A stretch of 64,000 bases of DNA from the NCBI GenBank assembly GCA_963666515.2, contig OY762897.2, forward strand, positions 3,328,001-3,392,000, given 5' to 3'. The DNA is from Candidatus Binatia bacterium. Its GTDB lineage: Bacteria > Desulfobacterota > Binatia > UBA9968 > JAJDTQ01. Under the pieces are notes generated by a model. The model searched no databases, was not told the DNA's origin, and was given only the letters and a program-made list of their open reading frames with translations. Both the position numbers and the translations under genes were made by a program. The number at the start of each line of letters is the position of its first letter. Within the stretch, counting starts at the first letter, position 1. Below are positions 1 through 64,000 of this stretch, piece after piece.

Positions 1-2
1 GC

Positions 3-101
3 AAGGCCGCCGGGGAGGAGGATCTGAGGCGCTTCGTGATCCACGCCGGAGACGCGCCGGCGCCGGACGCCGCCCCGCCCCAGAGCCGGAAGGACGGTTG
101 A
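3..101 (+). CDS. 3' end of a gene entering the window, probably PilN-like type IV pilus assembly protein
   Basis: Open frame KAAGEEDLRRFVIHAG...KDG* ends 7 bp before the PilO-like gene; call rests on pilN-pilO gene order. Confidence 0.4.
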   Translation, partial: KAAGEEDLRRFVIHAGDAPAPDAAPPQSRKDG

Positions 102-108
102 ACCGATC

Positions 109-1092
109 ATGGGATATTACCTCGACCTCCTGCTCGACCGCCCCCTCGCCCAGCGCGTGGCGCTCATCGCCGGGCTGGTGCTGGCGCTTGCGGCGGCGGA
201 CTATGCTCTGGTCCACCGCCGCCAAGCCGCCCGGATCGCCCGCATCACCGAAGACCTCGACCGCTCCCGCCTGCGGGAGGCTCGCGCACGCTCGGAGTTG
301 CGCCGCCTGCCGCAACTCCGCCGGGAGGCCGCGGCGCTGCAACGCGAGTTGCGCTCGCGGCTTCCCCGCGGGACTGGCCCGCCGACGCCCCTGGAAGCCA
401 TTTCAGCCCGAGCGGCCGCGGCCGGACTCGACGTGGTCCGCTTCCAACCCGGCGCCGCCCGCGCCGGGGAGCACTACACCGAGACGGTCGTGGAAGTGGA
501 TCTCGTGGGGCGCTTCCACGACCTGCTGAGATTCTTCGAGTCGTCCGAGGAACCACGCGACCCGTTGACGGCCGCGAATCTGGCGATCGAGTCGCTACCG
601 TCCGAGGACGGCCGCACCATGCTTCGCGTCACGCTGGAGATGGCGGCGCTCCGGATGCCCGGCCCGGAACCGGACACGGCTAAGGGGGAAAACGCGGTTT
701 CGGAGCCCGGCACGGCCACAAGTCCGCTGCTGGGCAAGGCCGACGCCCGACTCCCGCCGCGGGACCCGTTTCAACCGTACAGGCCTCCGTCGCCGCCGGA
801 GCCGGAGCCCGAACCGGAGGCGGCCGGGGACCAGCCGCACGAGCCCCTTCCGGCGCCGCGCTTCCACGCCGTCGGCATCGTATGGGGGACGCAGAGCGCG
901 GTGGCCCTGGTGAAGGATGCCGACGGCTTCAGGCACCTGGTCCAACCCGGCGCCCTCCTGGACGGCCACCCCTACCGCGTCAAGGCCATCAACCCATGCG
1001 AAGTCATCATGGAAACCGCCGGCGACGATCCGGCCACCCGCGAGACCCGCCTGAAGTTGGCGCGGTGCGGCGCCTACCAGGGTTCGGAATAA
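109..1092 (+). CDS. pilO: Type IV pilus PilO-PilP fusion-like protein
   Basis: N-terminal TM, coiled coil and PilO-like core (GLDVVRFQP, VGRFHDLLRFF); Pro/Glu linker; PilP-like C-terminus (RDPFQPY, VGIVWG..VALVKD.DG). Confidence 0.7.
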   Translation: MGYYLDLLLDRPLAQRVALIAGLVLALAAADYALVHRRQAARIARITEDLDRSRLREARARSELRRLPQLRREAAALQRELRSRLPRGTGPPTPLEAISARAAAAGLDVVRFQPGAARAGEHYTETVVEVDLVGRFHDLLRFFESSEEPRDPLTAANLAIESLPSEDGRTMLRVTLEMAALRMPGPEPDTAKGENAVSEPGTATSPLLGKADARLPPRDPFQPYRPPSPPEPEPEPEAAGDQPHEPLPAPRFHAVGIVWGTQSAVALVKDADGFRHLVQPGALLDGHPYRVKAINPCEVIMETAGDDPATRETRLKLARCGAYQGSE

Positions 1093-1156
1093 GCGTGAAC
1101 AAAGGGATTCCAACCGAAGGCCCGGTGAGGGTCCGCTCGAGGAACTCGCCTCGCCG

Positions 1157-1669
1157 TCAGTCCAGCGGCCTCCAGGCTGCCAGGCGGACCCGGTCCCGGG
1201 GCGTTGCGCCGGCGGGGTCGTGTTCCAGCAGGGCTTCGAGGGCGGCCCTTGCGTTGGCGCGCGGGCACGGGTTCGCCGCGGGATAGCACGCGGTGGACCG
1301 CAGCCGGAGCCGTGGCGGACTGGCGCCCGCCACGGGAGTGGCGACGACGGTGTAGCTGCCGCCGTGGAACCCGCGGCCGTTGTAGAGCGTGGTCGGCGTC
1401 GAGATGGCCAGGAAGTCGCGGACGCCGTCTTCGTCCGCGACTTCGTGCCGGCCGTGGACGAGTCCGGCTTCCGCGATGTAGAACACGGCTACGCTCTTGT
1501 AGTAGGCGCCGGCAATGCGGAGGTCGGTGAGAGTCGCGGTCAGGCTCGTAGCGCTCACCACCGCCAGGACCGCGATCAGCATCAGGACGGACGGGAGGAC
1601 GACGCCCTCCTCGCCTCCGGGAAGAGACCCCGCGCGCCGCTCCGTCAACCGTGCATCCCGCCGTCTCAT
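1157..1669 (-). CDS. PilX N-terminal domain minor pilin-like protein
   Basis: Prepilin-like EEGVVLPSVLMLIAVL and AVFYIAEAGL motif. Confidence 0.7.
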   Translation of the reverse strand: MRRRDARLTERRAGSLPGGEEGVVLPSVLMLIAVLAVVSATSLTATLTDLRIAGAYYKSVAVFYIAEAGLVHGRHEVADEDGVRDFLAISTPTTLYNGRGFHGGSYTVVATPVAGASPPRLRLRSTACYPAANPCPRANARAALEALLEHDPAGATPRDRVRLAAWRPLD

Positions 1670-1709
1670 TCCATTAATGATAATCGGCGGAAGCGGCGGT
1701 TCCTTTAGC

Positions 1710-2402
1710 CTAGAACTTTTCGACCCAGGGTCTCAGCTCGATGTGCGACGTCCAGGCGCTGCGGTGCTGGCGGTGAAGCTGCAGATACGTTTCCGCGATG
1801 CTGTCCGGGCTGAGCCAGGTGTCCGCTCCACGCTCGGAGTCGCGCCTGGGCGAGGCGATGCCGCCGTCGATGACGATCTGCGCCACGTGGACGTTCTGCG
1901 GCTGAAGCTCCCGCGCCATGCTCTGGGTGAGCCCGCTGAGCCCGAACTTGCCCATGGCGAAGGACGCGGAGTTGGCGTAACCCTTGACGCTGGCCGAGGC
2001 GCCGGTGAACAGGATGGTCCCGCCGCCGGTGCGGAGCATGCTGGCGGCCGCGGCCTGTCCTACCAGGAAGCCGCCGTAGCAGGTGACCATGATGGCGTCC
2101 CGGACGGCGCCGGCGTCCAACTCGGTCAGCGGTCCGCGCACCCGCGCGCTGGCGTTGTAGACCACGACGTTGGGATCCCCGAGGTCCTGCGCCACCCGCG
2201 CGAACAGGTCGTTGACCTCACCGGGGACCACCGCGTCACACCGGTAGGCGCGGCAGCCGGTGTCCTCCGACAGTCCCTGGAGCTTGTCCGGGTTGCGGGC
2301 GACGATGGCCGCCTTCATGCCTTCCCGGGTGAACAGCCGCACGAGCGAAGCGCTCAGGCCCGGCCCGCCTCCCACAACCACTGCGACTTCCTGATCTGCC
2401 AT
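1710..2402 (-). CDS. SDR family NAD(P)-dependent oxidoreductase
   Basis: VVGGGPGLS, VVYNAS, FTGASASVKG, HVAQIVIDG. Confidence 0.9.
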   Translation of the reverse strand: MADQEVAVVVGGGPGLSASLVRLFTREGMKAAIVARNPDKLQGLSEDTGCRAYRCDAVVPGEVNDLFARVAQDLGDPNVVVYNASARVRGPLTELDAGAVRDAIMVTCYGGFLVGQAAAASMLRTGGGTILFTGASASVKGYANSASFAMGKFGLSGLTQSMARELQPQNVHVAQIVIDGGIASPRRDSERGADTWLSPDSIAETYLQLHRQHRSAWTSHIELRPWVEKF

Positions 2403-2420
2403 GATCTCCTCCTCGAATGT

Positions 2421-3593
2421 TCAATCGTACAGCAGCGCCTTGTCCCTGCCGGCGCCGTAGACCTCGACGCCGCCGCAGGCGATGCGCGCCACCTCGTCGA
2501 GCCCAATGCCCCGGTCAATGGCTTGCCTGACCGCGGGGCGCCCGGTCAAGAGGTCGATGGCGGGAACGTCGTCACGGAACTCGTACGGCTCGGTCCGCCA
2601 CGCGAACGATTCGGGCCACAGCTTTCGCACCGCCACCAGCACGGCAAGGCCGGTGCGGTAAGGTTCGAAGGCTTGCCGGTCGCTGACGTGCAACTGCAGC
2701 GCGCCGCAACGCTCACCCTTGAACTTGTGGAAAGCCGGCTCGATCACGCATGGGCGGAACAGGACTCCGGGCAGGTCCTGGCGCCGCAACTCCTCGGCCA
2801 GCGACGCCCCGTCGATGAAGGGCGCCCCGAACAGCTCGAAGGGGCGCGTGGTGCCGCGGCCTTCGGACAGGTTGGTGCCCTCCAGCAGGCACATGCCCGG
2901 GTAGACCAGCGCCGTGTCCGGGGTCGGCATGTTGGGCGACGGCATCACCCAGGGCAGGCCGCATTGGTCGTAGTACGCGCTCCGCCTCCATCCCTCGCAT
3001 GTCACCACGTCCAGCTCGCTGCCGATGCCGAACGTCTCGTTGTAGAGCCGTGCCAGCTCGCCCAGTGTCATGCCGTGCCGTTGCGGCACCGGGTACAGCC
3101 CGCAGAAGTTCTCCAGCCCTTCGTCCAGGCCGCCCCCCTCCACCGCGGTGCCGCCGATGGGGTTGGGCCGGTCAAGCACCACCACCCTGACCCCGCACTT
3201 CCTCGCCGCGCGCATGCACAGCGCCATGGTGGCGGCATAGGTGTAGTAGCGGGCGCCGACGTCCTGGATGTCGAACAGGAGAATGTCGAGGTCTTCCAGT
3301 TGCTCCGGCGTCGGCGCAAGCGAATCGAAGGTGGCGCCGTAGAGGCTCACGGACGGCAGGCCCGTGGCCGGATCCGTGTCGTCCGCCACCTCTACCATGT
3401 CCTGCGCCGACCCCCGCAGGCCGTGCTCGGGACCGAACAGGCAGCGCAGGTCCACTTCCGGGTGCCGGTGCAGCAGGTCGGCGGCGTGGTTGAGATCGGG
3501 GTCTACCGTCGTGGGGTTGGCCACCAGCCCCACGCGCGCGGCGCCGAGCCAACGGCGCGGGTCTTCGAGGAGCCTCTCCAGTCCGGTACGCAC
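2421..3593 (-). CDS. namZ: DUF1343 family exo-beta-N-acetylmuramidase (NamZ-like)
   Basis: FGPEHG, FDIQDVGARYYTY, LDRPNP, PSPNMP, EGTNLSEGRGTTRPFE; GTG start at 3593 just after the upstream gene's stop. Confidence 0.9.
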   Translation of the reverse strand: MRTGLERLLEDPRRWLGAARVGLVANPTTVDPDLNHAADLLHRHPEVDLRCLFGPEHGLRGSAQDMVEVADDTDPATGLPSVSLYGATFDSLAPTPEQLEDLDILLFDIQDVGARYYTYAATMALCMRAARKCGVRVVVLDRPNPIGGTAVEGGGLDEGLENFCGLYPVPQRHGMTLGELARLYNETFGIGSELDVVTCEGWRRSAYYDQCGLPWVMPSPNMPTPDTALVYPGMCLLEGTNLSEGRGTTRPFELFGAPFIDGASLAEELRRQDLPGVLFRPCVIEPAFHKFKGERCGALQLHVSDRQAFEPYRTGLAVLVAVRKLWPESFAWRTEPYEFRDDVPAIDLLTGRPAVRQAIDRGIGLDEVARIACGGVEVYGAGRDKALLYD

Positions 3594-3595
3594 GG

Positions 3596-4474
3596 CTAAC
3601 CCCCGCCCGCTCTGGCGTAGACCAGCAGCAGGGTGCCGATGAAGGTGAGCCCGACGCCGACGCACACCCTCAGGTTCACGGTCTCCACGTCGCGCAGGAA
3701 GATGGCCGTGAGGACCACCGTCAATACCGGGTTGGTGCTGATCAGAGGCTCCACGATGACGATGTCGCCGGCGGCGAGGGCGTAGAAGTTCGCCAGCATC
3801 CCGGTGGTGTTGCACAGGCCCGCGGCCACGAACCACGCGAACACCGAACGGGACATGGGCAACACCTTGCGCGGCCCGCCTCGGCCGTAGACCATGCCGG
3901 TGGCCAGCGCCAGCCCGGTGGTGGCGTTTACGCACGACGCCATGAGCGGCAGGTTGTCGATGAAGAAGCCGAGCTTGCGGACGCTGGCGGCGAAGGAGAA
4001 CGACAGCGCCGCCAGCAGGGGGAAGATGAAGTCCCGGCGCCGCCACTCGGCCTCTTTCTGCTCGTGGGTGCGCGAGATGACGATGACGCCGGCGATGATC
4101 AGCGTGGTGCCGAAGAAGGCTCCCAGGGTCCAGTGCTCTCCGACGATGATCACCGCGAGTATGGACGCGAACATGGGGGTGGTGCTCACCACGGGGATGG
4201 AACGCGCCACTCCCAGCCGGTCGATGGAAACGTAGACCAGCCACCGTCCGAGGCCGGAGGCGAACAGGCCGCCCACCGCGAAATACCAGATGGCGTGGGT
4301 CCAGAAGGCGGCCAGGGGCATGGAGCCCGCCACCATGACCCACAGGGTCACGAACGAGATGACGATGGAGATGGTGAACCCCGCCAGGGGATTGGACTCG
4401 GCCAGCCCGCGGCGGATCAGGATGTGGGAGACCGCGAAGCCCAGCGACGCGATCAGGGCGTAGAATATGGCCAT
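3596..4474 (-). CDS. DMT/EamA family transporter
   Basis: About 10 TM helices in two EamA repeats. Confidence 0.85.
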   Translation of the reverse strand: MAIFYALIASLGFAVSHILIRRGLAESNPLAGFTISIVISFVTLWVMVAGSMPLAAFWTHAIWYFAVGGLFASGLGRWLVYVSIDRLGVARSIPVVSTTPMFASILAVIIVGEHWTLGAFFGTTLIIAGVIVISRTHEQKEAEWRRRDFIFPLLAALSFSFAASVRKLGFFIDNLPLMASCVNATTGLALATGMVYGRGGPRKVLPMSRSVFAWFVAAGLCNTTGMLANFYALAAGDIVIVEPLISTNPVLTVVLTAIFLRDVETVNLRVCVGVGLTFIGTLLLVYARAGGG

Positions 4475-4523
4475 GCGAGATGGAGATGCGCGGGCTGATG
4501 GCGGTCAGCCCGGCGGAAGACCG

Positions 4524-4751
4524 CTATTGTCCCGCCTCGTACCAGCGCGCGACGCGGATCTTGATGGCCCCGACGGGACAGTCCCACTCGCAGATGAAGC
4601 AGCCCTGGCAGTCTTCCTCGTACCTGGCGAAGGGATAGCCGTCCTTGCCGATGCGGATCACGTCCGTGGGGCAGGCGTCGTCGCAGGCCGTGCAGGAGAT
4701 GCAGACTTCCTTGTATATCTCGACCTTCGGCAGATGCAGATCTTCGGCCAT
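4524..4751 (-). CDS. 2x[4Fe-4S] ferredoxin (AprB-like partner of the flavoprotein)
   Basis: CISCTACDDACP and CQGCFICEWDCP; ATG at 4751, 2 bp after the flavoprotein stop. Confidence 0.9.
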   Translation of the reverse strand: MAEDLHLPKVEIYKEVCISCTACDDACPTDVIRIGKDGYPFARYEEDCQGCFICEWDCPVGAIKIRVARWYEAGQ

Positions 4752-4753
4752 GG

Positions 4754-6508
4754 CTACGCCAGTTCCTCTTCCACCGCCTGCCCGGCGACCTTGAAGAAGG
4801 GGTGCATCGCCTTTCCGGGCCTCGGACGGTAGTGCACGTAGAACTCGTCGCGCGGGATGGGCTCGTCCCAGATCTTCAGGGCGCCGTTCTCGATGATGGA
4901 CTTGCTCAACACCAGCCACTTCTCGTTGTCGGTCTCCGGATGGTCGCGGTTGATGACCGAGCCGCGGCTCTCCTGCCGGTGCAGCAGGTAGTCCAGCACC
5001 GCGGTCAGCGCCTCGATGGAATTGCGCAGCCCCAGCACCTTCACCAAGTCGTGGGGGTCCCTGGCCATGACCTGGTCATAGGTGTCGAGGATGTCCGCGA
5101 GCCCGCGCCGCACCCGGGTGATCTTCTCGTCGTTGAGGATGACCCCCAGCTCGTGCAGCAGGTCCGCGGCCCTGCCGTGGACCTCGTCGAAGTCGGTCCC
5201 TTCCGGCTTGAGGTACTGGGTGGCGCTCCCGGAGAGCGACTCCACCTGCTGCCCGACGGCGCCCTTGAGGTCCGCGTTCCGGGCGTAGTCGGCGGCGTGC
5301 AGCCCGGCCCACCAGCCCAGCACCATGCACCAGGAGAGGTTCAGGTTGGGCGAGATGTTCATGCCGTCGCTGCTGGCGCCGGCGGCGAACAGGCCCGGCA
5401 GCGAGGTCCTGCACTGGTCGTCCACCACCGCGCCGCCGCCGTGGCTGGAGCCGTAGGTGGCCGCCAGCACCGGCAGATACGGTACCCGCTCCTTGCTGAC
5501 GTTGTACCCCCCCGCCTCGAGGGTGTTCATGATGATGGGGATGACTTCGTACAGCATGCGGATGTTCTCGGGCGGGAGCTTGGTGCAGTCGAGGTACACG
5601 GGCCCGTTGCCTTCCAGCATCTCCAGCGCCACCGCCTGTCCCAGCGACAGCCGGCGGGTGAACTCGGCCTCGGACTCCGTGAACCGCTTCATCACGTCCA
5701 CGCCCAGGCGGTTGAAGTAGCTGGTGCCCATGGTGGTGAAGTGCTCGATGCCCGGGGCGCACATGAACTCCATGGTCTGGAGGTACTTGCTGCCGCACGC
5801 CATGTTGCCCATCACCGCGCCCGCCCGGAGCTGCATGGCGACGCCGTCGCTGGTGATGTTGAGGGGCATGCCGGCGAACCATTGCCCCGGCCGCTTGTAG
5901 CCGAAGTTGAACCCGCCGGCGCACATCACCACGGACTTGGCCTCGCAGACGTGGACCTCGCGTTCCCGGCCGGAGACCCCCAGCGCGCCTACCACGTGAC
6001 CGCCGGTGGGGTGCCTGCCGTCGGAGGTCAGCAGGTCGGTGACCGACACCCGGTTGAGCACCCGGACGCCGGCCCGCAACGCCACCCCGCGCACCACCTT
6101 CATCATCGCGGTGCCGCCGCCCACGAGGCCCGCGGCCAGCCCGCCGCTGGCCGCGGCTCCCGATCCGCCCTTGCCGCGCCAGATCTCGCCGCGCTCCTTG
6201 ACGAACCGCACGCCCCAGCCGTCCAGGATCTGGAGCACGTCATGGGTGGCGTATATGGCCTCGATGGCCTTGGTCTGGTTGGTGAGCACGCCGCGGCCAC
6301 CGAGGTGGATCATGAGGTCGTCGCCCGGCATGTAGGTGATGTACGCGCCCGAAGCCAGTGCCGCGCAACCGCTCCGCCCGAACACGGACTTGTCCACCAG
6401 CAGCACGTCCGCGCCCGCCTCCCGCGCGCGGATCGCCGCCATGGCCCCGGCCGCGCCGCCGCCGATGACCAGCACGTCGGCTTGGTGATGGATCGTCTTG
6501 TAGCTCAT
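4754..6508 (-). CDS. FAD-binding flavoprotein, AprA/SdhA/FrdA superfamily
   Basis: DVLVIGGGAAG, RSGCAAL, TSLPGLFAAG, RQESRG..N.DHPETDN. Confidence 0.85.
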   Translation of the reverse strand: MSYKTIHHQADVLVIGGGAAGAMAAIRAREAGADVLLVDKSVFGRSGCAALASGAYITYMPGDDLMIHLGGRGVLTNQTKAIEAIYATHDVLQILDGWGVRFVKERGEIWRGKGGSGAAASGGLAAGLVGGGTAMMKVVRGVALRAGVRVLNRVSVTDLLTSDGRHPTGGHVVGALGVSGREREVHVCEAKSVVMCAGGFNFGYKRPGQWFAGMPLNITSDGVAMQLRAGAVMGNMACGSKYLQTMEFMCAPGIEHFTTMGTSYFNRLGVDVMKRFTESEAEFTRRLSLGQAVALEMLEGNGPVYLDCTKLPPENIRMLYEVIPIIMNTLEAGGYNVSKERVPYLPVLAATYGSSHGGGAVVDDQCRTSLPGLFAAGASSDGMNISPNLNLSWCMVLGWWAGLHAADYARNADLKGAVGQQVESLSGSATQYLKPEGTDFDEVHGRAADLLHELGVILNDEKITRVRRGLADILDTYDQVMARDPHDLVKVLGLRNSIEALTAVLDYLLHRQESRGSVINRDHPETDNEKWLVLSKSIIENGALKIWDEPIPRDEFYVHYRPRPGKAMHPFFKVAGQAVEEELA

Positions 6509-6534
6509 GATGGGTGCGCCCTGTCGGCTCCTAG

Positions 6535-6563
6535 TACCTAGACCAACTCACGTGCCCTGTCAA
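6535..6563 (-). promoter_or_regulatory. Putative sigma70 promoter for the flavoprotein operon
   Basis: TTGACA (6563-6558) with TAGGTA 17 nt downstream. Confidence 0.4.
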
Positions 6564-6681
6564 AGACCGCTCCAGATCGCCGGTACCGGACCCGCGACAA
6601 CCGGTTCTCCGGTTTTTGCTTGCGCATCCACGCGCGTCCGGTTTATGGAAATTTTCACCATTCTGTTTCGGGGAGATGCCG

Positions 6682-8583
<1,902 letters not shown>

Positions 8584-8638
8584 CGGCTCGAAGTTCGGGT
8601 TCGGACACGAGCTTACGGCGAATTTGTTGATTTTCTCC

Positions 8639-8666
8639 TTGACAAATCAGTTCGTTTGCGTATATC
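8639..8666 (+). promoter_or_regulatory. Putative sigma70 promoter for the symporter
   Basis: TTGACA-N16-TATATC in an AT-rich intergenic region. Confidence 0.5.
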
Positions 8667-8845
8667 CGCATTGAAATAAGATCCTGCAACGGGATCGCTC
8701 CATGTTTGCGGTGCTGGCGTTGAAGGGGGAACTGCGCTTGCCCGACGAGCAGCCCATACCACGATTCGGTCTCGCCCCGGGACCGGGTTTCACCCACAAC
8801 ACGTTCGCCGTGCATTGGTAATCCTTTTCCCTGAAGGAGGTGCCT

Positions 8846-10804
8846 ATGTCCGCCAAGGTCATTTGGTTGTTCGCCTTCGTGATACTCTACTGGGCCTACT
8901 GCATCTATTGGGGTATCCGCGGCGCGCGGATGGCGCGAACCGCCGCCGACTACTTCATCTCGGGACGGGTGCTGCCGCTATGGGTCTTCGTGCTGGCGGC
9001 GACGGCGACCTCGTTCTCGGGCTGGACGTTCATCGGCCATCCCGGCCTGGTGTTCCGTGACGGGTTCCAGTACGCCTACGCTTCGTTCTACACCATCACG
9101 ATCCCGTTCACCGGCGTGATGTTCCTGAAGCGTCAATGGATGCTGGGCAAGCGCTACGGCTACGTCACCCCCGGCGAGATGTTCTCCGACTACTTCAGAG
9201 GCGACTTCATTCGCATTCTGACGGTGGTGGTGGCGCTGTTCTTCTCGATCCCGTACCTGGGCGTGCAGTTGCGGGCTTCGGGCTTCCTGTTCCACGTGCT
9301 CACGGACACGGCCCTGTCCATCGACGTCGGCATGTGGATGCTCTCCCTGGTCGTGTTGATCTACGTGGCGTCGGGAGGGCTGCGAGCCGTGGCCTACGTG
9401 GACACCCTGCAATGCATCCTGCTGGCGCTGGGTATCATCATCATCGGCATCATCGGCCTGGCCTATGTGGGCGGCTTCGGCGCCCTCACCGGCAAGATCG
9501 CCGAGCTGGTCCAGTACCAGGTGGCCAACAAGATCAAGATCACGCCGGACGGATACAGCCACTACGTCGCGATACCAGGGGTGATACAATTCGTCTCATC
9601 CGGTCCGTCGGCCATAGGGGGCGCCTGGACCGGCATCATGATCCTCACGTACATGTTCGCCCTCATGGGCATCCAGTCCGCGCCAGCCTTCTCCATGTGG
9701 TCGTTCTCCAACCGCAACCCGGCGCCGTTCGCGCCCCAGCAGGTCTGGGCCTCGTCCTTCGCCATCGGCTTCATCCTGTTCTTCTTCACCGCTTTCCAGG
9801 CCATGGCCGGACACTTCCTGGGCGGCAACGAGTTCATGCTCAAGGCTGGGCTCGCGGAGAACGTCATGGGCATCGACGCGGGCTACAACGCGAGCTCGGG
9901 GCTCATGGCGCAAGGGCTCCTGGTGCCCTCCATGATCAATCTCATGGCGGACGTCGCCCCCTGGCTCCTGGGCCTGCTGGCCGTGTGCGCCCTGGCCGCC
10001 ATGCAGTCCACCGGCGCAGCCTACATGTCCACCGCGGGCTCGATGCTGACGCGGGATCTCTACAAGAGATATCTCAACCCCGGCGCCGACCACGCCACCC
10101 AGGTGTGGGTGGGACGTATCGGGGTCCTCATCATCGTGCTGGCGGCCCTGATCGTGGCAACGGTTTCCACCGACGCGCTGGTGCTGCTGGGAGGCTTGGC
10201 CGTGGCCTACGGCTTCCAGATGTGGCCCGCCCTGATCGCGGTATGCTGGTGGCCCTGGCTCACGCGTGAAGGGGTGAGCTGGGGACTCCTGGCCGGGGTC
10301 ATCGCGGTGACGTTCACCGAGACCATCGGCCAGAACCTGGTGCCGAACCTGCCGTGGGGCCGCTGGCCCTGGACCATCCACGCGGCCGGCTGGGGCATCT
10401 TCTTCAACCTCGGCTTGGCCATCATCATCTCCGCGGTGACGCAGAACGCCGAGGAGTTGAAGCACCGCATGACCTACCACAACTTCCTGGCCGAGCACTC
10501 GAGCCTGCCGGAAGAGAAGCGCGGCATGGTGCCCATGGCCTGGATCGTGACCCTGGTGTGGTTCTTCTTCGCCATCGGCCCGGGCGCCGTCTTCGGCAAC
10601 ACCCTGTTCGGCGACCCCAACAACCCGGCCTCCTGGTGGGTTTTCGGCATGCCGTCCATCTGGGTGTGGCAGATCATCTGGTGGGCCCTGGGCGTCGGCA
10701 TGATGTGGCTCCTGGCCTACAAGATGGAGATGTCCATCGTGCCGAGCAAGGAAGTGGAGGCGCTCACCGAAGACATCGGTGACCGGCAGGCCGCCAGCGC
10801 GTGA
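8846..10804 (+). CDS. Sodium:solute symporter (SSS family)
   Basis: ADYFISGR, ATSFSGWTFIGHPG, GGLRAVAYVD, AAMQST; AAGGAGG RBS. Confidence 0.9.
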   Translation: MSAKVIWLFAFVILYWAYCIYWGIRGARMARTAADYFISGRVLPLWVFVLAATATSFSGWTFIGHPGLVFRDGFQYAYASFYTITIPFTGVMFLKRQWMLGKRYGYVTPGEMFSDYFRGDFIRILTVVVALFFSIPYLGVQLRASGFLFHVLTDTALSIDVGMWMLSLVVLIYVASGGLRAVAYVDTLQCILLALGIIIIGIIGLAYVGGFGALTGKIAELVQYQVANKIKITPDGYSHYVAIPGVIQFVSSGPSAIGGAWTGIMILTYMFALMGIQSAPAFSMWSFSNRNPAPFAPQQVWASSFAIGFILFFFTAFQAMAGHFLGGNEFMLKAGLAENVMGIDAGYNASSGLMAQGLLVPSMINLMADVAPWLLGLLAVCALAAMQSTGAAYMSTAGSMLTRDLYKRYLNPGADHATQVWVGRIGVLIIVLAALIVATVSTDALVLLGGLAVAYGFQMWPALIAVCWWPWLTREGVSWGLLAGVIAVTFTETIGQNLVPNLPWGRWPWTIHAAGWGIFFNLGLAIIISAVTQNAEELKHRMTYHNFLAEHSSLPEEKRGMVPMAWIVTLVWFFFAIGPGAVFGNTLFGDPNNPASWWVFGMPSIWVWQIIWWALGVGMMWLLAYKMEMSIVPSKEVEALTEDIGDRQAASA

Positions 10805-10820
10805 CCCGCGTCCAGACGCC

Positions 10821-10864
10821 AGGGACCTCCTCCGGCCCGTGCCGGAGGGGGTCCCTTTCCCTTT
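10821..10864 (+). terminator. Probable intrinsic terminator hairpin
   Basis: AGGGACCTCCTCCGGC-ccgt-GCCGGAGGGGGTCCCT followed by TTCCCTTT. Confidence 0.6.
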
Positions 10865-10884
10865 CATCCGCGCCCGCGTGACCC

Positions 10885-11130
10885 ATGTACGCATCCTCCT
10901 CCGCCTCGCTGGTGTGGTTCTGGATCACGACGTGGCTGCTGGCGATACTGCTCTACTTTCCGGTGCACCGCCTGATCTGGGTGATGCGCGTGCGCAGGCT
11001 GGAAGCACGGACGGGCAGCAAGCCCACCGACGAAGAGATCGAGACCCTGCGGGTCAAGACACGGATCGTCGCCGGGCTCATCGTCCTCACCTTCGCCTAC
11101 CTCTTCAACCACGTCGTCTTTCGCTCGTGA
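10885..11130 (+). CDS. Small two-TM membrane protein
   Basis: Two hydrophobic helices; co-oriented between the symporter and TPR genes. Confidence 0.7.
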   Translation: MYASSSASLVWFWITTWLLAILLYFPVHRLIWVMRVRRLEARTGSKPTDEEIETLRVKTRIVAGLIVLTFAYLFNHVVFRS

Positions 11131-11185
11131 ACATGGCCTCATACGGACACCCTTCGGGCCGGAGTCCCCGCGCGGGGGGAGTGAC

Positions 11186-11785
11186 GTGATCCAGACCGGA
11201 TCCAGCGTCCACCGGCTCATGGTGTGGCTCGCCGCGGCCACCGCCATCTTCGTCGGCGCCTCGGTGCTCTACGAGTACGTCTTCACCAACCACGACCAGG
11301 GGGAGCTGCACTACCGCCGGGGCAACCTGCGGCTGGAGGACGGCCTCTACCGGGAAGCGCTGACCGAGTTCGAGGAACAGCTCCGGCTCCACCCGGAGCA
11401 GGCCGCCGGCCATCTCGGCAAGGGCCTCGCGCTGATGGGACTGGCGCGGAACGACGAGGCGCTGGCCGCCATCGACCACGCCATCGCGCTGAAGCCGGAC
11501 TTCGCCGCGGCGTTCGCCAATCGCGGCATTCTCCACGACCGCTTGGGCCGGAGCGAGAAGGCGCTGGGCGACTACCGCCGGGCGCTGGCGATGGACGCCA
11601 CCCTGGCCGACGGCCCCGGCTGGATCACGCGGTTCTTCCGCAAGCAGCCCCAGGCGCCCCCCACCATCCGGGACCGCGCCGTCTACCTCGCCGAGCAGCT
11701 CAAGAAGCCCGCGGCCGAGCGCCTTCTGCAGGTGCCGGAGCTGGACGGCGCGCAACGCTCCTACAAGGTCCACGGGAAGGACTGA
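11186..11785 (+). CDS. Membrane-anchored tetratricopeptide repeat protein
   Basis: N-terminal TM; TPR motifs (AIALKPDFAAAFANRG). Confidence 0.85.
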   Translation: MIQTGSSVHRLMVWLAAATAIFVGASVLYEYVFTNHDQGELHYRRGNLRLEDGLYREALTEFEEQLRLHPEQAAGHLGKGLALMGLARNDEALAAIDHAIALKPDFAAAFANRGILHDRLGRSEKALGDYRRALAMDATLADGPGWITRFFRKQPQAPPTIRDRAVYLAEQLKKPAAERLLQVPELDGAQRSYKVHGKD

Positions 11786-11818
11786 ACCCGCCGCCAGGAG
11801 CCGGCCGCCCTCGGCCGG

Positions 11819-12004
11819 TCAGAATATCTCCAGGAGATCGTGGGCGAGGACCCACATGCAGTAGAACAGCGCGATGCAGCCGAAGAGCGTGTGGATCCAC
11901 TCCCGCTCGCCGTCCTTGGTGCGGAAGGTGATGCCGTGCCACGCGATCAGCGCGGTGACCACGACAAAGACCACATCGATCCATTTGTCGTCGGCGTCGG
12001 GCAT
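11819..12004 (-). CDS. Small membrane protein
   Basis: 61 aa with two TM segments. Confidence 0.6.
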   Translation of the reverse strand: MPDADDKWIDVVFVVVTALIAWHGITFRTKDGEREWIHTLFGCIALFYCMWVLAHDLLEIF

Positions 12005-12096
12005 GATAAAGAGTCCCTACGAGTTCACGGCGCCATGCTGTCCGCGTTGAAAATACTCTATTCGCTGGAGGAGCCGGAAGACAACGTCATCGCCCA

Positions 12097-12115
12097 GGCC
12101 GCGGGTCGCCCCTAC
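12097..12115 (-). repeat. GTAG-type REP-like element
   Basis: Reverse complement reads GTAGGGGCGACCCGCGGCC; related copies at 28289, 34685 and 39132. Confidence 0.5.
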
Positions 12116-12128
12116 CGAGGAACTGGCC

Positions 12129-13580
12129 TTAGGTTTCCGGGAACGGCAGGATCCCCCGGTACTTCTCGATCATCCGCTTCCGCAGCTCCCGCGGGCTGCG
12201 GCTGACCTTGGGGAAATCGTCGCGCCGGTGGAACGGACGCACCGCGTAGAACACCGCCAGCGAGTTGGTGTGGTCGCCGGAATCCCGTTTCTCAGGCGGC
12301 ATCAGCGGATCCAGCGGCGTGCTCCAGCAATTGTCCAGGATCTCGATGTCGCGGGACGGCTCGGCCCGGGTGGTCATGGCCCACATCACCTCGGAGAAGT
12401 TCGTGGGGTCGATGTCCTCGTCCACGATGACGATCCAGCGGCCGTTGCGGGTGGCCGCGGCGACGGCGCGCGCGGCCTGCTGCGCGTGTCCGGGGTACCG
12501 TTGCCGGATGGCGACCACCCGGATATAGCCCATGTGCCGGCCCACCCCCGCCACGTCCTGGATGCCGGCCCGCGCCAGGTCGGCCACGCCGCCCCGGCCG
12601 GCGCCCATCTCCAGGCCGCCCCGGCGGGCGCCCGGCCACATGGGCGCATCGCCGTGGATGATGGGGTTGTCCCGGTAGTACACGGCCTTGACCCGGATTA
12701 CCGGCTGGGGCTCGCCGGTACCGATGGTCCCTCCCGAGTAGTATCCCGGCCACTCGCCGAACGGCCCCTCGTCCCGCGACTCCACGTCCGGCGGCGGCAC
12801 TTCTCCCTCGATCGCCACCTCCGCGTGGGCCGGGATCGGCAGGCCGGCTACCGGCCCCTTGATCACTTCGACGGGCCTTTGGCGGAGCCCGCCCGCCAGG
12901 TCCAGCTCGCTCCGGCCCCAGGGAATCCGGTTGTTGGATGCGATGAAGACCAGCGGATCGCCGCCGAAGGTAGCCACCACCGGGCAGCTACGTCCCTGCG
13001 CCCAGTGGCGCTGGCAGATCTGCCGTCCGTGCTGGCCCGGACTCATCCACAGGCCCAGCAGATCGCGGTCATGGATCTGCATGCGGTAGGTCCCGGCGTT
13101 CACGAAGCCGCTCTCCGGATCGCGGTTGATGACGCAGTCGCCGGTGCCGATGTAGCGCCCGCCGTCCATGGCATGGTAGCGGGGCGCCGGGAACCGCAGC
13201 AGGTCCACGTCCGCCCCGGTCATGACGTTCCGCATCACCGGCCCGTCCGCGACCTCCGCCGGCGGGATCGGCTCCGCCTCCCGCATCTTCCGGGACGCCA
13301 TCTCGCTGAGCTTCGCCCGGGGCTCGTGGACCGGCAGCCCCAGCGCCAGGGCGGCGCGCTTGTAGGACGCGGTGAGCAGCCCCACCACGCGAAAGCCCGC
13401 GGGATATCCCCTGATCCGGTCGAACAGCAGCATGGGCGGGTCGGGGATCAGCTCGCCGGTCACCTCCCTCAGCGCGCCGATCTCCTCGTCCCAGTCCGCG
13501 TCCGCGATCTCGCGCCAGTCATCGACCTGCTTGCACGCCTCCACGAACTCCTGGAGGCCGTCGAACACTTGCTCGCTCAT
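12129..13580 (-). CDS. UbiD family (prFMN-dependent) decarboxylase
   Basis: DGGRYIGT, NAGTYR, EGPFGEW.GYY, IVDEDIDP...VMWAMTTR. Confidence 0.9.
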   Translation of the reverse strand: MSEQVFDGLQEFVEACKQVDDWREIADADWDEEIGALREVTGELIPDPPMLLFDRIRGYPAGFRVVGLLTASYKRAALALGLPVHEPRAKLSEMASRKMREAEPIPPAEVADGPVMRNVMTGADVDLLRFPAPRYHAMDGGRYIGTGDCVINRDPESGFVNAGTYRMQIHDRDLLGLWMSPGQHGRQICQRHWAQGRSCPVVATFGGDPLVFIASNNRIPWGRSELDLAGGLRQRPVEVIKGPVAGLPIPAHAEVAIEGEVPPPDVESRDEGPFGEWPGYYSGGTIGTGEPQPVIRVKAVYYRDNPIIHGDAPMWPGARRGGLEMGAGRGGVADLARAGIQDVAGVGRHMGYIRVVAIRQRYPGHAQQAARAVAAATRNGRWIVIVDEDIDPTNFSEVMWAMTTRAEPSRDIEILDNCWSTPLDPLMPPEKRDSGDHTNSLAVFYAVRPFHRRDDFPKVSRSPRELRKRMIEKYRGILPFPET

Positions 13581-13773
13581 GGTATCGCCTTGCCGCTGTC
13601 GTTCGGGTGCCGGGTTCACGAGGACTCCCCATGACCGCCCACGATGCCTATCCCATACCCGACCCGTTTACAACCGCCGGCCGGTTGCCTACCGGCCGTT
13701 CTCTGTCGTAAGAATATCGTAGTCCCGGATCGGGTGGTTCAAGGGTCCGGCAGCCACGAAAGGAGACAGGCAC

Positions 13774-14199
13774 ATGCTCAAGATCGAAGGCGTTACCCAT
13801 TGGTCCATTCCCGTGAACGACCTGGGCGAGGCGGAGAAGTTCTACGGTGATCTGCTGGGACTCAAGAACCTCGGCCGGCTCGCCAACAACGTCATGGCGT
13901 GCTTCAACGTGGGCGACCACAACATCCTCCTGTGCGAGCGCCGGGAGCTGCCGGACAAGCCGGAGGACGACCGCGTGCACCACTCCTTCACGGTCAGCCC
14001 GGAGACGTTGAACGAGGCATGCAAGGTGTTCAAGGAGAAGAAGGTGGACGTCGTGGAGCTGTACTACCGCAAGGGCGGCTACTTCCCCGGGCGGGAACTG
14101 TACTTCTCGGACCCCAGCGGCAACCGCCTGGAGCTTCGCGATCCGACCTGGAAGGACGGCATGCCCGAGCCCACCTTCGACGAAGTGGCCGGCTCGTAA
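13774..14199 (+). CDS. VOC/glyoxalase family protein
   Basis: HWSIPVNDL..AEKFY, YFSDPSGNRLEL. Confidence 0.9.
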   Translation: MLKIEGVTHWSIPVNDLGEAEKFYGDLLGLKNLGRLANNVMACFNVGDHNILLCERRELPDKPEDDRVHHSFTVSPETLNEACKVFKEKKVDVVELYYRKGGYFPGRELYFSDPSGNRLELRDPTWKDGMPEPTFDEVAGS

Positions 14200-14222
14200 G
14201 CCAAGTCAAGGAGAAACCATCG

Positions 14223-15392
14223 ATGACGCAGGTGCACCCCGACACGAGTTCCGACGATACCGTTGCTCCCGACCTGGAGGTCAAGGAATACACCTACGAC
14301 GACTGGATGGCGTCCACCGGCGTTCCGGTTCATCGGGGCTACTTCATCGAGGACCTGCGCACCGTCGAGCTGGGCTGGTGGGAGGAACGGGGCTGCGAGA
14401 GCGCCTTCATCCAGCTCGTGGGGCAGGAGGGGGTCACCTCCGCCATGGTGCAGGAGATCCCGCCGGGGCAGACCCTGCCGCCGCTGAAGTTCGCCCTTGA
14501 CGAGCTGGTCTACGTGCTCCAGGGCCACGGCGTGACCACGGTGTGGCCGGGCGACAACGGCTCCAGGACGAGCTTCGAATGGCAGCCCCGGAGCCTGTTC
14601 CAGGTCCCGCACAACTACCACCACACCATGAGCAACATGCGCGGCGACCAGCCCGTGCGGCTGCTGCGCTACAGCTACCTGCCGCTGGCCCTGTCGCTCA
14701 ACACCGACCCGTCGTTCTTCTTCAACAACCACCACGAGGGAGAAGACTTCCTGGCCGACGGCGGCCAGCTCTACTCCGAGGCCAAGCTGGTGCGCGACGG
14801 CGACCCGGCCCGCACCTGGGGCGGCCGCAGCGGCATCTTCTGGTACGGCAACTTCTTTCCCGACATGGGCTCCTGGAACAAGCTCAACCGCAGCAGCCGC
14901 CGGGGCGCCGGCGGCCACAGCGTGCTCATGACCTTCCCCAACTCCGAGATGTCCTGCCACATGTCGGTGTTCCCCTCCCGCACCTACAAGAAGGCGCACC
15001 GCCACGGCCCCGGCCGGGTCATCGTCATCCCCGCCGGCGAGGGCTACTCCATCCTGTGGGAGGAAGGGAAGGAGAAGGTGGTGGCGCCGTGGCACGAGGC
15101 CAGCATGTTCGTGCCCCCCGGCAAGTGGTTCCACCAGCACTTCAACGCCGGCGGCACCCCGGCCCGCTACCTGGCGCTGCACCCGCCCCGGCAGTTCCGC
15201 GGCCACGCCGAGAAGGTCGAGGACCGCAACAAGGACCAGATCGAGTACGCCGACGAGGACCCGCAAATCCGCGAGCGTTTCGAGGGGGAGCTGGACAAGC
15301 GCGGGCTGACCACCCTGATGCCGGACGAGGTCTACCGCAACCGCGATTTCCAGTGGACCTACCGGGACGCGGAGGCCCAGGCGGCCGGGTGA
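14223..15392 (+). CDS. Bicupin protein (gentisate 1,2-dioxygenase-like fold)
   Basis: Two cupin motifs (ELVYVLQGHG; KKAHRHGPG...WFHQHFN); GGAG RBS. Confidence 0.75.
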   Translation: MTQVHPDTSSDDTVAPDLEVKEYTYDDWMASTGVPVHRGYFIEDLRTVELGWWEERGCESAFIQLVGQEGVTSAMVQEIPPGQTLPPLKFALDELVYVLQGHGVTTVWPGDNGSRTSFEWQPRSLFQVPHNYHHTMSNMRGDQPVRLLRYSYLPLALSLNTDPSFFFNNHHEGEDFLADGGQLYSEAKLVRDGDPARTWGGRSGIFWYGNFFPDMGSWNKLNRSSRRGAGGHSVLMTFPNSEMSCHMSVFPSRTYKKAHRHGPGRVIVIPAGEGYSILWEEGKEKVVAPWHEASMFVPPGKWFHQHFNAGGTPARYLALHPPRQFRGHAEKVEDRNKDQIEYADEDPQIRERFEGELDKRGLTTLMPDEVYRNRDFQWTYRDAEAQAAG

Positions 15393-15422
15393 CCGGCGCC
15401 CGTCGCGACGAGTCGTCCGGCC

Positions 15423-16268
15423 ATGCAGATCATCGACTCCCAGGTCCACATCTGGGCTGCCGAGACCCCGGACAAGCCCTGGGACCGGGTGGACGCGGCC
15501 AAGCCGCACCGCCCGGAGCCCCTGGGGCACGAGGAGCTGCTGCGCGAGATGGACGGCGCCGGCGTCGCCCGTTGCGTGCTGGTGCCTCCCACCTGGGAAT
15601 CGGATCGGAACGACACCTCGCTGGAGGCGGCGCGCCTCCATCCCGACCGGTTCAGGGTCATGGGCCGGCTCACCCTGGACGACCCCGCGAGCCGGGAACG
15701 CATGGCCACGTGGAAGGACCAGCCCGGGATGCTGGGCATCCGCCTGACCTTCCATCGCGGCCGCTACCGCACCTGGCTGGACGACGGCGCTATCGACTGG
15801 TTCTGGGCGGCGGCCGAGCGCCACGACGTCCCGGTCATGGCGCTGGCGCCGCACCATCTGCCGCAACTCGCCGCGGTGGCCGCGCGCCACCCGGGGCTGC
15901 GGCTGTGCATCGACCACATGGGCCTCAACACCAGCCTGGTGGGCAAGCCGCTGGGTCCCATCATCGACGGCCTGATCGAGCTGGCGGCCCTGCCCAACGT
16001 GGCGGTGAAGGCCTCGGCGCTGCCGTGCTACTCCACGGAGGAATACCCCTATCCGTCGCTGCACCCGCAGATCCGCCGGGTGGTCGACGCCTTCGGGCCC
16101 CGGCGCGTGTTCTGGGGCACCGACCTGTCCCACCTGCCCTGCCCGTACCGGCAGGCGCTGACGCTGTTCACCGAAGAGTTGGACAACCTGACCGCGGACG
16201 AGAAGGAATGGATACTCGGGCGCGCCATTGCCGAGTGGCTGGACTGGCCGTTCCCCGAATCTTCGTAG
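15423..16268 (+). CDS. Amidohydrolase_2 family protein
   Basis: IDSQVHIW, CIDHMG, RVFWGTD. Confidence 0.85.
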   Translation: MQIIDSQVHIWAAETPDKPWDRVDAAKPHRPEPLGHEELLREMDGAGVARCVLVPPTWESDRNDTSLEAARLHPDRFRVMGRLTLDDPASRERMATWKDQPGMLGIRLTFHRGRYRTWLDDGAIDWFWAAAERHDVPVMALAPHHLPQLAAVAARHPGLRLCIDHMGLNTSLVGKPLGPIIDGLIELAALPNVAVKASALPCYSTEEYPYPSLHPQIRRVVDAFGPRRVFWGTDLSHLPCPYRQALTLFTEELDNLTADEKEWILGRAIAEWLDWPFPESS

Positions 16269-16359
16269 CCTGCACCGCGGGAGCAAGAAGTCGCAGGGCG
16301 GATGTCAGGACCGTCCGCACCGCACTGTTGGGCGATAAAGCCCCCGGGAGAACCCTGCA

Positions 16360-17517
16360 ATGGCGAGAGCCTACCGGCACGTTTCCGCGGACAGCCATTT
16401 CGAGGCGCCGCCGGACTTCTGGCGGCACCGCATCCCCGAGAAGTACCGGGACCGGGCGTCGCGAAGGATCCGCCTCCCCAACGGCCACGACGGGCTGCTG
16501 CGGGAGGGCCGGCCGCTGGTGTACGGCGGCACCAGCTTCTACGGCGGACGGCCGCCGGAAGAGTTCAATCCCGCGGTCATCGACTTCGACGGCACGCCGG
16601 GCTGCGGCGGCGCCGAGCAGCGGCTGCGCGAGCAGGACCGGGACGGCGTCGACGCCGAGGTGCTGTACGCGCTGGAGATACGCAATCCCGCCATCCGGGA
16701 CCGGGAGGCGTTCACCGGCATCATCCATCACTTCAACGAATTCATGGCGGAGGAGTACTGCGCGGTGGACCCGGAGCGGCTGATCGGCGTCGGCATCCTG
16801 CCCAACCGCGGCGTGGAGGACGACATCGCCGAGCTGGAGCACTGCAAGCGCCTGGGCTTCAAGGCGGCTTGGCTGGCCACTTGGCCCAGCGGCCGGGGCT
16901 TCCCCTCGCCCGATGACGACCGCTTGTGGGCCGCGGCCCTGGACCTCGACATGCCGCTGACGGTGCACACCTCGTTCCCGACCAAGGTCGGCGCCCGCGA
17001 GACGCCGCTCTTCAACTACCCCCAGGAGCCTCCGGGCGAGCAACGGCCGCCCACCGACTTCGTCCAGCGACTGGCCCGGCAGGGTCCATACCACTCGGGC
17101 TCGGTGGAGGCCAGCCAGATGGTGGTGGCCGGCATCTTCGACCGCTTCCCGAGACTGCGCATCTACTGGGCCGAGAACAACGTCGGCTGGCTGCCGTACT
17201 TCTACGAGCAGATGGACCACGAGTACACCACCAACCGGTTCTGGGCCGAACGGCAGATGGGGTTGCCGCGGCTGAAGCGGCTCCCCAGCGAGTACCTCCG
17301 GGAGCACGCCTACTGGGGCTTCTTCGAGGACCACGTGGGCGTGCGGCTGCGCCATGACGTGGGCGTCGACCGCATGATGTGGGGCAGCGACTTCCCCCAC
17401 ATCGTGACCCGCTGGCCCCACTCCATGGAGCTGCTGGACTCGCAGATGGAAGGCGTGCCCCCCGACGAGCGCCAACGGATGGTGGCCGGCAACGCCGTCG
17501 AGTTCTTCCGGCTCTAG
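16360..17517 (+). CDS. Amidohydrolase_2 family protein (decarboxylase/hydratase-like)
   Basis: SADSH, GIFDRFPRL, MMWGSDFPH. Confidence 0.85.
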   Translation: MARAYRHVSADSHFEAPPDFWRHRIPEKYRDRASRRIRLPNGHDGLLREGRPLVYGGTSFYGGRPPEEFNPAVIDFDGTPGCGGAEQRLREQDRDGVDAEVLYALEIRNPAIRDREAFTGIIHHFNEFMAEEYCAVDPERLIGVGILPNRGVEDDIAELEHCKRLGFKAAWLATWPSGRGFPSPDDDRLWAAALDLDMPLTVHTSFPTKVGARETPLFNYPQEPPGEQRPPTDFVQRLARQGPYHSGSVEASQMVVAGIFDRFPRLRIYWAENNVGWLPYFYEQMDHEYTTNRFWAERQMGLPRLKRLPSEYLREHAYWGFFEDHVGVRLRHDVGVDRMMWGSDFPHIVTRWPHSMELLDSQMEGVPPDERQRMVAGNAVEFFRL

Positions 17518-17549
17518 CCCGCTACCGTCCGCATCCCTCATCCCCGCAG

Positions 17550-17620
17550 AACAGGCTGTGTCAAACTCGCGGGGCAGATAAATTACGAATACGTCATTCC
17601 GGCGAAAGCCGGAATCCAGG
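17550..17620 (+). repeat. Composite palindromic repeat / MITE-like element
   Basis: AACAGGCTGTGTCAAACTC, a spacer, then CGTCATTCCGGCGAAAGCCGGAATCCAGG; inverted homolog at 59363-59445. Confidence 0.65.
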
Positions 17621-17684
17621 CGCTTTTCTTCTTCGGCCGGGCGGAGTAGAGTCCCCTGCGAAATCGCAACCACCCGGAGGAACC

Positions 17685-18707
17685 ATGCTACCCGACATGC
17701 CACGAGATCAGCAGCTCGACCTGCTGCGCAAGATGCTCATGATACGGCGCGCGGAAGAGCACGTCGTCCGCTTCAACGAGGAGCACGAGGGCCTCATCCG
17801 CGGCCACTTCCACATCTACATCGGCCAGGAGGCCACCGGAGTGGGCGTGTGCGCGGCGTTGGCGCGGGAGGACTACGTCTTCAGCACGCACCGGAACCAC
17901 GGCCACGTCATCGCCAAGGGCGGCGACCCCGGCAAGGTGCTGGCGGAGGTCATCGGGCGCGAGACCGGCTACTGCCTCGGGCGCGGCGGCACCTTCCACG
18001 TGGCAGCGCCCGACCTGAACATCCTGCACACCTCCGCCATCGTGGGCGGCAGCACCGCGCTGGCCTCGGGCGCGGCGCTGGCGGCGCAGGTGCTGGAGTC
18101 CGACGCGGTCACCGTGGTCTTCTTCGGCGACGGCGCCATGGACGAGGGCGTGGCGTACGAGAGCATGAACATCGCCCGACTGTGGAACCTGCCGCTGATC
18201 TTCGTGATGGAGAACAACTACCGGCGCGCCGGAAGGGTCAATACCGACCACGCCGCCGACGACCTGCCCAACATTCCCCGCGCGCTCAACCTCGAGACCG
18301 TCACGGTGGACGGCGACGACGTGGGGCAGGTGCACGGCACGCTCAAGGAGTTGGTGCGGCGGGTCCGGGCGGGCGAGGGGCCGTTCTTCGTCGAGGCGCG
18401 CACCCACCCCTGGCCGGGGAACGACGGCGCCCATCCCGAGCTGGTGGCCGGACTGACCGACATCAACTGGGCCTGGGACGCGAGCCCGGTGCCGGAGAAC
18501 GTGCGCTCCTGGTACGCGGAGGGCGACTGCATCCTGGCCTACGCGCGGGAATTGGCGGATAGCGAAGGGTGCGACCGGGACACGGTCGTGCGGGTGGACG
18601 AGGAGGTGCGGCGCGAGGCCGACGCCGCGGCGCAGTTCGCGCTGACGAGCCCGCTGCCGCCGCCGGAGGCCGCGGTCAGGTACGCGTACGCGGGAAGGGG
18701 TGACTGA
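17685..18707 (+). CDS. TPP-dependent dehydrogenase E1 component alpha subunit
   Basis: HIYIGQEA, STHRNHGH, FFGDGA...ENN. Confidence 0.9.
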   Translation: MLPDMPRDQQLDLLRKMLMIRRAEEHVVRFNEEHEGLIRGHFHIYIGQEATGVGVCAALAREDYVFSTHRNHGHVIAKGGDPGKVLAEVIGRETGYCLGRGGTFHVAAPDLNILHTSAIVGGSTALASGAALAAQVLESDAVTVVFFGDGAMDEGVAYESMNIARLWNLPLIFVMENNYRRAGRVNTDHAADDLPNIPRALNLETVTVDGDDVGQVHGTLKELVRRVRAGEGPFFVEARTHPWPGNDGAHPELVAGLTDINWAWDASPVPENVRSWYAEGDCILAYARELADSEGCDRDTVVRVDEEVRREADAAAQFALTSPLPPPEAAVRYAYAGRGD

Positions 18708-18710
18708 GCC

Positions 18711-19688
18711 ATGTCGAGAGAAATGACCCTGGGAGAGGCTTTGGTCGAGGCATTGTCCGAGGCCATGGAGCAGGATCGGCGGGTGGTGTTGATCGGCGGC
18801 GGGCTGGTGAGCTCCGGACCCGGCGCGCAACGGTTCCGCGCGGTGCGCGAGCGGCACGGCAACCGCATCAAGTCGCCGCCCATCGCCGAGCTGGGCTACT
18901 GCGGCATCGCCGCCGGCGCGGCCATGGCGGGGCTTCGGCCGCTGGTGGACATCGGCACCGCGACGTTCTCATACGAGGCGATCCCGCAGATCAACAACGA
19001 GGCGGCCATCGCCTACTCCAACTCCGGCGGCCAGACCAACGCCCCGGTCACCTACTTCATGCGCTACGGCATCCGCGGCGGCGGAGGGGTGCAGCACTCC
19101 GGCAGCCCGCAGCCCTGGTACTGGAACACGCCGGGCCTGCAGGTCGCCATGCCCGCCACCCCGGCGGACGCCAAGGGGCTGCTGCGGACCGCGCTCCTGA
19201 AGAGCCAGGACCCGACCATCTTCATGGCCCACGAGCGGCTGCTGGGCGAGCGCGGGACGGTGCCCGACGGCGAGCACGAGACCGGGTTCGGCAAGGCCGC
19301 TGTGGCCCGGGAAGGCGGCGACGTCACCATCGTGGCGACGGGCGTGCAGGTGCCCCGGGCCATGGCCGCGGCCGAGGCGCTGGCCAAGGACGGCATTTCG
19401 GCGGAGGTCGTGGACCCGCGGACGCTGGAGCCGCTGGACACCGACACCCTGCTGGCGTCGGTGCGCAAGACCGGCCGGCTGGTGGTCACCGACGAGAGCC
19501 ACGACAACTGCGGCGTCGCCGCGAACTTGGCCGCGCTGATGGCCGACCTCGCCTTCGACAGCCTGAAGGCGCCCATCAAGCGGGTCGCCATCCCGCACGT
19601 GCCGATCCCGTTCGCGGTGCCGCTGGAGGATTACGTGACGCCGACCGCGGGGCGGATCGAGGAAGCGGCGCGGTCGGTACTGGAGTGA
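18711..19688 (+). CDS. TPP-dependent dehydrogenase E1 component beta subunit
   Basis: PIAELG, GAAMAGLRP, QHS, EVVDPRTLEPLD, SVRKTGRLVV. Confidence 0.9.
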   Translation: MSREMTLGEALVEALSEAMEQDRRVVLIGGGLVSSGPGAQRFRAVRERHGNRIKSPPIAELGYCGIAAGAAMAGLRPLVDIGTATFSYEAIPQINNEAAIAYSNSGGQTNAPVTYFMRYGIRGGGGVQHSGSPQPWYWNTPGLQVAMPATPADAKGLLRTALLKSQDPTIFMAHERLLGERGTVPDGEHETGFGKAAVAREGGDVTIVATGVQVPRAMAAAEALAKDGISAEVVDPRTLEPLDTDTLLASVRKTGRLVVTDESHDNCGVAANLAALMADLAFDSLKAPIKRVAIPHVPIPFAVPLEDYVTPTAGRIEEAARSVLE

Positions 19689-19727
19689 ACGGGCGGAGGC
19701 GCCCGATACCGGTTCCCCGCCCCTCCT

Positions 19728-19813
19728 CTGGATTCCGGGTCAAGCCCGGAATGACGGAAAGAGTCACCCCGGACCCCGGATCAAGCCCGGGGCAAGCTTG
19801 ATCCGGGGTCCAG
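19728..19813. repeat. Cluster of palindromic repeats between convergent genes
   Basis: CTGGATTCCGGGTCAAGCCCGGAATGAC followed by GGACCCCGGATCAAGC...GCTTGATCCGGGGTCC. Confidence 0.7.
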
Positions 19814-19850
19814 AGACGGGGGGCAGCGGGAGAGTCCCCTCCCGCGTGTC

Positions 19851-20603
19851 TCACACCGGCTCGGGCATCTCGGCCAGCAGCCGTCCGTAGCCCGGGATCG
19901 GCTGCCGCACGCCGAGGCGCATCTGGGTCTCCCAGCAGCGCGCGGGCAGGGCGTGCACCACCGGCACGCCCAGGTCGGCCTCCAGCGGCTGGATGATGTC
20001 CAGGGTCTTCCAGGCCGATCCCAGCATGTACAGGCACTCACCGCCCGGATGGCGGGCGAACATCTCCGTGAGCTGCCGCCGGATCTCCGAGGAGGGCACC
20101 TTGGGGACGTCCGCGAACGGCACGTCGATGCCCTCCATGCCCAGCATCTCGAACCCGGCGTCGGTCAGGTAGTCACGGAAGAGCGCGTTCAGCTCCTCCG
20201 GGAAGTAGCTGGCGCCCACGATCCGCCTCACCCCCAGGGTACGGAACGCCCGCACGTGGTTCATCCCCGAGGTCACCATCGGGATGCCGTAGCGGCTCTC
20301 CCAGGCCCGGATCGTCTCGCCTTCGCCCTCGTAACCCAGCAGCATGAACGGCGGCGCGCCGATGACCCGGATCAGGTCGGGTTTCAGGGCCGCCAGTTCG
20401 GCCGCCTTGGCCTCGTAGCCGGGAATGGACGCCCGGAACTCGGCTTGGTTGCCCTGGGTGAAGCCCATGCTCAGGTGCACGAGCCGGATGCTCGGCGGCA
20501 GCTTGGGGTCGAGCTCCTTGTCGCCCAGCACGCCGGTCCTGTTGGTGGGCCACACCGAGCCCACCAAGTGCTCCGTCCCGGAGCTTCGCGCGTCGTCTGC
20601 CAT
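19851..20603 (-). CDS. Arylmalonate decarboxylase / maleate isomerase (Asp/Glu racemase) family protein
   Basis: LGVRRIVGASYF...N...DYLTDAGFE, IIQPLEADLGVPVV, IPGYGRLL. Confidence 0.8.
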   Translation of the reverse strand: MADDARSSGTEHLVGSVWPTNRTGVLGDKELDPKLPPSIRLVHLSMGFTQGNQAEFRASIPGYEAKAAELAALKPDLIRVIGAPPFMLLGYEGEGETIRAWESRYGIPMVTSGMNHVRAFRTLGVRRIVGASYFPEELNALFRDYLTDAGFEMLGMEGIDVPFADVPKVPSSEIRRQLTEMFARHPGGECLYMLGSAWKTLDIIQPLEADLGVPVVHALPARCWETQMRLGVRQPIPGYGRLLAEMPEPV

Positions 20604-20692
20604 GATTACACTCCCGATAATGCCTTCAGTTCAACAGGATATAGCCGAACTATCATAGTACAAGGTCCGACCCTCATTGCACCGCCTTCCGG

Positions 20693-21556
20693 CTATCTTC
20701 GTCCGCCCACGGTTACGTAAGGGCTGATGGACTTCAGCTTCTTCGGGCCGATGCCGGGGATCTTCAGGAGGTCCTTCACCGCCCGGTACGGTCTCCCGGC
20801 GACGATCTTCTTCGCCGTGACCGGCCCGATGCCCGGGATTCCCTGTAGCTGGCTGCTGGTGGCGCGGTTCAGATCGACGCGCCGGTCGCCGCGAGCACGC
20901 CGGCCGGTGAGCCTGTCCCTCAATCCGCCCAGCGCCGCCCTCTTTTGCCGAAGACGCTTGCGCATCCCGACCAAGCGCTCGGGGTCCGTGGCGCGCCATA
21001 TCCCGGCGCGGTTCAACATGGCCACGGCGCGCAGGTCCCGGAGTTCGTCGAGAATTTGCCTGCTTGGCGTGCCGGCAGGGTCGGGCCGCGTCTTGCCGTG
21101 GACCCGCGCCAGCCCGTCTCGCACGAGCAGCCGTCCGAGGTAACGGCCGTCGTGGGTTTCGATGAAGGCATAGAAGCGGCCGGACGCCGAGCGGCCCAGC
21201 GCGTTCGCGTAGCTCGTATGGATCGAGAACGGCCTGGAGAGAACCTCCCGGGTGTACACGGCGGCGCGCTTGCCGAAGCGTATGACATCCTGCGGGTCGG
21301 CGAGGCCGAAATGGTGCTGCTGATCGCGTATCCGTTCCAGCTCTCCGGGGCTGGCGTAGGTGGTCTCGGGGCAGTCCACGTAGTAGAGCCGCAAGTGAAG
21401 CACCCGCTTGCCGGCCCGCGCCTTGAAGCTGTCGCCGTCGTTCATCATGCCGTGGACGAGCACCGCGTCCCTCAGGGTGACCAGTTCGCCGGCAAGGCAC
21501 GGCACGGGGGCGCATCCGAGCGCCAGCAGAAGAAGAAGGTGTGCGATCTTCGTCAT
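20693..21556 (-). CDS. Exported thermonuclease (SNase)-like protein with C-terminal ComEA helix-hairpin-helix
   Basis: Signal peptide; NDGDSF, RLYYVDCPET; VDLNRATSSQLQGIPGIGPVTAKKIV and IPGIGPKK. Confidence 0.8.
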   Translation of the reverse strand: MTKIAHLLLLLALGCAPVPCLAGELVTLRDAVLVHGMMNDGDSFKARAGKRVLHLRLYYVDCPETTYASPGELERIRDQQHHFGLADPQDVIRFGKRAAVYTREVLSRPFSIHTSYANALGRSASGRFYAFIETHDGRYLGRLLVRDGLARVHGKTRPDPAGTPSRQILDELRDLRAVAMLNRAGIWRATDPERLVGMRKRLRQKRAALGGLRDRLTGRRARGDRRVDLNRATSSQLQGIPGIGPVTAKKIVAGRPYRAVKDLLKIPGIGPKKLKSISPYVTVGGRR

Positions 21557-21630
21557 TGCAGAAGCCGACCCGCCGCGCGGTCGGTTGACGGGCTCGCTAC
21601 CCGTTCGACGGCGTGAAGACCGGCGCCGGG

Positions 21631-21963
21631 CTACTTGGCGGTGACGTGGACGCCGCCGAAGGGTTCGGGGCGGTTGCCGTACAGCAGCAGGCGGCCCGTG
21701 CCGACGTTGGTGATCTGGTAGTAGTCCTTGGCCGGGAAGAAGACCACCTCGCCCTGCTCGATGATGCGTTCGCCACCGTTGATGTCCTTGACGCTGGCCT
21801 TGCCTTCCACCACCAGAAAGGTCTCCGGTTCCGCGTGAAAGTGCATGTCCGTGTGGTCGCCGGGCTTGAAATGCAGCATCCAGGTGCAGGACTTCTCCGT
21901 TCCGAAGAGCCGCGTGAACCGCTGCCCCGTGTCCGCCTTCTCCATAAGACTCGCGAATTCCAT
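21631..21963 (-). CDS. Cupin domain protein
   Basis: HFHAEPETFLVVEG...GEVVFFP...QITN. Confidence 0.8.
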   Translation of the reverse strand: MEFASLMEKADTGQRFTRLFGTEKSCTWMLHFKPGDHTDMHFHAEPETFLVVEGKASVKDINGGERIIEQGEVVFFPAKDYYQITNVGTGRLLLYGNRPEPFGGVHVTAK

Positions 21964-22142
21964 GGACGACCTCCCGTGTTCCAGGGTTCCCGGCGTTCCA
22001 TCCGGCTTCCAAGCCATTATCACAATCCGCCCGGGCTAGACAGCCGCCGGCGGACTGCTTCCGCGCTCCCACGGTTGCCTTGCCGCCCGGCAGCGTGATA
22101 CGGGCGTTAGACAAACCCCTCTGAGGAGACAGGAGAAATCCC

Positions 22143-23159
22143 ATGCGCGGCGTGATGTTCAACGGCAACCGAGAGTGCGAGATACGGGAGTTCCCGGACC
22201 CCCACGCGGGACCCGGTCAGGCGGTGGTCAAGATCCGCGCCTCGGGAATGTGCGGCACCGACCTTCACCGCTACCGCGGCGACGTGGCCATCGACGCCAT
22301 CACCGGCCACGAGCCCTGCGGCGTCATCCACGAGTTGGGCGCCGGCGCCCCGGCCGGGCTCAAGGTGGGCGATCGGGTGGTGGTGCACCACTACGAGGGC
22401 TGCGGCATCTGCGAGATCTGCGCCAAGGGCTTCGAGCAGGCCTGCCCGCACGGCCACGTCACTTTCGGCGGCGTGGACGCCCACGGCGCCAACGCCGACT
22501 ACATCCTGGTGCCGTCGCGCCTGCTGATCCATCTGCCCGAAGAGCTGTCCTTCGAGGGCGGCGCGGCCATCTCCTGCGGCACCGGCACGGCCTGGAACGG
22601 CCTCAAGAAGATCAACGTGGCCGGCGGCGACGTGGTGTCGATCTTCGGCCAGGGGCCGGTGGGACTGAGCGGGACCCTGTGCGCCAAGTACATGGGGGCC
22701 AAGGTCATCGCCGTCGACGTGGTGCCGGAGCGGCTGGAGCTGGCGCGCGGCTACGGCGCCGACCACGTCATCAACGCCAAGGACACGGATCCGGTGGAGG
22801 CTATCAAGGAACTGACCGGCGGGTTGGGATCGACCGCTGCGCTGGAGACCTCCGGCAACCCCGAGTGCCGCAGCCAGATCCTCAAGGCCATGCGCACCTT
22901 CGGGCGCTGCTGCTACGTGGGCATGGGCCCTCCGTCCACCATCAACTTCCGCGACGACGTCATCTTCAAGGTGGCCACCATCATCGGCTCGTGGACCTTC
23001 AACAAATCCGAGCTGATCGAGATCTGCCGCTTCATGGTGGAGGAGAAGGTGCCCCTGGACGACCTCGTCACCCACCGCTTCGCCCTCGACGACGCCGTCG
23101 AGGCGTTCCGCATCTTCGACAGCGCCACCACCGGCAAGTGCGTGTTCGTGCTGGACTGA
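22143..23159 (+). CDS. Zinc-binding alcohol dehydrogenase
   Basis: CGTDLH, GHEPCG, CGICEIC...C, GQGPVG. Confidence 0.9.
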   Translation: MRGVMFNGNRECEIREFPDPHAGPGQAVVKIRASGMCGTDLHRYRGDVAIDAITGHEPCGVIHELGAGAPAGLKVGDRVVVHHYEGCGICEICAKGFEQACPHGHVTFGGVDAHGANADYILVPSRLLIHLPEELSFEGGAAISCGTGTAWNGLKKINVAGGDVVSIFGQGPVGLSGTLCAKYMGAKVIAVDVVPERLELARGYGADHVINAKDTDPVEAIKELTGGLGSTAALETSGNPECRSQILKAMRTFGRCCYVGMGPPSTINFRDDVIFKVATIIGSWTFNKSELIEICRFMVEEKVPLDDLVTHRFALDDAVEAFRIFDSATTGKCVFVLD

Positions 23160-23196
23160 AAGCGGGGAAGGCTCTTTCGTCTCATAGTATGTATCG

Positions 23197-23206
23197 GGTA
23201 TATACC
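23197..23206. promoter_or_regulatory. Palindromic operator candidate
   Basis: GGTATATACC 5 bp upstream of the nucleotidyltransferase ATG. Confidence 0.4.
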
Positions 23207-23211
23207 AGTGC

Positions 23212-23676
23212 ATGTTCGTGGAGCAGGTGGTTTCCACCCTCCGGCGGTCGCGGGTGCGGTTCGCCATCGCCGGGGGGCACGCCGTGGCGCTGCACGGAGC
23301 GGTGCGCGGCACCCTGGACATCGATCTGGTGTTGACGTTGTCCCGTGAAAATTTCATCGCGGCCGAGAGGGCTCTCAACCGCATGGGCCTGCGGTCCCGC
23401 CTGCCCCTCGAGGCACGCGAGGTGTTCGATTTCCGCGAGGAGTACATCCGCAACCGGAACCTCATCGCCTGGAGTTTCGTCAACCCGGCGGACCCCACGG
23501 AGATCGTGGATATCATTCTCACCGAGGACCTGGAGACGATGCAGGTGGACATGGTTCCGGTCGGAAGGCTCCGCCTGCCGGTGGTGGCGGTGGCCGATCT
23601 GATCCGCATGAAGGAGAAAAGCGGCCGGCCGCAGGACGTCGAGGATGTTCTGGCATTGAGGCGCATCAGCTCATGA
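23212..23676 (+). CDS. Minimal nucleotidyltransferase (DUF6036/AbiEii-like), putative toxin-antitoxin component
   Basis: AGGHAV..HG..RGTLDIDL; LIRMKEKSGRPQD.ED. Confidence 0.8.
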   Translation: MFVEQVVSTLRRSRVRFAIAGGHAVALHGAVRGTLDIDLVLTLSRENFIAAERALNRMGLRSRLPLEAREVFDFREEYIRNRNLIAWSFVNPADPTEIVDIILTEDLETMQVDMVPVGRLRLPVVAVADLIRMKEKSGRPQDVEDVLALRRISS

Positions 23677-23948
23677 GACCCGTACAGTACTTCACGGACG
23701 AGTATCTGGAGCAGTGCAAACGGATGAAGCCTGCCCAGATACTGCGGTTCCTGGACGAATTCCGCAGGCTTCATTCGGGGAGAGGGCGAAGCGGCAGCCG
23801 CCTCATCAGCCTCAAGGTCCCCGAGGACCTGCTGGAGGCGTTCAAGGCCAAGGCCCGGCTGCACGACGTGCGCTACCAGACTCAGATCAAGCGCCTGATG
23901 ACGGAGTGGGTGGCTCTCGCTGAGCATACTCGCGGAGCACGCGGTTGA
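23673..23948 (+). CDS. CopG/BrnA-like ribbon-helix-helix antitoxin
   Basis: ISLKVPEDLLEAFKAKA....RYQTQIKRLM; ATGA overlap with the upstream gene. Confidence 0.75.
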   Translation: MRPVQYFTDEYLEQCKRMKPAQILRFLDEFRRLHSGRGRSGSRLISLKVPEDLLEAFKAKARLHDVRYQTQIKRLMTEWVALAEHTRGARG

Positions 23949-24189
23949 TCTCCGTTTGGTACCCACGTCCTCCTGGGGCGTTCGCCTTGAACCAAGCTAA
24001 CACGTCGGCATCCAATCTCAAGGTGATCTGTTGCTTCACCGGACGATAAAGCAGGCCGCGTTTGGTACCGGACCAGTCGAGAATCTCGGGTATGTCGGTC
24101 AGATTGATCTTCTCGTCCGGAAGGTGCGCCAGTGCTTTGATCTCTGCCTCCTGCTCCTTGTTCGGTGTTCTAGAAGTCGCCTTCTTCAT
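23887..24189 (-). CDS. brnA: BrnA antitoxin
   Basis: DIPE, YRPVKQQITLRLDADVLAWFK, GYQTEINRVLR. Confidence 0.9.
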   Translation of the reverse strand: MKKATSRTPNKEQEAEIKALAHLPDEKINLTDIPEILDWSGTKRGLLYRPVKQQITLRLDADVLAWFKANAPGGRGYQTEINRVLREYAQREPPTPSSGA

Positions 24190-24460
24190 AGGCCCTCCTT
24201 TCGTAGGCGGTGGCTTTTCGGGCACTGATGATGCGACCTACCTCTACTTCGGTTCCAGGCTCTACCCTGGGCCATGTGTGTGCCACGATCACGACGACGT
24301 TGCCTACCAGGCCGATGGTGTGCCAGCGTTCGTCGTCTGAATTCGGATCCGGCCGGTGGGCTGCCAACGGATCTTCGAACACTAGCCTGGCGGTATCGAA
24401 GCCGAGCCCGTGCTTTCGCTTGTTGGCTTGGCTCTTGTCTTCGTCCCATGTCCAGTGCAA
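24170..24460 (-). CDS. brnT: BrnT ribonuclease toxin
   Basis: WDEDKSQANKRKHG..F, ERW.TIG, RIISARKAT..ERRAYE. Confidence 0.9.
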   Translation of the reverse strand: MHWTWDEDKSQANKRKHGLGFDTARLVFEDPLAAHRPDPNSDDERWHTIGLVGNVVVIVAHTWPRVEPGTEVEVGRIISARKATAYERRAYEEGDF

Positions 24461-24473
24461 TGATCAGGTCCCG

Positions 24474-24513
24474 ATTGTAACTACAATATGATAGCTACAG
24501 ACCTTCTTGTCAA
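24474..24513 (-). promoter_or_regulatory. brnTA promoter with palindromic operator
   Basis: TTGACA-N17-CATATT on the minus strand, overlapping palindrome ATTGTA-AC-TACAAT (24474-24487). Confidence 0.65.
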
Positions 24514-24676
24514 CCAACGCTGCCCTCAGCCCAGAAAGGACATCTGACTCCGCCCCCTCTCAAAACATTGGCGCCCTACCCTCAACTGGTGATATCATCC
24601 GCCTCATCACGTCGAAAACGAACGGGTTCTCGCGTTCGGAGATCGTCCCCGTCTGAATCAGCCCGGAGGAACAAGG

Positions 24677-25429
24677 ATGCCCATCTGGCAAGAGTTGAGC
24701 TGGCCGCGGATCAAGGAGTGCGCGGAGAAGGGGTGCGTGGTGATCATCCCCATCGGCGTCATCGAGCAGCATGGGCATCACCTGCCGCTGGACACGGACG
24801 CGTTCTTCGCCCAGGAGATGGCCCGGGCGGCGGCGCAACGGGACCCGGAGATCCTGGTGGGGCCCACGGTGCCGTTCGGGTTCACGCCCAGCAACAAGAA
24901 CTTTCCCGGCAGCATCAGCCTCACCGCCGCCACCTGGACGGCGCTGATCCGCGAGATCGTCCGGTCGGTGCACCGCCACGGGTTCACCCGCATCGCCCTG
25001 CTCAACGGCCACGGCGGCCAGGTGGCGCTGTCCCGAGCCGCGGTGTCGGCGCTTCAGGACGAGGAAGGGATCCGCGTGGTGGTGCTCAACTGGTTCGGCT
25101 TGGTGGTCAAAGACATGGACCGGCTTTTCCCGGACGAGAACATGCCCGGAGGGCGCGTGGGCCACGCCGGCGCGGTGGAGACCTCCATCAACATGCACCT
25201 GCGAGGGGATCTGGCCGCGCAGGGCAGCCTCGAAACCCACCTCGGCCCGCAGATGCCCGACTTCGTGCGCCGGGTCGGAGGCTACATCCAGACGCCCCGT
25301 GAGGACCTGTCGCCCTCCGGGGTGATGGGCGACCCGAAACTCGCCAGTGCCGAAAAGGGCGGCGAGCTGTTCGAGTTGTGCGTGGAACGGCTGTGCGCGT
25401 TCGCGCGGGAGTACCGGGAGTCGGAGTAG
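24677..25429 (+). CDS. Creatininase family amidohydrolase
   Basis: GVIEQHGHHLPLDTD, NGHGG, HAGAVETS, SGVMGDP. Confidence 0.9.
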   Translation: MPIWQELSWPRIKECAEKGCVVIIPIGVIEQHGHHLPLDTDAFFAQEMARAAAQRDPEILVGPTVPFGFTPSNKNFPGSISLTAATWTALIREIVRSVHRHGFTRIALLNGHGGQVALSRAAVSALQDEEGIRVVVLNWFGLVVKDMDRLFPDENMPGGRVGHAGAVETSINMHLRGDLAAQGSLETHLGPQMPDFVRRVGGYIQTPREDLSPSGVMGDPKLASAEKGGELFELCVERLCAFAREYRESE

Positions 25430-25542
25430 CCGCCGCGACGGGAACCGGGACCTGCCCCGCCTCCGCCCGCCGCATATCTCGCAGGCTACCGCCCAATCTG
25501 GTACACACTGGAAAGTTCCATCAGGTCACAGGGAGGAATGCA

Positions 25543-25833
25543 ATGTCGCTTCGACTCATCGTCACCATCAACGCCGTCGAGGGGAAGGGCGCGGAGCTTG
25601 CCGACGCCTATCGGGGGCGTTGCGAGGAAGTCATGAAGGAGCCGGGATGCGAGCAGTTCGAGGTGTTCCGCAGCGTGGTGAACCCGGACAAGATGGTGAT
25701 CATCGAGCGCTGGGTGGACCAGGCCGCCCTCGACGTCCACGCGCAGGTGAACACCACCCGGCCGCCGCTCAAGCCGGAGCTCCGGGCCGGCGGCACCGAG
25801 CGCGAGGACTACGAGTACAACCGCACCCGCTAG
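25543..25833 (+). CDS. ABM domain (antibiotic biosynthesis monooxygenase) protein
   Basis: EPGCEQFEVF, IIERW..QAALDVH; GGAGG RBS. Confidence 0.85.
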   Translation: MSLRLIVTINAVEGKGAELADAYRGRCEEVMKEPGCEQFEVFRSVVNPDKMVIIERWVDQAALDVHAQVNTTRPPLKPELRAGGTEREDYEYNRTR

Positions 25834-25918
25834 CATCCTGTCCGGGTCCCGTCCCCAGTGAAACACGCTCCGGGGAACGCGGGCGGCGCCCCGCTCCCCG
25901 GCAGAAAGGTCGCCGTCC

Positions 25919-27100
25919 ATGCCCGCAGCACTCGAAGGCATCAAGATACTCGACGTCACCAACTACATAGCCGGCCCCTACGCCTCGCTCCTGCTGGCCG
26001 ACCTGGGCGCGGACGTGTACAAGATCGAGACCCCCGGCAAGGGGGACCCGTTCCGCACCTGGGACAAGGAGCCCAAGGACTACAGCCCGAGCTTCTGCGC
26101 GCTCAACCGCAACAAGAAGAGCGTGACCCTGGACATGAAGGCGCCGGAGGGCCGGGAGGTGTTCCTCAAGCTGGCCGGGGACGCGGACGTCATCGTTGAG
26201 AACCTGCGCCCCGGCGTGGTGGACCGGCTGGGCATTGGCTACGACGTGGTGCGCGAGCTGAACCCGCGCATCATCTACTGCTCCATCTCCGCCTTCGGCC
26301 AGGACGGCCCGTACCGGGAACGGCCCGGCTACGACACCATCGGCCAGTCCCTGTCCGGTCTCTTGAGCGTCCTTACCGACGTCGAGAAGCCCCACGGCCC
26401 GGGGGCGGCCTTCTCCGACCACCTCGGCGGCGTCTTCGGCTGCTACGGCGTGCTGGCGGCGCTGGCGGCGCGGGAACGCACCGGCGTCGGCCAGAAGGTG
26501 GAGACCTCGCTGCTGGAGTCCACCATCTGCTTCCTGGGGCTGAGCATGACCCAGTACCTCTTCAGCGGCGAGGTGCCGAGCATGCGCAGCCGCATCAAGA
26601 CCGCCGGCGTCTACGCCCTGGTGGCGGGCGACGGCAAGCCCTTCGTCATCCACCTGTCCCATCCGCCCAAGTTCTGGATCGGCGTCACCGAGGTCATGGG
26701 GCGCCCGGACTTCCAGACCGACGAACGCACCAAGGACCGCCCGGCGCGGGCGAAGAACTACGACTTCATCTCCGAGACCTTCGGCGCGGTGGTGCAGTCG
26801 GCGCCGCGCGAGCACTGGCTCGCGGAGCTGCGCGCCCGCGACGTCCCGTGCGCGCCCATCAACAACTTCGCCGAGGTCTTCGAGGACCCGCAGGTCCGGC
26901 ACCTGGACGCCCTGTGGGACGTGGACCATCCCGAGTTCGGCCCGTTCAAGCTGGTGCGCAACGGCCTCAACCTGCTGGACACTCCCATCACCCTGAAGCT
27001 CCGCCCGCCGACGCTGGGCGAGCACAACGAGGAGACCCTGACCGCGCTGGGGTACAGCGCCGACGAGATCCGCTCCTTCCGGGAAAGAAACATCGTATGA
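25919..27100 (+). CDS. CaiB/BaiF family III CoA-transferase
   Basis: LEGIKILD, AGPYA..LLADLGADV.KIE, NRNKKS, ENLRPG, PPTLGEH. Confidence 0.95.
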   Translation: MPAALEGIKILDVTNYIAGPYASLLLADLGADVYKIETPGKGDPFRTWDKEPKDYSPSFCALNRNKKSVTLDMKAPEGREVFLKLAGDADVIVENLRPGVVDRLGIGYDVVRELNPRIIYCSISAFGQDGPYRERPGYDTIGQSLSGLLSVLTDVEKPHGPGAAFSDHLGGVFGCYGVLAALAARERTGVGQKVETSLLESTICFLGLSMTQYLFSGEVPSMRSRIKTAGVYALVAGDGKPFVIHLSHPPKFWIGVTEVMGRPDFQTDERTKDRPARAKNYDFISETFGAVVQSAPREHWLAELRARDVPCAPINNFAEVFEDPQVRHLDALWDVDHPEFGPFKLVRNGLNLLDTPITLKLRPPTLGEHNEETLTALGYSADEIRSFRERNIV

Positions 27101-27134
27101 CGGGCGCCGCCTCCCGGCGCCCCGGCCGCCGCCC

Positions 27135-28247
27135 ATGAGCCCGCCGTCCACGAGCCCGGGCGCCCGCGCGCTGGCGGCGCTGCGCCGGAGCGTCTCCGAT
27201 CTGCGCCAGCGCACGCCCGCCATACTCACCGCCCTGGTGGTGGGCATCCCGGCGGGATACTTCTGCGACTGGCTCAACCTGCCCATCCCCTGGATGATCG
27301 GGCCCATGGTGGCCGTCGCCGCGCTCAACCTGCTGGGCGTCTCCATGGATTCGCCGCCGTACGCGCGCCAGATGGGCCAGGTCCTGCTCGGCTCGGCGCT
27401 GTCCCTCTACTTCACCCCGCCGGTGGTAACGGCGCTGGCCGCCAACTGGGCGGTAGTCGTGCTGGCGACCCTGTCTACCTTCGTGATCGCGACGCTGGCG
27501 GCCGTCATCCTGAGCCGGGTTTCCGGGGTCGAGCCCCGCTCGACCTTCTTCGCGTCGATCCCGGGCGGCGCCATGGCCATGGCCAACCTGGCCCACCGAT
27601 ACGGCGCGCAGATCGCGCCGGTGGCGGTGGCCCACAGCCTGCGCGTCTCCATCCTCGTGCTGGTCATCCCCTTCGTCCTGACCTACGGCGGCATCCCGCT
27701 GGAGACCGGCGACTACCGGCCCGAGATCCCCCTCGACTTCGGCGTGCTGGCGCCCTGGCTGCTGGCGGGGTTCGTGCTGGGCGAGATTTCCGAGCGCCTC
27801 CACATGCACAACGGCTATCTGCTGATGCCGATCTTCTTCGGCGCGGCCTTCACGGTGAGCGAGGTGCAGCTCTCGGCGGTGCCGGAGTGGATGACGGATT
27901 TCGCCCAGCTCATGTTCGGCCTCGTGCTCGGGGCCCGCTATGAACGGGCCTTCTTCGCCCGCTACAAGCTGTTCATCCCGTTCGCGGTGCTGAGCTCCCT
28001 CTTCGCCCTGGCCGCCTCGATGGTGGTGGGGCTGGCGCTGGCCTGGGCGTTCGGGCTGCCGATCGCCACCATGATCATCTCCACCTCGCCCGGAGGCATG
28101 GCGGAGATGTCCATCACCGCCCAGGCCCTGGGCATCGGCGTCCCCGCGGTCATCGCCTTCCACCTGGCCCGCGTGGTAGTGGTGAACATGGGCACCCAGC
28201 ACATCTACGTCGGCGCCACACGCTGGCTAGGGCGCGGCCGACCGTGA
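27135..28247 (+). CDS. AbrB family duplicated membrane protein (putative ammonia monooxygenase-like)
   Basis: LPIPWMIGP, PGGAMAM, PGGMAEM, duplicated architecture. Confidence 0.85.
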   Translation: MSPPSTSPGARALAALRRSVSDLRQRTPAILTALVVGIPAGYFCDWLNLPIPWMIGPMVAVAALNLLGVSMDSPPYARQMGQVLLGSALSLYFTPPVVTALAANWAVVVLATLSTFVIATLAAVILSRVSGVEPRSTFFASIPGGAMAMANLAHRYGAQIAPVAVAHSLRVSILVLVIPFVLTYGGIPLETGDYRPEIPLDFGVLAPWLLAGFVLGEISERLHMHNGYLLMPIFFGAAFTVSEVQLSAVPEWMTDFAQLMFGLVLGARYERAFFARYKLFIPFAVLSSLFALAASMVVGLALAWAFGLPIATMIISTSPGGMAEMSITAQALGIGVPAVIAFHLARVVVVNMGTQHIYVGATRWLGRGRP

Positions 28248-28288
28248 CCCACGGACCGCCGGTGGCTTGCGCCGCGCGACGGTACGGT

Positions 28289-28313
28289 GTAGGGGCGGGT
28301 TGCGAAACCGTCC
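28289..28313 (+). repeat. GTAG-type REP-like element
   Basis: GTAGGGGCGGGTTGCGAAACCGTCC imperfect hairpin. Confidence 0.45.
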
Positions 28314-28365
28314 GCGTGCGGCCCGCGTGATCGGTCGGCACACTCTCCCAACGGCAGGAGGTATC

Positions 28366-29262
28366 ATGGAAGAGAATATCCGGTATTTCAGCGGCCCCGG
28401 CTACGGCCTGTCCGCGGTGGTCACCATCCCGGACGCCCGCGACCGGTCGCAACGCCATCCCGGCGTCATCCTGTGCCAGGGGTACGCCGGGCTCAAGGAG
28501 GCGCTGATGCCCGCGGTGGCCGAGCGCCTGGCCGCCGAAGGGTACGTGACGCTCCGTTTCGACTACCGCGGCTTCGGCGAGAGCGAAGGGCCGCGCCATC
28601 GTCTGATCCCCCTGGAACAGATCGAGGACATCCGCAACGGCCTCACCTGTCTTGGCGTGCGCCCGGAAGTGGACCCGGACCGCCTCGCCATCTGGGGCAC
28701 CAGCTTCGGCGGCGCCCATGCGGCCTACGCCGCGGCCGTGGATGAACGGGTCCGATGCATCGTCAGCGTCGTGGGCGTCGGCGACGGCGAACGCTGGCTC
28801 CGCTGCCTGCGCCGCGAATGGGAGTGGCAGGCGTTCCTGAAAGAACTGGACGACGACCGCAACCGGCGGGTGCTGAGCGGCCAGTCCCGGCGCGTGCACC
28901 CCTACCACATCATGGAGACGACTCCGGAAGGCTGGGAGTTCTGGAAGGAGACCGTGGCCGCCAATCCGGAGAGGGGCGAGGTCGAAATGCCCCTGGAATG
29001 CGCCGACGCCATCATCGAGTACAAGCCCGAGGCCGTCGCCCACGAGATCGGGTGCCCGGCCCTCTACGTCTCCGCCGAGCTCGACACCCTCACCCCGCTC
29101 GACGAGCAGTTGAACCTCTACGAAAACTCACCCGAGCCCAAGGACTACGTCGTGATTCCGGAGGTCAACCATCACGACATCTACAAGGAGCCGCACCTGA
29201 GCCACCTGCTGGACCTGTCCGCGGCGTGGTTCGACGAGCACCTGAAGGCGGTGGGCGACTAG
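28366..29262 (+). CDS. Alpha/beta hydrolase (S15/CocE-like)
   Basis: FDYRGFGESEG, WGTSFGG, C-terminal His. Confidence 0.85.
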   Translation: MEENIRYFSGPGYGLSAVVTIPDARDRSQRHPGVILCQGYAGLKEALMPAVAERLAAEGYVTLRFDYRGFGESEGPRHRLIPLEQIEDIRNGLTCLGVRPEVDPDRLAIWGTSFGGAHAAYAAAVDERVRCIVSVVGVGDGERWLRCLRREWEWQAFLKELDDDRNRRVLSGQSRRVHPYHIMETTPEGWEFWKETVAANPERGEVEMPLECADAIIEYKPEAVAHEIGCPALYVSAELDTLTPLDEQLNLYENSPEPKDYVVIPEVNHHDIYKEPHLSHLLDLSAAWFDEHLKAVGD

Positions 29263-31571
29263 AGCGGCCTCGACCCCCGCAGCACCTCCAGCACCCGCTC
29301 CGGCCGGAGCGGCAGATCCTTCACCTTGGCGCCCCCCAGCGCGTTGGCCACGGCGTTGCCGATGGCGGGCTCCACCGGGCCGAGGGCGGCTTCGCCCATG
29401 CCCTTGGCGCCGAAGGGGCCGTCCGGGTGGGGATGCTCCACCAGGAGAGAGGTGAAGGTCTCGGGGTGGTCCTGCATGGACGGCGGCAGGTAGCTCAGGA
29501 AGGTGCAGTTGATGGGCTGGCCGTTGTCGAAGACCATCTCCTCGAAAAGCGACGAGCCCAGGGACATGAGCATGGAGCCCTCGTTCTGCAGGTGGCACTG
29601 GCGCGGGTTGATGGCCTTGCCGGCGTCCACCGCGGTGGCGAGGCGCACCACCCGCACCTTGCCGGTGTCGGTGTCCACCTCCACCTCGGCGGCACACGCG
29701 GACAGGAAGAAGAAGGCGGAAGCCTTGCCCTTGCCGGTGGCCGGATCGACGCCGCCGCGGCTCTGGAAGCCGGCGTTGCCGAACAGGCTGCCCACCGCAC
29801 CGCCGAACCGGGCGCGGAACAGGTCGCCGAAGGCGAGGCGCCGCTCGGGGACGCCGGCCACCTGCACGTGGCCGTCCCGCAACTCCAGGTCTCCGGGGTC
29901 GGCCTCCAGCTCGCCGGCGCCGATCTCCAGGAGCTGGTCCGCCACCTGGCGGGCCGCGGCGACCGCGGCGTTGCCCATGCTGAACACCGTGCGGCTGGAG
30001 CTGGTGGACTGGTCGAAGGGGGTCACGTCGGTGTCGGGCAGGGTGACGGAGACCCGCTCCCGGGGGATTCCCAGCACCTCGCTCACCATCTGCGCCAGGC
30101 TCGTCTGCACTCCCTGGCCGATGTCCACGCTGCCGGACAGGAGGGTGGCGGAACCGTCGGCGTTGAGCCGCAGGCCGGCGGAGGAATGGGAGGGCGTCAT
30201 GGTGGTCTTGATCATCACCGCCACGCCCTTGCCGCGCACCAGCGGCCCGGCCGCCCGGGGCGCCTGCTCCGCTCCGCCGCGCCACTCCACCGCCTGGGCC
30301 GCGGCCCGGAGACAGTCCTCCAGCCCCACCGCCTCCAGGGTGTCGCCGGTGACGAAGACGTCGCCGTCGTGGACCAGGTTCCGCAGGCGCATCTCCAGCG
30401 GGTCCAGCCCGAGTTGCCGCGCCATGTCGTCCATCTGCGCCTCGTAGGCCCAGCACACTTGCGGCACGCCGAAGCCCCGGTAGGGCCCGGTGGGCGGGGT
30501 GTTGGTGTAGACGCACCAGGAGGTGAGGCGCTGGTGCGGGATGCGGTAGGGTCCGCCGGACACCTCGCCGCCGTTGCGCGAGGTGGAAGGGCCGGTGAGG
30601 GCGTAGGCGCCGGTGTCGTAGACCGCCTCCACCTGCCGGGCCAGGATCGTGCCGTCGTGCTTGACGCCGGTCTTGATGCGCACCGCCGCGGCGTGGCAGT
30701 GGCCGGTGAGGAAGACCTCCTCGCGCGTGAGCTTCCACTGCACCGGCCGTCCGGCCTTGCGGGCCAGGGCCGCGGCCAGGGGCTCCAGCCGAAGGTGAAC
30801 CTTGCCGCCGTAGCCGCCGCCGACGTAGGGCACCACCACCCGCACCATGGACTGCGGCAGCTCGAACAGTTCGGCGAGCTGGACGCGGATGGACGAGGGG
30901 TTCTGCGTGGCGGAATGGACCGTGAGCTTGCCCGCCGCATCCCAGGAGGCGGTGACCACGTGGGGTTCGATGTGGCCGTGCTGGATCTTGGGGGTGGTGT
31001 AGGTGTCCTCGAAGACCAGGTCCGAGGCGGCGAAGCCCTCGTCGACGTCGCCGCGTCCGACGCTGTAGGAGGTGAGCACGTTGGCCCGGTCCTCGTAGTG
31101 GTAGTGGCCCTTGTCCAGGCGGCTCTCGGACTGCACCCGGGTCTCGTGGAGCACCGGCGCGTCCGGGGACATGGCCTCCACCGGGTCCAGCACCGGGGCG
31201 AGCGGCTCATACTCCACGCGGATGAGGTCGAGGGCTTCCTCGGCGATGTCCGGCTCTTCGGCCGCCACCGCGGCCACCACCTCACCGGCGTAACGGACAC
31301 GGTCCACCGCCACGATGGGCTGGTCCTTGACCACGGGTCCGAAATGAGAGTGGTCCGGGGCAAGGTCCGCACGGGTGAGCACCGCCGCCACGCCGGGAAG
31401 GGCCTCGGCGGCGCTTGCGTCCACGGAAACCAGCCGTGCGTGCGGATGAGGGCTCCTCAGAGCCTTGACATGGACGAGCCCCGGAAACTCCAGGTCGCCG
31501 GTGTACTGGGCGGCGCCGGTGACCTTCGCCGGCCCGTCCACCCGTGCCGCATTCTCGCCAATGTAACTCAT
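29259..31571 (-). CDS. Xanthine dehydrogenase family molybdopterin-binding subunit
   Basis: KVTG.A.Y, GGGYGGK, YRGFG, DIGQG, GAKGMGE. Confidence 0.92.
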   Translation of the reverse strand: MSYIGENAARVDGPAKVTGAAQYTGDLEFPGLVHVKALRSPHPHARLVSVDASAAEALPGVAAVLTRADLAPDHSHFGPVVKDQPIVAVDRVRYAGEVVAAVAAEEPDIAEEALDLIRVEYEPLAPVLDPVEAMSPDAPVLHETRVQSESRLDKGHYHYEDRANVLTSYSVGRGDVDEGFAASDLVFEDTYTTPKIQHGHIEPHVVTASWDAAGKLTVHSATQNPSSIRVQLAELFELPQSMVRVVVPYVGGGYGGKVHLRLEPLAAALARKAGRPVQWKLTREEVFLTGHCHAAAVRIKTGVKHDGTILARQVEAVYDTGAYALTGPSTSRNGGEVSGGPYRIPHQRLTSWCVYTNTPPTGPYRGFGVPQVCWAYEAQMDDMARQLGLDPLEMRLRNLVHDGDVFVTGDTLEAVGLEDCLRAAAQAVEWRGGAEQAPRAAGPLVRGKGVAVMIKTTMTPSHSSAGLRLNADGSATLLSGSVDIGQGVQTSLAQMVSEVLGIPRERVSVTLPDTDVTPFDQSTSSSRTVFSMGNAAVAAARQVADQLLEIGAGELEADPGDLELRDGHVQVAGVPERRLAFGDLFRARFGGAVGSLFGNAGFQSRGGVDPATGKGKASAFFFLSACAAEVEVDTDTGKVRVVRLATAVDAGKAINPRQCHLQNEGSMLMSLGSSLFEEMVFDNGQPINCTFLSYLPPSMQDHPETFTSLLVEHPHPDGPFGAKGMGEAALGPVEPAIGNAVANALGGAKVKDLPLRPERVLEVLRGSRPL

Positions 31572-31644
31572 AGAGAATTCTGTACTACCGTCATCAGTAC
31601 GGGAACAGTCAACGACAACCCGCTATCGTCGTTCCGGCCTCCTC

Positions 31645-31744
31645 CGTCATTCCGGCGAAAGCCGGAATCCAGGCGCGGGGAGGGGCAGACGGGAGTGAAC
31701 CTCCGCCCCACCCGTCCTGGATTCCGGCTTTCGCCGGAATGACG
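31645..31744. repeat. Inverted doublet (REPIN-like) of the GTCATTCCGGCGAAAGCCGGAATCCAGG palindrome
   Basis: Copies at 31645-31673 and 31716-31744 in opposite orientation. Confidence 0.8.
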
Positions 31745-31759
31745 ATGGCGGACGACCCC

Positions 31760-32845
31760 CTACCCCTCCGCGGCGGCCCAAAGCACACGGATGGCGGGCA
31801 GGCCCAGGAACTGGGCGCCGCGCTTCTGGCGTCCGATGCGCTCCCAGGTGTCGCCGCGGTCGGGGGTCCGGTAGATGTCTCCTTCCCCCGGCGGGCCGGC
31901 GGTGTGGCCGCGGGCCACGTCGCCGAAGGCCGCAATGATCGCGTCGCCGTCATAAGGATCGCGGGCCAGTTGCCAGCACATGCCCGGATGCGTCACCGGC
32001 AGGCCGGCGCCCACCTGCCGCCAAGTCCGGCCGGAGTCCTCGCTCCGGTAGATGCGGCCGTCGGCGCCGCTGGGGCGGTCCCAGTACTGGGGCGAGCCGT
32101 GTCCGCCCGCCAGGAACAGCGCCGGCGGGTCGCCCGGCAGCATCACCACGTCGTGGAAGTAGTCGCTCTCCATGCCCTGCTCGGCGCGCTGCCACCCGGC
32201 CTCGGGCGGGTCGCCCCGGAAGAACCCGCGAGAGGTGGCGGTGAAGAAGGCGGCGGGGTTCTCGGGCGAGCGGACGATCATGTGCACGTCCGGGTACTCG
32301 ATGCCCTCGCTCACGTCCTCCCAGGTCCCGCCCCGGTCGAAGCTGCGCACGATGCCGCCGTGCTCCAGCGCGAGGTAGAGGGTGTCGGTGTTGTCGGGGT
32401 CGATGTAGATGTGGCGCACGTGGCCGTGGTGCGGCGGGTAGGGAAACCACCAGTGGTGCTGGACCTCGGGAGGCAGCGCCCGGAGCCCTTCCAACTCCTC
32501 CCACGAGCCGCCGCCGTCCTCGCTGCGAAACAGCATCACCGGCTCCGTGCCGGCGTAGACCACCCGGTCCTCGATGGGATCCACGGTGACCCAGCGGATG
32601 TCGCCCTCCAGCACCCGCTGCCAGTGGCGCCCCTGGTCGCGGGTGCGGTAGAGGCCGTCCTGGGTCACGCCCGCGTAGACCACCTCCGGGTTATTGCGGC
32701 ACCCCCACACCGAGTCCACCACCTGGTCCGGGAAGAAGCTCTGGTACTCCCGCGACCCGCGCATGGAGGTCCAGATATCCCCCACCCCGCGCAGGATCAC
32801 CATGCCCTCCTGGGTGCCGGCGTAGAGTCTGAGAGCCTCGGCCAC
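31760..32845 (-). CDS. BNR/Asp-box beta-propeller protein
   Basis: Repeated Asp-boxes: RTRDQGRHW, RSEDGGGSW, RSFDRGGTW, RSEDSGRTW. Confidence 0.85.
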   Translation of the reverse strand: MAEALRLYAGTQEGMVILRGVGDIWTSMRGSREYQSFFPDQVVDSVWGCRNNPEVVYAGVTQDGLYRTRDQGRHWQRVLEGDIRWVTVDPIEDRVVYAGTEPVMLFRSEDGGGSWEELEGLRALPPEVQHHWWFPYPPHHGHVRHIYIDPDNTDTLYLALEHGGIVRSFDRGGTWEDVSEGIEYPDVHMIVRSPENPAAFFTATSRGFFRGDPPEAGWQRAEQGMESDYFHDVVMLPGDPPALFLAGGHGSPQYWDRPSGADGRIYRSEDSGRTWRQVGAGLPVTHPGMCWQLARDPYDGDAIIAAFGDVARGHTAGPPGEGDIYRTPDRGDTWERIGRQKRGAQFLGLPAIRVLWAAAEG

Positions 32846-32878
32846 GTGCTGTCTCCTCCGAAACGGTGTTGCCCCAGG

Positions 32879-33505
32879 TCAGGCCTGCTGCAGCTTCTCC
32901 AGGAAGGTGGCCGTATCCATCACCACGCCGAAGTGCTTGTCGAAGTTCTGCAAGGTCGCGGCCTGCTCCTCGTCCGAGAAGCAGGCATTGCTGTCGGAGA
33001 GGAACAGAACCTTGAAGTCGCGCATGGCGCCGTCCCGGGCGGTGCTGTCGCAGCACACGTTGGTGGCCACGCCGGTGATGGCGATGGTGTCCCGCCCCAG
33101 CCGCCGCAGCACGTTCTCCAGGTTGGTGCCGTAGAAGCCGCTGTAGCGGAACTTCTTGATGGTGATCTCGTCCTCCTCGGGCTTCACGCTCTCCAGGAAC
33201 TCAGCGCCGGGCGCCCCCTCGATGTTGGTCCAGGGATCGTCGGTGTGGTGGGTCACGGGCTTCAGGTCGGCGAACACGCCCACGTCCGCCAGGTCCTTGC
33301 GCTTGGTGGTGTAGAGGTAGATGACCGGCACGTCCGAGGAGCGGCACACCGTCAGGAGTTCCTGGATCTTCGGGATGATGTCCTCCGACGACGGCAGGTA
33401 GCGGCACCCCCTGGGGTCCACCCACATGTTCTGCATGTCCACCACGATCAGCGCGGTGTTGTCCTTGCCGATGCGCCAGTTGTCAGCCGAGCGTGACTCG
33501 TCCAT
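32879..33505 (-). CDS. Isochorismatase family cysteine hydrolase (RutB-like)
   Basis: ALIVVDMQN, KFRYSGF, GVATNVCCDSTARD. Confidence 0.9.
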   Translation of the reverse strand: MDESRSADNWRIGKDNTALIVVDMQNMWVDPRGCRYLPSSEDIIPKIQELLTVCRSSDVPVIYLYTTKRKDLADVGVFADLKPVTHHTDDPWTNIEGAPGAEFLESVKPEEDEITIKKFRYSGFYGTNLENVLRRLGRDTIAITGVATNVCCDSTARDGAMRDFKVLFLSDSNACFSDEEQAATLQNFDKHFGVVMDTATFLEKLQQA

Positions 33506-33617
33506 CTTCCGCCTCCTTTTGCGATAGGGTCCGGGGCAGTGCCGGAACCCCCGTCTATCACAGACGAAACCGCGCTCACAAGCCAAGCCGCCGGACCGCA
33601 ACCGTTGCCTCGCCGGG

Positions 33618-33646
33618 TTGACAAAGGGCACTGTTTCAATGATGGT
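33618..33646 (+). promoter_or_regulatory. Putative sigma70 promoter for the TAXI-TRAP operon
   Basis: TTGACA-N17-GATGGT. Confidence 0.35.
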
Positions 33647-33745
33647 GCCGGTTTTCGTTGAACTCCGCTGTCAGCGATGTTCCGCCCGGCATGTCTTCGC
33701 GGCATGAACGGCATGAATCCGGGGCGTCACAAAGAGGAGGAGAAA

Positions 33746-34687
33746 ATGACAAAGCTGGTAATCGGGTTGCTGGCCCTGGTGTTCATGGCCCAGGGCGTTC
33801 ACGCGCAGACCGTCAGCATCGGCACCAACCCCCAGGGCTCGCTGGCTTACGCCACCGGGGCCGGAGTCGCCAAGGTGGCCATCGAGGCGGGCGGCGTCAA
33901 CATGCGCGTGGTGCCCCAGGGCGGACCGGTGGTGACCCTGCCGCTGGCCAACAACGGCGAGCTGGACTTCACCATCTCCAACGTGGCCGCCAGCTCGTTC
34001 GCCGTGCTGGGCAAGGAGATGTTCAAGGGCCGGAAGCAGGCAAACATACGGCTCGTGGCCGTGCTGTTCCCGCTGTACGGCGGCTTCTACGTGCGCGACG
34101 ACTCGGACATCAAGACGCTGAGCGACCTCAAGGGCAAGCGGCTTCCCAGCAAGTACACCAAGCAAAAGATCGTCGGCCTCAACTCGCTGTCGGTCCTCAA
34201 CACCGTGGGGCTGAGCTACAAGGACGTAGTCGGCGTGCCGGTGCCCAACGGGGTGCGCGGGGTGCGCGACTTCATGGAGGGGAAGAACGACGCGGCCTAT
34301 TTCTCCCTGACCTCGGGGATCACCCGGCAGGCCCACGCCGCCGTCGGAGGCATCCGGGTCCTGTCCATGGAGAACACGCCCGAGGCGCTGGCGGCGATGC
34401 GGAAAATCGTCCCGGCCGCGAGCATCGCGACCCTTCAACCCAAGAAGCTTTACCCCGGCATCACGAAGCCCACCCACGTGTTCCAGGCGTCCTTCGTCGT
34501 CAACGCGAGCGCGAGCACGCCGGACGACGTCGTCTACAAGGTGGTGAAGGCGCTGCACGCCAACAAGCAGAAGCTGATCGGCTCCCACGGCATGTTCAAG
34601 CAGTTCAATCCCGCAAAGATGCACGTCGACCTGGGCGTCCCGTACCATCCCGGCGCCGCCCGCTTCTACAAGGAGAAGGGGCTCTAG
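33746..34687 (+). CDS. TAXI family TRAP transporter solute-binding subunit
   Basis: Signal peptide; IGTNPQGS, SDLKGKR, PYHPGAARFYKE. Confidence 0.9.
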   Translation: MTKLVIGLLALVFMAQGVHAQTVSIGTNPQGSLAYATGAGVAKVAIEAGGVNMRVVPQGGPVVTLPLANNGELDFTISNVAASSFAVLGKEMFKGRKQANIRLVAVLFPLYGGFYVRDDSDIKTLSDLKGKRLPSKYTKQKIVGLNSLSVLNTVGLSYKDVVGVPVPNGVRGVRDFMEGKNDAAYFSLTSGITRQAHAAVGGIRVLSMENTPEALAAMRKIVPAASIATLQPKKLYPGITKPTHVFQASFVVNASASTPDDVVYKVVKALHANKQKLIGSHGMFKQFNPAKMHVDLGVPYHPGAARFYKEKGL

Positions 34688-34709
34688 GGCGACCGCGGGT
34701 CGCCCCTGC
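34685..34709 (-). repeat. GTAG-type REP-like hairpin
   Basis: GGGCGACC-gcg-GGTCGCCC. Confidence 0.5.
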
Positions 34710-34769
34710 AATGCGACTACTCGGACGGGCTCCCAGCCGGGTAGAAAGACGACGTGCTGAATCCTCGCC

Positions 34770-36689
34770 ATGGCCAGCGGTGACGGAGACGCCGTCCGGG
34801 CGCCGATCGCGTCCTGGACGGTGCGTATCGCCGGACGCCTGCTGGGCGGACTGCTGACGGCCGCGGCCCTGGCCGAGGCCGCGGACCTCTACCGGGCCGT
34901 CGGCATCGTGGTGTTCGCCGAGCAGCGCCTGCTGGCCCTGCTCGGCCTCGCCCTCGGCACCCTCTACCTCCTCAAGGGGGCCGGACCGGGCCCTCGCCTT
35001 CGCGTGCCCTGGTACGACGCGGTAGCGGCGGTGGCCGGCCTGGTCGTGTGCGCCTACCTGAGCTGGCACTACGAACGGATCTTCGAGGAACTCTACGCGC
35101 GCCCGCGCGACGCCCTGATAGGAGGCGCGATCATCCTCGCGCTGGTGGCGGAGGGGGTGCGCCGCTCCGCCGGCCCCGTGCTGTTCATCTTCCTGCTGTC
35201 GTTCTTCACCCTGGGCTTGGTGGGCCACTTCATCCCCGGCCAGTTCCAGGGACGCGACGTGGATTTCGACCGGCTGGTGATCTACCTGAGTCTCGACTCC
35301 AACTCGCTGGTGGGGATTCCCCTCACCGTGGCCACCACCATCGTCATCTCGTTCATCTACTTCGGCAACCTGCTCGACCTGTCCGGCGGATCGAGGTTCT
35401 TCACCGACATCTCCACTGCGCTCATGGGCCGTTACCGCGGCGGCTCCGCCAAGATCGCGGTCACCGCCTCGTCGCTGTTCGGCTCCATCTCGGGCAGCGC
35501 CACCTCCAACGTGGTCTCCACCGGCGTCATCACCATCCCGCTGATGAAGAAGGGAGGCTACCCCGCGCATACCGCGGGCGCCATCGAGGCCGTGGCCTCC
35601 ACCGGCGGCCAGTTGATGCCGCCGATGATGGGCGCCGCCGCCTTCGTCATGGCCGAGTTCCTGCAGATCTCCTACCAGGAGGTGGTGCTGGCGGCGCTGA
35701 TCCCGGCGGTCCTCTACTACGTGGCGCTGTTCATCCAGGCGGACCTGTTCGCCGCGCGGGAGGGCATCGCGCGCGTGGACGAAGGCGCCATCCCGCCCCG
35801 CTGGCCGGTATTCCGCGCCGGCTGGCCTTACGTGGTGCCGTTCGCCGTGGTGATCTGGTGCCTGTTCTACCTCAACCTGAGGCCCGAGACTTCGGCCCTG
35901 TGGGCCGCCGGCAGCCTCGTCCCCGTCGGCCTGTTCATCGGCTACCAGGGCGAGCGGATGCGCTGGTGGGTCATCTTCACCGTCCTCGCCAAGACCGGCG
36001 CCCTGTGCGTCCAGGTGCTGATGATAAGCTGCATGGCCGGCGTCATCATCGGCGTCCTCAACATCACCGGCCTGGGCTTCGCGCTGACCCAGGCCATCAT
36101 CCACCTGGCCGGGGGACAGACCCCCCTGATCCTGCTGCTGGCGGCGCTGATCTCCATCGTCCTCGGCATGGGCATGCCCACCCTCGGCGTCTACCTGCTG
36201 CTGGCGACCCTGGTGACCCCGTCCATGGTGGAAGTGGGCATCCCGCCCATGGCCGCGCACCTGTTCGCGCTCTACTTCGGCATGCTGTCGCTGATCACCC
36301 CGCCGGTGGCGGTGGCGGCCTTCACCGCGGCCACCGTCGCCGAGTCCGACTTCCTGCGCACGGGTTTTGCCGCGGTGCACTTCGGCTGGACCGCCTACGT
36401 CCCGTTCCTGTTCGTGCTGGCGCCCGAGCTTCTCATGGAGGGCTCGGCCCTGACGATCATCCACACCGCGGCCACCGCGGTCATCGGCGTCTGGCTCGTG
36501 TCCGCGGGATTCATGGGGTATTTCGCCAGACCTCTGGGTGTCGGCCACCGGGTGCTCTTCATGGCCGCCGGGCTGCTTTTGTTCTTCCCGGCCGGAGGGG
36601 TGAGCTACGGCATCTGGACGGACGTGGCCGGCGCCTGTCTGGCCGGGGTGCTGGCCGCGATCGGGGGATTCCGGGGCGAGAAGAGCTGA
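34770..36689 (+). CDS. TRAP transporter fused 4TM/12TM permease
   Basis: GSISGSATSNV, AGAIEAVASTGGQLMPPMMGA, ITPPVAVAAF. Confidence 0.92.
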   Translation: MASGDGDAVRAPIASWTVRIAGRLLGGLLTAAALAEAADLYRAVGIVVFAEQRLLALLGLALGTLYLLKGAGPGPRLRVPWYDAVAAVAGLVVCAYLSWHYERIFEELYARPRDALIGGAIILALVAEGVRRSAGPVLFIFLLSFFTLGLVGHFIPGQFQGRDVDFDRLVIYLSLDSNSLVGIPLTVATTIVISFIYFGNLLDLSGGSRFFTDISTALMGRYRGGSAKIAVTASSLFGSISGSATSNVVSTGVITIPLMKKGGYPAHTAGAIEAVASTGGQLMPPMMGAAAFVMAEFLQISYQEVVLAALIPAVLYYVALFIQADLFAAREGIARVDEGAIPPRWPVFRAGWPYVVPFAVVIWCLFYLNLRPETSALWAAGSLVPVGLFIGYQGERMRWWVIFTVLAKTGALCVQVLMISCMAGVIIGVLNITGLGFALTQAIIHLAGGQTPLILLLAALISIVLGMGMPTLGVYLLLATLVTPSMVEVGIPPMAAHLFALYFGMLSLITPPVAVAAFTAATVAESDFLRTGFAAVHFGWTAYVPFLFVLAPELLMEGSALTIIHTAATAVIGVWLVSAGFMGYFARPLGVGHRVLFMAAGLLLFFPAGGVSYGIWTDVAGACLAGVLAAIGGFRGEKS

Positions 36690-38156
36690 CTATAGCGCCT
36701 CGGCCCCGAACCGTTCGATGGTCTCCAGGGTCTCGCGGACGTCGTTCCAGGTGGTGTTGTGGTTGATGATGCACAGCCGGAGGGAAAACTTCCCGGCCAG
36801 CGTCGTCGATGAGATGAGCGCGCGGTCCTCCCAGAAGACGCGGGCGAGCACGTTGCGGTTGACCTTTTCCAGTGTCTCATCGTCGAGGTCCCGGCCGGCG
36901 GGGTTCACCCGGAAACACACGATCCCCAGCGATGCCGGGTTCAGCGTCTCGAGCATCGGGCTCTCCCGCACGTAATCGTCGGCCCGGGCCGCCAGCTCCA
37001 TCCCCTGCGACACCGCCCGCCGGAACGCGGCCATCCCGAAGGTCTGCACCGACATCCATATCTTCAACGCTCGGGCCGAGCGGCTGAGCTGCAGGCCGCG
37101 GTCCGAAAAGTTCGGATGGTTGGCGCCCCAGATGGTGTCCTGGAGCACATCGTGGTGCACTTCGAACGCCCTTTCGAGCGTGGCGGCGTCCTTCACCAGC
37201 AGACCGCCCACCTCGTAGGGCTGGAAAAACCACTTGTGGCCGTCCAGGTTCACCGAGTCGGCGCGCTCGATGCCGCGCAGGATTTCCTTGCCCCGCTCCG
37301 TCACTACCGCGAAGCCGCCGTAGGCGCCGTCTACGTGCAGCCAGATGCCCTCCGCCTCACAGAAATCGGCGATTTCCTCGAGCGGATCGATGGCTCCCGT
37401 GCTGCTGGCTCCGGCGTTGGCGCACACCGTGACGGGATTGAGGCCGGCGGCGCGGTCTTCGGCCACGGCGCGAGCCAGCGCATCCACGTCGAGGCGGAAA
37501 CGTTCGTCCGTCGGCAGCAGCCGCGTGTGCTCCCGCCTGACGCCCGTGATCCTCGCGGCGCGGACCTGGGCGCTGTGGCTCTGGTCGCTCATGTACACGG
37601 TGGCGCCGTCGGGGTTGCCGGCGGCTTCCCTGGCCGCGACGAAGGCGTCCACGCTGGCCGCCGAGCCCCCGCTGGTCAGAAGCCCTCCGGCGCTGTCCGG
37701 GTAGCCGATCCAGCGCTTCAACCAGTCGATGACCACCAGCTCGATCTCGCTGGGACCGCTCGCCACCAGCCAGGTGCATTGGTTGAAGTTGTAGCCGGCG
37801 GCCATGAAGTCGGCCAGCACACTCGGCCACGTCGGCGACGACGGGATGAACGCGAAGCAACGCGGGTGATCCAGGCGCGTGGCGAACGGGAGCACCTCGC
37901 GCGCGACCCGGTCGATGACCTCCGCGCCCGGCCGGCCGTCCTCCGGCGGGTCCTCCTTGAGCGTGGCGTCGAGCGCCTGCTGGAAGTCCCCGTCCCAGGC
38001 GTTGTCCACGGGCAGGCCCTTGATTCGCTCCACCAGGATCTCCGCGGCCTTGCGCGCGAGTTCGAGCATGGCCTCGGGCGCCATCTCGAGGGGGCCGTGA
38101 CCGGGCGTGTCCACTGCCGACCCTTTGCTGTCCTTGTCCTTGTTCGAATGGTCCAT
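36690..38156 (-). CDS. Group II PLP-dependent decarboxylase (aromatic L-amino-acid decarboxylase-like)
   Basis: HPRCFAFIP, TGAIDPL, WLHVDGAYGG, DGHKW. Confidence 0.9.
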   Translation of the reverse strand: MDHSNKDKDSKGSAVDTPGHGPLEMAPEAMLELARKAAEILVERIKGLPVDNAWDGDFQQALDATLKEDPPEDGRPGAEVIDRVAREVLPFATRLDHPRCFAFIPSSPTWPSVLADFMAAGYNFNQCTWLVASGPSEIELVVIDWLKRWIGYPDSAGGLLTSGGSAASVDAFVAAREAAGNPDGATVYMSDQSHSAQVRAARITGVRREHTRLLPTDERFRLDVDALARAVAEDRAAGLNPVTVCANAGASSTGAIDPLEEIADFCEAEGIWLHVDGAYGGFAVVTERGKEILRGIERADSVNLDGHKWFFQPYEVGGLLVKDAATLERAFEVHHDVLQDTIWGANHPNFSDRGLQLSRSARALKIWMSVQTFGMAAFRRAVSQGMELAARADDYVRESPMLETLNPASLGIVCFRVNPAGRDLDDETLEKVNRNVLARVFWEDRALISSTTLAGKFSLRLCIINHNTTWNDVRETLETIERFGAEAL

Positions 38157-38283
38157 GTCACCCGCGATAGCACATTCTCCCGGCACAAAGAAACCCGTGG
38201 TCACGTGACCGTTGGAGCGGGTCCTTGAACCTCCGCCGACCGGCGGGATAGACTGGCCGCCGACCCGCGATTGGGAGGATTTT

Positions 38284-39105
38284 ATGACCGAAGTCATCAT
38301 GATCGGGACGGGAGTCCCGGAGCCCAACCCGAACCGGCAGGGTTCGTGCATCGCCATCATCATCGACGGGAAACCCATCCTGCTCGACTGCGGCCGCGGC
38401 GCGCTCACGCAGCTCGTCCGCGCGGGCATCGACCCGGCGCAGGTGGAGCAGGTGTTTCTCAGCCATCTCCACTACGACCACATCATCGGGCTTCCGGACC
38501 TGCTGCTGGGGAGCTGGATGGTGGGGCGCAGCACGGGCGTCGAAGTGTTCGGCCCGGCTGGGACCACGGCGTTCGTGGAAGGGCTCCTGGAAGCCTTCAA
38601 GATCGACATCCAGGGCCGCAAGGCCACCGGCACCAACTCGAAGTTCGAGGTCTCCACCCGCGAGATCGACGAGGGGCAGGTGTGGGAGACGCCGGACTGG
38701 AAACTCGACGCGGTGCGGGTGGTGCACATACCCGGCAGCCTGGGCTTCCGCGTGGACACCCGGGACCGTTCCATCGTGTTTTCCGGCGACACCCGGCCGT
38801 GCCCGGCGCTGGTGGAACTGGCCAGGGACTGCGACCTGCTCATCCACGAGGTGCTCTTCTCGCCGGAGATGGAGCAGAACGGCGCCCCCGCCGGCCGCCA
38901 TCCGGAGTTCATCCACCCCGAGTGGGCCAACCGCGTGCGCCATACCAAGCCGCATCAGGTAGGAAAGATCGCCGCCGAAGCCAACGCCGGGAAGCTCGTG
39001 CTCACCCATTTGTGGTCCGAGAAGGAAGAGGAGCGGCTCAAGGCCGAGGTAGCGGAGCACTACTCGGGCGAGGTCGTCGTGGCCCAGGACCTGATGCGAG
39101 TCTGA
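38284..39105 (+). CDS. MBL-fold metallo-hydrolase (RNase Z/arylsulfatase-like)
   Basis: LDCGRG, SHLHYDH, FSGDT, LIHE, LVLTH. Confidence 0.9.
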   Translation: MTEVIMIGTGVPEPNPNRQGSCIAIIIDGKPILLDCGRGALTQLVRAGIDPAQVEQVFLSHLHYDHIIGLPDLLLGSWMVGRSTGVEVFGPAGTTAFVEGLLEAFKIDIQGRKATGTNSKFEVSTREIDEGQVWETPDWKLDAVRVVHIPGSLGFRVDTRDRSIVFSGDTRPCPALVELARDCDLLIHEVLFSPEMEQNGAPAGRHPEFIHPEWANRVRHTKPHQVGKIAAEANAGKLVLTHLWSEKEEERLKAEVAEHYSGEVVVAQDLMRV

Positions 39106-39131
39106 CCGGGCGTCCTCGCGGTGTAGTGGAC

Positions 39132-39152
39132 CGACCCGCCGGTCGCCCCTAC
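39132..39152 (-). repeat. GTAG-type REP-like element
   Basis: Reverse complement GTAGGGGCGACCGGCGGGTCG. Confidence 0.5.
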
Positions 39153-39194
39153 CCGCTACGACTGGATTACTTGGACAGGCTGCAGGCTGGCACC

Positions 39195-40280
39195 ATGACC
39201 CTGATCCTCACCAACGAGGAGATCGAGAGCTGCTTCACCCTGGAGGAATGCTTCAGGGTGTTGGAGCCCGCGTTCATCGACCTGGGCAACGGCGCCGCCG
39301 CGAACCTGCCGCGCCAGGACCTGCTGGTGCCCGGGCCGCTGGAGGGCAGCTACCACGGCCTCAAGTCCGCCGGCGGGGCGATGCCACGGTTCGGCGTCAC
39401 TGCCGCCCGGCTGACGTCCGACATCGTCACTTGGCCGGAGGTGGACGGCGAGCGGCGCCGGGTCAAGGTGCCGCTGGCCATGGGCAGCAAGTACGTGGGC
39501 TTGGTGTTCCTGTTCAGTACCGCCACCGGCGAGTTGCTGGCCATCTTTCCCGACGGCCTGGTCCAGGCCATCCGCGTTGGCGTCACCAACGCCTTGTCCG
39601 CCAAGTACATGGCGCGCCCGGAATCGTCGGTCCTGGCACTCTACGGCTCCGGCTGGCAGGCCCGGTCCGGACTGCTGTCCATGTGCACGGCCATGCCCAT
39701 CCGCGAGGTGCGGGTCTACAGCCCCACGGAGGAGCACCGCTGGACCTTCGCTCGTGAAATGGACGGCCGGGTGGAGGCCCAGGTGAGCGCGGTGGACCTT
39801 CCCGAGCGCGCGGCGGAGGGAGCCGACATCGTGCTCCTCACCACCAACGCCCTGAAACCCTTTTTCCCGGCGGAGTGGGTCCGCGACGGCATGCACATCG
39901 CCACCGTCCGCTCCAGCGAGATGACCGTGGACGCGCTGCTGCGTTGCGACCGGCTGGTGGTGTCGAGCCGGGAAGCGGCCCGGCTGGTGACGCTGCCCGG
40001 TGAGGAGGAACGTATCCCCGAAGCGGGTCAGGGCGACTACCGGCGCGAGGAGTTGGAGGACACCGAAGCCGACTGGAGCAAGAAACCGGAGTTGGGAGAA
40101 ATCATGGCTGGGAAGGTAACAGGCAGGGAACGCGGGGCAGAGGTAACCTGCATGCTCAACTACGTCGGCCTCGGGCTCCAGTTCGCTGCCGCCGGAGCTC
40201 GGATTTACGAGCTGGCCAGGGAGCGCGGCCTCGGACGGGAGCTGCCCACCGAATGGTTCTCGCAGGACCTGCACTCGTAA
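39195..40280 (+). CDS. Ornithine cyclodeaminase / mu-crystallin family protein
   Basis: AIRVG, YGSGWQA, VRVYSPT, GLGLQFAA. Confidence 0.88.
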   Translation: MTLILTNEEIESCFTLEECFRVLEPAFIDLGNGAAANLPRQDLLVPGPLEGSYHGLKSAGGAMPRFGVTAARLTSDIVTWPEVDGERRRVKVPLAMGSKYVGLVFLFSTATGELLAIFPDGLVQAIRVGVTNALSAKYMARPESSVLALYGSGWQARSGLLSMCTAMPIREVRVYSPTEEHRWTFAREMDGRVEAQVSAVDLPERAAEGADIVLLTTNALKPFFPAEWVRDGMHIATVRSSEMTVDALLRCDRLVVSSREAARLVTLPGEEERIPEAGQGDYRREELEDTEADWSKKPELGEIMAGKVTGRERGAEVTCMLNYVGLGLQFAAAGARIYELARERGLGRELPTEWFSQDLHS

Positions 40281-40330
40281 GCCCCGACGCATGACGGGCC
40301 TGCCGCGCAATGCCGCACTATGCTTCCGAC

Positions 40331-40738
40331 CTACGGGAAGAAGATCAGCTTCACCAGCAGCGCGACGATGGCCGGTTGGAAAGTGAAGACCGCCAGCTTG
40401 AGCACGGCGACACTCTTATCGAGCTTGGCGATGTCTTCTCTCATGGATTTCTCCAACCTTGCCATGTCCTCCTTGGTGGACAACTCCAGCCTTGCCATGG
40501 CCTCCTTTGTGGATAACTCCAGCCTTGCGATGTTCGCCTTCGTCGCATTCTCCAAGTCGGACATGTCTGACCTGAGCACGTGCTCCAGTTTGGCAACATC
40601 TTGCTCCAATCTGGAAATGTCTTCCTTGGTAGCGAGGCGATCACCGTGCGGGATCGCGGCTGCCGCCGCCTTGGCCTTCTCCTTGGAAGCTCCAGCTTCG
40701 ACCAGCGCCTCGTAGACTTCCAGAACAATCACAGTCAT
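40331..40738 (-). CDS. DUF1640/Bdr-like coiled-coil protein with 11-aa repeats and C-terminal TM
   Basis: YEAL.EAG, LATKEDI, repeated TKxxMARLE units. Confidence 0.75.
   Translation of the reverse strand: MTVIVLEVYEALVEAGASKEKAKAAAAAIPHGDRLATKEDISRLEQDVAKLEHVLRSDMSDLENATKANIARLELSTKEAMARLELSTKEDMARLEKSMREDIAKLDKSVAVLKLAVFTFQPAIVALLVKLIFFP
40451..40549. repeat. Three tandem 33-bp coding repeats
   Basis: CTCCAxCCTTGCxATG... units at 40451, 40484 and 40517. Confidence 0.75.
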
Positions 40739-40949
40739 GGCTCCATCCCGGCCAACTCCAGCCATTGTAGTTCGATAATTCAAAAACACAACCTCGATGC
40801 AAAGACAGTCTCCGAGCGCAACGGACGGGCACTGTCCTCATAGTCATGAATCGGCACTCCCGTACCGTTCTTTAGCCCAGAGCGTTCTTTTTCCGGCGGG
40901 AGCCGGATTCGTAACGACGTCCACGCCGGGCAGCGTCGCCGGGTTGGGC

Positions 40950-41939
40950 TTACGGAATCAGCAGGATCTTGCCGGTGGTGTTTCGGGATGCCAGCAGGCG
41001 GTGGGCCTCGGCGGCCCGGGAAAGCGGCAGCGTGGCGCCGATGCGGACGGCAAGCTTTCCGGCCTCGATCCACCGGAGTACGTCTCCGGCTCGGGCGAGG
41101 ATCTCGGCTCGGTCGGTGGTGTGGTGGGTAAGGCTCGGGCGGCTGAGGGAGAGAGAGCCCTTGGCGTTGAGGATGGCGGTGTCGAAGGGCGGCACGGCGC
41201 CGCTGGACTGGCCGTAGATCACCATGCGGCCGCGCGGCGCCAGGGCGTCGAGGCTCTTCTCGAAGGTGCTCTTTCCCACCGAGTCGTAGACGGCGTTGAC
41301 GCCGCGGCCGCCGGTGAGACGGCGCGCCTCGGCGGCGAAGTCCTGGCTGGTGTAGTCGATGACCGCATCGGCGCCGGCTTCCTCGGCGATGCGCGCTTTC
41401 TCGGTGGTCGACACGGTGCCGAACACGCGCGCGCCGCGCATCTTGGCCATCTGGATCAGCAGCAGTCCGGTGCCGCCGGCGGCGGCGTGGACGAGCACCG
41501 TGTCCCCGACGCCTACCGTATAGGTGTCGCGGGAGAGGTAGTGCGCGGTCATGCCTTGGAGCATGGCGGCGGCCGCGGATCGGAGGTCCACCGCCTCGGG
41601 CACCCGCACCAGGTGACGCTCCGGCACCGCGGCCAACTCGGCGTAGGAGCCGTATCCGTTGGAGATGCCGTAGGCGACCCGGTCGCCGACCTGGATCTCG
41701 TACACGTCCGGCCCGACGGCGAGCACGGTGCCGGCGCCCTCGGCGCCGGGGATGTACGGGAGCGGGCGCTGGTGATGGCCGCCCCAGTGGAAACCCGAGC
41801 GGTAGTAGATGTCCAGGTAGTTGACGCCGCAGACCGCGACCTTCACCAGCGCCTCGCCCGGCCCGGGCTCGGGGTCCTCCACCTCCTCGTAGCGGAGCAC
41901 CTCCGGGCCGCCCAGCTCGTGCACCCGGACGGCCTTCAT
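40950..41939 (-). CDS. qor: NADPH:quinone oxidoreductase (zeta-crystallin family)
   Basis: GGPEVL, GVNYLD, LQGMTAHYL, HAAAGGTG, YDSVGK. Confidence 0.9.
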   Translation of the reverse strand: MKAVRVHELGGPEVLRYEEVEDPEPGPGEALVKVAVCGVNYLDIYYRSGFHWGGHHQRPLPYIPGAEGAGTVLAVGPDVYEIQVGDRVAYGISNGYGSYAELAAVPERHLVRVPEAVDLRSAAAAMLQGMTAHYLSRDTYTVGVGDTVLVHAAAGGTGLLLIQMAKMRGARVFGTVSTTEKARIAEEAGADAVIDYTSQDFAAEARRLTGGRGVNAVYDSVGKSTFEKSLDALAPRGRMVIYGQSSGAVPPFDTAILNAKGSLSLSRPSLTHHTTDRAEILARAGDVLRWIEAGKLAVRIGATLPLSRAAEAHRLLASRNTTGKILLIP

Positions 41940-41955
41940 CGCGGACCGCGCGCCA

Positions 41956-42654
41956 TCAGTCCAGCAGCGCCACCACCCGGGCCGGGGCGGACTCGGTCTT
42001 CCACTTGGCCGGGAGCGCGATGATTTTGGCGGTGGGGCCGATCTGGTCCAGGTTGATGAGGTTCTCGATCTGGCAGGTCACCTTGGGCAGGATCGTGCGG
42101 TGCACGGTCATGCCGCTGCCCAGGATCTCGTCGGCGTGCTGGTAGTCCGAGCCCTTCTCCTCCTGGGCGAAGTCGTAGCCGATGACCGCGGGCTGCTTGT
42201 CCACGACCCACTGGGCCGCCTCCCGGGAGAGGAACGGCGAGTCGTTCCACCAGGAGGGATCGGTGGTCCGGTGCCCCTTGGGCCAGTCGGTGCGCAGCAG
42301 CAGGATGCCGCCGGGCTCGATCGCCACCCCCTGCTCGGCCAGCGCCGCCTCGGCCCGTTCCATGTCCTCCGGCGTGATGCGCGCGCCGGGCTGGCAACGG
42401 AAAGACAGGTCCAGGACCACCGCCGTGCCTATCAGCGGCTCCAGCGGAAGCTGCTCCACCGACGGCTTGTCGCGGAAGAAGTGGTGCGGCGAATCGATGT
42501 GCGTGCCCGCGTGAACGGTCAGCTCCACGAGGTTGGAGACGAACCCCTTGTCCTCCCAGTCGATGATGGGCTTGATCCTGAAGTAGGTCTCGTCGGGGGC
42601 GAACGGAGCCGAGTCGCACTCCTCTACGGTCATGCTGAGATCGACGATACGCAT
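41956..42654 (-). CDS. Cyclase family metal-dependent hydrolase (kynurenine formamidase-like)
   Basis: HAGTHIDSPHHF, IENL, APARVVA. Confidence 0.9.
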   Translation of the reverse strand: MRIVDLSMTVEECDSAPFAPDETYFRIKPIIDWEDKGFVSNLVELTVHAGTHIDSPHHFFRDKPSVEQLPLEPLIGTAVVLDLSFRCQPGARITPEDMERAEAALAEQGVAIEPGGILLLRTDWPKGHRTTDPSWWNDSPFLSREAAQWVVDKQPAVIGYDFAQEEKGSDYQHADEILGSGMTVHRTILPKVTCQIENLINLDQIGPTAKIIALPAKWKTESAPARVVALLD

Positions 42655-42789
42655 GGAAAAGGCTCCTTTCCGCAAGACAAACGGCTCGCGTCCTTATATC
42701 ATTGCACGGCGTCCGAAAGTCAACGCGCGGTGAGCCGTCCGGCGTCCTCCGGCGGACCCCCGGCAACACACATCGAAGGAGGCGACAGC

Positions 42790-43077
42790 ATGATCTACGA
42801 AGTGAGGATGCAGACGGTGGACCCCGACAGGCGCAGCGAGTACGTGCAGGCATACAAGGAAGCCATCCAGTCCAGCAAGGAAGCGGGATGCCACGGCGGG
42901 CTGATCATGTGCAGCGACGACGATCCCTCCAGAGTCATGGTCCTGCTCCACTGGCCGACCCGCGAGCACCACGAACGCTGGCGCGGCACGCCGACCCACG
43001 TGAAGTTCCGCCAGACCATCGACCCCTGGCAGACCCAGCCCAGCGTCGGCGACTACTATGTGGCGGAGACCATATGA
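42790..43077 (+). CDS. ABM domain protein
   Basis: AAGGAGG RBS; GCHG...DDPSRVMVLLHW. Confidence 0.75.
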   Translation: MIYEVRMQTVDPDRRSEYVQAYKEAIQSSKEAGCHGGLIMCSDDDPSRVMVLLHWPTREHHERWRGTPTHVKFRQTIDPWQTQPSVGDYYVAETI

Positions 43078-43117
43078 TGTGCTGTCCATATCATATGATT
43101 GACCCCGGACATTGACC

Positions 43118-45418
43118 ATGGACGTCGATCCCATCCGCTACGAGATGTTTCTGCACCGCCTGTGGGCGGTGGGCGAGGAGGGGCGCTCCACCCTCCAGCG
43201 CGTCACCGCCTCGCCCATCGTGGCCCAGGGCGGCGAGGTCATGAGCTCGTTCTACGACGCCGAGGGCAAGATGGTGCTGGCCTGCTCCGGCCACCTGCGG
43301 TTCGCCGCCGCCACCTCGGACGCCATCAAGTACCTCATCGAGTGGTACGGCGAGTCGCCGGGGTTCCACGACGGCGACCAGCTCTTCTTCAACGACCCCT
43401 ACGTGGCCGGCTCCCACACCTACGACATGATGGTGATCAAGCCCATCTTCCTGGACGGGCGCCTGATCGCCTGGATCGCCACCAGCACCCACACCGCGGA
43501 CACCGGCGGGGTGCTGCGGGGCGCGGCCCTGGAGATCTTCCACGAGGGCATCCGTATCCTGGGGGTCAAGGTGGTGGAGCGGGGCGAGTTCCGCGAGGAC
43601 GTGTTCCGCACCCTCACCGAGCAGTGCCGGGACCCGCAGTACGTGGGGCTTGACATCAAGGCCATGATCGCGGGCAACAACGTGTGCGCTTCCCGCTACC
43701 TGAGTCTGGTGGAGAAGTTCGGCCTGGAGTTCATCGAGGCGGCGGGGGAGAAGACGCTGGCGGACGCCGAGGAGATGGCGCGCGCCAAGCTGCGCTCGCT
43801 GCCCGACGGCGTCTGGCGCTCGCGGGTCTACTACTCCGCGCGCGAGGCCGACCAGTCCGACGCCGACATCATCGCCGTCATCTGCGCCGTCACCAAGAAG
43901 GGTGACTCCCTGGACATCGACCTCGACGGCACCAGCCCCCAGACCTCCGGGGACACCAACTCGACCCTGCCGAGCACGGTGGCGCACCTGAACATCGCGC
44001 TCACCAACCAGCTCTTCTGGGACGTCCCGTGGAACGACGGCAAGCTGGCGCCCATCCGCATGAGGGTGCCCGAAGGCTCGGTGCTGAACTGCACCTTCCC
44101 CGCGGCCTGCGGCTTGGCGCCCATGATCGGCGGCATGTTCGTGGCCGCGGTCAGCGAGTGCCTGGCCAAGATGCTCTATGCCGCCGGACGGAAGGACGAC
44201 GTAAACGCCGGCTGGTTCGGCGCCTGGTACTCGGGCGGCCCGGGCTTCATGTACGGCGGCCACAACCGGGAGGGGCTGGCCAACGCCCAGGGGCTCTACG
44301 ACGTGCACGGCGGCGGCCTCGGCGCCACCCCGGACCGGGACGGCGTGAACACCGGCGGCCACATGAACATCCCGTCCGGCGGCATCTCCGACATCGAGCG
44401 CATCGAGATGCAGTACCCGTTCATCTACCTGGCGCGCAGGCACGTGAAGGACGGCTCGGGCTTCGGCAAGCATCGCGGCGGCTACGGCAGCGAGCGGCTG
44501 CTGTTCGTCTACGGCTCCGCCGACGTTTCCGCCAACTACCGCCCCTACGGCGCGGTGCCCAACGGCTTCGGGCTGTTCGGCGGCTATCCCGCGGGCTTCG
44601 GCGGCAACCGGGCGCTTTACCGCACCGAGGGCCTGCTGGAGCGCCTGCGCGAGGGCGCCTACCCCACGGGCGCCGACGAGCTGCAGGGCCTGGACTGGTG
44701 CCGGCTGGACCTGCCCGAGGGCTTCCGGCCGCGGGTGCCGATCCCCGAGATGACCTTCGTCACCGACGTCACCCAGAGCGGCGGCGGGTTCGGCGACCCG
44801 CTGGAGCGGGACCCCGCGCAGGTGGAGCGTGACGTCCGCACCGGCCGTACCAGCGCCGACGTAGCCGACCGGATCTACGGCGTCAGGCTCGACGGCGACG
44901 GCCGGGTGGACGCCGCCGCCACCGCGGAGCGGCGGGAGGAACTGCGGGCCGAGCGGCTGGCCCGGGGGTCCCGTCCCGCCGGCGACGCCGGTGACGGCAG
45001 CGCCAAGGGCCTCGCCGGTGCCTCGATTTCCGCAATCGACCCAGGCGCTCCGGCCGTCGCGGCCGGCGCCCGCGCAACCGGCGCGGAGGTCATTCTGCAC
45101 GTGCACGAGTACCTCGATCTGGTCAGGGCCGGAGGCCGCCTCGTGGTGTGCTGCCGCAAGTGCGCCCGCGTGTTCTGCGACGGCGGGGAGAACTACAAGC
45201 GCGGCGCCGTCGAGATCACCATGGACCTGGAAGAAGTGGCCGGCCAGCGCGTCCCCTCCGGCGAGCCCTATCGCGGCGTGCTGCTGGGCTATGTCTGTCC
45301 CGGTTGTGCCACGCTGCTGCAGGTCGACGTCTTCTGCCCCACCCGCGACGACCAGCGGCCCCTCTGGGACATCCAGCTCGACTGCTCGACGTTCGCGTCG
45401 AGTCCCCCCAATTTGTGA
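43118..45418 (+). CDS. Hydantoinase B/oxoprolinase (acetone carboxylase alpha-like) fused to an acetone carboxylase gamma-like domain
   Basis: NDPYVAGSHTYD, GFGKHRGG, GGGFGDPLERDP; C-terminal HEYLD..CRKC...NYK...CPGCATLL. Confidence 0.85.
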   Translation: MDVDPIRYEMFLHRLWAVGEEGRSTLQRVTASPIVAQGGEVMSSFYDAEGKMVLACSGHLRFAAATSDAIKYLIEWYGESPGFHDGDQLFFNDPYVAGSHTYDMMVIKPIFLDGRLIAWIATSTHTADTGGVLRGAALEIFHEGIRILGVKVVERGEFREDVFRTLTEQCRDPQYVGLDIKAMIAGNNVCASRYLSLVEKFGLEFIEAAGEKTLADAEEMARAKLRSLPDGVWRSRVYYSAREADQSDADIIAVICAVTKKGDSLDIDLDGTSPQTSGDTNSTLPSTVAHLNIALTNQLFWDVPWNDGKLAPIRMRVPEGSVLNCTFPAACGLAPMIGGMFVAAVSECLAKMLYAAGRKDDVNAGWFGAWYSGGPGFMYGGHNREGLANAQGLYDVHGGGLGATPDRDGVNTGGHMNIPSGGISDIERIEMQYPFIYLARRHVKDGSGFGKHRGGYGSERLLFVYGSADVSANYRPYGAVPNGFGLFGGYPAGFGGNRALYRTEGLLERLREGAYPTGADELQGLDWCRLDLPEGFRPRVPIPEMTFVTDVTQSGGGFGDPLERDPAQVERDVRTGRTSADVADRIYGVRLDGDGRVDAAATAERREELRAERLARGSRPAGDAGDGSAKGLAGASISAIDPGAPAVAAGARATGAEVILHVHEYLDLVRAGGRLVVCCRKCARVFCDGGENYKRGAVEITMDLEEVAGQRVPSGEPYRGVLLGYVCPGCATLLQVDVFCPTRDDQRPLWDIQLDCSTFASSPPNL

Positions 45419-45451
45419 GACAGTTGCGAACTCCGTAAGGGAAACCCATCC

Positions 45452-47044
45452 ATGCACCGAATCATCAGCTCGCTGGCCGGAGCGCTCTTCATCGTCCTGG
45501 CCTTCGCCGCGCCGGTCCAGGCGGAGACGCTGCGGGACACGCTGGTCATGGCCAGGGACCTGGGCGACCTCATCACCCTGGATCCCGCCGAATCGTTCGA
45601 GATCTCCACCGGCGAGATCATCGCCAACATCTACGACCGGATCATGATGTTTGAGCCGGAAGACATGCGCCAGCTTGCCGGCGGCGTGACCGAGAGCCAC
45701 GAGGTGAGCGGCGACGGCAAGACCATCACCTTCCGGATACGAGACGGCCTGCGCTTCCATTCCGGCAATCCGGTGCGCCCGGAGGACGTCGAATTCTCCA
45801 TCGAGCGCGCCGTGAAGCTGGCCAAGACGCCTGCCTTCATCTTCACCCAGCTCGGCTGGAACGACGACAACGTGGAGGAACTGATCGAAGTGGTGGACGG
45901 CCGGCACGTCCGCATCACCGTCGTCGAGGGGTTCTCCCCGGTGCTGGTGCTGAACACGCTCTCCGCCGGCATCGCCTCGGTGGTCGACAAGGAACTCGTG
46001 CTCGCCCACGAGAAAGACGGCGACCTCGGCAACGGGTGGCTCAGGGCCAACAGCGCCGGCTCCGGCCCGTTCAGGCTGTACCGCTGGAAGGCCGGCGAGA
46101 CCGTGGTCCTGGACGCCAATCCCGGCTACCGCCACGGCGCGCCCGGGGTGAACCGCGTCATCCTGCGCCACGTGCCGGAGCCGGCCGCGCAGCGGCGGCT
46201 GCTCGAGAACGGCGACGTCGACATGGCGCGCAACCTCACGCCCGAACTAGTCCGGGAGATCGAGGGCCGCGCGGACCTCGCCGTCGACGGCCATCCCAAG
46301 GGCACCATCATCTACCTCGCGGCCAACGCGTCACATCCCGTCCTCGGCAAGACCCGGGTCGTGCAGGCGTTGCGTCACGCGGCGGACTACCACGGCATGG
46401 CGGATTCGTTCCTCGCCGGCCAGTTCGTGGTGCACCAGGCGTTCTGGCCGCGTGGCCTGTGGGCGGCCCACACCGGGACGCCATACCGGCTCGACCTGGC
46501 CAAGGCGAAGTCGCTGCTCGCGGCCGCGGGCCATGCCGGCGGTTTCGAGGTGCGCATCGACACGCTCACCAACCCGCCGTTCCCGGAGATCGCCCGGTCG
46601 CTGCAGGCCACTTTCGCCCAGGTGGGCATCAAGGCTCGAATCGTGACACAGGAGGGCAGGACGCTCTGGCCGAAGTACCGCACGCGCGGGCATGAGCTGA
46701 TCCTGGCGCCGTGGTCGCCGGACTACGTGGACCCGCATTCCAACGCGGGGGCCTTTGCGCACAACCCGGACAATCGGGTCGAGGCCAATCTCGCCGGCGT
46801 GGTCGCGTGGCGCAACGCGTGGGCGCGCGACGACATCAACGCAATGGCGGTGGCGGCGCGCGACGAGCGGGACCCGGAGAGGCGCGCGCAACTCTACGTG
46901 GACCTCCAGAAGCGCCTTCAAGTCGAAGGACCGTACGTGATCCTGTTCCAGCAGAACGAACAGGTCGCGCGCCGCACGAACGTCGCGGGCTTCGTCTCCG
47001 GTTCGAACTTCGACCTGGTCTACTACCGCAACGTAACCAAGTAG
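45452..47044 (+). CDS. ABC transporter peptide/nickel family substrate-binding protein
   Basis: Signal peptide; TLDPAE, FHSGNPV..EDV.FS, GSGPF. Confidence 0.9.
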   Translation: MHRIISSLAGALFIVLAFAAPVQAETLRDTLVMARDLGDLITLDPAESFEISTGEIIANIYDRIMMFEPEDMRQLAGGVTESHEVSGDGKTITFRIRDGLRFHSGNPVRPEDVEFSIERAVKLAKTPAFIFTQLGWNDDNVEELIEVVDGRHVRITVVEGFSPVLVLNTLSAGIASVVDKELVLAHEKDGDLGNGWLRANSAGSGPFRLYRWKAGETVVLDANPGYRHGAPGVNRVILRHVPEPAAQRRLLENGDVDMARNLTPELVREIEGRADLAVDGHPKGTIIYLAANASHPVLGKTRVVQALRHAADYHGMADSFLAGQFVVHQAFWPRGLWAAHTGTPYRLDLAKAKSLLAAAGHAGGFEVRIDTLTNPPFPEIARSLQATFAQVGIKARIVTQEGRTLWPKYRTRGHELILAPWSPDYVDPHSNAGAFAHNPDNRVEANLAGVVAWRNAWARDDINAMAVAARDERDPERRAQLYVDLQKRLQVEGPYVILFQQNEQVARRTNVAGFVSGSNFDLVYYRNVTK

Positions 47045-47123
47045 AGCCGGGGATTTTGCAAAGAACGGCGCTCCTGTGATAACCCCGGCTGGAGTGCCAG
47101 CAAGTCTACCACGGAGGTGAACC

Positions 47124-48137
47124 ATGCAGAGAAGAACGAGTTTGCGAAGGTCCTTTGCGATGTCGGCCGCGGCTTCGGCGGCGATGCTCCTGTGCCTGAT
47201 CGTGGGCTCCAACGCCGGCGCCCAGAAGCTGCCGGGCAAGATCACCTGGATCGTTCCCTTCGGGCTTGGGGGCGGCACCGGGACGTCGGCGCTGCTGCTG
47301 GCTCCGAAGCTTCAGAAGACGCTCGAAGGCAACGGCGTCAAGGAAGTCAAGGTGGTGAGCCTGCCGGGGGCCGGCGGCACCGTGGGGACGAAGCGGCTCT
47401 ACGGCTCGCCGGCGGACGGGAGCGTCATCGGCAGCATGCTGCCGGCGGGCGGACTGGCGCAGTCGGCGACACGGGACGTGGGCTTCGACCTGTCCAAGTT
47501 CACCTACCTGGCCAAGATTACCACCGCTCCCCGTTTCCTGTTCGTCAAGGGGGACTCCCCCATCAAGTCGCTTGACGACCTCATCGCGGAAGGAAAGAAG
47601 CGGCCCCTGAAGTTCTCCTCCGCGGGCGCGGCGTCGGCCGGATCCTTCGTGCTGGCCAACCTCATCGACAAGACCGGCATCAAGGTGAAGGACGTCACCG
47701 GGTACAAGAGCGGACGCTCGCTGGTGGTGGCGGTGGCGCGCGGCGACGTGGACACCACCATCAAGACCACCGGCGGGGTGATCACCTTCATCAAGTCCGG
47801 CGAGGTCCGAGGCCTGGTGCAGCTCTCCTCGGAGAAGGACAAGGACCCGTTCTTCCCGGACGTGCCTTCGGCCGAAGCCCTGGGACGCAAGGACCTCATG
47901 GCGGGCGGCATCCTGTACATTCTCACGGCCGCGCCCCCCAAGGTGCCGCAGGCCGTGGCGGACGTGCTGAGCAACGCCATGCACCAGGTCATCTCGGAGT
48001 CCAAGGCGGAGTTGGAGAGCAAGGCCCAGGTCATCCACTCGCCCGCCACCGGGAAAGAGACGGCCATGCTCGTCAACAACCTGATCAAGGACTACGCGAA
48101 CCTGATCGCGCTCTACAAGGCGCAGCAGAAGAAGTAG
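47124..48137 (+). CDS. tctC: Tripartite tricarboxylate transporter substrate-binding protein
   Basis: WIVPFGLGGG, PGAGG, PADG, PDVPS..LG. Confidence 0.85.
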   Translation: MQRRTSLRRSFAMSAAASAAMLLCLIVGSNAGAQKLPGKITWIVPFGLGGGTGTSALLLAPKLQKTLEGNGVKEVKVVSLPGAGGTVGTKRLYGSPADGSVIGSMLPAGGLAQSATRDVGFDLSKFTYLAKITTAPRFLFVKGDSPIKSLDDLIAEGKKRPLKFSSAGAASAGSFVLANLIDKTGIKVKDVTGYKSGRSLVVAVARGDVDTTIKTTGGVITFIKSGEVRGLVQLSSEKDKDPFFPDVPSAEALGRKDLMAGGILYILTAAPPKVPQAVADVLSNAMHQVISESKAELESKAQVIHSPATGKETAMLVNNLIKDYANLIALYKAQQKK

Positions 48138-48177
48138 GTTCGCAGCCTCGCGGGCAACGCGCCGGAAGAGATGCTCC

Positions 48178-49692
48178 GTGATTGAGGCCATCGGTGAAGC
48201 GCTGCTGAACGTTTTCGGGTTCCCGAACGTTCTGGTGGTGCTTCTCGGCGTCACGGTGAGCATGCTGTTCGGCGCCCTGCCCGGCCTGGGCGGCATCGTC
48301 ATCCTGACCCTGGCGCTGCCCATCATCATGGCGATGGAGACGCAACTGGCCATGATGGTCTTCGCCGCTTCCATCGGCGGCATCACCTTCGGCGGCTCCA
48401 TCTCCGCCATCCTGCTCAACGTGCCCGGCACCGTCGCCAACATCGCCACGGTCTTCGACGGCCACCCGCTGGCCCGGCAGGGACGCGCCGGATATGCCCT
48501 GGCCATCTCCGCCACGGCGTCTGCCCTGGGGTCGGTGTTCGGCTACGTGATCTTTCTGGTGCTGCTCCCGGTGGTGCGCTCCATCGTCTTTTCCTTCGGC
48601 CCCCCGGAGTTCTTTCTCATGGCGCTGCTGGGCATCAGCATGATCGCGTCGCTGACTCAGAAGGAGCCGGTCAAGGGGCTCATCTCCGCGGGGTTGGGAT
48701 TCCTGGTGGCCTTCATCGGATATTCTCCCATCACCGGGGACGTGAGGTACGCGTTCGACCTGGACTATCTCTGGGACGGGGTCCACACGGGCGTCATCGC
48801 CATCGGCATCTTCGCCGTTTCCGAGATGTTCTTCCTCGCGGTGAAGGGAGAGGAGCTGGTCCAGGACACCGACGTGGTGCGGCCCACGCTGAGGGACGTG
48901 CTGGACGGTGTCCGATTCGTGCTCGCCAACTTCTTCCTGCTGGTCCGGAGCGCGGTCATCGGCTGCGTGGTGGGCATCATCCCCGGCGTCGGCGCCAACG
49001 TCGCAGCCTTTCTGGCCTATGCCCAGGCGCAGGCGACCTCCAGGAACCGCGCCAACTTCGGCCGCGGCGCACCCGAGGGCGTGCTCGCGCCGGAGGCTTC
49101 CAACGACGCCAAGGACGGCGGCGCGCTGCTGCCCACGGTGGCCTTCGGCATCCCCGGGAGCGCGCCCCACGCCATCCTGCTGGTGGGGCTGCTGCTGCTC
49201 GGATTGAACCCGGGCAAGGAGCTGCTGACCACGCACCAGGCCACGGTCTTCACCCTGGTGCTGGCGCTGATCGCCGCCAACGTGTGGACCTCCATCCTGG
49301 GGCTCCTGTTCGCCAACCAGCTCGTCAAGATCACGCGCATCCGGGTCACGCTGATCATCCCCATCGTGCTGGTCATCAGCTTCGTCGGCGCCTTCGTGCT
49401 GCGGAACAATCTGCTGGACGCGTTCGCCGTGCTGGTGTTCGGGTTCATCGGCTACGGCATGAAGAAGTACAGCTACTCCTTCATCACCTTCATCCTCGCC
49501 TACGTGCTGGGAGAGATCGCCGAGGTGTCGCTGTTCCAGACGCTGCTGATATCGGACACGGGGTTCCTGATCTTCGTCACCCGCCCCATATCGCTGGTGC
49601 TGACCCTGCTCATCCTCGCGGCCCTGGGCCTTCCGCTGGTGGCGCCGATCAGGCGGGCGTGGGCGCAGCGTCAACAACCGGACACCCCTTAG
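48178..49692 (+). CDS. tctA: Tripartite tricarboxylate transporter permease
   Basis: GALPGLG, GGSISAILLNVPGT, APEASNDA, GIPGS. Confidence 0.92.
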   Translation: MIEAIGEALLNVFGFPNVLVVLLGVTVSMLFGALPGLGGIVILTLALPIIMAMETQLAMMVFAASIGGITFGGSISAILLNVPGTVANIATVFDGHPLARQGRAGYALAISATASALGSVFGYVIFLVLLPVVRSIVFSFGPPEFFLMALLGISMIASLTQKEPVKGLISAGLGFLVAFIGYSPITGDVRYAFDLDYLWDGVHTGVIAIGIFAVSEMFFLAVKGEELVQDTDVVRPTLRDVLDGVRFVLANFFLLVRSAVIGCVVGIIPGVGANVAAFLAYAQAQATSRNRANFGRGAPEGVLAPEASNDAKDGGALLPTVAFGIPGSAPHAILLVGLLLLGLNPGKELLTTHQATVFTLVLALIAANVWTSILGLLFANQLVKITRIRVTLIIPIVLVISFVGAFVLRNNLLDAFAVLVFGFIGYGMKKYSYSFITFILAYVLGEIAEVSLFQTLLISDTGFLIFVTRPISLVLTLLILAALGLPLVAPIRRAWAQRQQPDTP

Positions 49693-49698
49693 CCCCCC

Positions 49699-52600
49699 AT
49701 GACCTTCTACGCCGACCTGCACGTCCACTCCCGGTTCTCCCGCGCCACCAGCCGGAACCTGGACCTGGAGCACTTGGCCGTCTGGGCTCGCAAGAAGGGC
49801 ATCGGCGTGGTGGGCACCGGCGACTTCACCCATCCGGCGTGGCGGGCCGAGTTGAAGGAGCAGCTCGTGCCGGCGGAGCCCGGGCTGTTCCGGTTGCGCG
49901 CCGACCTGGAGCGGGCGGTCGAGCGGCAGCTTCCGCCGGCCTGCGCCGGCGGCCTCGCCGCGGTGCGGTTCATGCTGTCGGTGGAGATCTCCACCATCTA
50001 CAAGAAGGGCGACAAGACCCGGAAGATACACCACCTGGTCTACTGTCCGGACTTCGACTCGGCCGACCGGCTGGTGGCCGCCCTCTCCCGCATCGGCAAC
50101 CTGCACTCGGACGGGCGGCCGATCCTGGGGCTGGACTCCCGGCACCTGCTGGAGATGACGCTGGAGTCGGGTCCGGGCTCGTACCTGGTGCCGGCGCACG
50201 TGTGGACCCCGTGGTTCGCCGCGCTGGGCTCCAAGTCCGGCTTCGACGCCGTGGACGACTGCTACGGGGACTTGGCGCCGCACATCTTCGCGGTGGAGAC
50301 GGGGCTCTCGTCCGACCCGCCCATGAACTGGCGGGTGTCGTCCCTGGACCGCTTCCGGCTCATGTCCAACTCCGACGCCCACTCGCCCGAGAAGCTGGGG
50401 CGGGAGGTGTGCGTCTTCCACACCGAGATGGACTACTTTGCGTTGCGCCGGGCGCTGGAGACGGGCGAGGGCTATGGCGGCACCCTGGAGTTCTTTCCGG
50501 AAGAGGGCAAGTACCATCTCGACGGCCACCGCAACTGCAACGTCCGCCTGGAGCCGGACGAGACCCGCGGGCTCGACGGCCGCTGCCCGGCCTGCGGCAA
50601 GCCGCTGACCGTGGGGGTGATGCACCGGGTGGAGGACCTGGCCGACCGGGCTCACGACGAGGCGCCGCCGGACACCGCGGGGGACACCCGCGGGCTGATC
50701 CCGCTGCCGGAAATCCTGGGTGAGATCCACCGCGTGGGCCCCAAGAGCAAGCGGGTCGCGCAGGACTACGAAGGGCTGCTGGCGCGGCTCGGACCGGAGC
50801 TGCAACTCCTGAACAGCGTGCCGCTGGAAGACATCGGTCCGGTCGCGCCGTCGCTGGTGGCCGAGGCGGTGGCGCGTCTGCGGCGGCGGGAAGTGATCCG
50901 GGAGGCCGGCTACGACGGCGTGTACGGCACCATCCGCCTGTTCCGGGACGCCGAGCTGGAGCGGCGGAGCCGGGGGGCGTCGCTGTTCGGGGAGGAGACC
51001 GCGGGATCGGCGACGGCTCAGGCCGCTCCGAGTGGGATGGATTCCGGCCAGGAGATCCCCCGTCCCGGAGTCGAAGCGCCGGAACGGGCCGCTCGGGCGC
51101 ATGAACCGGCGGCGGACGATCCCGCGATTGCGCGCCGGGAGCCGCTCGATCCCGGTTCCGCACCCGCACCCCACCCGGCTGATGAGCGCCGGGACGGCGG
51201 CTCACCGGGACAACTGTCGCTCCCCGCCGACCTGTCCCCCGGCGGCCGCGATCTCCTGGCCGGCCTGGACGCGGATCAGCGACGCGCGGCGGAGATCGTC
51301 GACGGACCCTTGCTGATCGTAGCCGGTCCCGGATCGGGGAAGACCCGGACCCTGACCCGCCGCATCGCCCACCTCGTCACGAACCACGGCGCGTCCCCGT
51401 CCGGCTGTCTTGCCGTCACCTTCACCCGCCGGGCCGCGGACGAGATGCGGAGCCGTCTGCGTGAGCTCCTGCCGGACGCATGGGCCGACATCCCGCTGCA
51501 CACCTTCCATTCCCTAGGCTTGGACATCCTCCGGGAGCACTGGAACGCCGCGGGGTTGCAACGGGGTTTCCGGGTTGCCTCGGAGGCCGAGCGGCTTCGG
51601 CTGCTGCGGGACGCGCTGGGGATCTCCGAGCGGCAGGCCCGCGCGCGCCAGTCGGCCATCTCCCAGGGCAAGCGGACCGGCGCGCCGTCCGCGGACGAGA
51701 AGCTCGCGCAGGCGTGGGAGGCCTACCGGCACGAGATGGAAACACGCAACTGGTGCGACTTCGACGACCTGGTCATCCGGGCTGCGGATGCCCTGGAACG
51801 CGACCCCGGAGTCCGCGAACAGGTGCGGCAACGGTATCCGTGGGTCTGCATCGACGAGTACCAGGACGTGGACGAGCAGCAGGTCCGGTTGATCAGGCAG
51901 ATCGTCCCTCCCGACGGGAACATCTGCGCCATCGGCGACCCCGACCAAGCCATCTACGGCTTCCGGGGCGCAGACCGCCGGTTCTTCTCCGAGTTTACCG
52001 AACACTTTCCGGGCGCCCATGTGGTGCGGCTCAGCCGCAACTATCGCTCCAACTCCAACATCGTCACCCTCTCCTCGCAGGTCATGGCCGTAGCGGCCTC
52101 GGCCGGACCTTCCATCCCGGTGCTCGACGACGACCCCGACCGCGTCACCCTGCACGAAGCCCCGAGCGAGAAGGCCGAGGCCGAGTTCATCGTGCAGTCC
52201 CTGGAGCAGGCGCTGGGCGGCCACAGCTTCTTCTCCATCGACAGCGGCCGATCGACCGAGGCCCTGGGCCACGATCTCTCGTTCTCCGATTTTGCAGTAC
52301 TCTACCGCACCGAGGCCCAGGCCGCGGCACTGGTGGAGGCGCTCCAGCGCTCCGGCATGCCCTGCCAGCAGCGCTCCCACAACCCGCTGCTGGATCATCC
52401 CGGCGTCGCCGCACTGGTGGAGGCATTGGGCCGCGCCCCGGACACCGGCTCGGTGCGCAGGCGCCTCGAAGCCGCCGGCATGGACGGCGAACCGCCGGAA
52501 GCCTGCGAGCTGCTGAAACCGCTGGCCGACGCCTGCGGCGACGACCTGGAGCGCTTCCTTTCCGAACTGGCCCTGGGCAGCCAGGTGGACACCTGGGACC

Positions 52601-52950
52601 CGCGCGCCGACCGGATCTCGTTGCTGACCCTCCACGCCGCCAAGGGGCTCGAATTCCCCGTCGTCTTCATCGTGGGATGCGAGGACGGCGTGCTCCCCCT
52701 GACGTGGGGCAAGGCGGATCCGGACGACCTCGCCGAAGAGCGGCGCCTGTTCTACGTCGGCGTCACCCGCGCCATGAGCAAGCTCTACCTGTGCCGCGCC
52801 CGCAAGCGGCTCTGGCGCGGAAAGGTCCGCGAGCTGCCTGCTTCTCCTTTCCTCGCCGACATCGAGCAGCGGCTCCTGGAACGAAGCCGTGCGCGCCCCG
52901 CCGGACCGAGGACACGGGAGCAGAACAGCCAGTTGGACCTGTTCAAGTAG
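49699..52950 (+). CDS. Endonuclease Q (PHP)-UvrD/PcrA helicase fusion
   Basis: ADLHVHSRFSRATS, GTGDFTHP, ETGLSSDP, SNSDAHS, GKYHLDGHRNC, CPACG, GYDG.YG; AGPGSGKT, DEYQD, IGDPDQAIY.FRG, NYRS, TLHAAKGLEF, EERRLFYV. Confidence 0.92.
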   Translation: MTFYADLHVHSRFSRATSRNLDLEHLAVWARKKGIGVVGTGDFTHPAWRAELKEQLVPAEPGLFRLRADLERAVERQLPPACAGGLAAVRFMLSVEISTIYKKGDKTRKIHHLVYCPDFDSADRLVAALSRIGNLHSDGRPILGLDSRHLLEMTLESGPGSYLVPAHVWTPWFAALGSKSGFDAVDDCYGDLAPHIFAVETGLSSDPPMNWRVSSLDRFRLMSNSDAHSPEKLGREVCVFHTEMDYFALRRALETGEGYGGTLEFFPEEGKYHLDGHRNCNVRLEPDETRGLDGRCPACGKPLTVGVMHRVEDLADRAHDEAPPDTAGDTRGLIPLPEILGEIHRVGPKSKRVAQDYEGLLARLGPELQLLNSVPLEDIGPVAPSLVAEAVARLRRREVIREAGYDGVYGTIRLFRDAELERRSRGASLFGEETAGSATAQAAPSGMDSGQEIPRPGVEAPERAARAHEPAADDPAIARREPLDPGSAPAPHPADERRDGGSPGQLSLPADLSPGGRDLLAGLDADQRRAAEIVDGPLLIVAGPGSGKTRTLTRRIAHLVTNHGASPSGCLAVTFTRRAADEMRSRLRELLPDAWADIPLHTFHSLGLDILREHWNAAGLQRGFRVASEAERLRLLRDALGISERQARARQSAISQGKRTGAPSADEKLAQAWEAYRHEMETRNWCDFDDLVIRAADALERDPGVREQVRQRYPWVCIDEYQDVDEQQVRLIRQIVPPDGNICAIGDPDQAIYGFRGADRRFFSEFTEHFPGAHVVRLSRNYRSNSNIVTLSSQVMAVAASAGPSIPVLDDDPDRVTLHEAPSEKAEAEFIVQSLEQALGGHSFFSIDSGRSTEALGHDLSFSDFAVLYRTEAQAAALVEALQRSGMPCQQRSHNPLLDHPGVAALVEALGRAPDTGSVRRRLEAAGMDGEPPEACELLKPLADACGDDLERFLSELALGSQVDTWDPRADRISLLTLHAAKGLEFPVVFIVGCEDGVLPLTWGKADPDDLAEERRLFYVGVTRAMSKLYLCRARKRLWRGKVRELPASPFLADIEQRLLERSRARPAGPRTREQNSQLDLFK

Positions 52951-53079
52951 CTTCGGACCGGCGTGGTGCGGCTGCCGGGAGCCCGACCTGCGCGATGGCT
53001 CTTGACTCTGGCCAAGGGGTTCTGGAAAACTAGGGGTTGTGACCCCGACTGTAAGTCCAACAACGAATGAGGAGACGCC

Positions 53080-53562
53080 ATGCACGCACTCAGAATGGCC
53101 CTTGTGGGCCTCGTTGCCTTGACGCTGGCCCTTGCCGGCTGCTCTGCCAACCCCGGGAAGAAGGAAGCCGTTGGAACGTTGCTGGGCGCCATCGGCGGCG
53201 GGGTCGCCGGTGCGCAAGTAGGCAAGGGGCGCGGAAAACTCGTCGCCACGGGCATCGGCACGCTCCTCGGCGCGGCCATCGGCAACGAGATCGGCAAGTC
53301 CCTGGATCGCGCCGACCGTCTGGCCATGCAGCGCACCAACCAGCAATCGCTGGAAACGGCAAAAACCGGCACCACCAGCACCTGGAAAAACCCCGATTCC
53401 GGCAACCAGGGCACGATCACGCCGAAGAAAACTTACAAGAAGCCGGACGGAACCTACTGCCGTGAGTTCCAGCAGACCGTTACGATCGGCGGCCGTACCG
53501 AGGAAGCCTACGGCACCGCCTGCCGCCAGCCCGACGGGAGCTGGAAGCTCGTCTCGACGTAG
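53080..53562 (+). CDS. 17 kDa surface antigen-like glycine-zipper lipoprotein
   Basis: Lipobox LAGC; glycine zipper; CREF...GTACRQPDGSW. Confidence 0.9.
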   Translation: MHALRMALVGLVALTLALAGCSANPGKKEAVGTLLGAIGGGVAGAQVGKGRGKLVATGIGTLLGAAIGNEIGKSLDRADRLAMQRTNQQSLETAKTGTTSTWKNPDSGNQGTITPKKTYKKPDGTYCREFQQTVTIGGRTEEAYGTACRQPDGSWKLVST

Positions 53563-53565
53563 GCC

Positions 53566-54219
53566 GTGCCGCCCCCCGTTTCGCCCAATATCTACCACAT
53601 CGCGCATGTCGATCGGCTGCCGTCGATAATCACAGACGGCTACCTCTGGTGCGATGAAGAGATGACGCGACGAACCGAGGCCCAAGCCGACGTAGGCACG
53701 GCGATCGGAATGAGCAGCATCAAGCAGAGGCGGTTGACTGAACTCTCGCTCGACAGCCATCCGGGCCTCTACGTGGGGCAGTGTGTGCCCTTCTACTTCT
53801 GCCCGCGTTCGGTCATGCTCTACGTGATCCACCGTGCAAGCCGTGACGAGCTTTCCTATCGTGGTGGGCAAGGTCCCATATTACATCTCGAAGCCGACTT
53901 GCAGGACGCTGTTCACTGGGCTGACTCCAACAAGCGTCGCTGGGCGTTCACGCTGTCGAACGCAGGAGCGTATTACTTCGAGGACCGTGCGGACTTGGCG
54001 CAACTGGTGTTTTCCAGCCGCCAACGCCGCCCGGACTTCTGTATAGAAGCGTTGCGAGCTGACGCCGACGCGCCTGACCAACTCCCAAGGAAACGAGCGC
54101 TCCAATAGGAATTCCGCCTGTTTCGGTTCCTTGCAGTTTTGCCAATATTGAGCGTTGATGGCCGCCCAATCGAGTTCGTCCAGCCGCATCTTGCGATAAT
54201 GCCGGGATGGTACTACTGA
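53566..54219 (+). pseudogene. darT: DarT ssDNA thymidine ADP-ribosyltransferase toxin (DUF4433) disrupted by an internal inversion
   Basis: IYHIAH, CVPFYFCPRSVML, FTLSNA on the + strand; LDW....W..CKE.KQAEFL...FPW on the - strand (54183-54004); terminal PGWYY* again on + ending at 54219. Confidence 0.9.
54004..54183 (-). other. 180-bp inverted segment of darT bounded by CTGG/CCAG
   Basis: Re-inversion gives one uninterrupted 217-aa ORF from 53566 to 54219. Confidence 0.9.
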
Positions 54220-54235
54220 CGGGCGGAAGGTAAAG

Positions 54236-55303
54236 ATGCTCGAATTCAAGACGGGCGACATTCTCGCTGAAGACGCGGACGCCTTGGTGAACACGGTGAA
54301 CTGCGTGGGGGTGATGGGGCGTGGGATCGCGCTCCAGTTCAAGAATGCCTTCCCTGAGAATTTCAAGGCCTACGCCGATGCCTGTAAGCGTCACGAGGTA
54401 GAACCGGGCCGTATGTTCGTGTTCCAGACCGGCCAACTGACCAACCCGCGCTACATCATCAATTTCCCGACCAAGCGCCACTGGCGCGGAAAGAGCCGGA
54501 TGGAAGACATCGACGCAGGGCTGAAGGCGCTACGGGAGGTGATCCGTGAGAATGGCATCCACTCCATTGCCATTCCTCCACTTGGCAGCGGCCTGGGTGG
54601 ACTGAACTGGGGCAATGTGCGCTCCAGGATCGAAGAAGCGTTAAGAGATTTCGAAGACTTGCGCATCGTGGTATTCGAACCCGGCGAGGCGCCGAAGACT
54701 CAACAGATGCCCAAGCACCGGTCGGCGCCTGAGATGACGCCCGGTCGCGCGGCGCTTGTGGGGCTGATGGACCGCTATCTTGGGGGTCTTCTCGACCCGT
54801 CCGTGACCCTGCTCGAAGTCCATAAGTTGATGTATTTCATGAAGATCAGTGGAGAACCCGCTATGGACAAGCTCCGGGTGGTAAAGGGTCTCTACGGTCC
54901 TTACGCGGAGAATCTGACCCATGTGCTTCGTGAGGTTGAGGGATATTTCATCTCGGGTTATCGGGACGGGGGCGACCAGCCTGAAAAGCAGATTGAACTG
55001 GTGCCGGGCGCAGTCGCCGACGCCGACGCATTCCTGGAGAAACATCCCGACACGCGCACCCGATTCGACCGCGTAGCCGATCTGGTCGCAGGCTTCGAGT
55101 CATCTTTTGGCCTCGAGCTTCTGTCGACTGTGCATTGGGTCATCACACAGGAATCTGCCAGCAATCTGGACGACCTGATCTCGCGCGTCTATGGCTGGAA
55201 TGATCGCAAAAAGCAATTCTCGGCTCGCCAGATCGGCTTGGCTGCCGATGTCCTGGCGAAAAAGGGCTGGGTCGAACCTCTCCTCTCCGCTTCTGACTCA
55301 TGA
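54236..55303 (+). CDS. darG: DarG macrodomain antitoxin (DNA ADP-ribosylglycohydrolase)
   Basis: LVNTVNCVGVMGRGIALQFK, IINFPTKRHW, IPPLGSGLGGL, YGPYA, LELLSTVHW. Confidence 0.95.
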   Translation: MLEFKTGDILAEDADALVNTVNCVGVMGRGIALQFKNAFPENFKAYADACKRHEVEPGRMFVFQTGQLTNPRYIINFPTKRHWRGKSRMEDIDAGLKALREVIRENGIHSIAIPPLGSGLGGLNWGNVRSRIEEALRDFEDLRIVVFEPGEAPKTQQMPKHRSAPEMTPGRAALVGLMDRYLGGLLDPSVTLLEVHKLMYFMKISGEPAMDKLRVVKGLYGPYAENLTHVLREVEGYFISGYRDGGDQPEKQIELVPGAVADADAFLEKHPDTRTRFDRVADLVAGFESSFGLELLSTVHWVITQESASNLDDLISRVYGWNDRKKQFSARQIGLAADVLAKKGWVEPLLSASDS

Positions 55304-55374
55304 CCACCGACACCTCCGAACGCCGCCTACGACGGCGTGGGCTGGGCGTTCGGCCCCGCTGATCGGAAGCCCGC

Positions 55375-55890
55375 TTACAGCCCCACCGCCTTCCACACCA
55401 CCCCCTCGTGCAGGGGCGCGCCCATGACGACGATGAAGACGACGTAGACGAACGCCCAGGTGACCGCGGTGATGGAGAGGGTCATGAGCCAGCTCTCGGA
55501 GGAGCGGAGGCGCAGGAACAGGATGAGGAACAGGGGGATGGCCACGAGGTAGCCCAGGAAGTAGATCAGCGCAATCAGCAGCAGCAGCCAGGCGGCGAAG
55601 TTGAGTTCGCGGCGGTAGACGGCGCTGGAGGAGCCGGTCTCCTCGGAGGGTTCGGCGGCGCGGCCGGTATCGATGCCGAAGAGGTCGTATTCCTGCAGGA
55701 AGCTGAAGCGGCGGGCGACCGCGGGAACCATGTCGATCAGAAGCTGGAGCAGGGTGAGCAGCAGCGTGGGGACGGCGATGATGAGCGGCACCAGCCGGGC
55801 CCTCGGCTGGTAGTCCAGGGACAGAACCAGGAAGCCCAGGACCAGGACGAAGACCGCGAGAGTGAAAAGGGTCCTGTCGTTCAGCCTCAC
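55375..55890 (-). CDS. tctB: Tripartite tricarboxylate transporter TctB family protein
   Basis: ARLVP, LGY.VAIPLF, 4-5 TM helices. Confidence 0.75.
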   Translation of the reverse strand: MRLNDRTLFTLAVFVLVLGFLVLSLDYQPRARLVPLIIAVPTLLLTLLQLLIDMVPAVARRFSFLQEYDLFGIDTGRAAEPSEETGSSSAVYRRELNFAAWLLLLIALIYFLGYLVAIPLFLILFLRLRSSESWLMTLSITAVTWAFVYVVFIVVMGAPLHEGVVWKAVGL

Positions 55891-55924
55891 GGGTGCACCT
55901 TACGCCTGACCGAGGCCGCGTCCA

Positions 55925-57385
55925 TCAGGCGTCCCTCTGCTCCAGCCGCAACGACAGGTCGTCCCGCCGGATATGGACCTGCCGGAGTTCCCGAGCGCCC
56001 GCGAGTTGCTTCAGGAGGACCGAGACCGGACGGCGGGCATCGAGAAACTCCCTGGGCGCGCCGGCGGCCAGCATCTCCTTGACGGAATCCGGGCCTGCGA
56101 CGACCCGGATCACCAGTTCCTCGTCCGAGACTCCCGGGCCGCCGAACTTCCGCCTTACTTCATCGAGGGAGGGCTCGGGCCAAGTCCAGCTTTCCCATTC
56201 CCGCGCCCGCGGTCGGCTCAGGATCTTGTCCTTGACCCCCGGGTCCATGAGCCGCGCACCCTCCTCGCCCCAATATCCCAGAGCATACTGAATGCTCTGG
56301 TCGGTGACCTCCTTGTAGCGTTCCCCGGCCATGACGTTGACGGCCGCCTGGGTGCCCACGAACTGGGCCAGCGGCGTCACCATGATGGGATAGCCGTACT
56401 CCTCGCGCACGCGGCCCGCCTCCTCCAGGGTCTCCTCAAGCCTGTCGCCCATGCCCACGGTTTCGAGTTGAAAGCGCAGGTTGGAGATCATGCCGCCGGG
56501 CACCTGGTGCTGGTATTGGGCGTAATCGTATTCACGGGGCGCGCCGAAGGGAAAGTTCTCCTGCCGGGCGACGCGGGTGAAGTGCTCCTCCACCGGCCTC
56601 ACCGCCTCCAGGTCCACCATCGGCGTGAAGCCCAAGGCCTCGGCATTGGCCGCCACGTTGAAGATGGAGGGCTGCGACGAGCCGTTGGCAAGGGGCGGAA
56701 TGGCGGTGTGGAGCGTCTTGACCCCCAGCTTGAGGGCTTCGACGTAGTTGAACGGCGCGAGGCTGTTGTTGCAGTGGGCGTGGAACTCCAGCGGGATGTC
56801 GCCGACGTTGGCCATGACGAGCTGGAGCATCTCCCGGGTGCGGTCGGGCGTCAGCAGCCCGCCCACGTCCTTGAAGCAGATCCGGTAGGGGTGCAGCGCC
56901 GCCAACTCGCGGGTCTTCCGCTCGTAGTACTCGTTGGTGTGCTTGGGCGAGACCGAGTAGATGATGTTGCCCACCACCTCCATGCCCCTGTTTCCCAGAA
57001 ACTCCAGCTCCTTGGCGAGCACGTTGTAGTCGTTCCACGGGTTCGACGAGCGCGTGAGGGTGATGCCGTGGGCGATGACGCATTCCAGCAGGAGGCGGCG
57101 GATGCACGGGGGAATGGGCTCGAAGCCGGAGCCGATGCCGCCGTGATAGCGCAGCCGGGTCCTGGAAAATTGCTTCACCCCCAACCGCACCCAGTCCCAG
57201 GGGTTCTCCTTCAACTCCCGCACCTGCTTGATGATGCTGGCGAAGCCGAAGAATTCCATGGACTCGAAGCCGCAGCGGTCCATCTGTTGGGCGGCGCCGA
57301 GCATGTGGCCGATGCGCATGCGCAAGGCCCACAGGCTCAAATGCCCGTCCCTCAAGGTGGTGTCGACAAAACGTATCTCGCTCAT
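55925..57385 (-). CDS. Pyruvate carboxylase subunit B / oxaloacetate decarboxylase alpha-like carboxyltransferase
   Basis: DTTLRDGH.SLW, FKDVGGLL, HAHC, HQVPGGMISN, GYPIMVTP..Q. Confidence 0.88.
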   Translation of the reverse strand: MSEIRFVDTTLRDGHLSLWALRMRIGHMLGAAQQMDRCGFESMEFFGFASIIKQVRELKENPWDWVRLGVKQFSRTRLRYHGGIGSGFEPIPPCIRRLLLECVIAHGITLTRSSNPWNDYNVLAKELEFLGNRGMEVVGNIIYSVSPKHTNEYYERKTRELAALHPYRICFKDVGGLLTPDRTREMLQLVMANVGDIPLEFHAHCNNSLAPFNYVEALKLGVKTLHTAIPPLANGSSQPSIFNVAANAEALGFTPMVDLEAVRPVEEHFTRVARQENFPFGAPREYDYAQYQHQVPGGMISNLRFQLETVGMGDRLEETLEEAGRVREEYGYPIMVTPLAQFVGTQAAVNVMAGERYKEVTDQSIQYALGYWGEEGARLMDPGVKDKILSRPRAREWESWTWPEPSLDEVRRKFGGPGVSDEELVIRVVAGPDSVKEMLAAGAPREFLDARRPVSVLLKQLAGARELRQVHIRRDDLSLRLEQRDA

Positions 57386-57649
57386 GCCAGTCCGTTCATG
57401 GGTCCTGTCCCGCAGCCGGTCCGTGGGACCGGGCGCCCTGGGGAATCCCGCGACGCTGCTTCATAGTACCGAAGGCCGCCCGTTAAAACCAGTTTCAAAG
57501 GAGGAGGCTTGCAATTTACCGTTGGGTTGCCCAAGCTCAAGGGTGCAGCTTGCATGGCTCTCTTCTCGCACGGCACCGCCCGATCTGCTAGCATGGCGCG
57601 TCACATTAACTCGCAACCAACCCGGCGACCCGTGGAAAAGGAGCTGCCG

Positions 57650-58255
57650 ATGACCGATCAAGTGACCCTGGAGGTCTTCTCGGATTTCGTCTGACCGTGG
57701 TGCTATCTCAGTACCGGGCGTATTGAGAAACTGCGGCAGAATTATGATCTGAACGTTGTCTACACCCAGTTCCCGTTGCATCCCGATACGCCGCCCGAGG
57801 GCAAGGCGCGCAACATGAGCGGCCCGAGCCGGGTGGACGCCATGCTGGAACGCGAGGGCCTGCCTTTTACCGAGCGCAAGTTCAGCTACAACAGCCGCTC
57901 GGCCCAGGAGCTGGCAAAATGGGCGAAACGCGAGGGGCGGGAAGACGCCTTCAACGACGCGGTGTACCGCGCCTATTTCGTGGAGGCGGCGAACATCGCC
58001 GAGCCTGAAGTCCTGCTCCGGCTGGTGGAAGAGGCGGGGCTGCCGGTGGAGGAGGCGCGCGGGGTGTTGTCGGACCGGACCTTCCAGCAGTCCGTCAATG
58101 ACGACTGGCAGCGCTGCTACTCCCTGGGTGTGACGGCCGTTCCCACCTACCTGTCGGAAGGCTTGGCCATCGTCGGCGCCGAGCCCTACGAGCAATTGGA
58201 ACGGCTTGTCACCGAGGCGAGCGCCAAGCGGTCGGCGGAGGCGGCGGACGCCTGA
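57650..58255 (+). CDS. DsbA/FrnE family thiol oxidoreductase, selenocysteine-containing (UGA at 57692-57694)
   Basis: MTDQVTLEVFSDFV-U-PWCYL continues in frame to FPLHPDTP, GVTAVPTY, GAEPYE; AAGGAG RBS. Confidence 0.88.
57695..57736 (+). promoter_or_regulatory. Bacterial SECIS-like hairpin
   Basis: CCGTGG/CTGCGG lower stem, TCTCAGTAC/GTATTGAGA upper stem, G-rich loop CGGGC, directly 3' of the UGA. Confidence 0.75.
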
Positions 58256-58333
58256 CCGCAATCCACGAGCCGCGATCCCACGCACATCGGGATCGGACCT
58301 TGGATTTGCCTTTACGGTCCTTAACTAACTGGA

Positions 58334-58362
58334 TTGACAGGGAAGTCGTTTGTTCGGATATC
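58334..58362 (+). promoter_or_regulatory. Putative sigma70 promoter
   Basis: TTGACA-N17-GATATC upstream of the 2OG oxygenase. Confidence 0.4.
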
Positions 58363-58404
58363 GGCGAGTCGGCCGACAACCACGGCCGGTATCGGAGAGT
58401 GATC

Positions 58405-59319
58405 GTGTCAGGCATACCTCAGGTCGATTTTGAACCGTTCATGAACGGTGGTGCCGCGGCACGCGGGCGCGTGGCCGCCGAGATACGCGCAGCTTGCAGC
58501 GAGTACGGTTTTCTCAACGTCGCCAACCTGCCGTTGCCCGAAGGGTTGCTTCAACGGGTATCGTCCAAGGCCAGGGAGTTCTTCGCCTTGCCCCGGGAGG
58601 TCAAGGAAGCCATCGGGCGGTCCGAGCTGGACGTCATATCGGGCTACGTAGGCATGGCCGTCGAGCACCTCGACACGCGACAACCCGGTGACCTCAAGGA
58701 ATCCTTCAGCCTGAACCAAGCCAGTCTCGCGCTGCTGGACCGTTGGCACATTCCCGTGGCCGGGTTCCGCGAGACGGTCCTGGAACTCCACGAGGCCGGC
58801 GCCCGGGCGTGTGCGACGCTGGTCCAGGCCATGGCCCTCTCCCTGGGCGCGCCCGAGGACTTCTTCGTCGACAAGCACGCCCCCCACGCCAGCACCGTGC
58901 GTTTCTTCCACTACCCGCCGGTGGAACACCGGCCGGACGCCGGTCAACTGCGCGCCGGGAGCCATTCCGACTACGGCACGGTCACGCTCGTTTTCCAGGA
59001 TGCGGTGGAGGGGCTGGAGGCGCTGGTGGACGGTGAATGGCTGACCGTGCCGGCGATACCCGGAACCGTCACGGTCAACGTGGCGGACCTGCTGTCGCGC
59101 TGGACCAACGGCATCTACCGGTCGCCGGAACACCGAGTTGCCTTGCCCGTCGCGGACGTGAAACAGTCCCGGTACTCCACGGTCTTCTTCTACAACCCCA
59201 ACAGCCAAGTCACCGTTCGCTGCATCGACTCCTGTTGCAGCGAACAACGTCCACGGCAGTTCCCGCCCATCGAGGCGGGAGAATTTCTAAGGCAGCGCCG
59301 CACCGCCCAGTACGATTGA
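58405..59319 (+). CDS. Isopenicillin N synthase family 2OG-Fe(II) oxygenase
   Basis: IPQVDF, DLKESF, HSDYG, HRV, RYS; start uncertain (GTG 58399 or 58405). Confidence 0.9.
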   Translation: MSGIPQVDFEPFMNGGAAARGRVAAEIRAACSEYGFLNVANLPLPEGLLQRVSSKAREFFALPREVKEAIGRSELDVISGYVGMAVEHLDTRQPGDLKESFSLNQASLALLDRWHIPVAGFRETVLELHEAGARACATLVQAMALSLGAPEDFFVDKHAPHASTVRFFHYPPVEHRPDAGQLRAGSHSDYGTVTLVFQDAVEGLEALVDGEWLTVPAIPGTVTVNVADLLSRWTNGIYRSPEHRVALPVADVKQSRYSTVFFYNPNSQVTVRCIDSCCSEQRPRQFPPIEAGEFLRQRRTAQYD

Positions 59320-59362
59320 GGGGGATGTCGGCCGGGGGATGGTACTGCCCAGCCTCCCCACA

Positions 59363-59445
59363 CCTGGATTCCGGCTTTCGCCGGAATGACGATTCGAGTG
59401 TCGTCGCCTTTCCGCACGCAGGTCGGAGTTTTGGCACAGCCTGTT
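59363..59445 (-). repeat. Composite palindromic repeat / MITE-like element
   Basis: Reverse complement of the 17550-17620 element. Confidence 0.65.
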
Positions 59446-59477
59446 TCGCGGGATTGCGGAGTGGAGCGCGGGGGTGA

Positions 59478-60305
59478 CTAGCGGGACGCCAAGTTGCGTT
59501 CGAGGAAATCCAGCAGCACCGGCTGCACGGTGAGGTTGGGCTCCTGGTCCACGCGCCTGCGGTCGGGCTCGTTGGGCAGGTAGGTGAACCACGAGTGGCC
59601 GGCGCCCGGCACGAACAGGGTCTCCACCTCGGCCCCGGCGGCGCGGAGCGCGGCGATGAAGCGCTCGGACTGGTTGTGGTGGACGATGGGATCCTGCTCG
59701 CCGTGGATGATGAGGTAGGGCACCCCGGGCGGCACTCCCTGGGCCTCGACTCCCTGGAGCGGGGAGAAGCTGCGGTAGGCGTCCGGGGCCTCGGAGGGCG
59801 TCGTGCCCATGAGCCTGCCCACGGGGTCGTCCTGCCGTTTCTGCGTCACCTCCCACCAGTCCAGCAGATCGTAGATGCCGTAGACTCCCACCACGGCCCG
59901 CAGGTGCGGCCGGACCCAGTCCTCCAGGGCCAGCAGCGCCGCCATGTGCCCGCCGGCCGAGTCGCCCACGAGCCCCAGCCGCGCGGGATCCACGCGTAGA
60001 CCGGACGCCTCTTCCAGCAGCCAGCGCAGCGCCCGCCGGATGTCCTCGTGTACGCCCGGCCACGACGGCGAGACGTTCTTCGACAGCCGGTAGTCCACCG
60101 CCACCAGCGCATAGCCCCGGGCCGCCAGCCACGGCCCCCATTCCTGGTACTGGCGCCGGCTGCCGTGCGCCCAGCCGCCGCCGTGAAAGCACAGCAGCGC
60201 CGGATGCGGCCCCGGACCGACGGGCAGGTACACGTCGTTGCAGAGCGTGCCGTCGGGGCCTCCCCCGTACGGAACGTCGAGCCGGATCTCCACCTGTGCG
60301 CTCAT
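59478..60305 (-). CDS. Alpha/beta hydrolase (HSL/BD-FAE-like esterase)
   Basis: HGGGW, VDYRL, GDSAGG, HGEQD, GAGH. Confidence 0.9.
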   Translation of the reverse strand: MSAQVEIRLDVPYGGGPDGTLCNDVYLPVGPGPHPALLCFHGGGWAHGSRRQYQEWGPWLAARGYALVAVDYRLSKNVSPSWPGVHEDIRRALRWLLEEASGLRVDPARLGLVGDSAGGHMAALLALEDWVRPHLRAVVGVYGIYDLLDWWEVTQKRQDDPVGRLMGTTPSEAPDAYRSFSPLQGVEAQGVPPGVPYLIIHGEQDPIVHHNQSERFIAALRAAGAEVETLFVPGAGHSWFTYLPNEPDRRRVDQEPNLTVQPVLLDFLERNLASR

Positions 60306-60342
60306 CGCGTCGCCTCCTCGGAACTCAGCGTGCCAAACCGGG

Positions 60343-61215
60343 CTATCGCGCCGACAGGAAGCGGCGAATGGCTTCCGCGCAGGCTTCCGGCGCTTCTTCG
60401 GCTATGAAGTGACCGCAGTCCAACTCGGCCTCGGACACGTCGCCGGCCCATCGTTCCCAAATCGGGCGAAGCGGTTTGGGCTTGCGAGGCGATCCTCGCA
60501 CCACCAGGACCGGGCATTGGAGCTTCCTTCCCGCCTGCCGGTCCTGCCGGTCGAGCTCGTAGTCGATGGTTGCTCCGGCCCGGTAGTCTTCCGCCATCGC
60601 CTGCATCACGCTCGGTTTCCGAAACGCGGCCTTGTACGCTTCGACCGCGGCCGGGTCCAACACACCCGGCCGTCCGGCCCACCGGTCCAGCAGATGCAGG
60701 ATGAAGAAGTCCGGGTCCGCGCCCATCAGTCTTTCCGGCAAGGGCGCCGGTTGCGCCAGAAAAGACCAATGATATCGCCTGATGGAGACCGCCATGTCCG
60801 TGGCCTCCCAGGAGTCGAGCGTCGGCACCGTGTCCAGGCTCACGAAATGGCTGACCCGTTCAGGGTGATCGAGCGCAAGCCGATAGCCGACCCGCGCGCC
60901 GCGGTCATGCGAGACGATGCCGAACCTGTCATGCCCGACCTCCGACATGACCTGGACCATGTCCCCGGCCATCTCGCGCTTGGAGTAGCTGACGTGTTCA
61001 GGATCGGGCGCGGGTCCCCGGCTTGCTCCGTAACCCCGGAGATCGGGGATGACCAGCGTAAACGCATCCATCAGCAGCGGCGCCAGCCGGTGCCATTGAA
61101 CATGGGTTTGCGGGAATCCGTGCAACAGCAGAAGCGGTTCGCCCCGGCCGCCGACGCGGCAATGGATGGTGGCGTTCTCGCAACGGATATCGTGTATCGC
61201 GAATCCCTCGAACAT
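60343..61215 (-). CDS. Haloacetate (fluoroacetate) dehalogenase-like alpha/beta hydrolase
   Basis: LLHGFPQT, DLRGYG, YSKR.MA, HDRGARV.YR, YHW.FL, EDYRA, GHFIAEE. Confidence 0.85.
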   Translation of the reverse strand: MFEGFAIHDIRCENATIHCRVGGRGEPLLLLHGFPQTHVQWHRLAPLLMDAFTLVIPDLRGYGASRGPAPDPEHVSYSKREMAGDMVQVMSEVGHDRFGIVSHDRGARVGYRLALDHPERVSHFVSLDTVPTLDSWEATDMAVSIRRYHWSFLAQPAPLPERLMGADPDFFILHLLDRWAGRPGVLDPAAVEAYKAAFRKPSVMQAMAEDYRAGATIDYELDRQDRQAGRKLQCPVLVVRGSPRKPKPLRPIWERWAGDVSEAELDCGHFIAEEAPEACAEAIRRFLSAR

Positions 61216-61417
61216 GGGCATCACCCGCAATAGTCCGTTGCCAGAACGGGACCGAAAATGCAAAACCCTCCATGTAGACACCGTCGGTCGGCGCACGGAG
61301 CCCTCCGTGGACGAATTCCCGGGAGGGTCCCCGAAGCGGTATTTTTGGGCTATATTGAAGGCTCTCCGTCCGGGCCGCGCGCTTGGCAGACGACAACACG
61401 AAGGCAGATCAACTCCC

Positions 61418-62446
61418 ATGAAGAAGCATTCCGCAGTGCTCATCCCCGGAGATGGCATCGGTCCCGAGATCACGGCGTCCGTGCGCCGCATTCTCGAAGC
61501 CGCCGCCGCGCCCGTCGAATGGGTCGAATGCAAAGCCGGCGTGGCCGCCCTGGAGAGCGGTCCCGACGTGCTGCCCGAGTCCACCACCGAAGCCATCGAG
61601 CACCACGGCGTGGCCCTCAAGGGACCATGTACCACGCCCGTGGGCGAGGGCTTCACCTCGGTCAACGTGCAGTTGCGCCAGCGCCTCAACCTCTACGCCG
61701 CGGTGCGTCCGGTGCGCTCCCTGGCCGGAGCGCCGACCCGCTTCCAGGACGTGGACCTCATCATCGTCCGGGAGAACACCGAAGGGCTCTACAGCGGCGT
61801 GGAGAACCAGGTCACCGACGACGTGGTGATGAGCATGAAGGTGGCCACCAAGAGCGCCAGCCTGCGCATCGCCCACTGGGCGTTCCGGTTCGCCACCCGG
61901 CGCCAGCGCCGCAAGATCACCGTCTTCCACAAGGCCAACATCATGAAGGTCACGGACGGACTGTTCCTGCAGTGCGCCCGCCGCATCCACCAGCACGAGT
62001 ACCCGAACATCGAGTACGAGGAGAACATCATCGACGCCGGCTGCATGAAGCTGGTGAAGGACCCCGGCCGCTTCGACGTGCTGCTGCTGGAGAACCTCTA
62101 CGGCGACGTCATCAGCGACCTGTGCGCCGGCTTGGTGGGCGGCCTCGGGGTGGTGCCCGGGGCCAACTTCGGCGAGGAGCGCGCCGTCTTCGAAGCGGTG
62201 CACGGCTCCGCACCGGACATCGCCGGCGCCGGCACGGCCAACCCCCTGGCCATGCTGATGTCCGCTGTGATGATGCTCAACCATCTGGCCGACACGCGCG
62301 AGGACGAGCGCTGCCGCCACGCCGCGGAACGCATCAAGGCGGCCTACGACCAGGCCCTCGACGACGACTGCAAGACCCGGGACCTGGGCGGCAGCCTCGG
62401 CACCGAAGCCTTCGCCGACGCCGTCATCGAGCGGCTGGCCGGCTGA
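61418..62446 (+). CDS. Isocitrate/isopropylmalate dehydrogenase family protein (NAD-IDH-like)
   Basis: IPGDGIGPE, LKGP.TTP.G.GF.SVNV.LR, RENTEG.Y, HKANIMK, NLYGD..SD, EAVHGSAPDIAG. Confidence 0.92.
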   Translation: MKKHSAVLIPGDGIGPEITASVRRILEAAAAPVEWVECKAGVAALESGPDVLPESTTEAIEHHGVALKGPCTTPVGEGFTSVNVQLRQRLNLYAAVRPVRSLAGAPTRFQDVDLIIVRENTEGLYSGVENQVTDDVVMSMKVATKSASLRIAHWAFRFATRRQRRKITVFHKANIMKVTDGLFLQCARRIHQHEYPNIEYEENIIDAGCMKLVKDPGRFDVLLLENLYGDVISDLCAGLVGGLGVVPGANFGEERAVFEAVHGSAPDIAGAGTANPLAMLMSAVMMLNHLADTREDERCRHAAERIKAAYDQALDDDCKTRDLGGSLGTEAFADAVIERLAG

Positions 62447-62499
62447 ACGGTTTCCACCCTTTCCCCTTCCGAAACCCGATCTGCCTGCGACTCCTGCCC

Positions 62500-62527
62500 T
62501 TGACATCGTCTCCCGTCCGGCGATAAT
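62500..62527 (+). promoter_or_regulatory. Putative sigma70 promoter of the transposase
   Basis: TTGACA-N16-GATAAT. Confidence 0.5.
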
Positions 62528-62571
62528 GCCTCACAGGGTCAGACCTTGAACTGTGTCATTCGGGGGGTAAC

Positions 62572-63579
62572 ATGGCACGGCCGCTACGGATCGAATTCCC
62601 GCACGCGCACTACCACGTCACCTGCCGCGGCAATGACCGGCGGCGGATCTTCGGGGATGACGACGACCGGCATGCCTTCCTGGAAAGGCTGCGCAGGTCG
62701 CTGGATATCTACGAGGTTAAGCTGCACTGCTACGTGCTGATGAACAACCACTTCCACCTCGTGGCGGATACTCCCAGGGGCAATCTCTCCGAGTTCATGC
62801 GGCACTTCAACGTAGCCTACACGTCGTATTTCAACCGGCGCCACCGCCGCACGGGCCATCTCTACCAAGGGCGCTTCAAGGCGATCCTGATCCAGCCCGA
62901 TGCCTGGCTGCTGGAGTTGAGCCGGTACGTTCACATGAATCCGGTGCGGACGCCCCGGCTCAGGCGGGGCATGGCCCCGGACCAGGTGCGGCAACTGTGG
63001 CAGTACCCCTGGAGCAGCCTGGGCGGATACGTTTCCGTGCGGCGCCGAAAGCCGTGGGTCCACTATGACGAGGTGTTGTCGCGGACAGGTGATTCCCGGC
63101 AGCAGTACGGCCGGTTCGTCCAGGACGGGTTGGAGCAGGGCGTGACGAGTCCGTGGAAGCAAGTGCGCGGGCAGGTGGTCCTGGGCGATGACCGCTTCTG
63201 GACCGGCGTCAGGGAGCAGTGGGCCGGCGCTGCCGGCAGCGCCGCGGTGCGGGAACTCCCGCTGCCCGCGGCAAGGATGGACCCCGCCCGAATCACCGCG
63301 GAGGCAGCGAGGTACTTCAACCTGGCGCCCGAACGGCTTCGGCGCAAGCGGGGCCGCTGCCGGGACCAGCGGGGTGTATTGATGGAGCTGCTGTACCGCC
63401 ACGGCGGCATGACCCAGCAGGCCATCGGCGCCCACCTCGGCGGCCTGGACTACACCGCGGTGAGTCACGAGCGGCGCCGGGCGCGGGAGCGCATGGCGCA
63501 GAACGAGGTGATGGCAGGGTGGTGGCTCGATCTGGATTCCGCGCTCGGATCCGCTGACCGGCAAAGCGTCAACCGTTAA
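62572..63579 (+). mobile_element. REP-associated tyrosine transposase (RAYT, IS200-like Y1 HUH) with C-terminal HTH
   Basis: MARPLR, YHVTCRGN, YVLMNNHFHL, GHLYQGRFK, YVHMNPV, YPWSS, GGLDYTAVS. Confidence 0.9.
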
Positions 63580-63619
63580 GGGCCTTCCGCCGCCGCAAGG
63601 CGGAGGACCCAGCCGGTAC

Positions 63620-64000
63620 TCACCGCAGGGCCGGCATGACTTCCCGGGCGAAGAGGTCCAGGGACCCCATGGACGCCTCGCGGGAGATGCCGGGGACGGA
63701 GAAGCGGCAGATGAGGTGATCCAGCCCGAGCTCTTGCCGGAAGCGCGAGATCTCCCGGATGCAGGTCTCGGGGTCGCCCAGGATGATGCGGTTGCGGGCG
63801 AGCCGCTCAATGGTCAGCTCCCCGTCGGGCCGCTTGATGACCGGGTGCGGCCAGCGGAAGTACATGTTCTCGTAAGCCTGGATGAAGGAATCCCCCGCCG
63901 ATTCCAGCGCCTGCTCGGTCGTGCCGGCGACGAACACGTAACGGAACGCGGCGATGGCGCCCGGCTCCTTGCCCAGCGCCGCGCGCGCCTGCCGGTATGA
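63620..64000 (-). CDS. LLM class flavin-dependent oxidoreductase, 3' part (runs off the window)
   Basis: IILGDPETC, SLDLFAREVMPAL. Confidence 0.75.
   Translation of the reverse strand, partial: SYRQARAALGKEPGAIAAFRYVFVAGTTEQALESAGDSFIQAYENMYFRWPHPVIKRPDGELTIERLARNRIILGDPETCIREISRFRQELGLDHLICRFSVPGISREASMGSLDLFAREVMPALR

Follow-up and report, generated by a model that had tools for sequence, protein, structure and literature searches.

DarTG2 is a toxin-antitoxin and anti-phage system in which DarT, a thymidine ADP-ribosyltransferase, is toxic by modifying ssDNA and DarG reverses the modification. In the Thermus-type DarTG2 systems of known structure (7OMV-7ON0, 5M31), a DarT domain is followed by DarG, a macrodomain protein which carries Lys80 and a C-terminal DarT-binding region. 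E160 of DarT was given as the catalytic residue, or as the catalytic-null position, in the text available for PMC9967889 and PMC11543638, and Lys80 (K80) was given as catalytic in DarG in the part available for the latter. Intragenic invertons make up another class of described elements. Those of Chanin et al. (bioRxiv 10.1101/2023.03.11.532203) were found through inverted repeats reported by einverted, were attributed to invertases and, according to the available part of that preprint, typically occurred in both orientations in one and the same sample. Where inverted repeats are short, inversion could also arise by template switching or microhomology-mediated repair, as described in the accessible portions of PMC8604942 and PMC4417113.

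A locus related to all of these was present in the window (the whole stretch of DNA that was analysed, 64,000 nucleotides) from a Candidatus Binatia bacterium. Because its antitoxin is of the macrodomain type, which defines the class in the text available for PMC11543638, the locus would be a DarTG2-type toxin-antitoxin system on the chromosome, judged from its predicted products, a DarT ADP-ribosyltransferase and a macrodomain DarG. It resembled DarTG2 in domain order, in darT being upstream (here with a 16-nt spacer) and in the Glu of QAEF, which aligned with the catalytic E160. It differed in that the toxin frame was interrupted, and the encoded product would be missing its C-terminal third together with the catalytic Glu; in addition, the locus was chromosomal and syntenic among congeners, with no evident mobile island. 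The interruption was caused by an inverted segment inside darT. A recent, spontaneous and one-way inactivation of darT by inversion at 4-bp microhomology, which left an orphan-like darG, is the most likely explanation.

The inversion was wholly intragenic, the ORF was truncated and a flip restored it exactly, and in these points it was like the premature-stop invertons in the available part of the preprint of Chanin et al.; unlike them, its repeat measured just 4 bp, none of its neighbours was a candidate invertase, and the consensus contigs gave no sample with both orientations. With the spontaneous short-repeat inversions in the accessible portions of PMC8604942 and PMC4417113 it shared the exact flip of the spacer in place, the very short repeat, and the single event in one lineage; it was unlike them in that its mechanism is a proposal drawn from the signature at the junctions. 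The locus was also similar to toxin-antitoxin decay that leaves orphan antitoxins, with the toxin broken first and the antitoxin kept. Inactivation of the toxin first is the usual decay route of toxin-antitoxin loci, but where a point mutation, frameshift or deletion would be usual, the lesion here was an inversion. We know of no report of a spontaneous microhomology inversion in darT. In the titles and abstracts of the literature, no description of DarTG with phase variation or an inverton was found, and nothing relevant was found on darT pseudogenes or inversions.

The plus-strand ORF at 53566..54108 encoded 180 aa, with a GTG start and a TAG stop at 54106-54108. Its first 147 residues matched positions 1-124 of the Pfam family PF14487 (DarT, E 1.2e-33), while positions 124-187 of the same family were matched by the minus-strand translation of 54183..54004 (E 3.2e-13). 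The 5' part of darT was also matched by the DarT profile of PADLOC (E 6e-39) and aligned with chain residues 10-110 of the solved DarT 7OMV. On the plus strand the inverted segment was read as 33 unrelated codons and then the stop, and the end of the gene was PHLAIMPGWYY plus TGA at 54184-54219, which resembled the PHL.I..WYY ends of congeners. A whole-genome profile search of the genome that holds the window gave the same two pieces, and no further darT beyond those at 53566-54183. The gene structure described in the initial annotation is thus borne out by coordinates, translation and Pfam: a DarT frame up to codon 147, followed by 33 unrelated residues and the stop at 54108, the missing part on the minus strand at 54183-54004, and the true end at 54184-54219. 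The features of the locus are listed in Table 1.

Table 1. Coordinates of the darTG features in the window
Feature	Position	Strand	Evidence
17-kDa-antigen / glycine-zipper lipoprotein gene, upstream neighbour (context only)	53080..53562	+	PF16998, PF05433; syntenic in congeners
darT 5' part, codons 1-146, still in frame	53566..54003	+	GTG start; Pfam, PADLOC and structure matches
Inverted segment, DarT codons 147-206 with the catalytic Glu	54004..54183	-	Pfam; congeners; X5/X6 contigs
Terminal inverted repeat, left arm CTGG; junction microhomology	54004..54007	.	Sequence; contig joints
Premature TAG stop, product of the inversion; protein would be 180 aa	54106..54108	+	Sequence, translation
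Catalytic Glu codon (QAEF), now on the wrong strand; residue 170 once flipped	54112..54114	-	Alignment
Terminal inverted repeat, right arm CCAG	54180..54183	.	Sequence; contig joints
darT 3' end, 11 codons + TGA, separated from the 5' part	54184..54219	+	Sequence, translation
darG, intact, 355 aa: macrodomain and C-terminal DarT-binding region	54236..55303	+	Pfam, PADLOC, structures

When 54004-54183 was reverse-complemented by script, the first stop appeared after 217 codons, and the flipped frame had no other stop and no indel. The event could equally be described as a flip of 54008-54179, that is 172 bp with two 4-bp arms and 180 bp in total. The 217 codons claimed at the outset for this flip were reproduced, but the open frame was a weak argument, because this DNA is GC-rich and 7753 of 8500 arbitrary flips made around the site by script also left 53566..54219 open; ORF restoration was therefore dropped as proof. 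KQAEF stayed in frame in 2710 of the 8500 flips. Support beyond chance comes from homology, namely an unbroken profile, boundaries that were exact against relatives, and strand changes of close strains at the same bases. The inversion was exact and in place, with no bases gained or lost, since four letters fitted both joints and the flip gave 217 codons colinear with relatives, and the CTGG/CCAG boundaries named in the initial annotation agreed with both the sequence and the 4-letter joints.

The Glu of QAEF (codon 170, 54114-54112) aligned with the alanine that replaces E160 in the Thermus DarT chains 7OMV-7ON0 (E160A), which fits its earlier designation as the catalytic residue. It was not in one frame with the NAD-binding N-terminal part, being on the opposite strand, and the plus frame stopped at 54108, so the locus would be a DarTG2 locus with a toxin pseudogene rather than an active system. 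Since codons 147-206, this Glu included, are read from the other strand and translation would end after 180 codons, the toxin product is predicted to be inactive.

For darG, by contrast with the broken toxin, the gene was intact. It started with ATG at 54236, so the spacer between the two genes was 16 nt as originally stated, and a purine-rich GGAAGG stretch of its own preceded it. The product contained a Pfam Macro domain (E 1.3e-26) and covered positions 1-328 of 329 in the PADLOC DarG profile (E 1.9e-133). Its macrodomain matched the solved DarG macrodomains (E 7e-52), its C-terminal region matched the C-terminal-domain chain 7YK3_B, and Lys80 was kept within PTKRHW.

Logan contigs of four public runs (X1, X4, X5 and X6) were compared with the window; these contigs are consensus sequences, with rare variants dropped. 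X1 and X4 were different samples of one study, while X5, labelled sponge metagenome, and X6 came from two other studies. Record 5 of X1 (1773 nt, depth 5.9) and record 14 of X4 (2025 nt, depth 16) were both colinear with the window over 53800-55500, with 0 differences. Record 19 of X5 (depth 325) was on the minus strand for 53508-54007, on the plus strand for 54008-54179 and again on the minus strand for 54180-55500, and records 27 and 28 of X6 contained opposite-strand joints between 54003 and 54183 and between 54008 and 54180. At every joint of X5 and X6, four letters fitted both sides. X5 and X6 therefore carry the intact darT orientation, and their breakpoints are exactly those of the inversion. 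Among these consensus contigs, in which minority forms are invisible, only the inverted form appeared in X1 and X4 and only the intact form in X5 and X6. The inversion is present in the DNA and is not a misassembly: an assembler artefact was excluded because an independent assembler gave the inverted form in two samples, X1 and X4. These two are not fully independent, since they share a study and the assembly may itself derive from one of them. In X1 and X4, several joints of the 'skips' kind were also reported at 53829-54451, with sides of 26-41 letters at a likeness setting of 88%; short joints of this kind usually stem from other organisms or paralogues.

The direction of the change could be read from relatives, the comparison proposed along with the initial annotation. 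When four congeners (G003, G013, G020 and G021) were aligned with the window, the middle piece of darT fell on one strand and its flanks on the other, which is the intact orientation, and the darT translations of G002, G003, G016, G020 and G023 were colinear, intact DarT. Synteny around darTG was conserved with five congeners over about 20 kb, and in this stretch the middle of darT was the only nested opposite-strand piece among the matches listed. Because the close strains of X5 and X6 and the congeners have the intact orientation, the inverted state is derived. X5 differed from the window in darT at 3 of 500 and 1 of 172 bases. The inversion is recent, since the darT of X5 is nearly identical and the flipped frame has no second lesion; the inversion is the sole lesion in darT.

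A wider survey covered 160 other darT loci, 80 from metagenomes and 80 from genomes. None of the 160 had the C-terminal part on the opposite strand, with 4 of them being cut by contig ends, and the positive control, the inversion of the window's own genome (G000), was detected at E 7e-29. The loci comprised 149 which were full length and open, 4 with one stop, 1 frameshifted and the 4 cut by contig ends; 2 of the 160 had no detectable end, and one of these 2 also had a stop. The metagenome scan found no relative above 75% protein identity and no further near-identical strains.

Within the genus, 28 genomes were surveyed and DarT matches were found in 14, at 18 loci, 7 of which were broken, the inverted one of the window among them. 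Both darT loci of G013 (L006/L015 and L024) were broken by nonsense codons, TGA and TAG, and G021 (L004, L028, L029) had two copies that share one internal deletion of roughly 376 bp. G011 (L021) and G042 (L022) had frameshifted darT; sequencing errors could account for these two, in which case fewer loci would count as decayed. The matched darG parts were open and kept the PTK motif next to the broken darT of G000, of both G013 loci and of both G021 copies, while the darG of G011 had 2 stops. Two to three DarTG subfamilies coexisted in the genus.

Several other explanations were weighed against these data. One is that the inverted form is a chimera made during library preparation, amplification or assembly and absent from cells. 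Template-switch chimeras, too, use short microhomology, so the short microhomology at the junctions would also be expected of them, and the genome was metagenome-assembled, with modest depth in the runs (5.9 and 16). However, the Logan contigs came from an independent assembler and gave the inverted form in two samples with 0 differences over 1.7 kb, 4 bp is far under any assembly word size, and no other nested opposite-strand piece was present over the 20 kb of synteny among the matches listed. Such an artefact is extremely unlikely, and the earlier judgement against misassembly holds, with the contigs of X1 and X4 being colinear. Another explanation is a standing polymorphism, in which broken and intact darT co-circulate in a host-associated population and are swapped by homologous recombination, so that toxin status would vary at the population level without site-specific switching. 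X5 differed from the window at 4 of 672 bases in darT (53508-54180) and at 86 of 2275 in the flanks (52581-53537 with the lipoprotein gene, and 54180-55500 with darG), and the contrast (Fisher exact p = 2e-6) suggests a recent exchange, or a recombination tract covering darT. X6 gave no such contrast (28/614 against 74/2027, p = 0.34). Against exchange, the two alleles were not seen in one sample among the consensus contigs, and the low divergence of darT would fit strong constraint on darT or a mosaic contig as well. Allele exchange is unlikely; it departs from the spontaneous inversion only in the events after the mutation arose.

The initial annotation had left two readings, a recent one-step inactivation and a reversible inverton. 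The former gained from the inverted form being real in X1 and X4, from intact relatives and from the lack of a second lesion, while the latter lost ground. If it were an inverton, the 180 bp would flip to and fro as a premature-stop phase switch, and a subpopulation would be armed with DarT. Both orientations did occur among strains 96-99% identical at the locus, neither with another lesion, and intragenic invertons introducing premature stops are described in the available part of bioRxiv 10.1101/2023.03.11.532203. There, however, the inversions are put down to invertases that recombine inverted repeats. The terminal inverted repeat CTGG/CCAG was just 4 bp, the next bases inward and outward being unpaired. 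At the homologous sites of congeners, CTGG was present on the left only in G003 and G013, and CCAG on the right only in G021; since the arms differ among congeners, there is no conserved recombination site. Two longer inverted repeats, I1 (21 nt, 76%) and I2 (20 nt, 75%), were tried as recombination sites and rejected, as neither brackets the inverted segment and their scores resembled those of the other 17 inverted-repeat pairs in the same 801 bases. No serine recombinase (PF00239, resolvase/invertase) was matched in the genome, while the control was matched in 12 of 14 genomes. Three tyrosine recombinases (PF00589) were found in the genome and none within the 64-kb window, in agreement with the original remark that no invertase is encoded nearby. 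The nearest one (G000:C1:3314676-3315236), which lies about 13 kb ahead of the window and about 67 kb from darT, was the third and weakest match (E 4e-14); the other two (E 6e-50 and 1e-45) would, at a guess, be the housekeeping Xer pair. No opposite-strand joint was seen at the junctions in the consensus contigs of X1 and X4, which hide minor forms. With a 4-bp unconserved repeat, no serine recombinase, no tyrosine recombinase in the window and no recurrence among 160 loci, a programmed switch at darT is not supported, and a reversible inverton is very unlikely. In a broader form, the 180-bp segment would be a true ON/OFF element that controls a toxin used for defence in a Binatia symbiont of sponges, working by unrecognised or enzyme-independent flipping or by population-level recombination between co-resident strains; this has its place because near-identical strains show both orientations with no other lesion and the darT of X5 is far less diverged than its flanks, and it is quite unlikely.

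Under the preferred explanation, spontaneous inversion at microhomology, one event would have flipped 172 bp between the CTGG and CCAG arms, 180 bp in all. Codons 147-206, the catalytic Glu among them, ended up on the opposite strand, and the stop after 180 codons was created. The route would be enzyme-independent: the template may have switched from one 4-bp arm to the other during replication, or breaks may have been misrepaired by microhomology. The 4-bp repeat was taken as a microhomology signature because, among 180-bp segments drawn at random from the window, just 0.6% had a terminal inverted repeat of at least 4 bp. The outcome would be a one-way loss of function, part of the general decay of darT in the genus and not a programmed switch. 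This reading is bounded by the fact that close strains differ in orientation without other damage, and a phase-variable element would look alike; meanwhile X1 and X4, with a depth of 6-16 and consensus sequence only, would let minority molecules of intact orientation escape view.

If spontaneous inversion is true, darT of the window would be an ordinary but unusually clean young toxin pseudogene, formed in one micro-inversion step while sister strains keep the ancestral allele, and it would add to a pattern in one symbiont genus in which darT is often lost and darG is kept. For annotation, a split or 'truncated' DarT together with an antisense ORF can conceal a micro-inversion. If both orientations were present in one population, the toxin gene of a DarTG pair would be under the control of an inversion switch, a far weightier result for which no prior description was found.

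The genes around darTG encoded TctA, a UvrD-type helicase, the lipoprotein, TctB and a carboxylase, and among the ten ORFs scanned there were no mobile-element genes. Three long minus-strand ORFs at 43091-48515 (1026, 315 and 469 aa) had no Pfam match at E <= 1e-5, and could be genes that lack annotation, or antisense frames open by chance in this GC-rich DNA. Directly upstream, a 1083-aa ORF (49699-52950) contained the UvrD-type helicase in its C-terminal half, while about 520 N-terminal residues were without a Pfam match at E <= 1e-5; among the PADLOC profiles, those of GajB-like helicases fitted it best (E 3e-83). The GTG of darT was 3 nt past the stop of the lipoprotein gene (53563-53568), and congeners had Met where darT of the window began with GTG (TMPPP against AVPPP in the window), so GTG may be a weaker start.
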